DNA of 64,000 bases from IMG/VR virus record IMGVR_UViG_3300036713_000599. The stretch is one strand, 5' to 3'. The DNA comes from a virus. Taxonomy: Duplodnaviria > Caudoviricetes. The notes beneath the pieces were generated by a model. That model saw nothing but the letters and a program-made list of their open reading frames with translations, searched no databases and had not been told where the DNA came from. Shown here piece by piece: positions 1 to 64,000 of the stretch. A program made the position numbers and the translations under genes. The number at the start of each line of letters is the position of its first letter. The first letter of the stretch is position 1.

Positions 1-147
1 GACTTGAAACGAGAATTCAGCCGATACTTCACTTTCTCTTCCAAGGTTCCTGGTGGGGTTAGTGGACGACTAGTGAATCTTGTTGCTCAGAGGCAGGGTG
101 GCGACTTGAAGGTCACGATCGAGTGGCAAGAGCGCTGGGGACTATAA
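1..147 (+). CDS. 3' end of an upstream hypothetical protein (partial, 48 aa visible)
   Basis: Frame 1 is open from base 1 (DLKREFSRYFTFSSKVPGG...VTIEWQERWGL) to TAA at 145-147, directly before the RBS of the next gene. Confidence 0.6.
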   Translation, partial: DLKREFSRYFTFSSKVPGGVSGRLVNLVAQRQGGDLKVTIEWQERWGL

Positions 148-158
148 GAAGGTGAACG

Positions 159-1049
159 ATGTCGGTAGCGTTTTATAAAGGTCAGCAACTGGGGTGTGAG
201 GATCTGAACATCTTCCTAGAGGACACTGCGGGGGTGCCTACGAACGCAGCTGAAATTCACTATGCTTTATACGACTTCACTACGGGACAGGAAGTTCTCT
301 TGGGTGCTCCCAGAAGGACTCCTTCTAGCTCTTCGGTGGGTGCTTACTACGCGAGTGTGATTGTTCCTCTCGACGCCAATATCGGTAGCTATAGGGTGAG
401 GTGGACTTTCAGAGAGAAGGTAGGCGGTCCTGTTCATCAGGTAGTGCAGGAATTCGAGGTTATTGACAAAGCTACGAACCTGGTTAGCCAGTTCTCTTCG
501 TGTGAGGACGATATGATTCGGAGGCTCCGGATTCTCCTTCGAGATAATTCCCCGGATCGAAATTATCATTTCAGGCCCCCCGCTCACGAAACCACCATTG
601 GGCAGTTCAACCAGGTGTTTGGGTACATCTGGGAAGACGAGGAATTACAGGAATACCTACTTCGGGGTCTGGACATGATTGCCGCAGCACCTCCGAGGAC
701 CCCCTTCACGAGCTGTGACCAGCTCGTTCGATGTTACCCCGAATGGCGCACTCTTTTACTCAATGGGGCGTCCATGCATGCCCTATTTGCTTTGATGGTG
801 AACTGGATTTCGGACGAGTTCAGTTATAGTGTGGGCGGAGTTTCTCTGGACATCGAAAAGTCCAGCAAGTACGAATCGGCCTACCAGGCTATGCGGGATC
901 AGTTCGATACGCAATTAGAGCGAGCCAAGCAAACAGTGAAGACAATTCGCGGCCTTCAGCAGCCTCGCTATGGTGTAGGTATCCGTAGTGCTTTTGGTCC
1001 GTATACCGGCCGGGGTACCCTAAGTCCTCGAAAATTCGTAGGATTCTGA
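159..1049 (+). CDS. Head-tail adaptor / neck protein with N-terminal Ig-like beta domain
   Basis: 296 aa with RBS GAAGGTG. The C-terminal half (DMIRRLRILLRD...WEDEELQEYL...FSYSVGGVSLDIEKSSKY) has the helical adaptor pattern with an S-x-G-G-V-S hairpin. It is first in a neck-gene series. The call is from motif memory and synteny. Confidence 0.6.
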   Translation: MSVAFYKGQQLGCEDLNIFLEDTAGVPTNAAEIHYALYDFTTGQEVLLGAPRRTPSSSSVGAYYASVIVPLDANIGSYRVRWTFREKVGGPVHQVVQEFEVIDKATNLVSQFSSCEDDMIRRLRILLRDNSPDRNYHFRPPAHETTIGQFNQVFGYIWEDEELQEYLLRGLDMIAAAPPRTPFTSCDQLVRCYPEWRTLLLNGASMHALFALMVNWISDEFSYSVGGVSLDIEKSSKYESAYQAMRDQFDTQLERAKQTVKTIRGLQQPRYGVGIRSAFGPYTGRGTLSPRKFVGF

Positions 1050-1092
1050 TATTCCAGACTTTCGTGACTTTCTGCTAGCATGGAGATAAAAG

Positions 1093-1374
1093 ATGAAAGA
1101 TGAAAACCAAAACACAGATAAGTCGGTTCCTCAAGAAACGCCCGTTTCCCGAGAGGACCTAGATCAACTCGAACATCTTCAACGAGTTCGCGTCCAACTT
1201 TCACAAGAGGGCGTGGATATAGACTTGAGGAAAGTCGAGATTCTTGCGACGGTTCGTCGGTTGGACCAGCAGAGGGATGAGATATTCCGAAAAATCTTGG
1301 AGGACAGAGGTTTTCCCCAAGGGACAGTGATTGAGATCAATCCAAAGGACGGGTCCTTTAAGGTGTCTTCTTAG
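1093..1374 (+). CDS. Small coiled-coil hypothetical protein
   Basis: 93 aa with GGAG upstream. A heptad-like helix is followed by a short beta tail (GTVIEINPKDGSFKV). It fills the gap between the neck genes. Confidence 0.65.
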   Translation: MKDENQNTDKSVPQETPVSREDLDQLEHLQRVRVQLSQEGVDIDLRKVEILATVRRLDQQRDEIFRKILEDRGFPQGTVIEINPKDGSFKVSS

Positions 1375-1410
1375 CAACTCTCTTTATGGATCGATCTATG
1401 AGGAGACACT

Positions 1411-2769
1411 ATGCCGTACGCCTCAGATCGTGACAGACGCCCTCATTGGGATGAGATTGAGCAGTCTCCGTGGCCTGCCCCTCCACGGAATATGTTTCTG
1501 ACGAGTGGCTTTGATGCGGGGGTGTTTGACTTGGTGTGGGACGACCCTGCAAGTTTAGCCCTCAACTCTCGTTTTCACATTTGTGGCGTGAACATTTACC
1601 GTTCGTTCGACTCTGAGTTTGGTCCCTATGATCGCGTAACCAACCTCCCTATCGGGGCAATGTATTGGCGGGATCGTACGGATAACGTGCTTGTAGAGAA
1701 CGAGATGGTTGAGGATAATCATTGGATCCTCAGGGGAGTCCAGACAGCCGGTTCTAATCAGGTACGGTATGTGTTGTGCACACAGCGTCGCCCTATCGTT
1801 AAGTCGGGCTCCCAGGCAATTCCTGCTGATGCGCCTACGGATGTTATCGTTACGGTTGACGGGCAGCGAGCGACGGTTCTGAGGGTGGACGGTCCTTCAG
1901 GTGAAATTGAGTTGGATCCTGCTTGGTACCCCAATGTTGACACACAGACGCTTGAGCCAGCGATTGTGCCTGGGGACAGCTCTGAGACTCGCGTCACGTA
2001 TCTGTACAATCGACGTCTACTGAGGACTGATTTAGACCAACGAATCTTCTACCGTATCACCACAGTAGGTGTTCCAACTACCAAGCCTATCGAAATAGCC
2101 CAACCTCAAGATCTTAGGGAGACCCCTCTAGAGTGGGCGGCGTTTACGTCAAACAAGGAAATCGAGAAGATTGACTATATTTGGCGTGAGGCCGTTCGCC
2201 GTAACGCTTGGATCCTCCGTCAGGGTGGAGAACGCGTCCAAGTCTTCATGCGGAAGAGGAACGGCCTTCCTTGCGAGTGTACAGAGAGGCCTAGACATAA
2301 GCAGCCTCAGAATGATTGCAGAAAATGTTACGGTGTCGGTTTTGTTGGCGGCTACGAAGGCCCCTTCCCCCTCATAATCTCTCCTGATGATGCTGAGCGT
2401 CGGATTGCTCAGCGGGACATTGGTCGCACGGTTGAGCACGTCTACGAGGTTTGGACGGGACCGAGCCCTCTTCTTAGCCAAAGAGACTTCCTGGTGAAGA
2501 TCAACGGAGAGAGGTACAGCATTGGGGCCGTGAGGATGCCGACCAATAGGGGAATGGTGCTTCAGCAGCATTTCAATATCGGCCACATTGACGAGTGTGA
2601 TGTGCGCTACCATGTGCCGATGGATAGCCCCACTGGTCATGTTGTGACCCAGTTGACCCCCTCCGCCCCACCAGGAGGCGAGCCTGCTCAGGTGACGGAT
2701 AAGCCTAATATCCCTAATGAGAGACAACTTCGCGGTCGCACAAAAACATGGGAGAATATTTCGTACTAA
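1411..2769 (+). CDS. Head-closure / neck (stopper-like) protein with Fn3-like N-terminus and Cys4 motif
   Basis: 452 aa with RBS GAGGAG. The segment WREAVRRNAWILRQGGERVQVF..R..G..CEC...CRKCYGVGFVGGY resembles large-myophage neck proteins. It also contains an inserted beta module (RPIV...DVIVTVDG...VDGPSGEIEL). Confidence 0.6.
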   Translation: MPYASDRDRRPHWDEIEQSPWPAPPRNMFLTSGFDAGVFDLVWDDPASLALNSRFHICGVNIYRSFDSEFGPYDRVTNLPIGAMYWRDRTDNVLVENEMVEDNHWILRGVQTAGSNQVRYVLCTQRRPIVKSGSQAIPADAPTDVIVTVDGQRATVLRVDGPSGEIELDPAWYPNVDTQTLEPAIVPGDSSETRVTYLYNRRLLRTDLDQRIFYRITTVGVPTTKPIEIAQPQDLRETPLEWAAFTSNKEIEKIDYIWREAVRRNAWILRQGGERVQVFMRKRNGLPCECTERPRHKQPQNDCRKCYGVGFVGGYEGPFPLIISPDDAERRIAQRDIGRTVEHVYEVWTGPSPLLSQRDFLVKINGERYSIGAVRMPTNRGMVLQQHFNIGHIDECDVRYHVPMDSPTGHVVTQLTPSAPPGGEPAQVTDKPNIPNERQLRGRTKTWENISY

Positions 2770-3272
2770 TGCCTCCCAAGACTTTTGTAGCTCGCATTAA
2801 TTATAAGCCCCTTGCCTTGGACGAGGTTGAGAGACTCAAGCCTGAGCGGGTCTTGAAGTATATTCAAAGGGAGGTGCTTAGGGCTATCAGGTCGAGAATC
2901 CAGGTAGCGGCCTTTTCAGCGGAGGCGAAAAAAGCTCTGAGCCAAGGCATGCGGACGAAAATCGGTCCGAGAAGTTTGACAATTGAAGCCACTCATCCAG
3001 CTTTTTTCCCTCTTATTAGGGGTCAGGCTCGTGGGCAGATGACGTGGTTGAGAGGTGCGCGGGCTCCAATCCCTATTGTCCGAGATGACGGTAAAGTAAT
3101 CTTTCGGACTGCAACTGCGAAGTCGATGAAGGACGGGAAATGGATTCATCCGGGGCACAAGTCGACAACGATTATCGAGGAGGCCCGGAAAGAGGCTCGC
3201 GAGATTGTCAAGAAACGCATGAAGAAAGAGATTCAGCGGCAGATCAGAGCAGCTATAGGAAAATCTAGATGA
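2769..3272 (+). CDS. Basic neck/tail-completion protein (HK97 gp10-like position)
   Basis: The start is better placed at ATG 2769 (TAATG overlap) than at 2748, giving 167 aa. The protein is K/R-rich and ends in the WIHPG motif plus a helix, as is typical of this class. Confidence 0.5.
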   Translation: MPPKTFVARINYKPLALDEVERLKPERVLKYIQREVLRAIRSRIQVAAFSAEAKKALSQGMRTKIGPRSLTIEATHPAFFPLIRGQARGQMTWLRGARAPIPIVRDDGKVIFRTATAKSMKDGKWIHPGHKSTTIIEEARKEAREIVKKRMKKEIQRQIRAAIGKSR

Positions 3273-3910
3273 GTAATAAGCAAGGTTCTTACACGGTTGT
3301 GGGTATGGTGACAGGCACCCACTTGGTCGAAGACATCAACGTCACGGTCCCTCATCAGGTCGCAGTGGATATTTCGGCAGACGATGCGCACCGCTCACGT
3401 GATTTATGGATTGGGATCGACCAGAAGCGCCTGTTTTTGTTGAAGGGCCATTCCCGGACTGCTAGAGCGGTACCGCAAACCCCAGCCCCTTCGTTGCCTA
3501 CAGGCACCAAGGAGAGTGACAACCTCAGGGTTGAATTAGATACAACTAGGAAGGAATTGGCCGTTGTCCAGAAGAAGTTGGATACTGCCCTATCCGAACT
3601 TGCGGTGGCTCAAGACCGAAACACTTCTCTTCAGGAAACCCGTGCGTCTCTTCAAGAGGACCACGCAAAGAAGCTAGAGACTATTGTGACAATGTTGTCC
3701 AGGTTGGAGACGGGCCAGGTGAACGTGGTTGAGGGTGTTCAAGAGGCCCTGCAGGCAGTGGAAGCACCGGTTTTCATTCCTGGGAAGATTCAGCCGGTGG
3801 GGGCTGAGGCGAACATTCAGCCCAAGGAAGGCGACGTTCTTAAAAAATCTTCGGTCAAGGGTGCTGCCTCCACTCTTCGGGCTCTGCGCAAAGGTAAAGG
3901 TAAGAAGTAA
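3269..3910 (+). CDS. Coiled-coil protein, candidate partner of the actin-like ATPase
   Basis: 213 aa with an ATGA overlap. It has a small N-terminal domain, a ~65-aa heptad region (LRVELDTTRKELAVVQKKLDTALSEL...), a PVFIP motif and a basic amphipathic C-terminal helix (VKGAASTLRALRKGKGKK). Confidence 0.7.
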   Translation: MSNKQGSYTVVGMVTGTHLVEDINVTVPHQVAVDISADDAHRSRDLWIGIDQKRLFLLKGHSRTARAVPQTPAPSLPTGTKESDNLRVELDTTRKELAVVQKKLDTALSELAVAQDRNTSLQETRASLQEDHAKKLETIVTMLSRLETGQVNVVEGVQEALQAVEAPVFIPGKIQPVGAEANIQPKEGDVLKKSSVKGAASTLRALRKGKGKK

Positions 3911-3933
3911 TCCATTGATTCAAGAGGCGTGTT

Positions 3934-4548
3934 ATGAGTAAAGACTCGGTCTGGCGTGACCCAATGTACTACAACCCTATGCGGGACGGGCCTCCTTACC
4001 TCCCGGTCACGGAGTCTCAGAGACACGAGATTCGTGAGTATATCAACAAGAGTGCTGCTTACTATGACGTCCCGAAGCCGAAAAGTCCGTATGATGTTCT
4101 ATCGAAGCTTCTGGTTGGTCTTAGATTCACTGCTATGGTCCACCAAACAGCGCATTGGCAAGCGAAAGGAAATTCCTTCTACGGAGACCATTTGTTATTC
4201 CAACGCCTATATGAAGAGAGCCAAGAGGGAATCGACGGCGTTGCAGAAAGACTGATTGGTTTGACAGGTGACGTTTCTAAGGTCTCCTTGTGTGACCAAA
4301 TTCGTGACATGCACACTATCGCCAAGGTGTGGCATGGGCACTGTGGGGACGACCTGGCTGCCGTTTCCTTGAGAGGCGAGATGGCATTGATCAAACTCAT
4401 CGCTTTTTTCAAAAAGTCTCTTCAAGACGAAGGGTCTTTGACGGAAGGGCTTGACGACCTTTTACAGGGGATCGCTAGCAAGCACGAAGAGTTCGTTTAC
4501 TTGTTGAAGCAGCGCAGCAGCAGGCCAGTCTACAACTATGGTCGGTAG
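3934..4548 (+). CDS. Dps/ferritin-like four-helix protein with ~50-aa N-terminal extension
   Basis: The segment HQTAHWQAKG.SFYGDHLLFQRLYEE....IDGVAERL is the Dps-type H-W...H-x-x-F...D-x-x-A-E-R signature. Confidence 0.8.
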   Translation: MSKDSVWRDPMYYNPMRDGPPYLPVTESQRHEIREYINKSAAYYDVPKPKSPYDVLSKLLVGLRFTAMVHQTAHWQAKGNSFYGDHLLFQRLYEESQEGIDGVAERLIGLTGDVSKVSLCDQIRDMHTIAKVWHGHCGDDLAAVSLRGEMALIKLIAFFKKSLQDEGSLTEGLDDLLQGIASKHEEFVYLLKQRSSRPVYNYGR

Positions 4549-4595
4549 AGTCCGTAGTTAGACTCAGACCCAGATTCAAATTAGACGAGGATGAG

Positions 4596-5636
4596 ATGAG
4601 TAGCAAGAAAAAAGAGCCTGAGCAGGCTTATAGGCCTGGCGTCGGTCTTGATATCGGCACCATGAACATCGTATCCGCTCGTCGGGAGACGGGCGACGAG
4701 ACGCGTGTTAAGAGGGTCCGGGACGCGTTTCTCGATCTTGACATGACCGCTAAGCGCAGTCTCAAGATGAGTCGTGTGGACTACATCGAGAAGGATGACC
4801 GGCTTATCGTCATCGGAGACAGCGTCCTGACAATGGCGAACCTTTTTAAGCGGGAGGCCCGTCGCCCTTTAAGCAAAGGCGTTATTTCGGCGGGTGAGAT
4901 CGACGCTCAAGAAATTCTCAGCATTCTCACACATTTCGTCCTGGAAGATCCTGTGCAACCAGGGGAACATTGTTTTTACTCGGTCCCCTCTTCTCCGATC
5001 AACGACCAGAGTCAGGACATTCTTTACCATACGGAGGTTTTCCGACGTATTGTGGAGGAGCATGGCTACACGGCCCACCCGACGAATGAAGCTATGGCAA
5101 TCATCTACAGTCAGGCAGCTGAGGATATGTTTAGTGGGCTGGCTGTGAGCTTCGGTGCGGGTATGTGCAACGTCGCTTTGAGTTACCAAGCAACACAAGC
5201 CATGGATTTCTCGGTGAGCGACGGCGGGGGTGGGGATTGGATAGACGCTCAATCCGCTCGGGCTGTGGGTAGAACAGCTGCCCAGATGTGCGCTATTAAG
5301 GAGAAGGGCTTGGATCTATCTAAGCCGAAGAATCGTGAGCAGGAAGCCATTGTCTTGTACACGAAAGCCCTCATCGACCATTGTTTGAAGAATATTGCAG
5401 CCCAGTTCGAGAAGAGGCGTGGAGAGGTCGAGCTGTTGGAGCCCATTCCCTTCATCGTTTCGGGGGGTACCTCCAAGGCACACGGGTTTATGGATGTGTT
5501 CAAGCAGCAGTTTGCCAAGATTCAGAAAGCGGGCTTCCCAATCGACATTTCGGATGTTCGACCGGCGGTCAATCCTCTAACGGCTGTCGCAGAAGGACTT
5601 CTCGTGTTAGCCTCCGAGGAGCACGAGGAAGAATAA
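4596..5636 (+). CDS. Actin-fold ATPase (MreB/MamK/ParM superfamily; volactin-like)
   Basis: 346 aa. Motifs seen: phosphate-1 GLDIGTMN, connect-1 NEAMA, phosphate-2 SFGAGMCN, GGGDWID, adenosine VSGGTS, connect-2 PLTAVAEG. RBS GAGG. Confidence 0.9.
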   Translation: MSSKKKEPEQAYRPGVGLDIGTMNIVSARRETGDETRVKRVRDAFLDLDMTAKRSLKMSRVDYIEKDDRLIVIGDSVLTMANLFKREARRPLSKGVISAGEIDAQEILSILTHFVLEDPVQPGEHCFYSVPSSPINDQSQDILYHTEVFRRIVEEHGYTAHPTNEAMAIIYSQAAEDMFSGLAVSFGAGMCNVALSYQATQAMDFSVSDGGGGDWIDAQSARAVGRTAAQMCAIKEKGLDLSKPKNREQEAIVLYTKALIDHCLKNIAAQFEKRRGEVELLEPIPFIVSGGTSKAHGFMDVFKQQFAKIQKAGFPIDISDVRPAVNPLTAVAEGLLVLASEEHEEE

Positions 5637-5637
5637 C

Positions 5638-6810
5638 GTGTTTTATTATCTGATCGGGGCCCTCAAAAATCGCCTCATTTTGGAGCTACAGGATAGTTTT
5701 AGTAAACATCCTGTTTTCCGTAAGATAAGTCCTTACATACAGAATAAGTTTTCGTTTGAAAAACGGCCTCAGTTTGGGATCGTGGTCAAAGGGTCCAATG
5801 CCAACAAGATTCAACTGTCGGCGGACAATTACGTGGGCACTATCAGCAGCCATGTCATGTTGGCGTACGTAGGGGCCCCTGTACACCCTCTGGAGTGGGT
5901 CCGTGAGGATCTTAGAGCTGTTCAAGAGAACGGTATGCAGACACTCCCTGGCGTGTACTTTGTCGAGATCTTGTCGGCTCCTACGAATGCGGGTGAGTTG
6001 GGCTACTTTGCGATTGATCCTTTACTCACTCAGTCGGACGAAGCTGTTCTACAATTTCAGAGTGGTGTTGAGAGGGAGGCACAGCTCCAGCAAATACCTG
6101 TTCGGGAGACGCTCCGTTTGTGGCTTGATCGGAAGTTTCCTCTCATAGAGGGTCGTGACTACTCCGTGGATTATGGCAGTGGGGCCATTGCCTTTTTAGG
6201 TACCTTTGCGGCTAATTCGGTCGTGACGGCGGATTATAGGTACGCGGCTAGTTCGATCGGCCCTGTGCCTTACAGGTGGAACTCAGCGGATCATACAACC
6301 CTTCCGGGGGTTGTGATGGCTTTCGGGAAGCGGTCTGAGGCGGGCCAGAAGGTGGCTGTGGTTGTTTACGGTGACCGCGTTAGTGTAGCCCAGGCATATG
6401 GCGGTAAGTTTGAGGCGAGCTTCGATCTAGATGTCATAGCTCGCGACTCTTACCAGATGGAAGAGATCGCGGACCTGCTCATCATGTACCTTTGGGGTGA
6501 AAAACGGTCCAAGTTGGCCTTTGAGGGTATCGAGATAGTGGATGTCTCTATGGGTGGTGAGTCGGAGGAGATCTATGACGAGACCGCGGACGACTCGTAT
6601 TACCAGGCATCTATGTCTGTGCAATTACAGGCGGACTGGGAGATCCATATCCCGATACCATTGACTCTGTCTAGAGTTACGCCTGTGACTGCTGAGGGCG
6701 ACGAGGACCCGACAGCCCTTTCTGGGATCCATCAGGTGGTGGATGACTTGTTTTTTGCGACACATGCTGTTTTGATTGACCGAAACAGTGACTACGAAAA
6801 GATTACCTAG
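5638..6810 (+). CDS. Tail terminator / tail-completion protein with inserted beta domain
   Basis: GTG start, 390 aa. The C-terminal segment (ASFDLDVIARDSYQMEEIADLLIMYLW...YYQASMSVQLQADW) fits the gpU/gp15-like terminator fold. It lies just before the sheath gene. Confidence 0.6.
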   Translation: MFYYLIGALKNRLILELQDSFSKHPVFRKISPYIQNKFSFEKRPQFGIVVKGSNANKIQLSADNYVGTISSHVMLAYVGAPVHPLEWVREDLRAVQENGMQTLPGVYFVEILSAPTNAGELGYFAIDPLLTQSDEAVLQFQSGVEREAQLQQIPVRETLRLWLDRKFPLIEGRDYSVDYGSGAIAFLGTFAANSVVTADYRYAASSIGPVPYRWNSADHTTLPGVVMAFGKRSEAGQKVAVVVYGDRVSVAQAYGGKFEASFDLDVIARDSYQMEEIADLLIMYLWGEKRSKLAFEGIEIVDVSMGGESEEIYDETADDSYYQASMSVQLQADWEIHIPIPLTLSRVTPVTAEGDEDPTALSGIHQVVDDLFFATHAVLIDRNSDYEKIT

Positions 6811-6835
6811 ATTTGGATGAAGATAAGGATAAGCG

Positions 6836-7249
6836 ATGCCCCAATACACTTTCGACTGTAGGTGTGGTTTACAGTTTACTCGCACTCTCAAGGCAGAGAA
6901 TCACGAATCCTGTGTCTGTCCTGACTGTGGTGAGGACGCCCCTCGCCAGTTAATTGGGCAAAGTTTTGGTTTCGGCTTCTCTCCAGGAAGTACTCCCGGC
7001 AATAGTGGGGTCACGAAACATGACTCCCCTACGGCTGATCAGGTGGTAGGACGCTCGGCCGAAGTCAGGTGGAGGGAATACGAGGAACGAGAGACGGTCA
7101 AAGACAAAGTCCGTGAAATTGGAGGTACCCGAGCTCTCCGCCGTAGAACTTACAGGGATGCTATTGAGTACGAGGAAGGTGGGGATGCTATTGAGAGACG
7201 AAAGAAAATTGTGAACAGAATACGTCAGTTTGAGCGGTCAGATGACTGA
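6836..7249 (+). CDS. FmdB-family zinc-ribbon protein
   Basis: The N-terminus MPQYTFDCRCG..F........CVCPDCG...PRQL is the FmdB (CxxC-CxxC) pattern. Confidence 0.8.
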   Translation: MPQYTFDCRCGLQFTRTLKAENHESCVCPDCGEDAPRQLIGQSFGFGFSPGSTPGNSGVTKHDSPTADQVVGRSAEVRWREYEERETVKDKVREIGGTRALRRRTYRDAIEYEEGGDAIERRKKIVNRIRQFERSDD

Positions 7250-7375
7250 TGTGTTGATAATGCTTTCGTTCGCAGGGTGAGGGTAGAGGCTGAGCCTCAA
7301 GATAAAAAACCAGACCCAAATCCAAAGCCCTATAACCAAATCTAAAAAGAAGAACACTTCGTGAAGGAGGCCACC

Positions 7376-10300
7376 GTGGCTCTTGGACCGTTCACCACAT
7401 ACGTTCCCCCTGGGGTTTATACCCGCACCCTTACTGAAGCCAATGCTGCCAACTTGGTTGCAGGGCTAAGGATTCCTGTCATCATTGGCGTGGGCCAGGA
7501 AGAGCTGGAGCAACCGGACCTAGAGTTAGTTCGGGGCTCCTCTGCGACCTTGGATCAACAGATCGTCAGTGAGGATGTTTCACAGCGATTTGTGGTCGAT
7601 GAGACGAACCCTAGTAGTCCGGTTCTCGGAGCGGTTGACGGTACCGTTTCCAAGTTCCGTGTACGCAACTTTCCCGTTGTCACCGGTGAGGGGCTCGGAC
7701 GCGCAGCCAACAGCCCTCGTCACGTTAGCGTGACCGTGGACGGCAATCAAGTGGCCGTCGGGAGCGTCCAAGGTACTGACGGGTATGTTACCCTTCAGGT
7801 CCCTCCCCAAGCAGGCGCGGATGTCCGCTGTACGTACTTTTTCCACCGAAGTGACACTGCTTTCATCGACGATGTTTCTAGCCAGGTAACGACGGAACAG
7901 GCTGTTCTGACTGCTCCAGCTACGGCTACGTACACTGTCACTCTTGGCACTACAGATTCCTTCAAGTTTACCATTGATGGTGGCTTTGAGACGACAATTG
8001 TTTTTACGGCAGGATCCTACACCGCTGCAGGCATCAAGGCTCTTGTTGACGCTGCAAGCGTCACTGGCTTGTCTACGTCTGTCTACACGGATGAACGGGG
8101 CGGAGAACATGTCCGGTTTACCGCGGCACAGAGTATCGTTATTGGGGACGGCGGCGCTAACGGGGTCCTAGGTTTTGCGGCAGGAACGCAGACGACCCGT
8201 AACGCCGCGTTCCGGGTCTTCCAGCGTCCGATTGTGGACGGCACAGACGGAGGCATCACCACTACGGACACGTCCAAGGTTGTGGTCCTCGTCAATGGTT
8301 CTCAGGTTATTCCTGCAGAAGTGGACGGAACCAACGGACTCGTTACCCTTTCTCAGCCGCCTGCAAGTGGGTCCACGGTGTCGATCCAATACTGGGCGAA
8401 CACCTGGCAGGACACGTTTGACTACTTGCCAAATACGCTGGTTACCGATGTGATCCGGTGCGGCTTCTCAGCGGGCCGTAACGATTACATCGAGGAGCAG
8501 GACTTTGTTATCTCGAACCCAAGTGCAGATGTTTCGATCATCCATTGGGGTGCGAGCTATGTTGTCGCTTCAACGAGCCGCACAGCAGGGTCCACAGTCT
8601 TTGACGACACTCAGATTATCCCGACACTTGTGGATGATAAGCTGTATAATGCTGAATGTGCTCGGGTGTCCGACACCACAGTAGTTCCTGCAACACAGAG
8701 CCCCAACCAGTTCCTCCTCCCTGAGGTCCCGACTCTGGGTAACGGTCGCGACACCCCTCTGGGCTCGTCTGTGTACAATGCGGTCAGTAATAGCCGTATT
8801 GGCCTAAACACCAATCGACCTGACCTCATTACTGTTTATACCGGTCGTGACCTCCGAGACGCTCTTGGGCGTAACCCTGTGACCGTAACGCAAGTTGACG
8901 CTGTGACCCGCACTATCACTCTGAAGGACGCGGTTCCGCCGGATCACAATGCTTACGCGACCTTCTGGTATTCCCGGCTTTCTGATGACACCTACGTTTT
9001 CACTAATAAGGTGGCTGGTGCTGTCAATGTCGGTCAGTACGAGGTGTATTCTACCTCGACAGCATCAAACCTGTACCACTGCCAGTTTGGGACCAAGACC
9101 GGTCTACCAGAGACGGTGCAGTGGCCACGAGGTGTGGAGAATATCCCTGACGCGTTCCACACAGGTGCTGGCACTCCTGTGGCTGAGATTGTCACAGTCA
9201 CCTTCTCGTCAGAGGGTGCTAAGAATGCTGTGTACACGAATGAGGGTGCGGCTCCGTACAGTATGTTTGCCGGCGCTTCGGACTTCTGGCGTTCAACCCT
9301 CAATGGTTCGTCCTATGTGACAGACCTCGATACTGCTGTTCTAGGGTACCTGGCCGGTAGTCGCGTTTCTGTGAGTGCTCTTGATCAAATCACAATCACC
9401 ACAGGTACGAATGATGAGTTTAATGTCACGGTGGACGGAACGGACACAGACGTCACCCTCCCCGCTGGTGACTTGACTCCTGCTCAGATCGTAAGTGCCG
9501 TCAACATCGCCGCTGGTGGTGCTGTGGCTTCGACAGGAACTCTTACCCTCACGGGTCAGCCTCTCGACACGGAGACTGTTGAGATTGGTGGTAAAACGTA
9601 CACCTTCCAGACGGTTTTAACTGATGTTGACGGAAACGTCTTGATCGGAGCGACTGCAAGTGACTCCCTCGATAACTTGATCGCAGCGATCAACCTCGAT
9701 GCGGGTGCTGGGACTCTGTACGCCACTTCGATGACCCTGCACCCAACTGTTACGGCGGCGGCTGGCGCGGGCGACACGATGGATGTTACCGCGAAGGCGG
9801 CAGGTGTAGCTGGTGACAGCATCACGACCACACAAACTCTCACTAACGGCACTTGGGGTGGAGCAACCCTTTCCGGCGGTGTTGATGGGACTACGGTCGC
9901 AGCCTACTACCAAATTGGTGGCTCAGGCGGTGACGTTTTCTTCGTTCTTCAGAGCGCTTCGACCCCGGCCGCACTTCCGGCCGGCTTCGACCATGCGTCG
10001 GAAGTCTCGATTCGCCAGGGCACGGCGGAATCAACCCTCGGCTTCTCCGCTTTCCAAAGTGCGAGCGGTACTCCGACTGCTACCACAAAGCCTGCAACCC
10101 TTCTCGGTACTGAGGCAGGCCCCTTTGTTATCACAGCTGGTGTGGACGACCAATTGGATATCAGGGTGGACGGTGTTGACTACCAGATTACACTAACAGC
10201 TGGTGCTGCAGTCGCATCCTCCACAATTGTGAGTGATATCAACACAGTGGTTGCAGGTGTAGCTTCTGTCGGCACTTTGGCCAACCTTGACCAGGTTCGT

Positions 10301-11983
10301 CTCACGTCCACAACCTTTGACGCGGGTTCGAGTGTGGAGATTCTTTCTTCCTCCACTGCCCTGACGGTCCTTGGGTTCACCTCAGGTGACAGGGCAAGTT
10401 GGGCCCAAGTGACGGCACAAGAGGTTGTTAATGGCCTCATGGCTACCGCAAGTTTTACCAGTGACGCTGTTGCGTACGTGAGTCAGATCGAAGGTCAGGA
10501 CTACATTACTATTGAGTCTCTGGCTACTGGCGCTACGACGTCCAGCATTGTCTTCGCTGCAGGCACCACAAGTGCCTTCATCGATGGTGCGGGGACTGGT
10601 ATCGTACCTGGGACGAGCGGGGACAACGGTGAGAACGCTCGCGACATCTTTACCGTATCTTCCTCGAATGCAAGCGGTTCAGCAGGTACCGGTGCTCCGG
10701 GGCAGACGTACACAGACGACGTTACGGGCCTTCGGTTCACTGTCTTGGAGTCGGCCACCGGTAGTTATACGGCAACCGGTAGCTTCACCATGACAGTGTC
10801 GCCCACTTTTAAGGTCAATCCAGCCATCCCGTGGCTTTCGATCGGCGGCCTTGAGGTTGTGGTTACTGACACTGTGGGTGTGGGTGTGGACGACACTGCG
10901 ACTGTCCAGACATTCGATCCGAGCGGCCTTGAGCCAGCGATAGGTGATTTCTACTACATTACCTATAACTTCATGAAGCAAGATTATTCGACGAGACTGT
11001 ATCAGCAGTTCAAGACTGTCGAAGCAAACTTCGGCCCTCTTTCGGCTGAGAATAGAGTCACTCTTGCGTCCTACCTGGCGATTCAAAATGGCGCAGTCCT
11101 CGTAGGTATCAAGCAAGTCTTGAAGGTGGCCAACACCAACCAGGCGTCGGCTCAGAGTTTCAATGCTGCCATCTCTGATCTGGCAACACCTCTGCCTGGC
11201 AATATCCGGCCTAATGTCCTACTTCCTCTGTCGACCGACACTTCGGTATATAGCTTCCTGATGCAACACTGCGAAACGCAGTCAAATATCCGGAACCAGT
11301 CAGAGCGTACAGGCATTATCGGATTCGCGTCGGGTACTTCTCCCACTAATGCTCAGACTATCGCCAAGAGCCTGCTAAGCAATCGTATCTCGGCTGTCTA
11401 CCCTGACTCGGCTGTCGTCACCCTGACTAATGAGTTGGGTGAGAACTTCGAGGTCCTGGTGGACGGTACCTTCCTCGCAGCTGCGGTGGGCGGTGCTGTG
11501 GTCAGCCCTGCGGTGGACGTAGCGACGCCCTGGACACGTAGGCTGGTACAGGGCTTCACGAGACTGCCTCGCATTCTTGACCCCATTGCGTCCAACCAAA
11601 CGGCGGTGGCAGGCATCACCCTCTTGGAGGACCTCGATCCGATCATTCGTATTCGACAAGGTCTCACAACCGATATGTCGAACGTCCTGACCCGGTTACC
11701 CACGGTTACGCAAATCGCTGACTACGTGCAGCAGCAGAGCCGTACGGTTCTTGACTCCTTCGTTGGGACCAAGTTCTTAAGCAGCAGGACTAACGAGGTG
11801 GAAGTCTCGATGACTGCATTGTTTAGGCAGCTTGTCCAGGCGGAGATTGTCGGAGCCTTCACGGGAATTGCGGGAGAAGTTAGCGTGGATGATCCAACTG
11901 TGATGAGGGTGGAGTCATACTATCAGCCGATATTCCCCCTTCTCTATATTCTCCTGACTTTCAACTTGAGGGCTAGGATCTAG
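7376..11983 (+). CDS. Contractile tail sheath protein, very large (~1535 aa)
   Basis: The GTG start at 7376 follows AAGGAGG (the track start of 7361 includes the RBS). The N-terminus is YVPPGVYT...PVIIG. The C-terminal sheath core reads DGTFLAAAVGG...TPWTRR...QIADYVQQQSRTVLDSFVG...YQPIFPLLYILLTF. Confidence 0.9.
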   Translation: MALGPFTTYVPPGVYTRTLTEANAANLVAGLRIPVIIGVGQEELEQPDLELVRGSSATLDQQIVSEDVSQRFVVDETNPSSPVLGAVDGTVSKFRVRNFPVVTGEGLGRAANSPRHVSVTVDGNQVAVGSVQGTDGYVTLQVPPQAGADVRCTYFFHRSDTAFIDDVSSQVTTEQAVLTAPATATYTVTLGTTDSFKFTIDGGFETTIVFTAGSYTAAGIKALVDAASVTGLSTSVYTDERGGEHVRFTAAQSIVIGDGGANGVLGFAAGTQTTRNAAFRVFQRPIVDGTDGGITTTDTSKVVVLVNGSQVIPAEVDGTNGLVTLSQPPASGSTVSIQYWANTWQDTFDYLPNTLVTDVIRCGFSAGRNDYIEEQDFVISNPSADVSIIHWGASYVVASTSRTAGSTVFDDTQIIPTLVDDKLYNAECARVSDTTVVPATQSPNQFLLPEVPTLGNGRDTPLGSSVYNAVSNSRIGLNTNRPDLITVYTGRDLRDALGRNPVTVTQVDAVTRTITLKDAVPPDHNAYATFWYSRLSDDTYVFTNKVAGAVNVGQYEVYSTSTASNLYHCQFGTKTGLPETVQWPRGVENIPDAFHTGAGTPVAEIVTVTFSSEGAKNAVYTNEGAAPYSMFAGASDFWRSTLNGSSYVTDLDTAVLGYLAGSRVSVSALDQITITTGTNDEFNVTVDGTDTDVTLPAGDLTPAQIVSAVNIAAGGAVASTGTLTLTGQPLDTETVEIGGKTYTFQTVLTDVDGNVLIGATASDSLDNLIAAINLDAGAGTLYATSMTLHPTVTAAAGAGDTMDVTAKAAGVAGDSITTTQTLTNGTWGGATLSGGVDGTTVAAYYQIGGSGGDVFFVLQSASTPAALPAGFDHASEVSIRQGTAESTLGFSAFQSASGTPTATTKPATLLGTEAGPFVITAGVDDQLDIRVDGVDYQITLTAGAAVASSTIVSDINTVVAGVASVGTLANLDQVRLTSTTFDAGSSVEILSSSTALTVLGFTSGDRASWAQVTAQEVVNGLMATASFTSDAVAYVSQIEGQDYITIESLATGATTSSIVFAAGTTSAFIDGAGTGIVPGTSGDNGENARDIFTVSSSNASGSAGTGAPGQTYTDDVTGLRFTVLESATGSYTATGSFTMTVSPTFKVNPAIPWLSIGGLEVVVTDTVGVGVDDTATVQTFDPSGLEPAIGDFYYITYNFMKQDYSTRLYQQFKTVEANFGPLSAENRVTLASYLAIQNGAVLVGIKQVLKVANTNQASAQSFNAAISDLATPLPGNIRPNVLLPLSTDTSVYSFLMQHCETQSNIRNQSERTGIIGFASGTSPTNAQTIAKSLLSNRISAVYPDSAVVTLTNELGENFEVLVDGTFLAAAVGGAVVSPAVDVATPWTRRLVQGFTRLPRILDPIASNQTAVAGITLLEDLDPIIRIRQGLTTDMSNVLTRLPTVTQIADYVQQQSRTVLDSFVGTKFLSSRTNEVEVSMTALFRQLVQAEIVGAFTGIAGEVSVDDPTVMRVESYYQPIFPLLYILLTFNLRARI

Positions 11984-12000
11984 GGGCCAGCATTTTCTAA

Positions 12001-12037
12001 ACTTAGCCCTCGGCAGGCTGGTAGTCGTGGGCTAAGT
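12001..12037 (+). promoter_or_regulatory. Inverted repeat / hairpin after the sheath gene
   Basis: ACTTAGCCC (12001-12009) and GGGCTAAGT (12029-12037) form a perfect 9-bp stem. No U-tract follows. Confidence 0.4.
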
Positions 12038-12175
12038 CGGAAGCATACTGGAACTTCTCGTCTCCTGCCTCACCTGCGAACATCAAGCCCAGATCCTCGC
12101 AAGACATCTCAAGGCTGCTCGCAGCATCGAACGGCCGCCCTGCCTGGAGTGAGGCTTACTGGTCGTGTCCCCCTG

Positions 12176-13069
12176 TGTAATCTCCTTGTAAGCCTGGTAA
12201 ATCAGACGACCCAATGGAGGATGGTTGTGCCTAAATACACCCAAGGTTCACTTGAAGTAGATGAGCTGATCACCGTCGCGTCTCCGATCACAACGCGTAA
12301 ATTGCTCTGGCTCATGCCATCAGATAACAACGCCAAGTCGCGTATTTACGCGGCGAACAATGGGCGGCTCGAACTCGTACACGGTGCTTACTGGAACGGA
12401 TCTCAATGGAACTTTGACGACCCCGGTGTGTGGAATGCGCTGAGGTACTCAATGACCAACAACGGTGAGATCCAGTGCGAGGATTCGACTAACTCATCCG
12501 ACCCTGTCACATGGAGTGACCCGCGGGTCGCTGGCCGCAACTCTATGATCGACTGGCTTTATACTTCGGGAGGTAGCGCTGGATCATTCTTTGACACTCT
12601 GATAGCGACAACAACACCGACATACCTGCAAGACGGCGCTTCTGACATCGTACTGTACCCGCTGAATTTGCGGACAGGTGACATCGTCGAGGTGCAGGCT
12701 GGTTTTTATCTTGAGACGGAGTATGACTCCGGTGTGACAAGTATTCGAATATCTGTGTATTATGATACGACGGACCATTGGGTACCTGGGTCGCATATAT
12801 ATCTACGTGGGCCTAATGTAGACCAACACTTCGCGATCACGTTATACGGGCGTTATGTCATGCCTAGTAATCAAGGGACACCAGAGATCAAGATACAAGC
12901 GTTTAATACCGCAGCAGGTGGCAACACGGTGTTTCGTGGGGAGTATTACCTGTCGGCAAAGATTATAAGGCCGTAGCGCCTGATGTGCGTAGACAAACGG
13001 ACGTACTTCGATAACTTTGAGCAAGTTTGTAGGAACAGTACGGTGAAGCTCGAACTGTAATCCCCTTGT
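12176..13069 (+). promoter_or_regulatory. Two copies of TGTAATCYCCTTGT upstream of the 12227 gene and the helicase (candidate phage promoter)
   Basis: TGTAATCTCCTTGT at 12176-12189 and TGTAATCCCCTTGT at 13056-13069 match at 13 of 14 positions. Both are intergenic. Confidence 0.45.
12227..12976 (+). CDS. Hypothetical virion/fibre-like beta protein
   Basis: The GTG at 12227 lies 6 nt after GGAGG, giving 249 aa. It is rich in W/Y/T and its C-terminal ~110 aa look like a beta-sandwich fibre-tip domain. Confidence 0.6.
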   Translation: MPKYTQGSLEVDELITVASPITTRKLLWLMPSDNNAKSRIYAANNGRLELVHGAYWNGSQWNFDDPGVWNALRYSMTNNGEIQCEDSTNSSDPVTWSDPRVAGRNSMIDWLYTSGGSAGSFFDTLIATTTPTYLQDGASDIVLYPLNLRTGDIVEVQAGFYLETEYDSGVTSIRISVYYDTTDHWVPGSHIYLRGPNVDQHFAITLYGRYVMPSNQGTPEIKIQAFNTAAGGNTVFRGEYYLSAKIIRP

Positions 13070-13135
13070 GGACTCATTAGCGTGTGGTCCACCTCTATGT
13101 CCGGCCTGTCCGGTGTATGACCTGGAAACGATAAA

Positions 13136-16100
13136 ATGGATGCAATGCAAGAACTCCTAAAGGTTGTTGAGGATTTCAAGCGGCACATTGGCGGTGCGGC
13201 GGAGGACGGTAAGGCTGAGCCTCTGGAAGCCTACCTGGCGTCGGAGTATCTGATCTTCGTCCAAGCCTTCGATGTGTACTCACGGCACCTAGAGGACACC
13301 ATTCGGTTCAAGATCGAGACGTTGGTAGCTCGTCGGGAGGCTTTGACCGATCCTGCTGTGATTGCGGACATTGACAGGCAACTCACCCAGCTTGAGGCCC
13401 ACCAGGAGAATCCTGTGGATAAGGTTGTCCAGGCGGGTGTTCGGCTAATGAAGCGTCTTGACTCAGAGATGGCTGAATTTACCAATTTCATGCGTGAGAA
13501 TTTACCTGAGCAATTCCATAATAAGTTGGATCGGACGATGCGTAAGCCGGCCCGTGACCCACAGGGCGTGGCCTTGCGTGCACGTGGCCTTCGCGGTGTA
13601 GTGATGCGTGGCGGGCCTAAGACTCTCAAGGGCCTTTTTGGCAGTAAGATCAAGCTTCGTAACCAGAACCAGGAAGCTCTTGCCGCTGTCCAGATGGATG
13701 ATGGTGATGAAGCTCTCAAGAAACTCGCCGCTATCCCTGTGAAACACGCCCTCATTCGCAAGTGGATCAGTTGGGCGGATGAGACAGCAAAGCCTTTAAA
13801 AGCAGAAGAGTTTTTTCCTGAATTTGTGTCACCTACGGAGATAGGTGCATCTGAGGTGTCGGATAGGGCTACGACTCTCGTGTCCCAACAGTCGAGACAG
13901 CTTGGTGCTACGGATCCGGAGGAGGTCCAAGAAGCCAAGGTGGCTAGGGATGAGACGATCGTGGCGGTGGAGCAAGAGGCCACTGCTAAGGCTCAGGAGG
14001 CCCTGGAAAAGGCTGGAGAGCCAGACGAACCCCCTAAGAAGTCCGAGGTGGTTGGAATCGCGACAGCGGCAGCCCTCACGGCCATAACGGATCTGTCCAA
14101 CCCACAGAACGTTCCCAATACTCTCAAGGGACTCGACGACGAGCAAAGGGCGGCAGCCCTCACGGACGGTAAGGTGCTCGTCGCTGCGGCAGCCGGTTCT
14201 GGTAAGACTCGGACGGCTGTTGCACGTATTTCTCATCTTGTGTTGGATAGAGGTGTTCCACCTACAAAAATTCTGGCCGCCACTTTCAACAAGAAGGCGG
14301 GGAAGGAACTTTCTCAGCGTCTTGTTCCTACATTGGGTCAAGATGTCGTCAAACAGATGGAGGCGGCGGGTAAGTTAGGCACACTTCATTCCACCTTCCG
14401 TCGAGTTATCAAAGAGCACGGTAACTTTGACGAGCAGATGGCTATCTCGAAGGCAGCCTTTCAGGGAGGCGGAGACAAGATTGGTCGGTGGGTCAACAAG
14501 GTGTGGGGAGCGTGCTACGGTCCTGAAAATATCCCTAAGCTTTCGGACATGATGCGATACAAGACTCAGTGGGCGGGCAACGATATCTCCCCTGAACAAG
14601 CTTTGGCCGAGGCTGAGAACAAGGAAGAGTCTCAGGCTGCTCTATGGTACGGATGGTACGAGAACTTCAAAAAGGCCAACCCTGGTGAGTGGGCCCCTCC
14701 TTGTGAGGGGAAACAACAGGAAGCCAATCAGCAGGAGGCTCGTGAGAGACGCCAAAGGCGTCGTCGTCCTACCCAATGGGAGACATTCCTTAACAACGTC
14801 CGGACCGTGCAATACAAGGGTCGGCCTAAGACAGTTCGTGTTGGGGACTTTGACGACATGCTTTCGATGGCTCGGGACATCCTTCGTCGGAACCCCGAAG
14901 CGAGAAAGCAGATTCAATCGGGGCTTGACCATGTAATTGTTGATGAGGGCCAAGACCAAAATACTGTTCAGCACGAAGTCATTGGTTACATGACGGAGCA
15001 TGTGGCTAGTGATGGTAGCGACGGTCGGTCCTTGTGGGTTGTAGGCGATGAATCGCAGTCGATTTATTCGTTCCGAGGGGCACGTCCTGACCAATTTGTA
15101 GGGCTTCACGAGAACGAAGAATTCACAACTCGGGCGATCAAAACCAACTACCGATGTGAGCCTGAAATCGTTGGGGCTGCGAACAAACTCATCGAGAACA
15201 ATGAGGACCGGCTCCCGATAGCTGCGAACGCTAACCCTGCGAGGCAGGCGGGCAACGCATCCATTAAGGTTTCGACTCCGGAGGACGAAGCGTCCGCCGC
15301 CATCTCCGTGATTGACAGGGTCAAGTCCCTCGTGGATCGTCCTGATGGTGATGAGTTCAACGACCACGCGGTTTTGACCCGCACCAATGCTGAGCTGAAT
15401 GCCTATGAAACGGCCTGTATTATAGGCAATGTGCCTTACCAGCGGAAGGGCGGGGGAGGATTCTTAGAATCCCCTGAGACGAAGGCTGTTTTAGGTTACG
15501 TCGATTTGGTCATGGGCAGTGATCATGAGAAGATGCAGGAGTCCTTCGCTAGCGTCATTGATCGACCCCAGAGGTTCTTTAGGGGTACCGACGGCCCTGA
15601 ACTGGTCAAGGGTGTGTTCCGTGAGTACGCTCGCCGTATTGGCGAGGATGTAGGTTCGATTAGCCCAATGGTGGCGTTGAACGATTCGACGTTCGTTCGT
15701 ATGTTGTCGGAAGCTCTCTCTAAGAGTTCAAGGGCAGTCGGGCACGGTATCAGTAAGATTGAGGACCTTCGCGACTCTCTCATGGATATGCAGGCACATG
15801 CGGATGAGGGAGGTAGCGTCGAAGATCTCTTCGACGATATCCTTGACCTCAAGGGTCGCGTTCCTGTCGTTGACGAGAAGACGGGACGCTCTCAGTTCAA
15901 AGAGGTGTCTCTTCGGGAAAGCATTCAAGGGTTTACTCGGGACAACACTTCTGAGGATGATGAGGGTGGCGAAGGTGATGCGGACGATAGCATGGTGGGG
16001 CTTGGAAATGTTTCGTTCCTCTTCTTGTTGACTGAGCCTGACCCAACAGATCCGGCTGATATTGCACAGAGCCCTAAAACACCTGCTGGGTTCAAGGCTA

Positions 16101-16645
16101 AGATGGCTCGATACGAGGAGCGTGCGAAGAGTCTTCGTGTGCCTACAGAGGAGGAGCGTGCTGCTGCTCTCAAGCAAGGCAAGGTTCTTCCTGAGGCACC
16201 TACCAATTTCATGTCCCTGAATACGGTACACGCCACGAAGGGGTTGGAATGGAAGAACGTATATGTTTCGATGCCGGGCTCTAAGTTTCCCATGCCTCTT
16301 TTTACGAAGGAAAATGAGCCTCCTCCCCCTGTTGAGAAGGAGCAGAAGCAACTTGAGTCCGAGAGGCGTCTTGGTTATGTAGCCATCACGAGGGCTGAGA
16401 AGAATCTTACCATCTTGTGCCCTAAGGTGGTAGGTGGTAGGCCTTCCGGTGTTAGTCGGTTTGTGGAGGAGGCAGGGTTGGAGGTAGGAGAGAACGTCAA
16501 CCCACCTGGTGAGGCAGGCGACGCTGCAGCTGAGGTGGAGAAGTCGACTACTCGAACAGCTTCCGTTGAGTGGTATGATGAGGAAACTGAAGACGACATT
16601 GTGATGACGGCTTCTGAGTGGAGTAAGGACGTGTGCAATGGCTAG
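13136..16645 (+). CDS. uvrD: UvrD/Rep/PcrA-family SF1 DNA helicase with ~330-aa N-terminal extension
   Basis: All SF1A motifs are present in order: LDDEQ, AAAGSGKT, TFNKKA, GTLHS, DFDDML, IVDEGQD, VGDESQSIYSFRGA, NYRC, LTRTN, TVHATKGLEW, ERRLGYVAITRA. Confidence 0.95.
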   Translation: MDAMQELLKVVEDFKRHIGGAAEDGKAEPLEAYLASEYLIFVQAFDVYSRHLEDTIRFKIETLVARREALTDPAVIADIDRQLTQLEAHQENPVDKVVQAGVRLMKRLDSEMAEFTNFMRENLPEQFHNKLDRTMRKPARDPQGVALRARGLRGVVMRGGPKTLKGLFGSKIKLRNQNQEALAAVQMDDGDEALKKLAAIPVKHALIRKWISWADETAKPLKAEEFFPEFVSPTEIGASEVSDRATTLVSQQSRQLGATDPEEVQEAKVARDETIVAVEQEATAKAQEALEKAGEPDEPPKKSEVVGIATAAALTAITDLSNPQNVPNTLKGLDDEQRAAALTDGKVLVAAAAGSGKTRTAVARISHLVLDRGVPPTKILAATFNKKAGKELSQRLVPTLGQDVVKQMEAAGKLGTLHSTFRRVIKEHGNFDEQMAISKAAFQGGGDKIGRWVNKVWGACYGPENIPKLSDMMRYKTQWAGNDISPEQALAEAENKEESQAALWYGWYENFKKANPGEWAPPCEGKQQEANQQEARERRQRRRRPTQWETFLNNVRTVQYKGRPKTVRVGDFDDMLSMARDILRRNPEARKQIQSGLDHVIVDEGQDQNTVQHEVIGYMTEHVASDGSDGRSLWVVGDESQSIYSFRGARPDQFVGLHENEEFTTRAIKTNYRCEPEIVGAANKLIENNEDRLPIAANANPARQAGNASIKVSTPEDEASAAISVIDRVKSLVDRPDGDEFNDHAVLTRTNAELNAYETACIIGNVPYQRKGGGGFLESPETKAVLGYVDLVMGSDHEKMQESFASVIDRPQRFFRGTDGPELVKGVFREYARRIGEDVGSISPMVALNDSTFVRMLSEALSKSSRAVGHGISKIEDLRDSLMDMQAHADEGGSVEDLFDDILDLKGRVPVVDEKTGRSQFKEVSLRESIQGFTRDNTSEDDEGGEGDADDSMVGLGNVSFLFLLTEPDPTDPADIAQSPKTPAGFKAKMARYEERAKSLRVPTEEERAAALKQGKVLPEAPTNFMSLNTVHATKGLEWKNVYVSMPGSKFPMPLFTKENEPPPPVEKEQKQLESERRLGYVAITRAEKNLTILCPKVVGGRPSGVSRFVEEAGLEVGENVNPPGEAGDAAAEVEKSTTRTASVEWYDEETEDDIVMTASEWSKDVCNG

Positions 16646-17600
16646 TCGGTACGTTGAGATCTCCAAGGCGGAGATGGAGAAGTTCATCAAGAACTCTTAT
16701 CGACCTTACCGTCCAAAGCCTGGCAGGGTCGGGGACATGCTGACGTACACACTTCAGCTCAGTCCCAACGTAGGCATTCGTATTCACACCTCCCTATCCG
16801 TTGGAAGGACTGAGGTTCGCGGTGTAGGGGACGACGCCATAGAGGTGTTCCTTGTGAGTTTGAAGCTCAAGGGTAGACAGGAATACCTCATGACAAGGTC
16901 CACGCAAAAGAAGCACGGGGTTGTGCTTGTGATGCGGACCAAGAACTGGCGATCGGCCCTCGATGATCGAGTGGACAAGCTAATTGACATTTATGAGGAC
17001 AACGAGGAGTATTGGGACAAGCGAGCCCAGGGAACCTCGGAGCAGGCGATCGGCCCCTCTCCGAAGCAGCTTGACTACATGAAGAAGCTTGTGGGCCTCG
17101 TTTTCCAGAGGGACTTGCAGGATAAGGTTCGTTGGTCAGAGTTTGGGCTTGACGGTAAAGTAGAGTCGATGGACTTCTCGAAGCTCGAACCTGGCAGGGG
17201 AGGATCGGCTTCGCGGTTTATTGATCATGTTCGATCTGTATTGGACACAGAAGAGGCTGAGGCCGAAAAGGATCGGGCTCAGAATGACCAGAAGTCTGAG
17301 GAGGAGTCTAGCGGGGGACCAACGGATGCCCAAGTCCAGAGACTTGGCTATCACCTTCGCGGCAAGGAGTGGCTTTGGCGTAAACATAACCTCGATCGGT
17401 TTGGCCCTGTTCCTAGGGGGCCTGAAGACTTCCGCCAGAGGTTCACGCGAGAGCAGGCGGCAGATATTATCAAGATCCTAGACGATTCTCTTAGTGCATG
17501 GCAGCGGAGTAGGCAGCGTTCTGCTTCTGAGGAGCTTGTTGGGTGGGGTAACATCACAGAGGATGAAGCGGAAACTCTCTACGGCCCTGTCGCTGGATAA
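16638..17600 (+). CDS. Hypothetical protein with N-terminal alpha/beta domain and two short P-S/T-x-x-Q helical repeats
   Basis: 320 aa, overlapping the helicase stop by 8 nt. It contains R..G.DAI.V...RTKNWR..L and the repeats GPSPKQLDYMKKL and GPTDAQVQRL. Confidence 0.7.
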   Translation: MASRYVEISKAEMEKFIKNSYRPYRPKPGRVGDMLTYTLQLSPNVGIRIHTSLSVGRTEVRGVGDDAIEVFLVSLKLKGRQEYLMTRSTQKKHGVVLVMRTKNWRSALDDRVDKLIDIYEDNEEYWDKRAQGTSEQAIGPSPKQLDYMKKLVGLVFQRDLQDKVRWSEFGLDGKVESMDFSKLEPGRGGSASRFIDHVRSVLDTEEAEAEKDRAQNDQKSEEESSGGPTDAQVQRLGYHLRGKEWLWRKHNLDRFGPVPRGPEDFRQRFTREQAADIIKILDDSLSAWQRSRQRSASEELVGWGNITEDEAETLYGPVAG

Positions 17601-17617
17601 CCGGTGTATTCTCCCAC

Positions 17618-18424
17618 ATGGAGGAACTTCAATTTCAGGTTCTCGTTGACCCGAAGCACGGCTCCAATGTAGGCGAAGATGTTGTAGCCTTCGGTGATTT
17701 CGACAAGGGACCTTATGTATACGGTGGTCCTGGGGCTCTTGCGTCTTTCTACTCAGAACTGATTTTAGGTCGTCCGTTTCCTCTGAAGTTTTTAGTGCGA
17801 GAAGTATCGGTGAGCACGATCTTTGCTATCGCCCTTTTTCTCCGACGGGATCTTGCCATACACCCCAGAACACCAAGTTTGATTACATCTGCTACTCTAG
17901 TAGATCAGTATAGAGAGGCAGGGTACGCTCATGTAGCATCAGACATTGGGCAATTTTTTAGTATGTTGGAGAATTATTTACCCCCTGGTACATCAAAAAG
18001 CGAACTTCAGAAGAAATTACCTACTGCACTTGAGTGGGTGAGTCTTTTGGTTACTGAGGAAGCTCTCCCGGCCTTACCTCCGAGGGTACCTGTTCCCAGC
18101 CTGTTGGATGTGGGTACTACGGGTTTTGTCTTAGCTGAGACACCACACAAGGATCTAGGGCGGGGTTGGATCGAGTTATTCCGACAAGGTTTTCTCAGGG
18201 GAGCTTTATTTCACCAAGGAAAGGGAAGGCTGTTTGTGCTCGCGGCCAGGAAAAGTCCTTTTTTGTCCTTTGACCTCCGAAAAGGGGCTAACATCCTGAA
18301 TGAGGCCGAAAGTGCTATGGGTGAACCTTCTGGTTGGCAGGGTGAGGATTTGTGGTTGCACGGCCCTAAGAAGGGAACATTCTTACCTATGGCTTCGATT
18401 ATTGAGGTTTTGGTTCGATTGTAG
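17618..18424 (+). CDS. Degenerate DHH/DHHA1-like protein
   Basis: 268 aa. The C-terminus (ARKSPFLSFDL....ILNEAE.....GWQG...HGP..GT.L) recalls the DHHA1-type domain of phage DHH proteins. No DHH catalytic triad is visible. The region is visibly more T-rich than its flanks. Confidence 0.45.
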   Translation: MEELQFQVLVDPKHGSNVGEDVVAFGDFDKGPYVYGGPGALASFYSELILGRPFPLKFLVREVSVSTIFAIALFLRRDLAIHPRTPSLITSATLVDQYREAGYAHVASDIGQFFSMLENYLPPGTSKSELQKKLPTALEWVSLLVTEEALPALPPRVPVPSLLDVGTTGFVLAETPHKDLGRGWIELFRQGFLRGALFHQGKGRLFVLAARKSPFLSFDLRKGANILNEAESAMGEPSGWQGEDLWLHGPKKGTFLPMASIIEVLVRL

Positions 18425-18467
18425 AGATTCAATTTTCAATATAGTTTTCGTTGTCGCCCCAAGATGA

Positions 18468-19316
18468 ATGGGCGTATATTTGCTTGTCACAGTCGGCTCA
18501 GACGGAGCCACTAACTGGGTTCGAACTCCAGACGGTCGGAAATTTAACCTCGGCCCTGTCTCTGTTCTGAACTTTGTCACCAAGCTATGCCTGGGAGGCC
18601 AGCGGGAATCTCGTAGGATTCTTGATAAGTTCCTTTCGGGCGAAGAAGTCATGCTTCGTGTAGACGAGGGTCGTATGTGGAATCTGATGACGCCCCGTCG
18701 TCGTAGATGGGCCATGGCGCATCCTTTTATCCCCGTGGATCAGCAGACAAGCCAAGGAAAGAACATGGATACGATCGGTATCGACCTCGACGGTCTTCTT
18801 GAGCACATTAATGTAATGAAGCGGGTGGCAGGCAAGGTTTCTGCTGAGAAGATGGCTGAAGGTACAGACATTCTGAAAAAGTTTGTTGCCAAGATCATCG
18901 ACCAAAGCAGCAATTCCGCGTATTACGGGCTCGGTGTCAACGTTTTCGAGGCCAGCGAGGACTCTGGAGTGGTTGACTCTGAGGACGCTGGTGCTGCGAA
19001 AGTAGCCTCTGGGCCGAATACGGGTGAGATGGTTGTTGGCGGTATTCTTATGAAGATGGCGGAGATTGATGAGAAGATCGGGCAGCTTGAGAAGGCTGGT
19101 AAAAAGTTTGACTCAGTTGAGGCTCGTCTCGATATCCATGACCTTTGTCAGAAAGTAGCAAGCCTCACGGCTTCTACGGAACTTATGGAATCTTGGGCCT
19201 TAGAAGACCTTGTAGAATACCAAAAACAAGCTGACCAACTCCATGGACTGTTTTTCCCGAAGATAAAAAACGTAAGTGAGCATAAAGCCTCTAACGAGGA
19301 CTCTTATTACTACTGA
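18468..19316 (+). CDS. Hypothetical protein, possibly with an internal in-frame start at 18765
   Basis: 282-aa ORF. The internal ATG at 18765 is preceded by AAGGA at 6-nt spacing. Confidence 0.65.
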   Translation: MGVYLLVTVGSDGATNWVRTPDGRKFNLGPVSVLNFVTKLCLGGQRESRRILDKFLSGEEVMLRVDEGRMWNLMTPRRRRWAMAHPFIPVDQQTSQGKNMDTIGIDLDGLLEHINVMKRVAGKVSAEKMAEGTDILKKFVAKIIDQSSNSAYYGLGVNVFEASEDSGVVDSEDAGAAKVASGPNTGEMVVGGILMKMAEIDEKIGQLEKAGKKFDSVEARLDIHDLCQKVASLTASTELMESWALEDLVEYQKQADQLHGLFFPKIKNVSEHKASNEDSYYY

Positions 19317-19360
19317 TGGTGCAACACCGGACAGAGCCAGACCCACAGGAGACTAGATAA

Positions 19361-20092
19361 ATGGCACAGCCAAGTTCAACTGCGAACTATATTTACCGGA
19401 TGGGCACGGCCCCTAATACCCGTGCTGCCGTTTCACAGAAAAACAAGGTTTACGGCTACATGTATGGCGTAGGCCAATTTCAGCAGATTGGTGTAGTGAG
19501 TGAGTTTGGAACGGATGAGTCGCGATCTGTGGAGGCTATCAGGGGTGTGGGTTATGGTGACCAAATCGCCGAGCTTGTTCCCGGTGTGACTGAACCAATG
19601 ACCTTGACGCTGAATAAGACGTTGCTTTACGCTGTGAACTTGTTCCAGGTGGTTGGGTACAAAGGCGGTGTTGAAGGTCTGGTTCGGAGCCTCAAACACC
19701 ACCGGTGGCCGTTCGACATCAAGCAAGAATTGGTGTTTTCGGAGATCGTGTCAGGTACCAGTGAGAGCGGTGGAACAGGGGACCTCTTAAGTGCTGAGGG
19801 GCCAAAAGCCGCTACTGTGCAGACTAGTGTAGACGAGTCTGCCACAGGTACCGGTGCGCGAGCTTTATTCACTTTCTTCGAGGGGTGTTGGCTGAACAGT
19901 TACAGCGCGTCTTTCGCGGCTGACTCTGCTATTGTGGCCGAGAACGGTTCTGTTACGGTGACTGACATCATTGATGGTTACAGCCAGTACGGCGAATGGA
20001 TGGACACAGGACTGTCTCCGTCCAAAGGTGCTCCTGGTAAGGGCCATTCTCTTCGGTTCTCTGGGAATGGTGCGGGAACTCCGACTATCTAG
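19361..20092 (+). CDS. Tail tube protein (gp19-like)
   Basis: 243 aa with RBS AGGAG. The segment IGVVSEF...ESRSVEAIRGVGYGDQIAELVPG.TEPMTLTLNK...PFDIKQE...FFEGCWLNSYS...VTVTDI is a tube-fold strand pattern. It precedes the chaperone and tape-measure genes. Confidence 0.85.
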   Translation: MAQPSSTANYIYRMGTAPNTRAAVSQKNKVYGYMYGVGQFQQIGVVSEFGTDESRSVEAIRGVGYGDQIAELVPGVTEPMTLTLNKTLLYAVNLFQVVGYKGGVEGLVRSLKHHRWPFDIKQELVFSEIVSGTSESGGTGDLLSAEGPKAATVQTSVDESATGTGARALFTFFEGCWLNSYSASFAADSAIVAENGSVTVTDIIDGYSQYGEWMDTGLSPSKGAPGKGHSLRFSGNGAGTPTI

Positions 20093-20110
20093 TAGTCGGT
20101 AGCAACCCAT

Positions 20111-20201
20111 AGACGACGATGAAGATAAAGATGAGAATGGACCCCTTCTGTGGCAACCAGTGCCTCCTGACCCAGGTCTGACCCTGTCTTCGTCGCCGTC
20201 T
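20111..20201 (+). promoter_or_regulatory. Long intercistronic stem-loop between tube and chaperone genes
   Basis: AGACGACGATGAAGAT (20111-20126) pairs with GTCTTCGTCGCCGTCT (20186-20201) at 15 of 16 positions, including 2 G-U pairs. Confidence 0.5.
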
Positions 20202-20229
20202 TCTTAGGTAAGATGAAAAGGAGATGGGG

Positions 20230-21408
20230 ATGGCAACGTTGCAAGCCTCGAAAGTTCTAGAAGCATTAGCACGAGCGAAACAAGTAGGTCGCGTCGAGAC
20301 GTCCGTTACGATCGATGGTTGCCCGCTTGTTCTTCAGAACCTCACTACCAGTGACTACAACAATATACATGCGGAGACAGAGGGTCTTGATGAAGTAGCT
20401 TATCTTCATGGTTTTCAGGAGGGGCATATTTGTCGTTCCATTGTAGAGATAGGCGACCAGGATCTTCGGGATGTTCAGTTTATTGAGGAGGAGGTTCCCA
20501 GTGGTGCCTATGTTGTCGAGGTACAATTGCCCAACAAGTCTTCTGCCGAAGCTCTTGCGACAGAGGCCCGGAAGAAGGGCGGCAAGGCGAGTGTGATCCC
20601 TCCTAGCGGGGATATTCGAACTATCCGGCTTGAGAGGCATGCTTGGATTAAAGATCATTTCATGCCAGAATGGGGTCGTGAGGCCGTTATTGTAGCATGG
20701 CAAAAATTCTCGGAAGTTTTAGATGAGGCTGAGAATAAGGCGAGGGAAGGTATCACCTTCAAGGTTCCGGATGAAACGTCGGAGGAAAAGCTTCGACGGC
20801 TATTTTCGGAATTGAAAGAGGTGGAAGAAGAACTGCCTCCGGAGATAGCCGAGGCAGTCTACAATGAAATGGGGCTGTTCAAGGCGTCTTCTAAGCAGGA
20901 GATGGATAGGGTTAACACTAAGCTCCGCGACCTTAAACCGGCTCCAGAAGTCTCTTCGGCCACCCCCAAAGCTCTTGAGCCCGCACCTGCCCCTCAAGTT
21001 CCTGAGCAGGCTCCTGAACCTCTACAAAGGACTCCGTCTTCGGAGCCTACGCCTGAAGAGCTAATGCAGACTCGGATGCCACTCAATCGGCGACCGGTTG
21101 CTAATCCTCGACCCCCTTCTCAAGAAACTACGACTTCGGCGGCTAAAAGGGTCCTGGTTCCGGAGCAGATTCAGAAAGCCGCTGTCGCAAACACTGCGAG
21201 TATGCGAGGTCGTTCTGCTCAGATAGCAAGCCTTGAGGCCCAAGTGACTCCTGATGTTTTGGAGCACGGAACTTACGACCCGCACGGGGGAGAGATAGCG
21301 GAACTGTCTGCCCCGTTAAGAGGGATAGATGGTGCGGAAGCTCGGACAATTATCAATACGCCACCTAAGGTAGGCATCAACACTCGGTTCAAGCCACCTC
21401 AAAGGTGA
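20230..21408 (+). CDS. Putative tail assembly chaperone with Pro-rich C-terminal linker
   Basis: AAGGAG abuts ATG 20224, so ATG 20230 is favoured (392 aa). It lies directly after the tube gene. The call rests on synteny only. Confidence 0.55.
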   Translation: MATLQASKVLEALARAKQVGRVETSVTIDGCPLVLQNLTTSDYNNIHAETEGLDEVAYLHGFQEGHICRSIVEIGDQDLRDVQFIEEEVPSGAYVVEVQLPNKSSAEALATEARKKGGKASVIPPSGDIRTIRLERHAWIKDHFMPEWGREAVIVAWQKFSEVLDEAENKAREGITFKVPDETSEEKLRRLFSELKEVEEELPPEIAEAVYNEMGLFKASSKQEMDRVNTKLRDLKPAPEVSSATPKALEPAPAPQVPEQAPEPLQRTPSSEPTPEELMQTRMPLNRRPVANPRPPSQETTTSAAKRVLVPEQIQKAAVANTASMRGRSAQIASLEAQVTPDVLEHGTYDPHGGEIAELSAPLRGIDGAEARTIINTPPKVGINTRFKPPQR

Positions 21409-21409
21409 T

Positions 21410-22660
21410 ATGTCGTCAGCGGAACAACAATATGCTCAGGAGCAGGCTAAGCTTGGACGTGAGCATACGGGCACTGCTGACGATATTCGTATTGAGGCAC
21501 CAAAACCACCTGAGGTCAATCCCGAGCTTCTCAAAGATGTCGAACCCCTGCTTTTCCGAGGCTTCTTATACGTGCCGGCGGAAATCAATGGGGTGAACTT
21601 TGTCTTCAAGTCACTCAATCATCATGAATACGAACGGCTTTTATTGACGGTGAACCCGTCAGGCCGCAAAGGCAGATCGGACTTCTATAATTACTTCTTG
21701 GCTTTTGGGGTGTTGATGATTGATGGGGTGAACATTCTTCCTGATAGGGAGCGATGGATTCCAGAAATCGCAGACACTTTTAAGCAGTTTGAGGACAAGT
21801 CGAAGTCTAGAGTGGTTCGAAATCTCAGTGAAGTGAATCGTCGGGCCAGTAGAGCTGTTTTGTTGACTGACGTGTTTGCCATGGATCCTCAGTCTAGGCT
21901 CCGATGGGCCCAGTATCAAAAGCTTGACTTGACTTCGTCTGCTGTGACAGGTTTTGCGGGCACTGAGGCTCTTGGTTTGAATTGGGGTCAGCTTACGTGG
22001 AGAGCGATTAATTTCTACGAGGACCACCACGAGCAGATTGAACGAGAATGGGAAAACACAAAATTTGTGGCTGGGGCTTTTGCAGGAAGCAAGGGTCTCG
22101 CTCCGATCAATAATCGGGATAAACAGAGGCGGGAAAAGGAACGTGATGAACGTTTGGCTCGAAGAGATAAGTTGCTTCGGGCAGCTTTTTTGAACGAGTC
22201 CCTAACTTCTACGACCACCAAAAATGGTGCACCTGTACAGGTGGCACGTACTGTAGAGGAGTTGGCGGACCAGCTAGAGAAAGATCTGCGAGGCGAGAAA
22301 GACTGGCATGATCAGGTAGTCGAAGCCCAAGAGAACCGTGTGAAGGAACGTTATAATGAGCGTATGCAGGCTCTGGAGGCCATCCAGGAGAAGCACATCG
22401 AGCAGTACGGTCCGAGTCCCGTTGTGGGTGGCACCGAGGCTTTTGCGGGGCTTAGCCCTGACGAGGTACAACAACGTATCGCGGCACGTCAGCAGAGGGT
22501 CTCTCAAAGAATGGCTGCGGCACAGAGATTCCCTGAAGCTTTTGACCCTAAACTTTCCAAATTCATGGACAAGTGGCACGAATCTAGTACCACGGAAGTC
22601 GTCCCAGCTATCGTAACGAAACGCCCTCCTGGGAAGCCTTTTAGGCGAGGTGGTGAGTAA
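21410..22660 (+). CDS. Putative second tail assembly chaperone (pre-tape-measure)
   Basis: 416 aa, helical and charged. Its N-terminal part (FVFKSLN..E) resembles chaperone domains. It lies directly before the tape measure gene. Confidence 0.55.
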   Translation: MSSAEQQYAQEQAKLGREHTGTADDIRIEAPKPPEVNPELLKDVEPLLFRGFLYVPAEINGVNFVFKSLNHHEYERLLLTVNPSGRKGRSDFYNYFLAFGVLMIDGVNILPDRERWIPEIADTFKQFEDKSKSRVVRNLSEVNRRASRAVLLTDVFAMDPQSRLRWAQYQKLDLTSSAVTGFAGTEALGLNWGQLTWRAINFYEDHHEQIEREWENTKFVAGAFAGSKGLAPINNRDKQRREKERDERLARRDKLLRAAFLNESLTSTTTKNGAPVQVARTVEELADQLEKDLRGEKDWHDQVVEAQENRVKERYNERMQALEAIQEKHIEQYGPSPVVGGTEAFAGLSPDEVQQRIAARQQRVSQRMAAAQRFPEAFDPKLSKFMDKWHESSTTEVVPAIVTKRPPGKPFRRGGE

Positions 22661-25600
22661 TGGTAACCGATAGAGAGATCATCCACCTTGAGATCGACGT
22701 CAATACCAAGGCGGGGCGACAGAAGGTCACACAGTTCCAAAAAGAGACCAACAAGCAGCTTAAGAGGGTGACCAAAGGTGTCGAGGATCTTGGAAAAGTT
22801 AGTCGGAGTGTAACTGACGAAGCGGTTGGCGACACCGAGGACTGGATCCGGAGTCTCGGTAAGGTGTCGGGCTACTATTCCTCTGAAATCAAAGAGATTC
22901 AGAAGCTCGATAGTGCGATAGGTCATCTGAAACAGCAAAGAGAAAAGGCCGACAAGGATGCCGTAAAAGGTATTGACGATCAGATCAAAGCCTTAACAAC
23001 AAGGATGCGCAAGAAGAAGTTTGAGATCATGCCCTTCGACATGAAGGCCATGGGCGCTGAAGCTAAGGATGGCATGGACAAGGCTGCCAAGGGCTTCAAG
23101 GGCGCCATGTCCAGCTTCTTTGGCCGTGACTTGCCTGGTATGCTTGGAGGGGGTGGGGGATTAGCAAAGGGACTCGGAAAGAGGCTCCTTGGGGGCATTG
23201 GGGAGAAGGGGGTCCAGATTAGGGGCAGGGGGGTCGACCTGTCCAAGAAGGCTGCGGCCGGTCGTGGTGGAATGGCGTCGGCAGTGGCTGGTAAGAGCAT
23301 GAAGGCTATGGGTGGGGCCATGGCTAAGATGGGTGGCATGATGGGTACCTTGTCAAAGCTCGGACCTATTGTTGGTGGTGTGGCTGCAGCCCTCATGGCC
23401 GTTGTCAAGATTATGATCGATGCTGACGCACAGGCGAAGAAATTTCAAAAAGGCCTTCTTGATTCGACCAGTACGGCGGAGTTTCTGGGAGCGGCGGGAG
23501 GTGATTCTGCTCTAGCCTACGAGGATCTACATGACGCCGTAAAGTCTGTGAGGGACGCAGCCTTCTCCTGGGAAAATTTGGAGTGGGGAATCTCATCTGA
23601 GGAGCATTCGGCTGCGATGAATGCGTTGACTCAGGAGGGGGTAGCTCTCCATCGGATTACGCAGGAAGCTGAGGTCGCGAAGAAATCGGTCCAGGAATTC
23701 GCTGCTGAGGTGACACACGTTGGTGTGGCGTATTCCCGTATATTTGGTGTCTCTCTACAGGATGTGTCTAAATTCCAAGGTGAGATGATGACAGATCTTG
23801 GCATGGGTCTTGAGGAAACGAAGCTTGCTTTCGCACACATGACTCGATCGGCCACTGATTCCGGTATTGCGGCGAACCGGTTCTACAGCATTATCCGTGG
23901 TGTTTCTCAAGACTTGTCCTTGTACAATGTTCGTATGGGTTCCGCGGTTAAGCTTTTGGGGATGTTGGGCAAGGTCATGAGTCCCCGCAATGCTGGGAAG
24001 TTCATGCAGCAAGCGACTCAAGGGCTCAGGCAGATGAGTCAGGATGACCGTCTTAAGTTAGCTATCATGACCGGAGACAAGGGCAAGAAGATTCTTGACA
24101 AGGATTTAAAGCATCGTCGTCAAGCCCTCTATCAACGTATAAGTGACGCCATCGGAGAAGGGACTGACGAGGTACGTGATCAGCTTACTAAGAACCCTAA
24201 GGCTGTATGGGACAAGGTTAAGGAGAAGGCAAAAGGACAGCTGGGTACCCTTAGAGAGGCTGATCTTGAACTTAAAATTGATGAAAGATCGAAGGAAAGG
24301 GGTATGTATGGTCGAGCGTTTGCCATGGAGAACCTTGGGATGGGGGCTAGCCTTGATATATTGACGGCGGCTTTGGCCCCACACGGTGGTGGCACAACAC
24401 TCATGGAGGGTGCTGGTCGTCTTGGTATGACTAAAATGGCAGAAGTAACCGGCGTAAGCACTCAACACCTCCGTGGGTTGATGAAGCAAGAAGTCGCTGT
24501 GAAGGAGCAACGTGACGCCCTTCTCGCTCAAGGGCAAGAGGAGTTGGCCGCGGCTCAGAAAATTGAGGATGCTACTGAGCGTGCGGCTGCGGAAGCGGCA
24601 GCTAACGCCAAGATTGCTACAGCTGAAAGTGGTAGTACGCAAGATATCATTGACTCAATGAGTGAAGAGGAGATATCTGCCCTTAAGGAAGAAGCCAAGG
24701 ATCAGATGGATTACGCCAAGGACCAAGGCAAGATGACTCAGAGCCTGGTGGACAAACTTGGTGTTCTTGTCGACTTCGTGATGAATCAGATCTATAATGC
24801 CATGATCGGCATCTGGGATCTGATCGCAAAAGTTGCTGGGAAGGCTGGTATAGGCGATCCTGAGGAGAGGAAGCGTATCGAGAGAATTAAAATGGCTCGC
24901 GGAGCGAAAGGTGCTGCAAAAACGGAACTGGTGCAGGTTGCAGATAAAGGCGGAGATCTGAAGCGGGGTATGGCCGGCACAGCTTTGGCGGGAGCTATGG
25001 ACCTTGCTCTTAAGTCTGCTTTTGATCCTGGTGCCTTTGATGCACGAGATCGCGCCAAAGAGTTGTCCGACAAAAAAGCTAAAACTGACCCGAAAAATTG
25101 GACAAAGAAGGACGAGAAGGCGTTAAAAAATGCCCTTTCGGCGGTCAAGAAGGGTGAGATGGGGGCTAAAGCATTTAAGGGTATGAAGGACTCAATGTTT
25201 GAGAATCTCTCAAATCAGCAATTACAGGAAGCTCTGCGTATGGGAGGCCTCAGTAAAGAGAAGTTTGATACGTTTGGAGTCCAGATGTCTGCCGGCGCTA
25301 TGTCTCCGGATCAGGTAGCGGTCAGGGAAAGGGCCATGAAAAAGGCGGGTATTACTGAAGAGGAGATAGCCAACGCTCTTCGTAATGTGCCGTGGCTTAA
25401 GGATAGCGACGCCGCTCTCAAAACTATGGCTGGCATGTCTCCTGCCTTAGAGGGTACTGATTTCTACGAGGAAGCCCAAAAGACAGCAAAAGAGACTGAG
25501 GCGGCGACTAAAGAAGGCGCCGTGGCCGTCTCACATATGGATAAAGAGGCTACTAGAGACGGCACCCTGTACGTGAAATTTAGTAGTAAGTTCCTTAAAA

Positions 25601-26085
25601 GTGACTACAAAAAAACTGTCCATGATGCGATCCTCGACGCCATGCGCACAGCCCTCTTCGAATACTGGATGTATTCTGATCTCGACCGAGAAAAAGTGTC
25701 GGGGCTCATGAGGGACAAGGGCATGTCGGTAGGAAGCTTTTCCGGCGCTTTCTCTGAGAAATTGAAGACTGGCAAGGACTTATTTAGGCTTGAGGGGGGT
25801 GGCACCGCTGAAGAAGGTAAGGCAGCTGTTCCGCGGCAGCATGGTGGTCTTGTGACTCACGTCCGCGATGGAATGGCTGTTGTTCGTCCCCCACCTCCAG
25901 GTGAGGGCTTCACGGCCATCGGTCCTGGTGAACAAATCATGCCTGCGTATGCTCGCGGGCGAGGTGGAGGGGCAGGCGGTGCAACTAACGTCCACATCAC
26001 CTTGGACCCGAACGCAAGACAGTTGATCAGAGCACAGGTTGCAGACGGCATCTACGAGTACAAGCAGCGTGAGAGGAACACCTGA
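22660..26085 (+). CDS. Tape measure protein
   Basis: 1141 aa, A/G/K/M-rich and helical, with a hydrophobic GGVAAALMAVV segment. The C-terminus carries the QHGGLV...GE...GPGEQIMP motif typical of tape measure proteins. Confidence 0.9.
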   Translation: MVTDREIIHLEIDVNTKAGRQKVTQFQKETNKQLKRVTKGVEDLGKVSRSVTDEAVGDTEDWIRSLGKVSGYYSSEIKEIQKLDSAIGHLKQQREKADKDAVKGIDDQIKALTTRMRKKKFEIMPFDMKAMGAEAKDGMDKAAKGFKGAMSSFFGRDLPGMLGGGGGLAKGLGKRLLGGIGEKGVQIRGRGVDLSKKAAAGRGGMASAVAGKSMKAMGGAMAKMGGMMGTLSKLGPIVGGVAAALMAVVKIMIDADAQAKKFQKGLLDSTSTAEFLGAAGGDSALAYEDLHDAVKSVRDAAFSWENLEWGISSEEHSAAMNALTQEGVALHRITQEAEVAKKSVQEFAAEVTHVGVAYSRIFGVSLQDVSKFQGEMMTDLGMGLEETKLAFAHMTRSATDSGIAANRFYSIIRGVSQDLSLYNVRMGSAVKLLGMLGKVMSPRNAGKFMQQATQGLRQMSQDDRLKLAIMTGDKGKKILDKDLKHRRQALYQRISDAIGEGTDEVRDQLTKNPKAVWDKVKEKAKGQLGTLREADLELKIDERSKERGMYGRAFAMENLGMGASLDILTAALAPHGGGTTLMEGAGRLGMTKMAEVTGVSTQHLRGLMKQEVAVKEQRDALLAQGQEELAAAQKIEDATERAAAEAAANAKIATAESGSTQDIIDSMSEEEISALKEEAKDQMDYAKDQGKMTQSLVDKLGVLVDFVMNQIYNAMIGIWDLIAKVAGKAGIGDPEERKRIERIKMARGAKGAAKTELVQVADKGGDLKRGMAGTALAGAMDLALKSAFDPGAFDARDRAKELSDKKAKTDPKNWTKKDEKALKNALSAVKKGEMGAKAFKGMKDSMFENLSNQQLQEALRMGGLSKEKFDTFGVQMSAGAMSPDQVAVRERAMKKAGITEEEIANALRNVPWLKDSDAALKTMAGMSPALEGTDFYEEAQKTAKETEAATKEGAVAVSHMDKEATRDGTLYVKFSSKFLKSDYKKTVHDAILDAMRTALFEYWMYSDLDREKVSGLMRDKGMSVGSFSGAFSEKLKTGKDLFRLEGGGTAEEGKAAVPRQHGGLVTHVRDGMAVVRPPPPGEGFTAIGPGEQIMPAYARGRGGGAGGATNVHITLDPNARQLIRAQVADGIYEYKQRERNT

Positions 26086-26855
26086 TGCCGCGTATTCCGT
26101 CACCTAATCCGGATTTTTCTGAAGTCCTGAATGTCCCGTCTAACGAGATCCCGTACGAGCATCCGGCGGCGGGTAGGAGGAATAAGCCTATAGCTATGGC
26201 TTTCCAAGTGACGAGCCCTTTTAGTAGGACACGTGTCTTGTTGCCTCACACGCTTGTCTTACACGTCAACCCTCAGAGCCTGAGCGAGGGGTACGTCCAG
26301 AAAGTCGAGCGTATTCAGACGCGGGGTGGGTGGGTTGAGCAACATTGGGGGCAAGACCTCATAGAGATCACAGCAGACGGGTCCACTGGCGCGTTTATGC
26401 ATATTCAGACAGGACTCTCCTCTGTGCTCCGTCAAAGGACTATTGCGTGGGACCGGTACAGGGATTTGCACGATCTCTACCTGAACAATGGTAGCCTCTA
26501 CGATCCTTTCGGGAACATAGTTCTTCAGGGGCATATTATGCTCATGTATGACAGAGGGACGTACCTCGGACACTTCCGAAGTTTTGAGGTAGAGGAAACA
26601 GATGACAGCCCGTTTGCTTTCCGCCTCAATTGGTCGTTCAAGGTCGAGCACACGATCATGTCTGTACCTTTCACGTTTAAGGATGCGTTTAATGCCTCAT
26701 CCGCACCTATTCCGGCTTTCCAGGCTCAAAATGTGCCTGGTGGCGAGTCTGTGTCTGGACCAGGAATGGTGAGGACAGAAGATGAGTTGCAACGACAAGA
26801 AACATCGGAAGTGGCGGGGCAGCAACGACGCGGTGTAATTGAAGGTGGTGCCTGA
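26085..26855 (+). CDS. Baseplate tube-initiator protein (gp48/gp54-like)
   Basis: 256 aa. The segment LHVNPQSLS......ERIQTRGGWVEQHWG...TYLGHFRSFEVEET..SPF.F..NWSFKV is a tube-like fold. It follows the tape measure gene. Confidence 0.7.
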   Translation: MPRIPSPNPDFSEVLNVPSNEIPYEHPAAGRRNKPIAMAFQVTSPFSRTRVLLPHTLVLHVNPQSLSEGYVQKVERIQTRGGWVEQHWGQDLIEITADGSTGAFMHIQTGLSSVLRQRTIAWDRYRDLHDLYLNNGSLYDPFGNIVLQGHIMLMYDRGTYLGHFRSFEVEETDDSPFAFRLNWSFKVEHTIMSVPFTFKDAFNASSAPIPAFQAQNVPGGESVSGPGMVRTEDELQRQETSEVAGQQRRGVIEGGA

Positions 26856-28885
26856 TGGCTACCGGCGATTCTAAAATTCTCAAGGATATTGAAGCGACTG
26901 CTGATTATTACGGCCCTGCTGTATACTCCGAGCTTTTGACTTTCTATACGAGGCTGGAGAAGTCGAACGATATTCTGTCGAGTGAGTTCATTCCTCTGAC
27001 TGCGGCAAAAACGAGGAATCCACAGGCATCGAAGATCTTCGCGGTGGGGATAATCCCTCCTGCTGTGAACGTTACTGGTCGGATTCTTGATCGTTCTTCG
27101 AGCATTGCTCGCGAGGAAGGCGTGCCTGACATAGCTGCTCGTGAGGAAGGTGTGTCTAACATAGTTGGTCGAGAATCTTTAATTGATGGGAGCCGTGAAG
27201 CAGATCGTCGTGATGATAAAAATGGTGAAGTAAGCGCATCTTCGGATGCTCCGTGGGGAAGTTATATCCCGAGTTTGTCTGATGAGTTCTGGCTCCAATT
27301 TGTTGGAATGTGTAAACGTGTTGGTGCTGACCCCATAGATTGGGCTGCCATTATCTACAATGAGAGTGGGTTCAACCCTGCGGCCAAGAATTTTGGAGCT
27401 GACCTAAAGAAAGCTCGTCAGCGTAAAGAGGCTAATCAGCCCATTGCTGTCGGGTTGAGTCAGTTTATTTGGTCGTGTGGTAGGGGCACAGGTATGACTC
27501 GGGAGGAGTGGGAGAACCATGCCGATACTTCTGCTGAGGATCAGCTGATTTGGATGGAACGGTACATGAAACGCGTACGTATGCGGGGGAAGCGTGAATC
27601 TATGTACCCGAAGCACTTCGGAGGTTTGAGAAATCCGGACGGTAGTGCCTATGCGAGCATAGCGTTCCAGGAGTTTTTTGTAAAAAATCAGACCAAGTTA
27701 GGCCGCTATCCTCCAGGCACTACTCGATTTGATGTGTACCAACGATCAAACTTTCAACAGAGGGCGTTTGATCAAAATGTCACTCTCGCTACTGGCGGTG
27801 TGCTCACCCATGACGCGCTTTTGTCGAAAATAAAGGGACTCCCTCCTCAAAATGTTCGAATCAAAGTCCAACAGGCGTTGGAAGCCCTCGGTGATTCTAT
27901 TCCAGCAGCTCCTCTAGAGGTTCTCAATTCCGGAAATTCGGCGGATTGGGCTGCAAACGGCAGCAAGGACGCTAAGGCGGCTCGGGAAGAAAGAGAGAAG
28001 ACTAGGGGTACCCCTCTCAGCCAAAGAGATTTAGGCAAAAAGTACCAGGCGGCTCAAAGACAGCAAATAGCGGCTATGCAGTCGGCCTTGGAAGCGATGA
28101 GAAATGTTCCCCCTCTACGTTTGCTGGTGAATCCCCAGAAGTTCTCAGTCAAGGGCGCGAAGATTGTTTCGGACGGCAACTGGGGGCGACAAGGCCCTAT
28201 CATCGAATTCTGGGGGGACGACCAGGACAGTGTGTCGGCGTCTGGCCGTATCGCAGCTTTCTATGCGATGGACATCCACAATGCGGTTGGTCCTGGGCTT
28301 ACTCGTCAAGCTGCAAAGTTTTCGGAGTCGTGGCGAAACTTTATGTCTCTTTTCATGTTGTATCAAAACAATGCAGCTATGTGGCTCGATGATAGCATTT
28401 CCTCAGAGAGGGGCGTCAACAATCTCACTATCCTTGGATCGATCTACATTTACTACGACAATATCCTGTACATTGGGTCGTTCGATACCTTCAACATTAC
28501 GGAAGTCGATACCGCCCCCTTTTCGGTGGAATATAGCTTCGAGTTTAAGGTGCGAGCAGCTTACCTTTTGGACCGACCTGACAGCGAGAACAGTGCTTCG
28601 TATTCGGCCTCGCGTAGTTCTCAGGATCGGGGAACACCTGTGATCCCTACTTCTGGTCTAGGTGTGAACGACGCAGCCCTTTTCTCCTTGGCCGACACTG
28701 TTGGCGTTGATGCAGCAGATCAAGAGGACCCTGGCGGCCTTTCGCAGGAAGAGATTATTCGTAGAGTGACAGACCCCTCCTACAATGACCATATTTTGTC
28801 CGATCTTCCAGATTCAGGGAACGGTGAGGAATCTGCCGAATCTGAAGGACCCTCGGAAGAAGAAATCAATAGCTTATTTAGGTAA
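26855..28885 (+). CDS. Second tube-initiator paralog carrying a lytic transglycosylase (lysozyme-like) domain
   Basis: 676 aa. SLT-like motifs are AAIIYNESGFNP (catalytic Glu at 27362), GLSQF and SAEDQL. The C-terminal half aligns with the upstream 256-aa gene (LLVNPQ..., FWG.D, YIGSFDTFNITE.DTAPF..EYSFEFKV). Confidence 0.75.
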   Translation: MATGDSKILKDIEATADYYGPAVYSELLTFYTRLEKSNDILSSEFIPLTAAKTRNPQASKIFAVGIIPPAVNVTGRILDRSSSIAREEGVPDIAAREEGVSNIVGRESLIDGSREADRRDDKNGEVSASSDAPWGSYIPSLSDEFWLQFVGMCKRVGADPIDWAAIIYNESGFNPAAKNFGADLKKARQRKEANQPIAVGLSQFIWSCGRGTGMTREEWENHADTSAEDQLIWMERYMKRVRMRGKRESMYPKHFGGLRNPDGSAYASIAFQEFFVKNQTKLGRYPPGTTRFDVYQRSNFQQRAFDQNVTLATGGVLTHDALLSKIKGLPPQNVRIKVQQALEALGDSIPAAPLEVLNSGNSADWAANGSKDAKAAREEREKTRGTPLSQRDLGKKYQAAQRQQIAAMQSALEAMRNVPPLRLLVNPQKFSVKGAKIVSDGNWGRQGPIIEFWGDDQDSVSASGRIAAFYAMDIHNAVGPGLTRQAAKFSESWRNFMSLFMLYQNNAAMWLDDSISSERGVNNLTILGSIYIYYDNILYIGSFDTFNITEVDTAPFSVEYSFEFKVRAAYLLDRPDSENSASYSASRSSQDRGTPVIPTSGLGVNDAALFSLADTVGVDAADQEDPGGLSQEEIIRRVTDPSYNDHILSDLPDSGNGEESAESEGPSEEEINSLFR

Positions 28886-28887
28886 AC

Positions 28888-31800
28888 ATGGCACGAAGTC
28901 CATACCAGGGTACATACCAACACGGAATCCGGCCAACCGTTGTAACGGCTCCGGATGCTATTGTCTATCTCAATGGTGAGACCGACATCATTGGGTGTCC
29001 ACAATGTAAGCGTCGCTTTGCCTGGAATAAATATATCACGAGTATTCAGGTTGATCTTAATGTTCAGAGCGCTCCTGGATCTGCAAGCTTCACTTTATCC
29101 ATCCCACGCCACACAGTGGATGAGTTTTTCTTTGACGGCAATCCTCTCGTCACCCCAATGATGGAGGTGGAGATTTATGCGAAGGGGCACTTTGTAGTTG
29201 AAGGTGTCCCCCAATACTATCCTATTTTTTGGGGACTCGTGACAGAGGTGTCTCATAGTTTCTCGGGTGCCGAACACACTGTCAGTGTTAACTGTTCGGA
29301 CATTTTGAAGTGGTGGGAACTCTGTAAAATGAACATCAACCCTGCGTTCACACAGAGTGTTGGGCAGATGGGACGGAATCTGTTTGGCAACGTGTATTCA
29401 GGGGAAAATCCTTACGACATTATTTGGTCATTGGCCCAGCAAAGTTTTGGTGACGTTATCGTGGGTTCGGGGTCTCTATTAAGCTTGTACAAGGAGAATT
29501 CCCAAAGGGCTACGTTTAAGGCAGCTTTGGCGGATCTCATGGTGTATTGGGAGGAACGCTTCAGCCATATCCGCTCCAATCTTCTGCTTTATGGTACTCA
29601 AGGGAATGCTGTTCGAGGAGACGAGTTGCAGGCCATTTATGGTCCGGGAGGGTCGGCTCTCACTAAAAATGCCATCAGCCAAGCTGTGCGAAAGGCAAAT
29701 GGTGGGAGTGCGGGTAGCCAGATGGTATACGACCCTACTGACTCCCAGGTGACTGCTTTTCGAACACAGTTCATGAATGCCGGGCAGGTCAACTTTTGGC
29801 AGTCGGAATTTCAGACAAAGCTTGAGTTAGCGAATGCTGCAAAGGACTGTATTGGTTACGAGTTCTACATGGATGTGACGGGTGACATTGTTTTCAAGCC
29901 ACCTTTTTACAATGTGGACGTTCTGGGCAACAAGCCGGTGAGTTGGATCCAAGACATTGACGTCATCAGTTGGGATTTGTCGGAGTCTGAGGCAGAGGTT
30001 GTGACGCAGCTTCAGATCTCAGGTGCGTATGGTGGCAACATTGAGTACGGATTCGGGGAGGAGATGACCCCTGCCACGAGTGTCACTGATTATCACCTGC
30101 TTCGTAAGTATGGTTGGCGAGTCGAGACTTTCAACTCTGAGTTCATGGGTTCGACCCTGAGCATGTTCTATATGGGGCTTGACCTTCTTGATCGTATGAA
30201 CGCCCAACGATTCAGGGCTACTGTCACCATCCCGATGAGGGCTGAACTTCGCCTAGGCTTCCCTGTCTATCTTGCTTCACAGGACCAGATTTGGTATGTC
30301 ACGGGAATTTCACACAATCTTCAGTTTGGTGGGCAGGCTACGACGACTTTGAGTCTCACAGCTAAACGGACCAAATTTGTGGCCCCGAAGGGCATTGGTT
30401 CGCTTCGATTGGACAAGCTCAAGGGGGGACGGACATACACATCCAAGGGGACTCTAAATGAACCTACTCCGCCGGCTCGTGCGCTCAGGAACGCCACTTT
30501 TAAGGGCGATGTAGGTGAAGCCGCTCAGCTGCCCCCTACGAATTATCCTGAGAATCCAGGAGAGGCTGACCCCTATGAGCCTCTCATCCTTCGTCACCCA
30601 AAGACGGGTCGTCTTGTTGGTTACCCCAACGTCGTGATGGCCTACACGCGGCCATTCGCCCCGACACCTGAACAATATGGCAAGGTCGCGGGAAAGAGAA
30701 AGAAAGGTTCGGGTCGTGGAGCAAAACCCTCTTTCGATCCTAAAAAATTCAACGACGCTGCAAAAAAGATCGTTCAAGACGAATTTAACACTCAGTTTTT
30801 AGTAAATGACATTGATCGCGCAAGGGAAAGGTACTTGAATAACCGATTTGTTTACGGGTTGAACTCTGCTGGTGTATTCACTTACCTCCATGAGAGCACA
30901 AGTGTTATTAAAGAGATGCTCTTAATTCCAAAGCAGAATGTAGCATTCAAAGACGAGGATACGGGGAAAACCGAGAACCTTTTTCAGGGAAAGACTGCTA
31001 TGATTCGCCCCGTTTCCGATGAACGAGGCTTTGAAGTCATCGGCCATTACAAGTATGGTCGGAATGTCTCTCTTAGGGACGGGTCCCTTGTGCTCAATGA
31101 AACTGCTGAAAATCCTGGGGCCCTTAATAGTCGGGCAGAAGTGCGACCACAAGTGGCTCTGACAGGCGGCCTTACCGAGACGCTCCAGGCACAGTCTCAG
31201 GGCCTTGTGACTGTCAATACGGGGTTCCCCAACCCCTCTAGGATGCTTGCCACTCTTCGACCGGATGACCTGCAGACGGCCGGTGTTGTTAATCCGGAGA
31301 CAGGGGACCCAGAATTCGTCAACACGGACACGAATTTCATTGATGTCGCCCCTCTTGGAACCGCAGCCCAGAAAGGAACTAATGTCTCGGTAGAAGCGTC
31401 GCAGTTGTCGAGAGCTTTAACTTTAGCTGAGTTGAGCGTCAAGACAGAAGAGGCCAATCCTGGTGAATGTGGGTGCTTGCTTGGTCGAAGTGATCTTGCG
31501 TTCATCAATGTTGGTTATCAGGTAAAGGTGCTCAACTCCTCTGCTCCCGATAAAAGCTCGTTGTCTTTCGGCCAAGGAGGGGTCACACAGACCTCTACCA
31601 AAGATGATGAAATTTTCAGTGGAGTTAGTAATTACGTGGAATCTTCCCTGAGCGAGTACCCTGGCTTCGGTGAGTTGTCTCAGGAGGATCAAGAGGCGCT
31701 GCGTTCCAAGTTTCAGAACGAAGGGTACCAGATTCAGGCAAAAGCACGAGGAAGCAGTGTAGAGCGTGTTCAAGAGTCCTATAATAAGGGGCTTTTAAGA

Positions 31801-32460
31801 GACGTTGAAATTAGGGAATACGCTGAACTCACGGGGCAGAGTTACGAGGATGTGACCTACCAGTTTAGTGCGGGTGAATTGGACGTAGACCTTAATACCC
31901 GGCCTGTAGCAGCCACGATCATGAGTCGAGAGGAGACGGTCTCAAAGATCGAGGAATACCTCGCAACACTCTACCGAGTACTCGACGGCCCTCATCAGGA
32001 GTTCGAGAAGACCATTCGGGGTGAGCTGGTAGAAGGGCCTCCAGTGAATGCGGAGGAAGTCCGCTTTGGTCGCGGATTTAATCCTCAGGATGAGGGCGGT
32101 TTCAAGCCACCGTTCAACCCAATGGGTCGTGAACGTGGAGGCGATCTTGATGCTATTGCTCAGCAGGGCAGTTCGGCTCGTCAGGACTTGCAGAAAAGCT
32201 TCGAGGAATTTGGGGATAAGCTCAAAGCCGGCTCAAAGCGTACCGAGTTGGAAGGGCGGAAGCGTTCGTTAGAGGAACGTGTTCTCGATCTTCGTGCTGC
32301 GGTTAAAGAGAGGGAAGAATTCCTGGACGCGGAGGGCACCCTCGTCACCAGTACCGCTTCGACTCTTGAGGACCTTGAAAGGGCGTTGGCAGATGCTGAG
32401 CAGGATCTTCGAGATGTCGCCCAAGAATTGAACGTTCTTAATAAGGAATTTCCGCAATAA
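28888..32460 (+). CDS. Baseplate hub protein (gp27/gp44/VgrG-N-like), extended
   Basis: 1190 aa. Hub-type motifs include KLELANAAKDCIGYEFYMDVTGDIVFKPPFYN, LLRKYGWR and ATVTIPMRAELRLGFPVY...YVTGISHNL. It has an N-terminal CPQC and a coiled-coil C-terminus. Confidence 0.75.
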   Translation: MARSPYQGTYQHGIRPTVVTAPDAIVYLNGETDIIGCPQCKRRFAWNKYITSIQVDLNVQSAPGSASFTLSIPRHTVDEFFFDGNPLVTPMMEVEIYAKGHFVVEGVPQYYPIFWGLVTEVSHSFSGAEHTVSVNCSDILKWWELCKMNINPAFTQSVGQMGRNLFGNVYSGENPYDIIWSLAQQSFGDVIVGSGSLLSLYKENSQRATFKAALADLMVYWEERFSHIRSNLLLYGTQGNAVRGDELQAIYGPGGSALTKNAISQAVRKANGGSAGSQMVYDPTDSQVTAFRTQFMNAGQVNFWQSEFQTKLELANAAKDCIGYEFYMDVTGDIVFKPPFYNVDVLGNKPVSWIQDIDVISWDLSESEAEVVTQLQISGAYGGNIEYGFGEEMTPATSVTDYHLLRKYGWRVETFNSEFMGSTLSMFYMGLDLLDRMNAQRFRATVTIPMRAELRLGFPVYLASQDQIWYVTGISHNLQFGGQATTTLSLTAKRTKFVAPKGIGSLRLDKLKGGRTYTSKGTLNEPTPPARALRNATFKGDVGEAAQLPPTNYPENPGEADPYEPLILRHPKTGRLVGYPNVVMAYTRPFAPTPEQYGKVAGKRKKGSGRGAKPSFDPKKFNDAAKKIVQDEFNTQFLVNDIDRARERYLNNRFVYGLNSAGVFTYLHESTSVIKEMLLIPKQNVAFKDEDTGKTENLFQGKTAMIRPVSDERGFEVIGHYKYGRNVSLRDGSLVLNETAENPGALNSRAEVRPQVALTGGLTETLQAQSQGLVTVNTGFPNPSRMLATLRPDDLQTAGVVNPETGDPEFVNTDTNFIDVAPLGTAAQKGTNVSVEASQLSRALTLAELSVKTEEANPGECGCLLGRSDLAFINVGYQVKVLNSSAPDKSSLSFGQGGVTQTSTKDDEIFSGVSNYVESSLSEYPGFGELSQEDQEALRSKFQNEGYQIQAKARGSSVERVQESYNKGLLRDVEIREYAELTGQSYEDVTYQFSAGELDVDLNTRPVAATIMSREETVSKIEEYLATLYRVLDGPHQEFEKTIRGELVEGPPVNAEEVRFGRGFNPQDEGGFKPPFNPMGRERGGDLDAIAQQGSSARQDLQKSFEEFGDKLKAGSKRTELEGRKRSLEERVLDLRAAVKEREEFLDAEGTLVTSTASTLEDLERALADAEQDLRDVAQELNVLNKEFPQ

Positions 32461-34649
32461 TGTTCAGTAGCCAGCCTAAGCGGCCCGTCGGAACCATTCC
32501 AAGGAAGGACTTCTTCGACCCTACCAAGGTCGAAGGGACTCGTGTTGGTATCATCACTCGTGTTGACGAGATCAACATGAAAGCCGACGTCAAAATCCTA
32601 ACAGGCGGTGGGTGGCGCCTAGAGGTGGATATTGGTCAGGCAATGGCCGGGCCTCGCTCCTTTTGGGGTGGTGTGCCTGAAGTCAATTCTATCTGTATTC
32701 TTGGTTTTCGTAGTATTCACAAGAACTTGAATGAAGCCGTCATCCTTGGCTTTATCCCGGTGGGGAACCGTAGTGGGTTGCGTTTTGATCCCTTCACGGC
32801 GGTGGATCCTGCTGAAGTCGCAGATGGTGACGAGGCTATTTACAGAGAGCTTGTAGGGCCTACTATTCGGTACAAAAGGCTCCTGATGAAGCCTGGCAAT
32901 GTCGGTGGCATGTCTTCTGATGGAGCTGAACTGGTTCTGTCGAAAGATGTGGCGATGACCAATCGCGCTGGCGACTTGTTGGAGCTGCGTGATTCGGAGA
33001 GAACACTGGTTGCTCAGGCCATCCATAGAGTGCAGACAGAGAGTGGTGTGCGGCTCGTCTCAGGGCCGGCTCGTCGAAGTGCTTTTTTCCTGCCTCCTGA
33101 TATCCTCAAGGAGGACGGTACTCTGAAAGAAGTCACGGAGGACTATTTCGATTCGGATAATTACTTTGGCCGGGATGAGCTACAGGCAGCAGGTCCAGGT
33201 ACTGAGGGTGAGATCTACAGGTTCGCTGATTCTAGTGGTAACCTCAACTCCCTGTTTAATTCGACAAGGGAGTTTCCCGCTGTCGTCTACTCGAACGGTA
33301 AGCAGGTGCATTACCCTCCTTCCCTGCGACCGGACTTGAGCTTGGAGGATCCGAACAGCCCCGCAGACGCCCTCGTGGAACATCGTATGGAGATGTCCCA
33401 TACTTCCAACCTTACTCACGAAGTGCTTGAGCAGGTGGACGGATTCTCTTCTGATCGACGTCCACCTTACATTGAGCGCGTCTACGGCACTGTCGTGGGA
33501 AATGATATGACCTCGTCCCGAGGTCAGCGACAGTACGGTAAGATTCTAACACCGCGTATTTTCTCCGAATTCACTAAGCATGGGCCGGGTAAATTCCAAT
33601 TAGATGAGATCGATCGAGTTGGGGCGGAAGAGGTGGATACGACGGCGGGAGCCTTCCTTTTTCGGATCCGTCCTCCCCGAGGTCGGGGCGATAACCATTT
33701 CGTCGCAGCGGTGACTAAGGAAGGCAAGGCTATACTCAATGTTCCAGCATCTGGGTCGGAAGCCTACGCTAGCGGCACGAATAAGGTTTCCGTTGAGGCA
33801 AACCTAGCGGGAGCCCTCAAAGCATACATCGGGGCATCTACTCCCGACCGAATCTCCGCCCACCTTACGCTTGCTGGCGGTCTTCATCTGGATATTGGGC
33901 GAGATGCTCAAGGCAATGTGATTACGACCAATTTTCGCGGTGCTGTGAGACAGACATTCACCGGGAACCCCAATGAGGAAGATGCGGCCTTGGCTATTGA
34001 GGTCAAGGGTATCAAAAAGGTTGCCATCTCGGGGGCTGAGCAAAAGAGCATCTCGGGATCCAAGGTCACTTTCGTTAACGGCCTGAACCGATCCGAAGCG
34101 GATAGGACGGAAATCAACTCACATTCGGGCTACACTCTCAACACTGGTGAAATGAATCAGCTGGTGGCTGGGAAGACTCAGCTTAATTACGCTCTTCAGG
34201 TGTTGGAGAACATTGTGGCGGGAGGGAAGCTCTCTACTATCCTTGCAGGAGCTAAGATTACCAACGTGCTCGCAGGGGCGATGACCTACAACGTTGCGGC
34301 AGGAGCCACCTCTTTTCTCAATCCAGCCGGAGCTTTTAGCGTCAATGTGGGATCTGGTGCCATCAATGCTGCGACAGGGGCTGGAGCCGTGGCAGTATCG
34401 ACCGCGGCAGGAGCCATGTCCTTGGCGGCGGGAGCAGGAGCCATGTCCTTGGCATCTGGGCTTGCTCTCAATATTGCCGCTGGTGGCATTGCTAGTACTT
34501 TAGGTGCTGTCATTAACCTGGGAGGAGCTGCCACCCCTGGGGCTCTCGGGGTAGCTCGTGGTGCTCCAGCTTTGCCTCCGAACGCCCCTACTCTGGATCC
34601 TATTACCGGCTCACCTGTTTTAGGTGCTGCGGTGGTGTTGGCGAGTTGA
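32460..34649 (+). CDS. Central spike protein (gp5/gpV-like OB fold plus beta-helix)
   Basis: 729 aa. The N-terminal OB-like segment is RVGIITRVD....KADVK...FWGGVPEVNSICILGF. The C-terminus has ~9-residue A-G-A periodic repeats. Confidence 0.7.
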   Translation: MFSSQPKRPVGTIPRKDFFDPTKVEGTRVGIITRVDEINMKADVKILTGGGWRLEVDIGQAMAGPRSFWGGVPEVNSICILGFRSIHKNLNEAVILGFIPVGNRSGLRFDPFTAVDPAEVADGDEAIYRELVGPTIRYKRLLMKPGNVGGMSSDGAELVLSKDVAMTNRAGDLLELRDSERTLVAQAIHRVQTESGVRLVSGPARRSAFFLPPDILKEDGTLKEVTEDYFDSDNYFGRDELQAAGPGTEGEIYRFADSSGNLNSLFNSTREFPAVVYSNGKQVHYPPSLRPDLSLEDPNSPADALVEHRMEMSHTSNLTHEVLEQVDGFSSDRRPPYIERVYGTVVGNDMTSSRGQRQYGKILTPRIFSEFTKHGPGKFQLDEIDRVGAEEVDTTAGAFLFRIRPPRGRGDNHFVAAVTKEGKAILNVPASGSEAYASGTNKVSVEANLAGALKAYIGASTPDRISAHLTLAGGLHLDIGRDAQGNVITTNFRGAVRQTFTGNPNEEDAALAIEVKGIKKVAISGAEQKSISGSKVTFVNGLNRSEADRTEINSHSGYTLNTGEMNQLVAGKTQLNYALQVLENIVAGGKLSTILAGAKITNVLAGAMTYNVAAGATSFLNPAGAFSVNVGSGAINAATGAGAVAVSTAAGAMSLAAGAGAMSLASGLALNIAAGGIASTLGAVINLGGAATPGALGVARGAPALPPNAPTLDPITGSPVLGAAVVLAS
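34407..34453 (+). repeat. 20-bp direct repeat at 27-nt period in the spike beta-helix
   Basis: GCAGGAGCCATGTCCTTGGC occurs at 34407-34426 and 34434-34453, encoding AGAMSLA twice. Confidence 0.85.
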
Positions 34650-35221
34650 TGCCTGTCGCTGTCCCAGCGATGACTTCTGTCATTGCACCAAACCTATTAT
34701 CCGTAGGTTTGGTCGGCACAGATACACCTCGACTTGCGTCAGGAGTAGCAAACGGTCTTCAACAGTGGGTGCCCACCGTACAGGTTACAACTTCAGATAC
34801 AGGCTCTCTTGGGGTAGGTACTAATGTTCCACTGCCTTTGCCTATTCCACAACCGGCTTTGTTTGCCTCCCTCATGGGAACTATCCCAGCGGCAGGCCTC
34901 ACAGGGACTATGATGCCTTTGCTTGTGGCTGGTTTGTCCAATGGATTGTCCTTAGCATTTCTTCAAATGCTCATAACAACGACCCATCCAACTATTGGTT
35001 CAGGTGCAGGGGTGGCAAAATTCTTAGCTCCCTCCTGCTCAGGGCCTATGATTGAGGGGTTTTTGGCAGCAGGGCTTGTAGGAGACTCCATGCCCCGCCT
35101 TGCTGGTGCGATCGGTCTCGCCCTCGACTCGACTTTCGCGAGTCTTGCTATTCCGATCGCTATAGTAGGATCGGCCTCCCCTTCCGGCGGAGTCGGAACA
35201 GGATCCGGTAAAATCCTATAA
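34649..35221 (+). CDS. Small hydrophobic G/A/P-rich protein after the spike (possible spike tip)
   Basis: ATG 34649 overlaps the spike stop (TGATG), giving 190 aa. It has no PAAR motif. The call rests on position only. Confidence 0.55.
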   Translation: MPVAVPAMTSVIAPNLLSVGLVGTDTPRLASGVANGLQQWVPTVQVTTSDTGSLGVGTNVPLPLPIPQPALFASLMGTIPAAGLTGTMMPLLVAGLSNGLSLAFLQMLITTTHPTIGSGAGVAKFLAPSCSGPMIEGFLAAGLVGDSMPRLAGAIGLALDSTFASLAIPIAIVGSASPSGGVGTGSGKIL

Positions 35222-35252
35222 GATGAAAATGAAAGCTATAATGAGGTGATCT

Positions 35253-38200
35253 GTGGGTGGTCTTTCAATCACTGGCTACGTATTGGAGCCTCCCCGAGTC
35301 GGAGCGGCAAACAGTGCGTTCACTTCGACACCGAACGTATACATTTCGAATCAGGCAGCGTTTGACGCAGCCTACCCCTCCAATGAATCGGCCCCGAGAA
35401 CAGAGTACCATGTCTTTGTCTTGGTGGACGGAGACTTTCCCGATTGTACCTTCTGTTGGACCAAGAACGAGATTGTCAATCGCTTTGACTATGACGGGCG
35501 GCAGCAGAGATTTCGTACCCTGCCTGGGTCAGTCTTGGATGAACTTGGGGACCTCGGGCCGGATTCGAACACGAATAGGCTCGTAGTCGCAATTCCTGCT
35601 TCTTCTGACCTTGTTTTGGATCCTGTGAGGGTGTCGGTAGGATCGGGGATTGGGACGGCGTTTACGGTCGTTCTAGTGGCCCTAGACGTCGATTTGAATA
35701 ATCCTGACCCTCCGGTGGGGACTGTACAGATTTCTCAGGAGTCCGGAAGTTTGGGTTGGGCACCCGCAGACCTTGGGACCTTTAATGTTCAGCCGGTGAG
35801 GTTCCAACGTCAGAGCTTTTATACGAGGAGTGAGTCCAGTGGTAGGCTTGGGGCTATTGAGGACACGCTGCTCTTGAACCCTCTTCCTGCCACAGGGCAG
35901 TTCCCCCTTATCCGTATCGGTTTTCAGGAGTATCTCACACCTGTGGAAGTAGCTTCTCTTGGCCTTCCTGCGTCTGGTACCGTCGAATGGGACAGGGGCA
36001 CGGGAGAGCTGAGATTTAGTGCGACCGATGCTGCTACCTATGCAGGCGAATTCGTCTATTACGATGGTTCTGTATTTTCTTTCGGGCAGACAGTGTCGGT
36101 CACGGCCTTGGGTACGGTGGGCTCCCCGGGAAGTCTTTCTCCGGTTCCTCCTGAGGAGAGTGACTTGTTTTTTAGGGTTCCAGGTGTGGTGCAGTTCGCT
36201 GAGACAACGTACGTTGGCTCCTTTAGTGCGACAGGTAAGCGAGGGGTGGTTGAGGTTGATCGAGGGACGGGGGCGGTTCAATTCTCAGCGGCCGACCAAG
36301 CAGCTTACGGTTCTGAGAGTGTTCAGGCTATTGTAGCTGACCTCGACGTGGAAAGAGGCATGACGCTTCGGATGTTCCGCACGCCAGTCGATTTGGCTGC
36401 TACGGATCCGACAACGATCGATGTCACAGCTTTTCACTCGACGGAGGGAGCTTCTTGGGCGGACCCTGTTATTGGAGCACCGTCGGTCAACTTGCCGGCC
36501 ACACCGGTGGAAGGAAGACCCTTGGAGGTTCGCATAGCTCAAGGGACGGGAACCTTTCCTGCGGGAACCTTTCCTGACCTTGACGTCGCTTCGCCTCCTT
36601 CAGGCTATGGTTACGTTTTTGACCTAGACGAAGGTGTCCTGAATTACGCCCGCCGGCAGAATGGGCAGATTGTCTCGGCTTCAAGCGTGGGTAATTTCCG
36701 CCTTCGGGTGTCAGGGCCTTATGGTTCGCTTCAGCTTCCAAATCCTCTCGTCTTCGAGGAGCAGTTCGCACTGGAACTGGAAGATACAGCAGGTGGGGGA
36801 GCTGCCTACCCGTCCACTGTTGGGTGGACGAACTTGGTCCTCGGTGAAACAGCTCTGTTTGACTACACGAGCGGGCTTATCACGTTCGTAAATACTGAGG
36901 GAGTGTTGTACGCTAACGGAGGTGGAGACTTTTCTGGGACCATCTTCACCGACACTGACCAAGATTTTGTGGCAGCTGGAGTCCAGTCGGGGGATCTGCT
37001 CATTGTCACCACAGGGGTGGCTCAAGGTGTGTATACCGTCGACGCTGTAGGGACTACATCTTTGACGGTGGACGTCAGTGGTGGTGTGGAATCCGACCTT
37101 GTGTACGAGGTTCGGAGGGGAAGTGAGATTCTTGCAGACAGGTACTTTGAGAACATTTCGGACGTGGACCCGAATACGGTGGTCGAGCGCTTGATCAATA
37201 TGGGTGTGACGCAAGCGGGCTCTTCCATCGACACTACGTACATCGATAGCTATAGGTTTCGTTTTGGTACTTCGACGTTTTCCACTTCAGTGACAAAAGT
37301 TGCCAATGCAGGGGCTTTTACGCCTCCAGCGTCTTTAGGTGCAGGGGAAGTTGAAATAGCTGAAGATACTGGTGAGGTCAACTTTAGCCAAACGGACATC
37401 GACGCAGGGTTTGATGTTTATTCGGCTAGAGCCCTCACTCTCGGGGTTGATTACGAGATACAGTCGGCCTTGGGGCTCATCAGCTTTACGGATCGGATGC
37501 TCGAAAACGAAGAAGTGTTCGTTACCTACGCCGTGCTAGACGAGGATAACAAGGTCATCGTGGAAGAGAGGGGCCGGTTTATTGTCAGGAAAGAGGTCAC
37601 GCAGGACCATCCTTCAGCGACAGACACGCTTGGCTTCAACCCTCTTGGTAGGGAGATTGCGGACGAACCCTCTCCTGAGGCATTCCGCGGAGGGCGCCCT
37701 CAGAGCAGTTCGCAGGTGACCTTCGACCTTACAGCGTCCACTGTCCGATTCTTGTCAGACAGCCAAGTGACGGACGCCCTGCCTCACGGTAGTAGCGTAC
37801 AGCCTACGGAGAGGGTGTACGTTGATTACTACGTTTACGGTGCCGTTGGTGGGGAGAAAAACTTTACGGTCCTTCGGGCGCCTATGTTTGGGCCGGTGGT
37901 GAATATCGAGGCAGACGAGACTGAGTTCACCGTTATTGGTGACCGGACATCGGACCTCATCTCGAATAGGCTCATGAGGTTAGATGGCACGGAAATTTAC
38001 CTCATTGGAGCTTCGACCTATAATCTCACTAACGACACGACCACAGTCGTTCTGGCGTCACCTCAGGTTTTTCGATCGGACCTTCTCAATCCGTCGGTAG
38101 AGGTCACCTCTGGAGAAGTACGCGTCAACACTGTAGGATTTTTCCCTTCGTACTTCGTCACAGAGATATCCTCCTGGCCGGCTGTTCCGAGAGGGGCCAA

Positions 38201-41200
38201 CCGTATCTACATTCCAGGGGACGTTACGAGAACGTATGTTTCGGGAACCGTTACTTTGTTCACTGATGGTGGAACTGTTCTTGACTTCAATCGGGTGACC
38301 GGCTCCGTCTACGATTCCGATCTAGATCGGACAGAGGTTGTTCTGACTTCCAATGGTATCTCTCAGTACAACAACGGTACCATCACGCTCAAATACTCCA
38401 GTCGGCCTGTCTTGGACGGCACCGCTACCACGGCCACGACATCTAGTAGTCCGGTGTTGAGTGAACCGTTCCTTGTCTACCGGCGGGTAGAGGGGCAGGC
38501 GGGGGAGATCTTGAGCCAACCGGAGGGCTATAGCGTCAATGATAGTGGCCAGGTGATTCTAACTTCTCCGCTTCAGGAGTCGGAAGAGTTCGCCATCTTA
38601 TATACTGGTACGAACCTCATTGATGCAGGGCGAAGGGTGCGGGCGTCTTACACGCACTCGATTGTTCCTACGGACAACAACGGCATCAATGGGCAGATCT
38701 TGAAGGCGGACTACACAACGTATTTGCCGGACACGTTCTACTTCCGGGTGGAAACTTTTACCAATTTCCGAGCTGAGCTGGTTGAACAATATGAGGAGGA
38801 CGTCCAAGCGACTATCCCGACCGCGGGCCCTCGACTTGAAAATATGAGTCAGCTCCGGCTATACGAACAGGGACGCGAGTCGATATTTTTCACTGAAGGA
38901 AGACTTTTTAATGAGGACGAGGTAGCTAGACCGACACTGAAATACTTCAATGACGGGGTTAATTACCTTGAGGACGCCCTGCAACATATGGATGGTCGCG
39001 TCGTTGGTGGTCATGACGGCCGGTTCCTTTTTGACGGGCTCATTGATAACCCGACGAGGGACACGTACTCGGAAGTTACCAACCAGATCGACGACCTTTT
39101 GAAGATTGCTGAGCCCCCTCTCAAGTTCTCGCTTAATCCTTTCTCTTTTACGTGGATCGGGACTTACCAGGAAGCGTATAAGGCAGCAACTTCCAGTCGA
39201 TTCTATCCCACCTATCGCCGTCTCTTCAGCCCAGCCGTGGATGGAGCGGAAACAGGCGACACAATTGCTGAGACGGGTTTTACTAACCTCAGTTCTGTTC
39301 AGAGTGTCTCTCGTAGGCTTCCGTGGTCTATTGTGACTCAGGAAGCTCCTGCTGGTTCGTCAACCCTCGTCGTGGACTCTACTGAAGAGGAAGAAGATCT
39401 ACTTCGGCCAGCGTGGCCTGATCCAGCTACGGTTGACAGTATCTTGGTTATTCAGGGTCGTGATGGTTCGTGGCTCATTCCAGATGGCAGCCCTCCTAAT
39501 ACAGATCCAGCCCGAGATCTTAATTCAAAGACATCAGGTAGTCTGACTATTGCGGGCACCTTACCTTTAGATGTTCCTGTAGGTGCGACAGTTTACCACA
39601 TTCCTAATTATGACTCGACACATTCGCAGGCGCCGTCAAAGCCTTATCTTAGGACGTACCGTGTGGGGTTTGATGTTGGTGTGAATCTTGAGGACGGAGT
39701 TCTCACATACATTAAGCCATACCCTCCTTATGATGGCAGTTTCCCTTCTATTCCAGCGGAGCTGAAAATTCAACCTCCAGCTCAGGGTGAGTTTGTCGAC
39801 ATTGACGCTTATTTGGTCAATACGCTTACGAGTCCGTACCGTTTCCCAGCCCTTGATGGCGGGACTACAGATGATGACGGTAACAGAAGTTTTCCTTTGC
39901 TGACACCAGACCCCGAATCGGAGCTAGGATTGAGCAGGACGGTGAACGGTTCTGCTAGCCCTGACATTGGTGCGCTTCCTCTTCAGACGTCGAACATCAC
40001 TTCTATCCAGTCAATTACCACCGACGCATTGACTGGGACGGGGAGTCTGGATGCGACGAAGACTGTCCTCACGAATCTTGGCGGAGTCTGGGGTGCCCCT
40101 GTTCCTCAGATAGGTGACGTTGTCGCTATTTTGGATGGCCTTAACGGGCTGACCGATTATCACCAGGTCACGGCGGTGGGCGGTGATAATGTTACGGTTA
40201 GTCCGGCTTTTCTCGCACAAGATACGGGATTCAGTTGGGTCATGAGTGCGACCAGTTCTCTCGTGTTTGGGACGGGAACTCTTACGACGGCCACTCAGCT
40301 TGACGACGTTACTGGAGATTTCATCGCCAACGGGGTACAGGTGGGACATACAGTAGTTATCTCGTCCCTCCAGGAGAGGCGGCAGGTTGTGGCGGTCAAT
40401 TCGGCCACCCAGCTTTTTGTAGAGGCGTTTTCGGTGACGGGTGCGGTCACGTACAGGATTGATGATTCTGTTTTGACGTATGGAGGGACGGGAAGCTTCT
40501 TAGAGAAGGTCGTGGAGGAGCTAGACATCCAAGAGGATGCCCTTTTGAGTAATGCCCCTCCTACGAGGCCTTGGGCGCAAGTCGAAGCCTTAGAGAGGTT
40601 CATAGAGCACGTAGCGACTGATGTTTTCGTGTCTTCCAGTGGTCAGACGACAGCGGCATCCCCTTCACTCACTGACATGGCGGCCGACTTTACGGCATCA
40701 GGTGTAGATTCAACTCATTTCGTTTATGTCCGATCGGGACTGAACGCGGGTATTTACAGGATCGATCAGGTCACCAGCTCAACCACGCTTGATGTGGACA
40801 GCACGACGCCTTTTCCCGATACCACTGGAGCTTTGTCTTATCGCATTCTGGATGCCTATGGGGTGACTATTCTAACGCTGTCCGCTGCGGTACAGGCCCT
40901 CCTCAATGCGGACGCTGCTGTGGCGAGTCTTCAGACGTTCCGGACTCTTGTCACTACATCGGTTATAGTGGATGGGGACCCGGGAGCTTTCGCCAGAAGA
41001 ACAGTGTACTCGGACTTGAGCGGTCGATTAGCCGAGATAGCTTCTCGAACAACGGAGTTGACGGACCCGAGTACGGGCGACATTGTGGCTCTTGAGGACG
41101 CAATGTCGACGGGTGACCGTCTCTATGATGTGAGGATGACATGGATCGAGACAAGGACGAATTTGAGAATAGGGGTTCTGCCGAAAAAGGACAGGGCGGT

Positions 41201-41273
41201 GAACAATCGGGAGGAGGCTGCTCAGGAGACCCTGAGTCAGTTGACAAAGCTTCTGACGTTGAGGAATCTGTAG
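35253..41273 (+). CDS. Giant multi-domain baseplate/tail protein (2006 aa)
   Basis: GTG start after GAGGTG. It contains repeated beta modules (e.g. GTVEWDRGTGELRFS, GVVEVDRGTGAVQFS, GEVEIAEDTGEVNFS, and twice GDLLI/GDVVAI...GVY.V.AV). Confidence 0.75.
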   Translation: MGGLSITGYVLEPPRVGAANSAFTSTPNVYISNQAAFDAAYPSNESAPRTEYHVFVLVDGDFPDCTFCWTKNEIVNRFDYDGRQQRFRTLPGSVLDELGDLGPDSNTNRLVVAIPASSDLVLDPVRVSVGSGIGTAFTVVLVALDVDLNNPDPPVGTVQISQESGSLGWAPADLGTFNVQPVRFQRQSFYTRSESSGRLGAIEDTLLLNPLPATGQFPLIRIGFQEYLTPVEVASLGLPASGTVEWDRGTGELRFSATDAATYAGEFVYYDGSVFSFGQTVSVTALGTVGSPGSLSPVPPEESDLFFRVPGVVQFAETTYVGSFSATGKRGVVEVDRGTGAVQFSAADQAAYGSESVQAIVADLDVERGMTLRMFRTPVDLAATDPTTIDVTAFHSTEGASWADPVIGAPSVNLPATPVEGRPLEVRIAQGTGTFPAGTFPDLDVASPPSGYGYVFDLDEGVLNYARRQNGQIVSASSVGNFRLRVSGPYGSLQLPNPLVFEEQFALELEDTAGGGAAYPSTVGWTNLVLGETALFDYTSGLITFVNTEGVLYANGGGDFSGTIFTDTDQDFVAAGVQSGDLLIVTTGVAQGVYTVDAVGTTSLTVDVSGGVESDLVYEVRRGSEILADRYFENISDVDPNTVVERLINMGVTQAGSSIDTTYIDSYRFRFGTSTFSTSVTKVANAGAFTPPASLGAGEVEIAEDTGEVNFSQTDIDAGFDVYSARALTLGVDYEIQSALGLISFTDRMLENEEVFVTYAVLDEDNKVIVEERGRFIVRKEVTQDHPSATDTLGFNPLGREIADEPSPEAFRGGRPQSSSQVTFDLTASTVRFLSDSQVTDALPHGSSVQPTERVYVDYYVYGAVGGEKNFTVLRAPMFGPVVNIEADETEFTVIGDRTSDLISNRLMRLDGTEIYLIGASTYNLTNDTTTVVLASPQVFRSDLLNPSVEVTSGEVRVNTVGFFPSYFVTEISSWPAVPRGANRIYIPGDVTRTYVSGTVTLFTDGGTVLDFNRVTGSVYDSDLDRTEVVLTSNGISQYNNGTITLKYSSRPVLDGTATTATTSSSPVLSEPFLVYRRVEGQAGEILSQPEGYSVNDSGQVILTSPLQESEEFAILYTGTNLIDAGRRVRASYTHSIVPTDNNGINGQILKADYTTYLPDTFYFRVETFTNFRAELVEQYEEDVQATIPTAGPRLENMSQLRLYEQGRESIFFTEGRLFNEDEVARPTLKYFNDGVNYLEDALQHMDGRVVGGHDGRFLFDGLIDNPTRDTYSEVTNQIDDLLKIAEPPLKFSLNPFSFTWIGTYQEAYKAATSSRFYPTYRRLFSPAVDGAETGDTIAETGFTNLSSVQSVSRRLPWSIVTQEAPAGSSTLVVDSTEEEEDLLRPAWPDPATVDSILVIQGRDGSWLIPDGSPPNTDPARDLNSKTSGSLTIAGTLPLDVPVGATVYHIPNYDSTHSQAPSKPYLRTYRVGFDVGVNLEDGVLTYIKPYPPYDGSFPSIPAELKIQPPAQGEFVDIDAYLVNTLTSPYRFPALDGGTTDDDGNRSFPLLTPDPESELGLSRTVNGSASPDIGALPLQTSNITSIQSITTDALTGTGSLDATKTVLTNLGGVWGAPVPQIGDVVAILDGLNGLTDYHQVTAVGGDNVTVSPAFLAQDTGFSWVMSATSSLVFGTGTLTTATQLDDVTGDFIANGVQVGHTVVISSLQERRQVVAVNSATQLFVEAFSVTGAVTYRIDDSVLTYGGTGSFLEKVVEELDIQEDALLSNAPPTRPWAQVEALERFIEHVATDVFVSSSGQTTAASPSLTDMAADFTASGVDSTHFVYVRSGLNAGIYRIDQVTSSTTLDVDSTTPFPDTTGALSYRILDAYGVTILTLSAAVQALLNADAAVASLQTFRTLVTTSVIVDGDPGAFARRTVYSDLSGRLAEIASRTTELTDPSTGDIVALEDAMSTGDRLYDVRMTWIETRTNLRIGVLPKKDRAVNNREEAAQETLSQLTKLLTLRNL

Positions 41274-41425
41274 ATGATGGTCGACCTACGCCTGAATGGA
41301 AATTCAGGGAAAAGTTGCCCATCAATGATCGGATGTCCGACGTTATCCAGAAAACTGTTAAGGCGGCGGAGTACCAGCTTGAGAAAGAGCGGCGGAGACT
41401 TCGTAAGCTACAATACGGTTCCTAG
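41141..41425 (+). CDS. Small protein overlapping the 3' end of the 2006-aa gene by 133 nt (start uncertain)
   Basis: GAGGA lies upstream of ATG 41141. The C-terminal half (EWKFREKLPINDRMSDVIQKTVKAAEYQLEKERRRLRKLQYG) fills the otherwise empty 41274-41436 gap and looks helical and protein-like. Confidence 0.5.
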   Translation: MDRDKDEFENRGSAEKGQGGEQSGGGCSGDPESVDKASDVEESVDDGRPTPEWKFREKLPINDRMSDVIQKTVKAAEYQLEKERRRLRKLQYGS

Positions 41426-41436
41426 GAAGGTGGCAA

Positions 41437-43671
41437 ATGGCTGACTGGAAGTCCTTCACTATACAAGTTCCGGGCAAGGACTTCATGGAGCCTGTCCGGG
41501 ATGTCCTGGAGAGTCTCCTTATCTACTTGGAGGTTCTCAAGGCCATTCTGGAGACGATCAAGTTGTTCTTGGTCGATTTTGGCAATCCCATCAGGGCTCT
41601 TGTCGAGGCTTTGATCAAGCTCATTGAGGAGTTGTTCCTTGCTTTAAAGCAGAGCGGCTTTTTCATGTATCTCGATGTGCCCAACCCGATAGATGACCCC
41701 AATTTCGACTGGACAAGGGGAGGCTATCCTGCTTTCGTGAACCGTTTTAAAGCGAGCTTGTTTGACAGCAAGGACTTCAATCGACCGCAGCCGAGGGGCT
41801 CCAATAAGGGCGGATTTGTTCTTCTCATGGTCGATGCGACCACTCCGTGGCAGCTTATACAGGCCGTTGCTCGTCTTCTGTCCTTTTTTGGGAAAGGCTT
41901 CGAGCGACCCCAGTATCTCGCCCCGAATAATTTCAAGGTCTTGCCTGTGGGGGCAGACGGGGATCCTATTCTCGCAGCAGCGAATGTTTTTACCTCGGGA
42001 CCGATTGAATCTATCCAGCTTCAGTGGACGCCCCCCACCACTCAAGAAAGTCCTGACTCTGGCTTCGAAGATGTCATACAGAAGGTGTACCGCGAGTTAG
42101 TCCCGCCATCCTTCCTAATCGGCCGATCAACGATCAATCCTGCTTCTCGTCGGATCGATATCTCGGACTTAGGTACTCCTGAGGCAGTGGGTATCGTCGA
42201 GTTCGATCGGGAGACGGAGATCCGAGCCTCGAACGGGCAGCGGGCCACGCGGAGAGAGGTTCTTCGAGACGATAGTGGGGAACCTGTTATCAAGTTTGAA
42301 AGCTACCTTGTTGCCCCCATTGGTACCCGGCTTCTTGGGGCTGCCGGTAAGTATCGATTTCTTGACAATAATGTCGTGACTGATGAGGACTACTACTACC
42401 AGGTTCGAGCCTTTATCGGAAGCCTTGATTACAACGAGGAAACTGGTCAAATCAACTTCCCAACCTCAGTAGATGCCCTACAGATCTCCAAGCACGGCAA
42501 CAATACGTCAATCCCCGTCATGCCCTGGCCGGCGACGTCTTCGAATTTGGCGGACGTTGTGTCTATGGGTCTCCCTACTCTTACCCTTAAGACGCGGATT
42601 CCAGTCGATGTGGGGGACTTTGACGTCATCGAGAACCTTACGGCACTTTTTGAGGTGGCCTTCTCACTTGACTTCCACGAAGAACTTCCAGTAGACGAAG
42701 AAGGCAGATCTATATATTCGTTCGATCAAGACGGCCTACCTCTTGGCACGGAAACGCCTAACTCAGCTATAGGTAAGGGGAGCCTAACAAGTGTGTCGGG
42801 TATTCTAGCTGGGCTTCCTTCGCTTCCAATTCTTAATCTTCTTCAAGATTTGGAGGCACTTGGGAAGAGCTACCAACCGGACGAGATTTCAGGAACGTAT
42901 CCTGACATGCCGTGGACAACGTTCAATGTACAGAGGCGAGCGGCCCAACTTGCTGACGCGGTTGGGACGGCTATGCTCCAGGCCGGGACTGTTTCGGCAT
43001 TTCGTGACATTATGCGTTCACTGCCGAGAGGGCAGATTGATGTCATTCATCTGTCTGACCTCGACACTTTGGAAGAGGTGGTTTTCCGAGCTACTGAGTC
43101 TGAGGATTACGTGATTCCTGGGTCATTCCTCGATGTAGAGACGCGTGCGACATTTGAATCGGTTAAAGTATATGTGGAGGGTTACGCTGATGTCACGTAC
43201 CGATTGAGCATTCTTGATGTGATCAATTTCATCAAGAGTTTTACCCTTGGGGGAGTACCGCCAGACTGGATCAGCGTCGCCCCATTGAGGGATATCATTC
43301 CGTGGTCGGGTAGTTTCTTGTATGATCTTTTGGACAAAATTCAGGCGCTGCTTGATGCATTCAACGGAGTAATACAGGAAATTCGTGATTTTATTGATTT
43401 GGTTATTCGGAAAATCGAGGTTCTAGAGGAATTCATAGAGTTCCTGATAAGCTTGCTTGATTTTATAGAGTCCTTGGAAATTGGGGCATTCGTCCTGAAT
43501 TCAGGAGACGTCGAGGGCACGGCTACTGCTTGGGTGAATGTCTTGGACACTGCCGGAGGTACTTTACCTGCCACTGGAGCGGCAGGTTATTCTGCGGGTG
43601 TGGGTTTAGCTTATGTGGCTCCTGATGTGGAGGCTTTCCGGGAAGCTTTCGATATTATTTTTGGAAGTTGA
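41437..43671 (+). CDS. Baseplate-associated protein with amphipathic helical ends and a central Fn3-like domain
   Basis: 744 aa with RBS GGAAGG. Both termini have long amphipathic helices. The central beta segment is YRFLDNNVVTDEDYYYQVRAF. Confidence 0.6.
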   Translation: MADWKSFTIQVPGKDFMEPVRDVLESLLIYLEVLKAILETIKLFLVDFGNPIRALVEALIKLIEELFLALKQSGFFMYLDVPNPIDDPNFDWTRGGYPAFVNRFKASLFDSKDFNRPQPRGSNKGGFVLLMVDATTPWQLIQAVARLLSFFGKGFERPQYLAPNNFKVLPVGADGDPILAAANVFTSGPIESIQLQWTPPTTQESPDSGFEDVIQKVYRELVPPSFLIGRSTINPASRRIDISDLGTPEAVGIVEFDRETEIRASNGQRATRREVLRDDSGEPVIKFESYLVAPIGTRLLGAAGKYRFLDNNVVTDEDYYYQVRAFIGSLDYNEETGQINFPTSVDALQISKHGNNTSIPVMPWPATSSNLADVVSMGLPTLTLKTRIPVDVGDFDVIENLTALFEVAFSLDFHEELPVDEEGRSIYSFDQDGLPLGTETPNSAIGKGSLTSVSGILAGLPSLPILNLLQDLEALGKSYQPDEISGTYPDMPWTTFNVQRRAAQLADAVGTAMLQAGTVSAFRDIMRSLPRGQIDVIHLSDLDTLEEVVFRATESEDYVIPGSFLDVETRATFESVKVYVEGYADVTYRLSILDVINFIKSFTLGGVPPDWISVAPLRDIIPWSGSFLYDLLDKIQALLDAFNGVIQEIRDFIDLVIRKIEVLEEFIEFLISLLDFIESLEIGAFVLNSGDVEGTATAWVNVLDTAGGTLPATGAAGYSAGVGLAYVAPDVEAFREAFDIIFGS

Positions 43672-43700
43672 GGATCATTTTGGGTACGGACTAGGTAAAC

Positions 43701-44474
43701 ATGTTTGAGTTTAAGGGAACCTTCAATCAGAGTCAGTTTGAACGATTCCTTGCGTTTGCTCGGGCTCAGTTGCCCCTTGTCAATGCTCGTGTGAATCATA
43801 TTGATGCGGAAATAGCCCGTATTGGCATCGTCTTTTTTAAGTTGGACAGGGGTGTGGCTCAAGGGTACTCCGCCCGTCCCTCTGGATCTTACCTTGCGAA
43901 ACTTCTCGCCGCTTATGAGGTTCTTGGAGGTAACCCTCTGATCGATCTACGTCTTCGTCTAAAAACGAATCCTGTTCATTTTGTCCGAGGCGATGAATCT
44001 ACAGGAGGGTCTCAGTACACTTCCGGAGGGGAGCCCATTGGAGGTAAGGGTCTAATCGACGGCCCTACTTCCCTTCTGATGGATCAGGCTCGGGGATGGC
44101 TGGATGACACATTACATTATAGGTTCGCTAGACTAGAGCGGAAAATTCGCAGAGCCTTGGATTATGCTGACCAGCTCCAAGAAGAAAAACAGAATCTTGT
44201 GGTGTTGCAGCTTGCTGCGAGCACAGAGGGTTCGCTGGAATACATTGCTGCTCGAATCCAAGAACATTTGTCGGACCCCAATTACCGCCCCTGCTATAAT
44301 GACCAGTTTCAGGGTAAACGTGATCCTGAAGGTAAGCTCGTCTATGCGAAGTACGCCGCCTACGACATCGACGAACCTTTGTTCCCTAATATGGGTGGTA
44401 CTCGCACTGCTACCTCTCCGCAAAAGCAGGGCAGCGGTGTATATGAGCCTGGTGAGGGAGGGCGGAACACATGA
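43701..44474 (+). CDS. Hypothetical baseplate-region protein
   Basis: 257 aa, helical. It overlaps the next gene (ATGA). Confidence 0.6.
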   Translation: MFEFKGTFNQSQFERFLAFARAQLPLVNARVNHIDAEIARIGIVFFKLDRGVAQGYSARPSGSYLAKLLAAYEVLGGNPLIDLRLRLKTNPVHFVRGDESTGGSQYTSGGEPIGGKGLIDGPTSLLMDQARGWLDDTLHYRFARLERKIRRALDYADQLQEEKQNLVVLQLAASTEGSLEYIAARIQEHLSDPNYRPCYNDQFQGKRDPEGKLVYAKYAAYDIDEPLFPNMGGTRTATSPQKQGSGVYEPGEGGRNT

Positions 44475-45610
44475 GCTACGACCGTAAGATCGACAGAGTT
44501 TGTTCACATCAGGTTGTCGAAGAGGCGTTGTTTTTTGGAAACGACCGTACGACGGTTCAGCCACTTCGGCCAGTAGGTGCGATTCAGTCGATGAAGGTGC
44601 GGTTCAATGGCCTCATGGATGTTCCTTCTGAGGGGGCTAGGGTTGCGGCACAAGCTATTGCTTCTAACAAAGGTCCTTTTGATATTCAGGCGGGCGTGAA
44701 CGACACTTTTGTGGTTCTTGTTAATGGGCGAGAGCAGACGGTCACGGTAACACCAGGGTCTCAGCTCACTGCTGGTCAGGTAGCCTTTGACCTGAATCGG
44801 TTGGTGAGCCAAGCAATCTTCTATGTTTCCAACAAGGGACGTATCCGAATGCGAACGGGCCTTAAGGGCAGCAAGGCCTCTCTGTTCATAAGGTCGTCCA
44901 GCACATTGGCTGCGACGTTGGGATTTACGATGGATCGTATGTGGAGGGGCCAAACAATTATCCCTGGCTGGAGCTTGGTACGAGACCCCAATACTTTGAA
45001 TGATCGTCCTTCTCGATTCGTGGTGTTCGATTCCCCTGCTAGTGGCACGAGTGACTTCGTTGAGTTGACCTACACTACTATTCGGCAAGAGTGTCGTCGC
45101 TGTGGTGGAACTGGGGTCGAAAATGATTGGGTTTACGGCTCTACCGGCGAGGTCGTCCAAGTGAGGGACGAAGCCTTACTGATTCAAGAAATTCTGAAGA
45201 TGGCCTACACGGAGAGAGGAAGTAATCCTTTCCATGAGTGGTATGGGTCAAACTTGCTCCGGACCATAGGTAAGAAAATTAGCAGTAGTGGGCTTGTGCA
45301 AAACCTCGTCGTGGCGGATATCAGTGAGGCTTTTCGTCGTTGGCAGGCCATTAAGCGTAAGCAGGAAGAGGAAGTAGGGCAGGTTGTCACGGACTCGGAA
45401 TTCCCCTTCCGTTTGCTTAACATTTCGCTTATACAGAGTCAGCAGGACCCGACGGTCATGTTTGTGGATGCGACGGTACAAAACCGATCACGGCAACCTA
45501 TTCAAATTGAACGGGGAATCAAGGTCCCCGGGCCCGTTGATCTTCTTGGGGCAACAGCACAACAAGGGGTCTTCCGCCAATCCCTTTCGGACTACACGCT
45601 CATAGGATAG
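44471..45610 (+). CDS. Baseplate wedge / sheath-initiator protein (gp25/gpW-like C-terminal domain)
   Basis: 379 aa. The segment DEALLIQEILKMAYTERGSNPFHEWYGSNL is the gp25 signature, preceded by CRRCGGTG. Confidence 0.8.
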   Translation: MSYDRKIDRVCSHQVVEEALFFGNDRTTVQPLRPVGAIQSMKVRFNGLMDVPSEGARVAAQAIASNKGPFDIQAGVNDTFVVLVNGREQTVTVTPGSQLTAGQVAFDLNRLVSQAIFYVSNKGRIRMRTGLKGSKASLFIRSSSTLAATLGFTMDRMWRGQTIIPGWSLVRDPNTLNDRPSRFVVFDSPASGTSDFVELTYTTIRQECRRCGGTGVENDWVYGSTGEVVQVRDEALLIQEILKMAYTERGSNPFHEWYGSNLLRTIGKKISSSGLVQNLVVADISEAFRRWQAIKRKQEEEVGQVVTDSEFPFRLLNISLIQSQQDPTVMFVDATVQNRSRQPIQIERGIKVPGPVDLLGATAQQGVFRQSLSDYTLIG

Positions 45611-45614
45611 TAGG

Positions 45615-48600
45615 ATGACGATAGCTCCTCAGATCAATCTTAGAGACGGCTCAGGGTCGGCCCAGGATGTAGTTTTTACCACGAACTTGAGGCATATTAC
45701 CCTGACGGGGACGATTGACACAAATATCGTCGACCTTCAGGTGTCTCTTAATGGGGGGACTTTTGTTTCAGACCCTACCCTTGTACTGCTTGATGGTGCC
45801 TCTTGGACTTTCCCGAATCCTGCTTCATATCCTGACGGGTATCCTCTGGAAATAGGGTTAAATACTGCACAGTTTCGGGGTATTGATCTTGTCGGGAGCC
45901 TTAGTCCTACGGCGTCTGTGGAAATGACTCGGGTTGATGAGGTCACCCAAGAGGTCAGCATTCCTAGTGGAGTAAAAATTCGCAGGCGTCGAGACACTGT
46001 TGATGTCTTGGCATCTCGACCTGTGGTGGCTGCAAATGCGACCACAGGTCTGGAAGTTAGTGGGTTCGAGTTCCGTGGGTTCAATATTTACGCGTCTACG
46101 TCTCCAGGAGGCACTACTGGCTACTTCAGGATTAATGAGTCTGTCGTTACAGGAGCTTCGACGTACTATGAAGAGGAGTTGGTTGATGTAGCCACTGACA
46201 GTCTATCGTTTACGGCTACTACAACAAACGTTCGAATCTTGATTACCGAGGAAAACCCTTTCGGTGAGACTGTTACAACCCTCGTGGACAATCTTGTAGA
46301 TGTGTTTGGGTACGCAGACACTTTGCAAACAAATTATTCTCTTCAGGAAGCAATCCGTACCGAGTACATTTTCTTTCGGCACAATAGGGCTGGTGGTGCA
46401 GGGATTATCAATTCTGACCAGTTCTCAGATGTGGAGGACAGTGATCCGCTGTACTATGTTGTGACAGCTGTCTACTATGACCCTACCCAGAGAATTGAGT
46501 TCGAAACCCCTTACAGTCAAGAGATTCTGGGTAAGCCTCTGATCATAGACACTACACTCAGAGATTTACCTGATCGGACACAGCTTCAAGTCTCACTTAG
46601 TTTTCTTGATGCGATTCAACGAGTTAACGAGGAAATTAGTCTCGTTCCTGGTTCCACGACCCGAGATGTGTCGATCGACCCGTTTGCGTCTGAGGCCGAG
46701 AGAATTTGGTTCATCCTCGACTTCGTGCACAGGTCGCAGAGCTTCCTCACTCTCATGTCTGTTGATGACGCCAACGGGGACGAGGTGTCCGATGCTGTTG
46801 AGTCTTCCTCGTACAAGTCGGCGATCAAAGCAGCCCTGGGCTTCACGACGGATATTGCTGTCCAGCAGCTTATTGATACGCAGTTTGAGAAGTTAGCTGG
46901 CAACTTTCAACGTAGACGACTTGCGGGCAGGTCAGCTACGGGTCAGGTTGTGTTTTTCGCAACCACGAGGCCCACGCAAGACATTGTCGTCGTATCAGGC
47001 ACCGTTGCTTTCACCTCAGACGGGGTCCGTTTTCTTGTGAGCGGTACGTATGTTTTACCAGCAGCGGACGCGGACGCTTACTACAACTTCGACACGCAGC
47101 GTTATGAGCTAATTGCTGCGATTACGGCAGAGACTCCTGGAGCTAATGGTAATGTGCCTGCAGGCACTATCACGGGTTTCCAGTCGACTTCTTCGACAGG
47201 TAACGTAAGCGTCACGAACACTGAGGCTACTGTTTTTGGCACGGATCGGGAAAGTAACCACGATTTGGCTGTTAGGGCACAGCTTGGCTTCGTGTCGGTC
47301 GATAAGGGCACAGAGGGGGGTTATGCGGCGACCGCGGCTGAGCAGGTAGGCATTGTTCGAGCTAAGATTGTGAAGTCCGGTGATGCCCTCATGATGCGGG
47401 ACTACGATGATGTCCGAGGGAAACATATTGGCGGTAAGGTCGATGTGTGGGTCCAGGGCATCCGAGAGAGGACTGTCACTGAGACATTTGCTTTCGCTTT
47501 TGAGGTTCTTCGTGACACCCAGTGCCAAATTGTGGATGCGGCTAATCTCATTTTTCGTGTGACAGCGTCGGAAGTTGCCGACGAAACCCCTCTTGTGGAA
47601 ATCTTGGATAATTCCGCTCAAGGGCTCGGGGTTCGAAATGTTACTCAAGGGATCGATTACGACCTCACAGGCGTGACTATCGTCGACTATCAAACGTTCC
47701 AGGTAAACTCAGGTATCCAGACGTTTACCACTGCGGTTGACGACGTTATTCGAGCGGATGTTCGATACCGTAGCGTCAATAGGTTTACCCCGACACTACA
47801 GCCTGTAAGAAGAGTTACGTCTGTTGTGGGGGAGGTGTCGGGGACTTTGTCTACTACAGAGGGCTATGACTTGTACAAGACGGAGGACCCTCTGTGGAAC
47901 GGAGAAAGTACTATTGCCCGGGACTACATCTCTATCAATCAGGTGGGTGGAGTACCGTCTGGTGACGTCATTACGGTGAACAACGAAACGCACGTTATGG
48001 TTGGTTTCTTTCAGGAGAAGCTCGCATCTATCGGTATCAATACGGCAACTCTCAGAGTATTTTCTGAGGACAGGATGACTGAATACGACGGCCCTGGTAC
48101 GACGGCCCCCGACTTTGAAATCGTTGAGGGCACAGCAATTACACCAGCCTCCATTGTTCGTACGACTACTTCAGCTATCGTTAGCGGTCAGACGGTGAGT
48201 GTTGATTACGATCACGATGAGAACTTTGTCGTGACGTACGTCATCAATGACTTGCTTCAGGAGTTTCAGCGATCTCTGAATACACAGCGTCACACGACGG
48301 CGGATGTTCTCGCCAAACAAACTATTTTGAACTCGGTCGACTTGGAGACAACTATCCAGCTTAAGTCAGGGGCATCCAAAGACTCTACTGATCCTCTTGT
48401 TCGCACCAGCGTCTCGACTGAGTTGAACCAGAAGCTCATTGGGCAAGGTTCGGCTCAATCGGACCTGATTAATGCCATAGATTCCACTAAGGGGGTGGAC
48501 TTCCAGGTTATTCCTCTCGCCAAGATGGGTTACGCAGACGGTTCACAGAAAATGCGAGAACGTCTCTTCAATTCTTATGCTCGTGTCTCTTCTCTTGATT

Positions 48601-49058
48601 CAGGGGACAACCGAGCGTTTATTCTCATCAATGCATTGCAGTACCCTACCATTGATGGCGGGGGTCCGGTGACCATGCATCGGGGTGTATTTCAGGACGA
48701 CGTTGCGATGACTTTGTCCCCTACTCTTGGAGTGGTGGGCAGTTTTACCGCAGGTGCCTATATCATCGGGGCTGGCGGGGCTTCGATCACAGGTTACAGC
48801 GATGACGCGACAATTACGTCTGAGACGGGACTCACCGATCCGGATGACATTGAGGCTGAGAGGTTGGAGAGGACGGCCAATCATGTGATTGTGAGCTTAG
48901 CGACAGGCGGCACATCAGCGGACGAGCCGACCAACCACGATTATGCTGCGAGCTATGTGATTTATGACGATCGTGGTCCCCATGACCTCCAGTCGTCAGA
49001 AGTGGAGAGTTTGGACCTCGGAGAGTTAACGTTAACTTTTAGATCTGCGAATAGCTAG
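45615..49058 (+). CDS. Baseplate J-like wedge protein (gp6-like), extended
   Basis: 1147 aa. J-type motifs are PGSTTRDVSIDP, RRRLAGRSATGQVVF, AITAETPGANGNVPAGTI, VTNTEATVFGTDRESN.DL..R and GKVDVWV. Confidence 0.85.
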   Translation: MTIAPQINLRDGSGSAQDVVFTTNLRHITLTGTIDTNIVDLQVSLNGGTFVSDPTLVLLDGASWTFPNPASYPDGYPLEIGLNTAQFRGIDLVGSLSPTASVEMTRVDEVTQEVSIPSGVKIRRRRDTVDVLASRPVVAANATTGLEVSGFEFRGFNIYASTSPGGTTGYFRINESVVTGASTYYEEELVDVATDSLSFTATTTNVRILITEENPFGETVTTLVDNLVDVFGYADTLQTNYSLQEAIRTEYIFFRHNRAGGAGIINSDQFSDVEDSDPLYYVVTAVYYDPTQRIEFETPYSQEILGKPLIIDTTLRDLPDRTQLQVSLSFLDAIQRVNEEISLVPGSTTRDVSIDPFASEAERIWFILDFVHRSQSFLTLMSVDDANGDEVSDAVESSSYKSAIKAALGFTTDIAVQQLIDTQFEKLAGNFQRRRLAGRSATGQVVFFATTRPTQDIVVVSGTVAFTSDGVRFLVSGTYVLPAADADAYYNFDTQRYELIAAITAETPGANGNVPAGTITGFQSTSSTGNVSVTNTEATVFGTDRESNHDLAVRAQLGFVSVDKGTEGGYAATAAEQVGIVRAKIVKSGDALMMRDYDDVRGKHIGGKVDVWVQGIRERTVTETFAFAFEVLRDTQCQIVDAANLIFRVTASEVADETPLVEILDNSAQGLGVRNVTQGIDYDLTGVTIVDYQTFQVNSGIQTFTTAVDDVIRADVRYRSVNRFTPTLQPVRRVTSVVGEVSGTLSTTEGYDLYKTEDPLWNGESTIARDYISINQVGGVPSGDVITVNNETHVMVGFFQEKLASIGINTATLRVFSEDRMTEYDGPGTTAPDFEIVEGTAITPASIVRTTTSAIVSGQTVSVDYDHDENFVVTYVINDLLQEFQRSLNTQRHTTADVLAKQTILNSVDLETTIQLKSGASKDSTDPLVRTSVSTELNQKLIGQGSAQSDLINAIDSTKGVDFQVIPLAKMGYADGSQKMRERLFNSYARVSSLDSGDNRAFILINALQYPTIDGGGPVTMHRGVFQDDVAMTLSPTLGVVGSFTAGAYIIGAGGASITGYSDDATITSETGLTDPDDIEAERLERTANHVIVSLATGGTSADEPTNHDYAASYVIYDDRGPHDLQSSEVESLDLGELTLTFRSANS

Positions 49059-49067
49059 GTACCTGTC

Positions 49068-49874
49068 ATGGCACGCTTTAAAATCGATCCTGCTCGCGTG
49101 AACTTCAACATCGAGCGACGAGGCAAGGAATACAACCTCAGGGTCGTACAGCGTGCTCAGACTATTTTTTCCACCCTCTTAGGGTTGTTGCCTTCGAATT
49201 ACATCAGCAGCATACAGGGACCCAACTATACCCTCGAACTCAAGGCTGTCGCTGTTGAGCTAGCTAAAATTGAGTTAGCCATCGAAGACGTGGACATGGA
49301 TTTGGACTATACGAAGACAAGGTCCGACTTCCTGTATTCTATCGTCGGTTACTTGGCGTTTCTCAACGGCCGTTTACCTGGCTTGGACCAAAGTGACGAA
49401 GAGTTCAGATCCTTTTTGATCAATATCATTCGCATTTACTTTCAAGGGTCAACACCTGATTCGATGCAGGATGCCGCGGAACTATTCTTTGACAGCGGCA
49501 CGACTTTAGAAAATTTTATACTACAACGGGCAGGGGTGTCGGGACTTGATATTTCGGACCAATTTGGGTTCCAGGTAGACATCGCTACAGGCGGGGTTTT
49601 TCCTTCGAACGTGTTCGAACTACAGAGGGCTCTCAAGTTGATCCTCGACATTATCCGTCCTGCCCATACGCTTTTTCGAATTAGGTACATTTTCACGGAC
49701 GATTACAATCCCAATGACCCCGAAGGACGAATTCTGGACGAGTATCGGTGGCGGATGGCAAATTATTACTACGAGGATTTTCGGTCCTACTGGTGTGGTA
49801 TGAGGGACCGTGATAGGTTGGGGAAGAAGGTTAACCAAACAGTTACAGGTGAGGACCACTCATCGGACTTTTGA
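49068..49874 (+). CDS. Baseplate wedge protein (gpI/gp7-like)
   Basis: 268 aa. Motifs are DEEFRSFLINIIRIYFQGSTPDSM and LKLILDIIRPAHT.F. It follows the J-like gene. Confidence 0.75.
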   Translation: MARFKIDPARVNFNIERRGKEYNLRVVQRAQTIFSTLLGLLPSNYISSIQGPNYTLELKAVAVELAKIELAIEDVDMDLDYTKTRSDFLYSIVGYLAFLNGRLPGLDQSDEEFRSFLINIIRIYFQGSTPDSMQDAAELFFDSGTTLENFILQRAGVSGLDISDQFGFQVDIATGGVFPSNVFELQRALKLILDIIRPAHTLFRIRYIFTDDYNPNDPEGRILDEYRWRMANYYYEDFRSYWCGMRDRDRLGKKVNQTVTGEDHSSDF

Positions 49875-49916
49875 GGTCAGTTCTATTTATGTGCTGGCCT
49901 GAACAGGAGACACCAA

Positions 49917-50423
49917 ATGCAGATTATCATGACAGGCCCCAGAGCAGCTGTTCGAGTCCACCATGAAGTCGCTTATGACTTTGACGAGGATAAAGGCATC
50001 TGGCTTCGGAGGGTAGAAGACGAGGATGAGGTTGTGCATAACCTCATCTTGGATGCGGGCCGTGTGCAGCTCCACTCACAATGTTACGCCACGAGTGGCA
50101 TCTTGACCAACGGGTTCAACTATATCGCTCTGACAAATGATGGGACTGCTCCGGCGGCCGGTGACACAACCCTCACAGGTGAGATAGCTACAGCGGAAGG
50201 CCTTGATCGGGCGCAGGGGACCGTCACTTTACCGACGGGCTCAGGTAACCAGACGACTATTGAGAAGGTCTTTACCTACACTGGTAGCTCACAGGCGGTC
50301 CAGAAGTCCGCTTTGTTTACGGCAGCGTCTGCGGGTGTGATGGCTCATGAGGTACAGTTTGCTTCGAGGTCACTAGCTACCAACGATCAGCTAACTGTGA
50401 CGTACACGATCACACTGGGCTAG
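49917..50423 (+). CDS. Tail-fibre attachment/collar-like protein
   Basis: 168 aa with RBS AGGAG. The pattern is VHNLILDAG...YIALTNDGTAPAAGDTTLTGEI...SALFTAAS.GVM...NDQLTVTYTI. Confidence 0.6.
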   Translation: MQIIMTGPRAAVRVHHEVAYDFDEDKGIWLRRVEDEDEVVHNLILDAGRVQLHSQCYATSGILTNGFNYIALTNDGTAPAAGDTTLTGEIATAEGLDRAQGTVTLPTGSGNQTTIEKVFTYTGSSQAVQKSALFTAASAGVMAHEVQFASRSLATNDQLTVTYTITLG

Positions 50424-50434
50424 TCGTCATTGTT

Positions 50435-50863
50435 TTGGCAGGGAAGGTTGTTGTGTACGATTACGACCGGAGAGCGGCGTCAAAAGTTGTTTGGGTCAAT
50501 GACACCTTGGGGCCTAGACTTACCAAAGGTAAGTTTGGTGCACCTAAACATATAGCGCACCAGGACGCGTCTTGGGCTTGGGCCGTCAAGACTATTTCCA
50601 AGTGGAGAAGTCCCACGAAACAACCAACTTTGTTTTTGCGAGTTCTCCCAATAGACTACGCTACGGACAAACTTCTGCACGATCAGGCTAAGAAATTCCC
50701 TCCCAGTGCTCTGAAGCAGGCTAAAGCGTATGCAAAGGAGCTAGTAACCAACGGAAAGGCTGATGCGGCTGAGGTAGAAGGTTTTGCTTCGGGATTGCCC
50801 GCGTTTTCCTTCGCGGATACCCGATCAATTGAAAAATTCGGTCATTTTGAGCGGCGGGACTAA
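50435..50863 (+). CDS. Hypothetical protein (start uncertain)
   Basis: 142-aa ORF with a TTG start and no clear RBS. It fills the gap exactly and its stop overlaps the next ATG (TAATG). Confidence 0.5.
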   Translation: MAGKVVVYDYDRRAASKVVWVNDTLGPRLTKGKFGAPKHIAHQDASWAWAVKTISKWRSPTKQPTLFLRVLPIDYATDKLLHDQAKKFPPSALKQAKAYAKELVTNGKADAAEVEGFASGLPAFSFADTRSIEKFGHFERRD

Positions 50864-51696
50864 TGGCGGTAGCACAGTGTCAGTTCACGCAAGGTGGGAC
50901 GGTCGGAGGCGACGGTCAGTCTGTTATAGGGCTCTCTTCCGGTGCCCAGATTACCATGACCGACAAAGCAGGGGCCGGAGCGACCTCTTACTTGTGGGAG
51001 ATCATTAATTGGCCCGCTCCTTTGTCTTCGGCTCCGGTGATTACGAACTCGACGTCGCAGGTTGCAACGGTGACTCCTACCCAGGATGGGATCTACATCG
51101 TCAAGTTGACCCGGACTGATGCGGGTGACGGAACTACAGTGGACACACAGTTCTTCGGTATCGAAGACTCCGAAGGCCACCATCTTCCAGTGGCTGGCAT
51201 GTCCGGGAATATGACCAACGTGGGAGGTTCCCCTACCCTGGCCCAGGCGGCCGGGTGGATGGGCCGGGCGGACGCTTCAACAAATGTCCTGCTAGATGCG
51301 TATCTCCGGTGGTGTAAGGCAGCAGCCCGTAACGTCCAGAGCTTTCCTCTGGTTGCTGGGAAACAGGTTGCCACGAGCAACAGCTGGCTCGTGGTGGGCT
51401 CTTTGCAGTTCGACCCCTCCCAGTACCCTTCCTACGCTACAGCGGCCTTCCAGGTGGCTCTGAGTGTTACCAGTGGGCAGACGGCCGAGGTTCGGCTCTA
51501 CAACGTCACCGACGGTGGAGTGACTGCAAGCTCAACTCAGACGAGTACAAGTCAAACAACGGAGGTCAAATCAGCCACGGTTACGCTGCCTTCAGCTGAG
51601 AAGCTCTACGAGGTCCAACTTCGGCTTGCGAGCCCCAATGGGGGGTCTGACGAGGCTGTATGCTCTGAGGCTCGTCTTATTCTGGCAGGTGTTTGA
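50863..51696 (+). CDS. Fibre/appendage protein: PKD/Ig-like domain plus C-terminal beta-sandwich
   Basis: 277 aa. The PKD-like segment is SYLWEII..P.......ITNSTSQVATVTPTQDGIYIVKLT. It is paralogous over its full length to the C-terminus of the next gene. Confidence 0.65.
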   Translation: MAVAQCQFTQGGTVGGDGQSVIGLSSGAQITMTDKAGAGATSYLWEIINWPAPLSSAPVITNSTSQVATVTPTQDGIYIVKLTRTDAGDGTTVDTQFFGIEDSEGHHLPVAGMSGNMTNVGGSPTLAQAAGWMGRADASTNVLLDAYLRWCKAAARNVQSFPLVAGKQVATSNSWLVVGSLQFDPSQYPSYATAAFQVALSVTSGQTAEVRLYNVTDGGVTASSTQTSTSQTTEVKSATVTLPSAEKLYEVQLRLASPNGGSDEAVCSEARLILAGV

Positions 51697-54656
51697 TGGC
51701 AGCACCGTACTCCCAGCTCTCGTGTGTCTTTGGAGGGACAAACGAGTACGTTACGATAGGGGACGTGCTCGGGTTTGAGAGGACCGACTCGTTTTCGGTG
51801 AGCTTTTGGTTCAAAACGACTGATACTGGGTGGAAGTCTCTGATTGGAAAGTCAGAGGGAGCCTCCAATTACCGAGGATGGGGCGTCATCCTCAGCGGAA
51901 TCTCGGCAGGGAGCATTCGATTCACACTTACGAGCATTTCGGGTTCCAACCATCTGTCTGTCCGCACGACCGGTGTCTACAACGACGGAGAGTGGCACCA
52001 CGGACTAGTCACCTACGATGGTTCTTCTTCGGCTTCTGGTGTGACGTGGTACATCGACGGAGGATCTGTCGCCATGACCACTGTGGACGACACCCTATCA
52101 GCTACGATCGTCACGACCCGCAACCTTCTCCTCGCGGCTAATGATGACGGGGCAATCGATCATTACACAGGCAGTCTTGACGAGGTTGCCGTTTATGATG
52201 TCGAGCTGACCTCTAGCGATGTTGTGGAGATATATAATGGAGGGGCGCCATCAGACCTTCTCCGGCTCGATACTTCGGGTGATCTCGTGGGTTGGTGGAG
52301 AATGGGAGACGGAGATGTCTACCCGACTCTCATGGATCATTCGATTAGCGGTAATAATGGCACTATGACCAACATGGAATCAGCCGACATCCAGGCGGAT
52401 GTGCCAACCGGCAGATTCTCGGTTGAGTTCGGAGGGACCAACGAGTACGTTACGATGGGGGATGTGCTCGGGTTTGAGAGGACCGACTCGTTTTCGGTGA
52501 GCTTTTGGTTCAAAACGACTGATACTGGGTGGAAGTCTCTGATTGGAAAGTCAGAGGGAGCCTCCAATTATCGAGGATGGGGCGTCATCCTCAGCGGAAT
52601 CTCGGCAGGGAGTGTCCGGTTTCAGCTCACAAGCGTTGCGGGTTCCAGCCATCTGTCTGTCCGCACGACCGGTGTCTACAACGACGGAGAGTGGCACCAC
52701 GGACTAGTCACCTACGATGGTTCTTCTTCGGCTTCTGGTGTGACGTGGTATATCGATGGGGAAACCGTTGCCATGACCACTGTGGACGACACCCTGTCAA
52801 CTACGATTGCCACAACCCACGATCTTCTCCTCGCGGCTAATGATGACGGGGCAATTGATCACTATACCGGCAATCTTGATGAGGTTGCCGTCTATGATGT
52901 CGAGCTGACCTCTAGCGATGTTGTGGAGATATACAACGCCGGGAACCCCGCCATTGATCTGGCGAAGGCTTCCTCTGCAGGCAGCCTTGCGGGTTACTGG
53001 AAGTGTGGGGATGGAGACACTTATCCAACCATTGCAGATCACTCAGGCAACGGTAATGACGGTACCATGACAAACATGGAAGCCACGGATATTGTGAATG
53101 ATTCGGCTTTCGCTCGGCTTCCTGTGGGTTCTCCACTGCTCCCAAGAGTTTCAGGATACTCAGCAGCCTTTGGTGGTACGGATGAGTACGTCACAATGGG
53201 GGATGTGCTCGGGTTTGAGAGAACGGACACGTTTTCGATCTCGGTCTGGGTTAAGACAACTCTTTCGGCCATTGGACATATTGTGGGCAAAACTGCCAAC
53301 TCGACGGCTGCCCCTGGGTGGGCGCTGCTCATCGACTCGACAGGGAGGCCTTACTTTGATCTTATCAACTCTCTCACGGGTAACAATTATCTTCAGATCG
53401 GCACGACCACAGCGACCGTGAAGGATGGTCGCTGGCATCATTTAGTTTTAGCCTACGATGGTTCAAGTGCTGCGAGTGGTGTTACGTTCTATATCGATGG
53501 CGTGAGTGTCGCGTCTTTGACGACCTACCAGAACACGCTTTCGGCCTCGACCGTCCATACAGATCCTTTGACTGTTGGGCGTAGGGCGAACCATCCTAGT
53601 GACACATATCCCTACGTAGGCAGTCTCGATGAAGTTGCTGTCTACGACATCAAGCTGACGGCAGCAGAGGTGTCCCGTATCCATAACGGGGGTTCGCCTT
53701 GCGACCTGGCGAAGCTCGGCACCTATGCGGACCTCGTTGGCTGGTGGCGGATGGGTGATGGGGACACGTTCCCAACTCTAGCCGACCATGGTAGCGGTGA
53801 CAACGACGGCACCATGACCAATATGGAAGCTTCGGACATTCAGCGAGATGTCCCGTTGGCTGGTGGTGCCATCCAGTTTACTCAGGGCACGGAACGGGAC
53901 ATCGGGAAGTTCTCGACTGTCACGGGCAATACAGCTGTTACGCTCCGGGACGCCAAGGGTTATGGAGCCATCGCCTGGCAATGGGAGGTCATTTCGGCCC
54001 CTGGCCCAGTAGGGACTTTTCCAGCCATCACAAATGACGGGGCCAAAGATGCCTTTGTTACGCCGTCTACGGACGGGGTTTACGTCGTCAGGGTCACACG
54101 AACGGATATTGGCGGGGAGTCTGTGGACACCCAAGCGTTTGCCGTGCTTGACGGTGAGGGGCATGCTCTGCCTTCGGCTGGCCTCGGTGGCAGTCTTATT
54201 AACACGTCTGACGAAGCTCTAGTGGCAAGTTGGATTGGACGGGCCGATGCCCAGACGGACTTCTTTTTCGACGCTTACTTGAGGTGGCTCAAGGAGGCTT
54301 TGAAGAATTCTCAGACGTTTGAAATCTTATCTGGTCTTCAGAAGACCGATTCGACTTCATTCGTAGGGGTCGGGGCAGTCCGACTTAATGAGTCAAACTT
54401 CCCGAGCTACACAGTGGCGACATTTCAAGCGGTCTTTGAGGTAGCTTCGGGTTATACAGCTGAGGTCAGGTTGTACAACCTGACGGACGACACTACAGTG
54501 TCGGGTTCGGTATTGAGTACAACCAGTACATCTTCCGTGGTACTCGAAGGTACCCTGACGCTTCCTTCCGGGCAGAAGGACTACGAGGTTCAGCTCCGGG
54601 TTACGGCCGGTGGCGGTTTTGCTACTTGCACAGGAGCGAGGATTATTCTCACGTAG
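51696..54656 (+). CDS. Three LamG/concanavalin-A-like domains fused to a paralog of the upstream fibre protein
   Basis: ATG 51696 (TGATG overlap), 986 aa. The repeated unit is FGGTNEYVT.GD.LGFERTD.FS.S.W.KT...DGEWHH...YDG...LDEVAVYD..L...V...GWWRMGDG. Confidence 0.85.
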   Translation: MAAPYSQLSCVFGGTNEYVTIGDVLGFERTDSFSVSFWFKTTDTGWKSLIGKSEGASNYRGWGVILSGISAGSIRFTLTSISGSNHLSVRTTGVYNDGEWHHGLVTYDGSSSASGVTWYIDGGSVAMTTVDDTLSATIVTTRNLLLAANDDGAIDHYTGSLDEVAVYDVELTSSDVVEIYNGGAPSDLLRLDTSGDLVGWWRMGDGDVYPTLMDHSISGNNGTMTNMESADIQADVPTGRFSVEFGGTNEYVTMGDVLGFERTDSFSVSFWFKTTDTGWKSLIGKSEGASNYRGWGVILSGISAGSVRFQLTSVAGSSHLSVRTTGVYNDGEWHHGLVTYDGSSSASGVTWYIDGETVAMTTVDDTLSTTIATTHDLLLAANDDGAIDHYTGNLDEVAVYDVELTSSDVVEIYNAGNPAIDLAKASSAGSLAGYWKCGDGDTYPTIADHSGNGNDGTMTNMEATDIVNDSAFARLPVGSPLLPRVSGYSAAFGGTDEYVTMGDVLGFERTDTFSISVWVKTTLSAIGHIVGKTANSTAAPGWALLIDSTGRPYFDLINSLTGNNYLQIGTTTATVKDGRWHHLVLAYDGSSAASGVTFYIDGVSVASLTTYQNTLSASTVHTDPLTVGRRANHPSDTYPYVGSLDEVAVYDIKLTAAEVSRIHNGGSPCDLAKLGTYADLVGWWRMGDGDTFPTLADHGSGDNDGTMTNMEASDIQRDVPLAGGAIQFTQGTERDIGKFSTVTGNTAVTLRDAKGYGAIAWQWEVISAPGPVGTFPAITNDGAKDAFVTPSTDGVYVVRVTRTDIGGESVDTQAFAVLDGEGHALPSAGLGGSLINTSDEALVASWIGRADAQTDFFFDAYLRWLKEALKNSQTFEILSGLQKTDSTSFVGVGAVRLNESNFPSYTVATFQAVFEVASGYTAEVRLYNLTDDTTVSGSVLSTTSTSSVVLEGTLTLPSGQKDYEVQLRVTAGGGFATCTGARIILT
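51730..52940 (+). repeat. Intragenic direct repeat (~510 nt, offset 699 nt) encoding LamG domains 1 and 2
   Basis: Copy 1 spans ~51730-52240 and copy 2 ~52429-52940. Perfect blocks are 51765-51871 = 52464-52570 (107 nt) and 51950-52051 = 52649-52750 (102 nt). Confidence 0.95.
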
Positions 54657-54665
54657 AGGTACATC

Positions 54666-55832
54666 ATGGCAGGCACCCCCATCGGCAAAATAGACTGCGC
54701 TATCACAAACGCATCAGCAAATCTGGCGAACCAGGAAGTCTTTAAAAATACCTTCGATTTTTTTGAGCAAATGGTTACGGCTGGGTACGCGACTCGTATC
54801 GCTCTCCAGTACGGGGCTAGCGGTACGGGGACTGATTACCACGACGGGACCAATCCTTTCGGGGAAAACGCCTTTGCAGTCTATCGAATGGATGGGTCTA
54901 CGAGTGGGAATTCTTCGAGCGCTCGGGATGGGTCAACCCTTCCGGACTTTGACTATTATGTGCTCATCCAGTGGGCTGACACAGCCGCATTCGGCACTAC
55001 TCCAGGCAACCCAGGGACTCTGGATGCGGGGACAGGAGATGGGGTCGGAATCGTGGTTGCGGTGCGTGAGGATGGAGGAAGCCCTTGGAACGGTGGGACG
55101 GCTAATGCCGGTGCAGATGCTAAGGGTTCAACAGTTTGGACGGCGGGTGCCTCTGTTTTGCATGTGTTTCCTATTTCCAACAGCTTTACGGGCGGGTCTC
55201 ACCTAACCAACAAGGAAAATGCTCGTCTGCTGGTGGACTCGGGGACAGGTGGAGTCAGAATGTCGTGGGTGGGTACAGCTGACTCGTTCGCGTTCATCTT
55301 CGACGCTGGAGATACCGGAACATACCAAGCTCACTACGTTGGGATTTACGAGCCTAGAAGTGGGCTGAGCCCCTCTTTGCCTCTCGTGTGTGCTAGCCCC
55401 TCTGCTGCAGCAACGTTGCCATGGCCAGACGGTACAGCGACAACGTGGGGCACAACCACAGGGGATGGGACCAACGAGGGTGGTGTGCTCGGAACCCTTC
55501 TCACCGATCTGATGACCACTTTGAGCGTGGGTCAAGACGTGGCGGGAGTCTTCACAGCAGTCTCCCAGCCAAATAACCAGTTGGCAACTCCTGAATTGGA
55601 CGCTTTTCCGATTCGTCTGGTTCAGCGAGGTACTGGACGAGTTGGCTATTTAGGTGATTTGGAGCCAGGTCTGATCCAAGTCGTTTACGATGTTGCCACA
55701 AATCAGACGAACGCTGCCCAGAGTCGAGCTTACTTTGGGTCGGCTACGCAAGCATCTCTCCACCTCGCAGTGGCTTGGGGAGGTAGCAACACACCCGGCA
55801 CTAACTCGACTCGTGCAGGAGTAACGTTCTGA
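54666..55832 (+). CDS. Hypothetical virion/fibre-associated protein
   Basis: 388 aa, G/T/A-rich and beta-like, with RBS GAGG. It lies between two LamG genes. Confidence 0.65.
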   Translation: MAGTPIGKIDCAITNASANLANQEVFKNTFDFFEQMVTAGYATRIALQYGASGTGTDYHDGTNPFGENAFAVYRMDGSTSGNSSSARDGSTLPDFDYYVLIQWADTAAFGTTPGNPGTLDAGTGDGVGIVVAVREDGGSPWNGGTANAGADAKGSTVWTAGASVLHVFPISNSFTGGSHLTNKENARLLVDSGTGGVRMSWVGTADSFAFIFDAGDTGTYQAHYVGIYEPRSGLSPSLPLVCASPSAAATLPWPDGTATTWGTTTGDGTNEGGVLGTLLTDLMTTLSVGQDVAGVFTAVSQPNNQLATPELDAFPIRLVQRGTGRVGYLGDLEPGLIQVVYDVATNQTNAAQSRAYFGSATQASLHLAVAWGGSNTPGTNSTRAGVTF

Positions 55833-58243
55833 TGACCGACGAGTATCGTTCCCTAGGTCTAGCTGCTACTTCTTTCAGGAATGATGGAGGTGTGCCAAGT
55901 CGTCTTCGTACCTTCGGGGAGCCGATTAAGACTCTTGCCGTGGGCCATGAGTTGGATTCCGATACGTTTGCTCTGTGGAGGATGAATGAGACTGAGTACC
56001 AGGGGGCACTTGTTCACAATTCAACCCAGAGTGCTACGGCAGCTTATAGTCGAAGATCCACCACCTTTGACGGTGTGAATGAATACGTCACGGTGGGTAA
56101 CGTCTCAGAGCTTTCGTTTGAAAGGACTGATTCGTTTTCAATTAGTTTTTGGTTCAAGACCTCGTCAACCTCTTTACAGTACCTCATCACCAAGATGTCC
56201 GCCTCTACGGCGAACACTGGGTACGCAGTTTCCTCTATCGGCTCAGGCACGGTCGGGGCCATTCGATTTCAATTGGCGTCGAATGTCGGGAGTGGTAACT
56301 ACCTCCAAAAAACGACTACTTCAGCTTATAATGATGGTGAGTGGCATCACGCTGTGATTTCATACGGGGGATCCAGTGCTGCTTCCGGTATTTTGATCTA
56401 CATCGACGGTTCGTTGGCTTCCACCACAACTAATTTAGACGCTCTTTCTGCAACTACGGTCACTACAGCAGCATTCGAGATTGGAGATGCTTCGGCTGCT
56501 AGCTCCTCCTACACTGGGGATATAGACGAAGTGATCGTATTTGACAAGGAGGTCTCTAGTTCAGAAGTAGCCTCTCTGTATAATGGCGGTGTGCCGATCG
56601 ACCCCCGAGCCCTCGTGTCTAACGTCGTGGGTTATTGGCGTATGGGTGACGGTGACGTCTATCCGACCATCACGGACCATTCAGGCAGCGGCAATGACGG
56701 CACCATGACCAACATGGAGGTCACCGACATCACCAGGGAAGTTCCTAGCGGACGGACTCTGGCTCCAAGCACTCCCTCAGATTGGACGTTCGTACCGCTC
56801 ATCTCTTACGGCCCTGGGGGTAAAAAGCAGCCCTGTCGATGGTTCCGAGGCCCTTTTTTCGACAACAATCTCCAGCGGGCGGGGCAGTCGGACTTCGTCT
56901 CACTACTCACAGGAGACCATACCATTGAGGTCTGGGTCTACATTGAGGACTTGTCTGTTGGTAGTCACACGATCATGGAGTACTCAGGAACAGGGGAGGC
57001 AGAGGCAGATAACTATCTCCAGCGAGTCCTCGTCACCTCGACCGGTAGGATTGCTCTTTTTTGGGAGTATGGTGCCGGGAGTGACGCTGGATTTACGACC
57101 ACATCAATTTACATCACAGAGAGAACCTGGCACCATATAGCTGTGAGTAATGTGGTTGTCACGGGGGACCGGACAGCTAAGGTCTATGTGGATGGCGACT
57201 TCAAGGAGTCTACTACCGACACGAATGCGTCCGGCGGAACGTCCGCTGATTTTTCGATAGGATGTGATGTCGAGATAACGACCAACAAGATGTTTGGTGC
57301 TATGGCTGATATGCGGTTCAGCAGCAAGGAAAGGACGGCGGCAGAAATTGCAGCTTCCGCCGCTGATTATCAACACATCCTCGATTCAGACACTTTTGCT
57401 CTTTGGCGATTTAACGATCGCCCTGCTATTGAGGACGAAGTCGGGAACTACCCCCTGGTTCCTATGAGCTTCTCCGAAGAATCTGGTATCGTATCGGCTC
57501 TGATTAACGATAATGGTCGTGCTAAGTCCATTAATAGTACGAAAATGTCTTGGAGTTCGAACCGGACACTGATAAGGGACTTTCTGGACAGTGGGGACCA
57601 GACCTTTGAGTTATGGTTTCGGGTTGAGGCTGGGGCAGGGACGGGTTCCGTCCCCTCTTCCCGCATGCGTCTTTTCCTATTCAATTCCTCCGGTGAGGCT
57701 GAAGGGGAAAACGTCTTGATACAAGTTCAATTCGAAACAACGGGACACATGGAGGTTTTTTGGGAGTATGGGACTGGAAACGACGTGTCTCTGGTCACCA
57801 CGGATCCTGTGATAGGTCCCAATGATTGGTGGACTTCGCATCACATCGCGATCACTAGGTCGATTGGTGCTAGCACAGACGTGCAGATTTATTGTGACGG
57901 TGTATTGGTCCAAGAGTGGACTGGTCAGACAAACCCTTCTGGTGGTACTGACGTTGACGTGGAATTTCGAATTGGAGACTCTTCAACGGAAACGTTTATT
58001 CTGGACGACGTCCGCCTGTCCTCCAAAGTTCGAACCGCCGGGGAGATTGTCCAATCGCATGCGAGAGGCACGCCCATAGACAAAATTACTCGGTACCGTA
58101 AGCGGGCGAGGGATCAGGGGTCTGAGCCTGCCATTGTTTACGTTGAGTGGGAGACGACAGACCCTGACGGCTCTTTTCCTGGAATCATCCCTAATGGTGG
58201 TCCTCTCGTCGAGGAAGTGATTCTGGACAAGTTCCAGGTGTGA
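55832..58243 (+). CDS. Multi-LamG fibre/appendage protein (803 aa)
   Basis: It has one LamG of the same subtype as the 986-aa gene plus two of a second subtype (LDSDTFALWR[MF]N[ED] twice; TWHHIAV; SHHIAI). Confidence 0.8.
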   Translation: MTDEYRSLGLAATSFRNDGGVPSRLRTFGEPIKTLAVGHELDSDTFALWRMNETEYQGALVHNSTQSATAAYSRRSTTFDGVNEYVTVGNVSELSFERTDSFSISFWFKTSSTSLQYLITKMSASTANTGYAVSSIGSGTVGAIRFQLASNVGSGNYLQKTTTSAYNDGEWHHAVISYGGSSAASGILIYIDGSLASTTTNLDALSATTVTTAAFEIGDASAASSSYTGDIDEVIVFDKEVSSSEVASLYNGGVPIDPRALVSNVVGYWRMGDGDVYPTITDHSGSGNDGTMTNMEVTDITREVPSGRTLAPSTPSDWTFVPLISYGPGGKKQPCRWFRGPFFDNNLQRAGQSDFVSLLTGDHTIEVWVYIEDLSVGSHTIMEYSGTGEAEADNYLQRVLVTSTGRIALFWEYGAGSDAGFTTTSIYITERTWHHIAVSNVVVTGDRTAKVYVDGDFKESTTDTNASGGTSADFSIGCDVEITTNKMFGAMADMRFSSKERTAAEIAASAADYQHILDSDTFALWRFNDRPAIEDEVGNYPLVPMSFSEESGIVSALINDNGRAKSINSTKMSWSSNRTLIRDFLDSGDQTFELWFRVEAGAGTGSVPSSRMRLFLFNSSGEAEGENVLIQVQFETTGHMEVFWEYGTGNDVSLVTTDPVIGPNDWWTSHHIAITRSIGASTDVQIYCDGVLVQEWTGQTNPSGGTDVDVEFRIGDSSTETFILDDVRLSSKVRTAGEIVQSHARGTPIDKITRYRKRARDQGSEPAIVYVEWETTDPDGSFPGIIPNGGPLVEEVILDKFQV

Positions 58244-58251
58244 GGTAACGG

Positions 58252-61200
58252 ATGAGCGTTTACGGTCGGACAGCATATGGCGATAGATCCTTTGAAGGGT
58301 TAGGTCCGTCTCTCGCGTCATCTTTTCCGACCACAGGTGCCACCAGTACAGGCACCGATGTCCTGACTTACTTCACTGTCACATCAGAGGCAGGGATCGA
58401 CGTCAGTTTGTTTAATGTCTACGACGGTACCACCCCAGTTATTCTGGGAGGGGTGTTCGTGGGTGACTTCGACGGTGTTGTTACACTTGGGGCTCAGGAC
58501 TGTGATGTTGTTGTCTCGAAGTATCCTGTGTGGGCGTCTGGTGAGCACACAATCAACATAGATGTTACTGACCTCGCTGGGACGCAGGATGATCTAAGCT
58601 ACACGTTCAACACGGCTTCAACCGGTAATATTGTCGACGTCAATGAGACGATAACCGTTTCGGACACAGTGTCCACGGATGTCAACCTTGTGGCGGCTCC
58701 TTCAGAAACAGTCTCTGTTTCTGAAGGTATTTCGACGCAGTATGGTGCCAATATTGGCCTTGGTGAGACGGTTTCTGCTTCTGAGAGTCTAACTTTAGGC
58801 TCCGTTGCTCTTTTGGACGAAACGGTCGCTGTTTCTGACGGGGTCGTCACTGAATATGGTGCGGTGGCTGAGCTATCTGAAACAGTCTCTGCTTCTGAGT
58901 CGAAGACCGTTTCTAGTGCGACCTCCCAGGCCGTTGGCGAGACAGTAAGCGTCTTTGAGAATGTGGTTCTCAGGGATGCCGTTGAGTTGTCGGAATCCGT
59001 GAGTGTGGGGGAAACGCTGGCTATCAGCGAGGGCGAGACCCGTTCGCTGAATGAAACTGTTCTTGTGTCCGAGACCGTCCAGGCGGAAAAGGGTCAAGTA
59101 GTATCTGTTTCAGACTCTGTGTCTGTGTCGGAAGTTGTAGGTACGCTCCAAGAAAATCATGTCGGCTTAAGCGAGACGGTTTCTGTTACCGAAAATATCG
59201 GCATACTGAATCCAGTCAGAATTGGCGAAACAGTCACGGTCGCTGAATCCGCAGCTGCCTACTTCACTTACGGCGTGAATCCGAGTGAGACTGTTGCGGT
59301 TACCGACGATGTCAACATCGGTGAGAACAATCAGGTAATCATCGACAGCCTACCTGGAACGGCGGACAGACAATTCTTCCGACTAAAGTTCCCCGTCCCT
59401 CTGAGCTGGTCGCCTCGAAGTGAGCAGGCCAGTATTACAGCCCTAACCCTAACCTCCCCAGACGGGGGTGTGCCCGCGGCCATTATTGGAGCGACTAAGG
59501 AGTTCTCGACCTACCACACAGGCCATTTAGGTCGCCTCGTACTCCAGAGCATAGACGAAAGCAAGTCGAACAGGTTCCGTGTACCAGGACAATATTCAAT
59601 CGACGCCAGTCTCATTGGTGAGTACCTGGAGATCTCAAGCGGGTCCAATGAAGGCATTTACAAGATTGTAGGGCTCGACGGAACGGACCTTGTTATCGAC
59701 ACGGAAATGCCTTTGACGGACACAGTGAATGGCTACGTCCAGGGGAAGGTCGAGTACGTCAGCCAGGTGGTGGGCCCAACAGAGACAGTACATACTTTCC
59801 GATTGGTCAATGGTCGTGTAACCGTATCGGACCCCCTCATCGAACTAGTTTACACGGATAGAAGGGATGGCCCCCTTCCAGGTATCGCTGCTCTCGGGTC
59901 AAGTTACAATACTATTGAAATCACTGTCAACAATGCAACCCCATGGCTCAACCCAGAGGAAGCCTTCGTTTATGTCGTGGCACGTATCTCGCCCAAGACC
60001 GACTGGCGAATCGTTAGCGGTGTGACGAGTTTCCTCCTTGAGACGTCCAAGTTGACCGCTGGTAAAATATACGAGCTGTCAGCTAAGAGCTTACTGACTT
60101 CAGAAGGGCAGTATGTCGACTTTGTGGGATACGCTCTCCTTGAAGCGAGCGATGTCCAAATACCAAGATTGATCGCCGCTAGTACGATTGGCGACGAGGG
60201 TGCTGTCCTCGTTACGTATGACCAACCAATGCAGCCGGATGAAGACAACCTCTTCAGTACGTCAGATTACGCCCTTACTGGACCGATCACAGTCTTTGTT
60301 CAAAGTGTGAAGGCGTACGGTAGCAATTCGGTTGTCCTGGTCACTACGGGGATGGAGGCGGGAGATTATACGCTGACTGTTTCGACCGGCACTCCGAAAG
60401 ACGTTGCTGGTAACCCTCTCGACCCGACATTCAATACGGCCATCTTCACGGTAGGTGCTTCACCGCTTGCGAGCCGTAGCATTTTTGTGGATAAAGGGCC
60501 GATCGCAAAACCACCTCTTACAATACAATCGGGAACGGGAGTCACTTTCGACAGCTTCGCTCTGCTCACCCTCGCGGGAGCGAGTTTGACGAACGATCAT
60601 GTAGGCAAGTTTGTCACTATCGATAGTGGCGGCAGTTCTACTAATGAGGGCACCTATCGGATTACCTCGGTCGTTACGTCTTCTCAGGTGAGGCTCCAGG
60701 CCAGCTTTACCTTGCCCGACACTGTAGTCTTTACATGGGAAGTGTTTGACCCACAAGACGGCATCGTCGCGGATGACCCTGGTGACGTCACTGTTCGAAT
60801 AAACGGCTCCCCTGTGACGCCGGAGGCTGTTGTAGGGCTTCTGGGTCAGGTGGTTCTTTCGACGGCCCCTAGCCTCACTGATGACGTCACAGTCGATTAT
60901 TCCTGGTGCTGCAACCCGACCGTCGACATTAGACGGCTCAATTCTGCTGAGTTCCGATTCAACGCGTGGAATCAGAACTATGGTCAGACTTGTCAGGCAA
61001 CTCAGCATCAATACAGATACAACAATGTTCTCGTCCGTCCGAGTGATTATGATTCGGACGATCCAAGGGCACTTCTCGATCAACCAAAGGAGCGGGAGCT
61101 TCATTACAGAGGCTACGAAAGGGCCTACACAGCAGTCCTGAACGATCCCACTCTTCTTGTGTTCAATACACCCATCCACCGGATCGCGTACCCTCCAGCT

Positions 61201-64000
61201 CGTCGGCTCCTTGCCGAGGAATTTGTCACCTATGAAGGGCTTTCGCTTCCCGAGTCCCTGGTAGTCAACCCGTGGGAGCGGGTGGGTTCTGGTACTGCCG
61301 TAGTGTCTTCCGGCCATCTTGTGGTCACGGACGATACGTCGGGGTCGTACCCAACAGGGCAGCCAATCTTCTGGCGACGGGAAATTGATACGACATATCC
61401 TCATGTATTTGCCATGTCGTGGAGATTCACTCTTACAATGGTCGCGGAAGCGACTGGAGTCTTCTCGGGTGTGGCGGCAGGTTATTCTGACGACAGTGTA
61501 GCCATTGTCGTTGGCTTCTTAGAGGATGGTGGGGTCAAGAAATTTGGGATTCTAAAGAGGGGTTACGGAGACGACCCTTCTGATATTACGGCGTGGGTGG
61601 GTGGTCTCGATTCTTCTGGCAACTCGACGGCTGCTCCTTCTGAAGTAGATTGGAGCACCATTCATAGCTATCGGCTGCTCCGGGGTATTGATGGTGTGAT
61701 CCGTATCTACGTGGACGGAGACATCGAAGAGATCCTTCGGATCACTCCGGACGAGCTTCCGTTCTTGGAGGAGCTAGACGCTCCCTTTGATGCCATACAA
61801 GGTGTGTTTTTCGGCTCGTTGAGTAGGCCGGCCCGAAATATCTCGGACTGGGATTTCATCCGGTACCTCACACAACCCACAAATCCAATTCAGACGAGCC
61901 CTTCGAGCTTTACCTCTTATGAGGCGAATGTGGTACCTGAGGCGGACTCAAAGCCTTGGACTCCTATTGGCTTCCACGGTACGAGTACAATACTGTCGAC
62001 GGATTTCTTGCTCCTAGACTCCACGAGTGCCTCCGATGTCTCGGATGTTGGGCTCATTGGAGGAGACTTTCATGGCTATCTTCGATTTGAACCACTTCTT
62101 GGGATCTCTTCTGAGATGGTCGTCGATGCCCAGGTGCAGGTCCTGACACACACTCACGGCTTTGACCCGAATGGTGTTATGTTCGCCGTGGATGACGGTA
62201 CACGGCTCATGCAAGTGTGCTTCATCTCAGATCAGGAGCTTCCTAAGATCAGCTATGGTGGTCGATCCCTCCCCGGTGACTTCACCCCCTTCTCGTGGGC
62301 TTCTGCAGGATCGCAAACAGCGGAAATGGCCGGCCGCATTCTTCGGATAACTGATGCGTCGGCAACGGATGGGTTGGTCTATTATTACGATGACGTTGCT
62401 CCAGCAGGTTCAGATGATCGTACTCTTGAGTCAACCATTGACTACATGTTGGAGTGCCGTTGTAGGGTTGTGTCTTACACAGTGGATGGTAGTGGTTACG
62501 CAGGCACCTTCTTCCAAGCCTATGATGGCATTAGAGTCATTGGGCTTCTTTTAGAAGAGGTCTCTGGTACTCGATATGCTTCGTTGCAGTCGGATGGTGT
62601 GGTGTTGGCCCAGTTCGCGTTTGAATGGAATGACAGTGCTTTCCACACTTACCGTCTTCGCAAGAGCACCTCGGGTAATCTGGTAAGCCTTTTCATCGAC
62701 GGCTCTTTCGTCGGAAGCCTTGCCTATAGTTCGTTCACTTCTCCAGGTGTCTCAACTACGGGGCAGATCAGTTTTGGGTCTTCAACTCCTGCAAGTATTG
62801 GCAGCGAGTCAGTTGTGGACTGGGCCTATTGTAACACTTGGAGGGTAAGGGGCGATGTACGCCACTATATTGGTCTCTGGCGGGGTTCAAGTACCGGCAC
62901 CCTCCAGGATTACCATGTCCCCCTGAAAGCGGCAGGAAGAGGGGCATCAGTAGTCGGAAATGTTCTTACTGACGCGAATGCTAGTTTTGTGGTTGACGGG
63001 GTTGCGGCAGGAGATCAGGTTGTTGTCGACGAGGGGCCGAACGCAGGAATCTATGAGGTGTCAGCTGCCACACCTACGACGCTTGTGATGACGACCACGT
63101 TCTCTCAGCAGCCTTCGGAGGTGGATTACAGGGTGGCGGAGGAGACTGACTGGACGACGCAGCACAAGTACCGGCTTGCTAGGGATTCCAATGGGACCGT
63201 CTCCCTTTTACTCGATACGGGAACTCAGCCTATCGTTCAGGTGGAATACGGTGCGGTTGATCTCCCTGCTAGTGGCTCTGGGCTCGTCCGTACTCTGTCT
63301 GGCGGCCTGGCAGCTATAACTTTCGGCGCCTTCGATGTGGAGGGCCTGTCACAGTCCTCATGGGACTTCGTTCGGTACGGGCTCACAAGGTCTCCGACAG
63401 AGCTTCGGATCGTTCCACAGCACGAGATTCTGAACCAATGGAACGTAATGTCCTCACCGGAGCGGTTGTTCACGCAGCTGCCTCATAACCTCACGGATTT
63501 CAAGAGTAGTTCTACAGGTATTGTGCCCAAAGAGGATCCTGACTTTCTAGAAGACCCGGGTCTTACGGCTTTCACGGTACTCAATGAGCAGACTCCTCTC
63601 GTCCCCTTGACGCAGGCATTTGAAACGCGGTCCCCTTACCCTGTCCAAGAGTTCATTTCGGCTCTCAATCGTCCTGAAGACGTACTCAATAATGACGGCG
63701 GCTTCACACTCAATGACGGTACCCGCAGGTTCAAACTTATCGTCCCGGACGACGTTCTATATTCGTGTCTCGACGTCATAGAACAGACGATAGGTGAGCA
63801 GTCACTCATTAAACCCTTCTCGGATGGGTGTGGGTGTGCGTCCGACATGAAATTGGAATACACCCAAGAGGTGTGCTTGACGTACGACGGGGATGTCCTG
63901 CCAGAAAGTGACACAGCGGCACCTACTCCTTGGGATCTTGTGAGCGACAGTCCTGCACAGGTCTCCACGACCGTTTTTTCTAGTGTTTTGACTTACGGTA
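58252..64000 (+). CDS. Very large tail/baseplate protein, truncated by the window end (>1900 aa; absent from the supplied track)
   Basis: ATG 58252 follows GAGG. I read the frame as open to the window end (MSVYGRTAYGDRSFEG...PAQVSTTVFSSVLTY). It contains ETVSVSE-type repeats, Ig-like modules (PKDVAGNPL) and lectin-like beta segments (DWSTIHSYRLLR, WNDSAFHTYRLRK, DWTTQHKYRLAR). Confidence 0.8.
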   Translation, partial: MSVYGRTAYGDRSFEGLGPSLASSFPTTGATSTGTDVLTYFTVTSEAGIDVSLFNVYDGTTPVILGGVFVGDFDGVVTLGAQDCDVVVSKYPVWASGEHTINIDVTDLAGTQDDLSYTFNTASTGNIVDVNETITVSDTVSTDVNLVAAPSETVSVSEGISTQYGANIGLGETVSASESLTLGSVALLDETVAVSDGVVTEYGAVAELSETVSASESKTVSSATSQAVGETVSVFENVVLRDAVELSESVSVGETLAISEGETRSLNETVLVSETVQAEKGQVVSVSDSVSVSEVVGTLQENHVGLSETVSVTENIGILNPVRIGETVTVAESAAAYFTYGVNPSETVAVTDDVNIGENNQVIIDSLPGTADRQFFRLKFPVPLSWSPRSEQASITALTLTSPDGGVPAAIIGATKEFSTYHTGHLGRLVLQSIDESKSNRFRVPGQYSIDASLIGEYLEISSGSNEGIYKIVGLDGTDLVIDTEMPLTDTVNGYVQGKVEYVSQVVGPTETVHTFRLVNGRVTVSDPLIELVYTDRRDGPLPGIAALGSSYNTIEITVNNATPWLNPEEAFVYVVARISPKTDWRIVSGVTSFLLETSKLTAGKIYELSAKSLLTSEGQYVDFVGYALLEASDVQIPRLIAASTIGDEGAVLVTYDQPMQPDEDNLFSTSDYALTGPITVFVQSVKAYGSNSVVLVTTGMEAGDYTLTVSTGTPKDVAGNPLDPTFNTAIFTVGASPLASRSIFVDKGPIAKPPLTIQSGTGVTFDSFALLTLAGASLTNDHVGKFVTIDSGGSSTNEGTYRITSVVTSSQVRLQASFTLPDTVVFTWEVFDPQDGIVADDPGDVTVRINGSPVTPEAVVGLLGQVVLSTAPSLTDDVTVDYSWCCNPTVDIRRLNSAEFRFNAWNQNYGQTCQATQHQYRYNNVLVRPSDYDSDDPRALLDQPKERELHYRGYERAYTAVLNDPTLLVFNTPIHRIAYPPARRLLAEEFVTYEGLSLPESLVVNPWERVGSGTAVVSSGHLVVTDDTSGSYPTGQPIFWRREIDTTYPHVFAMSWRFTLTMVAEATGVFSGVAAGYSDDSVAIVVGFLEDGGVKKFGILKRGYGDDPSDITAWVGGLDSSGNSTAAPSEVDWSTIHSYRLLRGIDGVIRIYVDGDIEEILRITPDELPFLEELDAPFDAIQGVFFGSLSRPARNISDWDFIRYLTQPTNPIQTSPSSFTSYEANVVPEADSKPWTPIGFHGTSTILSTDFLLLDSTSASDVSDVGLIGGDFHGYLRFEPLLGISSEMVVDAQVQVLTHTHGFDPNGVMFAVDDGTRLMQVCFISDQELPKISYGGRSLPGDFTPFSWASAGSQTAEMAGRILRITDASATDGLVYYYDDVAPAGSDDRTLESTIDYMLECRCRVVSYTVDGSGYAGTFFQAYDGIRVIGLLLEEVSGTRYASLQSDGVVLAQFAFEWNDSAFHTYRLRKSTSGNLVSLFIDGSFVGSLAYSSFTSPGVSTTGQISFGSSTPASIGSESVVDWAYCNTWRVRGDVRHYIGLWRGSSTGTLQDYHVPLKAAGRGASVVGNVLTDANASFVVDGVAAGDQVVVDEGPNAGIYEVSAATPTTLVMTTTFSQQPSEVDYRVAEETDWTTQHKYRLARDSNGTVSLLLDTGTQPIVQVEYGAVDLPASGSGLVRTLSGGLAAITFGAFDVEGLSQSSWDFVRYGLTRSPTELRIVPQHEILNQWNVMSSPERLFTQLPHNLTDFKSSSTGIVPKEDPDFLEDPGLTAFTVLNEQTPLVPLTQAFETRSPYPVQEFISALNRPEDVLNNDGGFTLNDGTRRFKLIVPDDVLYSCLDVIEQTIGEQSLIKPFSDGCGCASDMKLEYTQEVCLTYDGDVLPESDTAAPTPWDLVSDSPAQVSTTVFSSVLTYG
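58640..59320 (+). repeat. About 12 degenerate [LV]-x-E-T-V-x-V-S-[ED] repeats with 18-20-aa period
   Basis: GAAACAGTCTCTGTTTCTGA-like units start at 58705, 58765, 58819, 58879 and 58939. Confidence 0.8.

Follow-up and report, generated by a model that had tools for sequence, protein, structure and literature searches.

To our knowledge, cytoskeletons encoded by phages are known in two cases, the tubulin PhuZ of nucleus-forming jumbo phages and actins of the ParM and Alp types, which are tied to DNA replication or partition. PhuZ, found in phages larger than 200 kb, is a cytoskeletal polymer with roles in placing structures and in capsid delivery. In the ParR–ParM system, it is established that the C-terminal helix of the small oligomeric adaptor docks on the filament, and in the Corynebacterium prophage CGP3 the phage actin AlpC is co-transcribed with AlpA, an upstream filament-binding adaptor; this pair is induced early and supports replication, with AlpA binding phage DNA at the operon promoter. 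Among cellular actins, the MamK filament positions large cargo, and volactin of Haloferax volcanii (VolA, HVO_2015), a chromosomally encoded cell-shape factor without a known partner, forms dynamic filaments in vivo (PMC10869688).

The locus described here differs from both phage cases, firstly in that its actin belongs to the volactin family, which has been characterised experimentally only in one haloarchaeon, secondly in that the gene is near-universal in a large clade of uncultured huge phages, thirdly in that it lies inside the head–tail joining genes, and fourthly in its phage-only partner, whose short C-terminal module offers a concrete, testable interaction site. The window, that is the whole 64,000-nucleotide stretch that was analysed, belongs to a tailed-phage fragment of 241 kb from a huge phage and carries every gene on the + strand. 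A look for sequencing runs that contain the stretch gave no RNA data and only three DNA runs from sediment, which possibly represent the source sample. The features to which the text refers are the following:

159–1049, + strand: head-tail-connector-like protein, 296 aa (weak PHROG connector match, phrog_17327, E=1.3e-4; syntenic)
1411–2769, + strand: neck-like protein, 452 aa, with a CxC...CxxC cluster (ESM-Atlas structure rows T4_neck-protein, Phage_attach and Minor_capsid_1)
2748–3272, + strand: conserved protein of 174 aa between the neck-like and partner genes (syntenic in all phage loci examined)
3269–3910, + strand: candidate phage-specific partner P0002, 213 aa (AF2 model, alignments, conserved position upstream of the actin)
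3767–3781, + strand: short linear motif P167-V-F-I-P171 of P0002 (P167 and F169 at least 90% conserved, P171 invariant across lineages)
3857–3895, + strand: predicted basic amphipathic C-terminal helix of P0002, residues 197–209 (...STLRALRKGK...; L203 invariant, R204 at least 90% conserved; helix in the AF2 model)
3934–4548, + strand: Dps/ferritin-like protein P0003, 204 aa (phrog_3636, 7e-12; Pfam Ferritin, 4.6e-4, and NCBIfam Dps, 6e-6, both below cut-off)
4596–5636, + strand: volactin-family actin-fold NTPase P0001, 346 aa (Pfam PF25216; AF2 model; MamK at Z 27.9)
5148–5171, + strand: phosphate-2 loop of P0001, S185-F-G-A-G-M-C-N192 (family signature replacing DxGGGT(E/D))
5638–6810, + strand: tail-terminator-like protein, 390 aa (Atlas feature score 0.87 to SP10_terminator, a lead only; syntenic in 74 of 76 loci)
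6836–7249, + strand: FmdB-type zinc-ribbon protein, 137 aa (TIGR02605, 2.1e-8, over cut-off; Pfam Zn_ribbon_8, 7e-6; syntenic)
7361–11983, + strand: tail-sheath-like protein, 1540 aa (Atlas feature scores 0.87–0.90 to sheath families, a lead only)

The record also encodes, upstream of this block and likewise on the + strand, a portal (phrog_16240, 3e-27), a head protease (1e-10) and a major head protein (phrog_2522, 1.5e-50), as well as several tail fibres, so that the placement of the actin block within a virion-morphogenesis region is solid. The immediate flanks are named with less confidence. The 390-aa and 1540-aa neighbours received no name from Pfam (eight orthologues), a PDB profile search or phmmer, the 174-aa protein matched no family in Pfam, PHROG or NCBIfam, and the Phage_sheath_1C and SP10_terminator models found no match over three records, the latter being blank in all control genomes too. 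An earlier note, made from the sequence alone, had placed the actin between neck and tail-terminator genes; the common strand and the virion setting hold, whereas the neck, terminator and sheath labels are tentative leads that HMM searches did not confirm. A scan for sigma-70 promoters and terminators returned fewer sites than shuffled controls, with no excess between genes, and is therefore uninformative on transcription units.

Every motif quoted in the earlier note was recovered in the 346-aa translation (GLDIGTMNIVSA, RDAFL, IVIGDSVLTMANLFKREARRPLSKGVI, ILYH, NEAMAIIYS, FSGLAVSFGAGMCNV, GGDWID, SGGTS and PLTAVAEG), and the proposal that this protein belongs with volactin rather than MreB, ParM or FtsA was borne out. 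Its only Pfam family is Volactin (PF25216, E=2.2e-68; score 231.5 bits, cut-off 35; match over profile positions 3–321 of 321), with no MreB, ParM, FtsA or Hsp70 family at E≤0.1; the cut-off of PF25216 was passed in only one of 14 control genomes, that of H. volcanii. NCBIfam and PHROGs contain no model for this actin. In a tree, 177 rows of the volactin family were split from four MreB rows with SH-aLRT support of 100, and within the family a phage clade (100) stood apart from an archaeal clade (99), so that the phage volactins form a distinct subfamily. With VolA the phage protein shares the Pfam family, five actin-fold motifs, the SFGAGMxN loop and about 40% identity to haloarchaeal members (39–41% among the homologues compared); unlike VolA, it is phage-encoded, lies in a block of virion genes, has a phage-only candidate partner and belongs to its own subfamily.

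The actin is under purifying selection, as seen in a dN of 0.10 against an 83%-identical orthologue, a comparison that allows no proper dN/dS because synonymous sites are saturated. In an alignment of 60 sequences (28–83% identity), D19 of phosphate-1, E165 of connect-1 and the glycines are invariant. Inteins, which usually occupy conserved and indispensable sites, interrupt the phosphate-2 hairpin and the GGDW motif of homologues at five or more places, the phosphate-2 loop being an insertion hot spot.

The same alignment bears on the SFGAG sequence, which the earlier note had singled out because it stands where D-x-G would be expected. The substitution is there, but judged by the aligned sequences it is no defect and characterises the family as a whole, down to its haloarchaeal members: S185 is nearly invariant, G187 and G189 are invariant, and the window protein (SFGAGMCN) fits the volactin signature S-[FYWM]-G-[ASG]-G-M-x-N. 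Homologues from Halorubrum and Halobacteriales carry SFGAGMTN, and MreB of the same genomes reads DIGGGTTE/D. In the family, the phosphate-2 Asp is thus Ser, and seven positions on an Asn stands where MreB and MamK have an acidic residue, a position that we take to be the site of actin His161. With Ser and Asn at these two places, hydrolysis may be slow or may differ.

The coiled-coil protein that the earlier note had seen two genes upstream of the actin, with a PVFIP motif and a basic helix, corresponds to the 213-aa ORF. In the AF2 model, P0002 has a beta-rich N-domain (residues 7–58), a long helix (81–147), a disordered linker and a C-terminal helix; APVFIPGK occupies residues 166–173, within a segment of predicted disorder (pLDDT <50 over residues 164–195), and the tail reads STLRALRKGKGKK. 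The C-terminal module, PxF[IL]P plus basic helix, is the best-conserved part. Elsewhere the protein is only 17–36% identical across lineages, between which the actin retains 47–50%, while architecture and module are kept. The partner is a fast-evolving, phage-only family, and because of this rapid evolution word-indexed searches recovered only four to nine homologues; further homologues were accordingly traced by position and motif. The N-domain, modelled with pLDDT >90, matched neither PDB nor BFVD entries at E≤0.001, and the protein has no DNA-binding match in Pfam, NCBIfam or PHROG. We also considered the acidic actin tail EEHEEE as a phage-specific dock for the basic helix; this is a weak candidate because cellular members likewise end in short acidic tails.

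To follow the pair across phages, the 452-aa neck-like gene was used as the marker that defines the clade, with relatives on at least 264 IMG/VR contigs; 76 IMG/VR loci sharing this gene were informative. The phages are very large and uncultured, with genomes of about 0.35–0.6 Mb, and nearly always encode the actin, which was single-copy in all of the five viral records considered, among them a complete 437-kb genome with terminal repeats; tubulin had no match in these phages, that genome included. In 74 of the 76 loci the actin is found at this one place, immediately before the terminator-like gene, whose ORF in the window begins 1 nt after the actin stop codon. When a strict pattern was applied to the interval that separates the actin from the neck-like gene, a partner with PxF[IL]P and a basic helix was seen there in at least 62 of the 76 loci, and motif variants occur in most of the others. 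The pattern was absent from all 3,526 other ORF segments of the same loci, and no such module was found next to 76 cellular volactin genes, whose neighbours in Planctomycetota are housekeeping genes. The check proposed in the earlier note, whether the coiled-coil gene is a conserved neighbour, is thus positive for the phage homologues. The Dps-like gene that separates partner and actin in the window is confined to this lineage, where it occurs in 59 of the 76 clade-A loci, and is absent from a second one; in lineages without it, partner and actin are directly adjacent or overlap. The two phages without the actin, both of them metagenomic contigs, also lack the module, as the partner is truncated in one and both genes are absent from the other. 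Since the gene module is conserved as a whole, the fact that partner and actin occur together is a confounded signal, and the 213-aa protein might simply have a neck, collar or assembly function of the ordinary sort.

The combination of a volactin-type actin with a phage-only partner among virion genes points to a phage-built actin cytoskeleton of a previously undescribed kind; the literature that we searched reports neither volactin nor actin from huge, jumbo or mega-phages. We put the probability that a late-expressed actin filament and a dedicated partner organise virion assembly at roughly 0.5. For polymerisation, partner binding, expression timing, cargo and purpose, we infer the following course. 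The product of ORF 4596–5636 most likely polymerises in the infected cell in a nucleotide-dependent manner, and its gene, near-universal and single-copy in the clade, probably shares its transcription with those for neck and tail and would hence be expressed late. The folded N-domain of the partner would hold a cargo or an anchor, for which a part of the virion is the most plausible candidate. Oligomerisation would fall to the long helix, and contact with the actin to the disordered PxF[IL]P segment together with the basic C-terminal helix, comparable to the ParR helix on ParM or the FtsZ C-terminal peptide on FtsA. The pair would thereby give virion assembly a spatial order, for instance if heads, tails or the sites of assembly were placed or moved by it, and would do with actin what the PhuZ spindle does with tubulin. 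The positioning or transport of heads or tails, which the earlier note had put forward, is a suggestion drawn from gene position, and the likeness to PhuZ is proposed as a functional analogy, PhuZ being a tubulin rather than an actin. Tentatively, and with appreciably less confidence, we propose the wider claim that a widespread clade of 0.35–0.6-Mb phages builds an actin cytoskeleton in which a new adaptor type, PxF[IL]P plus basic helix, couples the volactin-type filament to virion parts and organises head–tail assembly in space as an actin counterpart of the PhuZ spindle, in what would be the first cytoskeletal system encoded in a phage morphogenesis operon. If such a filament–adaptor system is real, cytoskeletal organisation of virion assembly would extend beyond Chimalliviridae. 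The pair is also open to in vitro study without culturing the phage.

Affinity to filament-forming actins was judged from the predicted fold and from sequence profiles. Among solved structures, the AF2 model of the actin (pLDDT 94.6, pTM 0.92) most resembles MamK, BeeR and MreB, all of them filament formers, and the MamK filament ranks top both by Foldseek and in the VIA comparison (294 aligned residues, Z 27.9, rmsd 3.0). A search of PDB with the single P0001 sequence found nothing at E≤1. A profile from 60 family members matched MamK (3.6e-15), BeeR (1e-10), MreB (1e-6) and FtsA (2e-6); Hsp70 and sugar kinases gave no match up to E=10. The possibility raised earlier, that the protein clusters with these enzymes, is thus not what the comparison returned. 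MamK (PDB 5LJV, 5JYG) is accordingly the closest both as a solved structure and as a sequence family in PDB, but shares only 17–20% identity, retains DIGAGTTD at phosphate-2 and has an unrelated genetic context. ParM is structurally more distant from the phage actin than MamK or MreB. Sequence profile and fold taken together place the protein nearest to polymerising actins and not to Hsp70 or sugar kinases.

Fold comparison of the model alone does not separate filament formers from Hsp70, as DnaK reaches a Z of 24.4 against 27.9 for MamK, a small margin. This resemblance, the phosphate-2 Asp that the family lacks and an actin gene that lies 1 nt from the terminator-like gene in the window and keeps this position in 74 of 76 loci would suit a non-polymerising assembly ATPase, a chaperone or factor for assembly of the neck, the terminator or the giant sheath comparable to the closterovirus Hsp70 homologue in virion tail assembly, with the 213-aa protein as its co-factor or substrate adaptor. 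We regard this as unlikely, since the protein is a bare actin core without a substrate-binding domain and gives zero Hsp70 signal in sequence, yet matches MamK, BeeR, MreB and FtsA, and since the characterised family member makes dynamic filaments (PMC10869688).

The preferred reading, an intracellular filament that serves virion assembly, also has to be weighed against two readings that place its action elsewhere, both of which we consider improbable and to the same degree. Huge phages package many non-structural proteins, and the actin, with or without its partner, might be packaged in the virion or ejected and act early, for example by positioning the incoming genome; its location among virion genes would agree with this, but late cytoplasmic expression fits that position equally and no packaging signal was found. 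Alternatively, the target of filament or partner might be FtsA, MreB or the divisome of the host, with division blocked or the cell enlarged so as to accommodate very large virions. PxF[IL]P resembles, as a matter of motif likeness only, D-I-P-x-F-L-R, which is the core of the C-terminal peptide of FtsZ; however, the FtsZ peptide sits at the protein end and PxF[IL]P about 35 residues from the C-terminus. Although volactin of H. volcanii affects cell shape (PMC10869688), the module is strictly coupled to the phage actin, which argues that this actin is its target.

Least probable is a type II partition system or positioning of phage DNA replication in the manner of ParMRC or AlpAC, which would draw on the layout of an actin with a small upstream partner ending in a helix, as in parR–parM and alpA–alpC, and on one cellular family member with a weak ParB-HTH fusion, but which is opposed by positions 1–7400, where only chance-level two-copy matches of 12–14 nt and no inverted repeats were found and hence no repeat array or centromere-like site lies nearby, by a partner N-domain without an RHH or HTH fold match, and by a gene position in the late structural block where alpAC is induced early. 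The analogy to ParR drawn in the earlier note therefore stands as to architecture, a small, putatively oligomeric adaptor with a C-terminal helix that would dock on an actin-like filament, and extends no further, as no DNA-binding fold was recognised in the N-domain and no centromere-like repeats were found; a ParR-like RHH N-domain was a candidate left unsupported by any significant fold match in PDB or BFVD, and the locus is not plasmid-borne. The likeness to AlpAC is likewise one of description, that of a phage actin with an upstream adaptor, the pair here lying in a structural block.

Relatives of the phage actin also occur in cells. Searching genome contigs with a 10-sequence alignment, we found volactin relatives in 514 species genomes, with Planctomycetota dominating the best matches. 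The volactin family is thus mainly bacterial, and this bacterial majority alters how the family should be viewed.

The 346-aa protein encoded by ORF 4596-5636 is an actin of the Volactin family. Every actin motif quoted by the earlier note is present in its translation, and Pfam places it in a single family (PF25216; E=2.2e-68, 231.5 bits, whole model covered). The volactin assignment of the earlier note was right. The features considered here are as follows.

Features around the actin gene (window positions)
3269-3910, +, candidate partner protein of 213 aa with the motif APVFIPGK and the tail STLRALRKGKGKK
3934-4548, +, Dps/ferritin-like protein (phrog_3636, 7e-12; Pfam and NCBIfam matches under their cut-offs)
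4596-5636, +, Volactin-family actin of 346 aa (Pfam PF25216)
6836-7249, +, FmdB-type zinc-ribbon protein, which every lineage conserves between its terminator-like and its sheath-like gene

A single-sequence phmmer search of the PDB with the actin gave no match. A family profile of 60 members (28-83% identical) matched MamK (3.6e-15), BeeR (1e-10), MreB (1e-6) and FtsA (2e-6), and neither Hsp70 nor a sugar kinase up to E=10. Judged by this profile, the nearest neighbours are filament formers and not the non-polymerising enzymes that the earlier note had considered as a counter-case. The AlphaFold2 model, built with the 60-member alignment as input (pLDDT 94.6, pTM 0.92), has the MamK double-helical filament as its top Foldseek match, and VIA-align superposes it on MamK with Z 27.9 and rmsd 3.0 over 294 residues; since Z is also 26.4 for BeeR, about 25 for MreB/Mbl, about 24.5 for actins and 24.4 for DnaK, the fold says only "actin superfamily".

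In the 60-sequence alignment, D19, G21/T22, G187, G189, D217, K235/E236 and G290/G291 are invariant, and E165 (NEA, connect-1), S185 and N192 nearly so. Because S185 and N192 are conserved, and phosphate-2 reads SFGAGMTN in Halorubrum and Halobacteriales homologues versus DIGGGTTE/D in MreB of the same genome set, the family swaps the phosphate-2 Asp for Ser and the residue seven further on for Asn; SFGAG is the signature of the whole Volactin family. The second position, acidic in MreB and MamK, is His161 in actin. Despite the Ser and Asn changes, the characterised member of the family polymerises and depolymerises dynamically in vivo (PMC10869688).

Mini-inteins, or inteins with LAGLIDADG or HNH endonucleases, split volactin homologues (P0123, P0124, P0126, P0127, P0135, P0139, P0151, P0155, P0175, P0180, P0189, P0192 and others) at at least five distinct points: after S185, G187, M190 or N192/193 in the phosphate-2 hairpin, or between R and GGDW (window equivalent 5148-5240). 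Such placement is typical of conserved, indispensable sites, and the inteins thus mark the phosphate-2/GGDW region as indispensable. The window actin reads FSVSDGGGGDWID at 5217-5228 (residues 208-211), where close relatives have FS(L/V)ARGGDW(I/V)D; exactly at an intein point, it has another residue in place of the Arg that most relatives share, and an insertion of two residues, which may be the scar of intein loss.

Volactin genes are widely distributed among bacteria; in a scan with one genome per prokaryotic species, 514 genomes had relatives. The best 80 of the 514 are mostly Planctomycetota chromosomes (37-43% identity), and also include Halobacteria, Thermoplasmata, Desulfobacterales, Omnitrophota and others. 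In Planctomycetota (loci within L016-L091), the surroundings of the volactin gene are conserved: they consist of housekeeping genes (NDK, NFACT, aminotransferase, ABC1 kinase) and, upstream, of a gene for a conserved protein without a Pfam match. In a 181-row tree, the Volactin family and MreB fall on opposite sides of a branch supported at SH-aLRT 100; the phage clade of the window actin (support 100) lies inside a weakly supported group (86) with other phage-type sequences, apart from the archaeal (99) and Planctomycetota (84) clades. In this tree the phage actin is not nested among haloarchaeal volactins, and the separation of the clades makes it a Volactin-family member of a distinct phage subfamily.

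Contigs of 280-620 kb carry the actin's close relatives. A complete genome of 437,331 bp with direct terminal repeats is among the relatives; it has a single volactin gene and no tubulin match. Among 50,697 GenBank phage records only two have a homologue, both uncultured huge phages and neither a cultured phage: LR745208.1 (485 kb; 50% identity) is syntenic with the window, and LR756511.1 (595 kb) has a distant homologue (28% identity; L105 7995-9014) in a completely different gene context, probably an independent acquisition. The literature searched, a 2026 review on the biology of jumbo phages among it, gives no report of volactin or any actin in huge phages. A cellular contig (L210 4860-8676; P0163) carries two tandem volactin paralogues; the second has 891 aa, and its N-terminal part weakly matches ParB-HTH. 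P0177, a further family member of 1160 aa, is a fusion with Wzz and ParA/BY-kinase-like domains.

The window covers bases 136097-200096 of a linear IMG/VR virus record of 240,951 bp, about 50% complete according to CheckV. All its long ORFs lie on the + strand, which further upstream in the record also encodes a portal protein (3e-27), a head maturation protease (1e-10), the major head protein (1.5e-50) and several tail-fibre proteins. No RNA data set turned up in a search of sequencing runs for the window. Neck, terminator and sheath are tentative names that derive from a weak PHROG match and ESM-Atlas leads; Pfam, PDB and whole-record searches with these neighbours were all blank. All phage loci examined share the order 296 aa, (93 aa), 452 aa, 174 aa, partner, (Dps), actin, 390 aa, zinc ribbon, protein of at least 1400 aa. 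The 452-aa neck-like protein served as independent marker, with relatives on 264 IMG/VR contigs, of which the best 80 were taken and 76 were long enough downstream to score. In 74 of these the actin is present, at 47-83% identity, with the terminator-like gene after it; in one of the two exceptions (locus L146) a mobile insertion follows the partner gene and the locus ends short of the expected actin position. The Dps/ferritin-like gene, which lies between partner and actin in 59 of the 76 loci of this lineage (clade A) and which the second phage lineage lacks, is an optional insert outside the conserved partner-actin pair.

The partner does carry the PVFIP motif described previously, as APVFIPGK in the translation of its ORF. 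Its identity between lineages drops to 17-36%, and tblastn often misses it, but its architecture is constant despite this fast divergence: the AF2 model has a beta-rich N-domain (7-58, pLDDT >90) that matches no known fold, a long helix (81-147), a disordered stretch (164-195) and, at the C-terminal end, a further helix (197-209). Conservation is highest within the last 50 residues, to which all of the most conserved columns belong (motif: P167, F169, P171; helix: V196, L203, R204). Where Dps is lacking, the partner gene adjoins the start of the actin gene or overlaps it. A strict search pattern describing the C-terminal module of motif and basic helix matches 62 of 76 neck-to-actin intervals and not one of the 3526 remaining ORF segments in these loci; most loci outside it have variants (e.g. 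PAFIP...ALKKKR, PHVYF...LLKKLRGKE, PVFIS), and nothing like the module occurs beside 76 cellular volactin genes. With dN 0.10 against an 83%-identical orthologue (synonymous sites saturated), the actin is constrained as strongly as neighbouring structural genes and more strongly than the partner (dN 0.25).

Two phages lack the actin. In locus L182, an unrelated 276-aa gene occupies the actin position and the partner is cut down to its 147-aa N-domain, without helix, motif and basic tail; in L190, both genes are missing between a 203-aa gene and the terminator-like gene. Both are kept in 20 further relatives of L182 and L190. This co-loss, seen on just two contigs, is the best evidence available that serving the actin is what the C-terminal module is for. 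The linkage of coiled-coil gene and actin is real, specific and backed by co-loss; the earlier note's reading as an actin-plus-adaptor module is partly supported, and the mechanism is inferred.

Our main reading, to which we give a probability of about one half, is that a volactin-type filament would be made late in infection, that a dedicated phage partner would act with it, and that the two would organise virion assembly. The actin might instead be an assembly chaperone, a protein carried in the virion, or a factor interfering with the host divisome. DNA partition by a ParMRC/AlpAC-type system is unlikely, since the partner's N-domain matches no known fold in PDB or BFVD and no centromere-like repeats were found in 1-7400.

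Mobile-looking insertions lie between partner gene and actin in loci L191, L193-L195 and L209; one is a small ORF ending ...RGYRVLRFWESDL... that by eye looks like a Vsr/DUF559-type endonuclease. The block in L146 (10924-14417, about 3.5 kb) contains several unrelated genes. Outside the window, a 774-aa protein (G000:C1:17187-19511, - strand; L103 288-2612) has a Cas12f1-like TNB domain (PF07282, 2.7e-9, above the cut-off), which hints that the phage may be Biggiephage-like. Interspersed with the tail-fibre genes that precede the neck block is a gene for a patatin-like phospholipase (PF01734, 1e-27; L002 13565-14422, G000 130464-131321), and a CxC...CxxC cluster is invariant in the 452-aa neck-like protein. 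Just downstream of the sheath-like gene, a non-tail block includes a UvrD/PcrA-type helicase of 1169 aa (13136-16645) that is extended at its N-terminus by about 330 aa.
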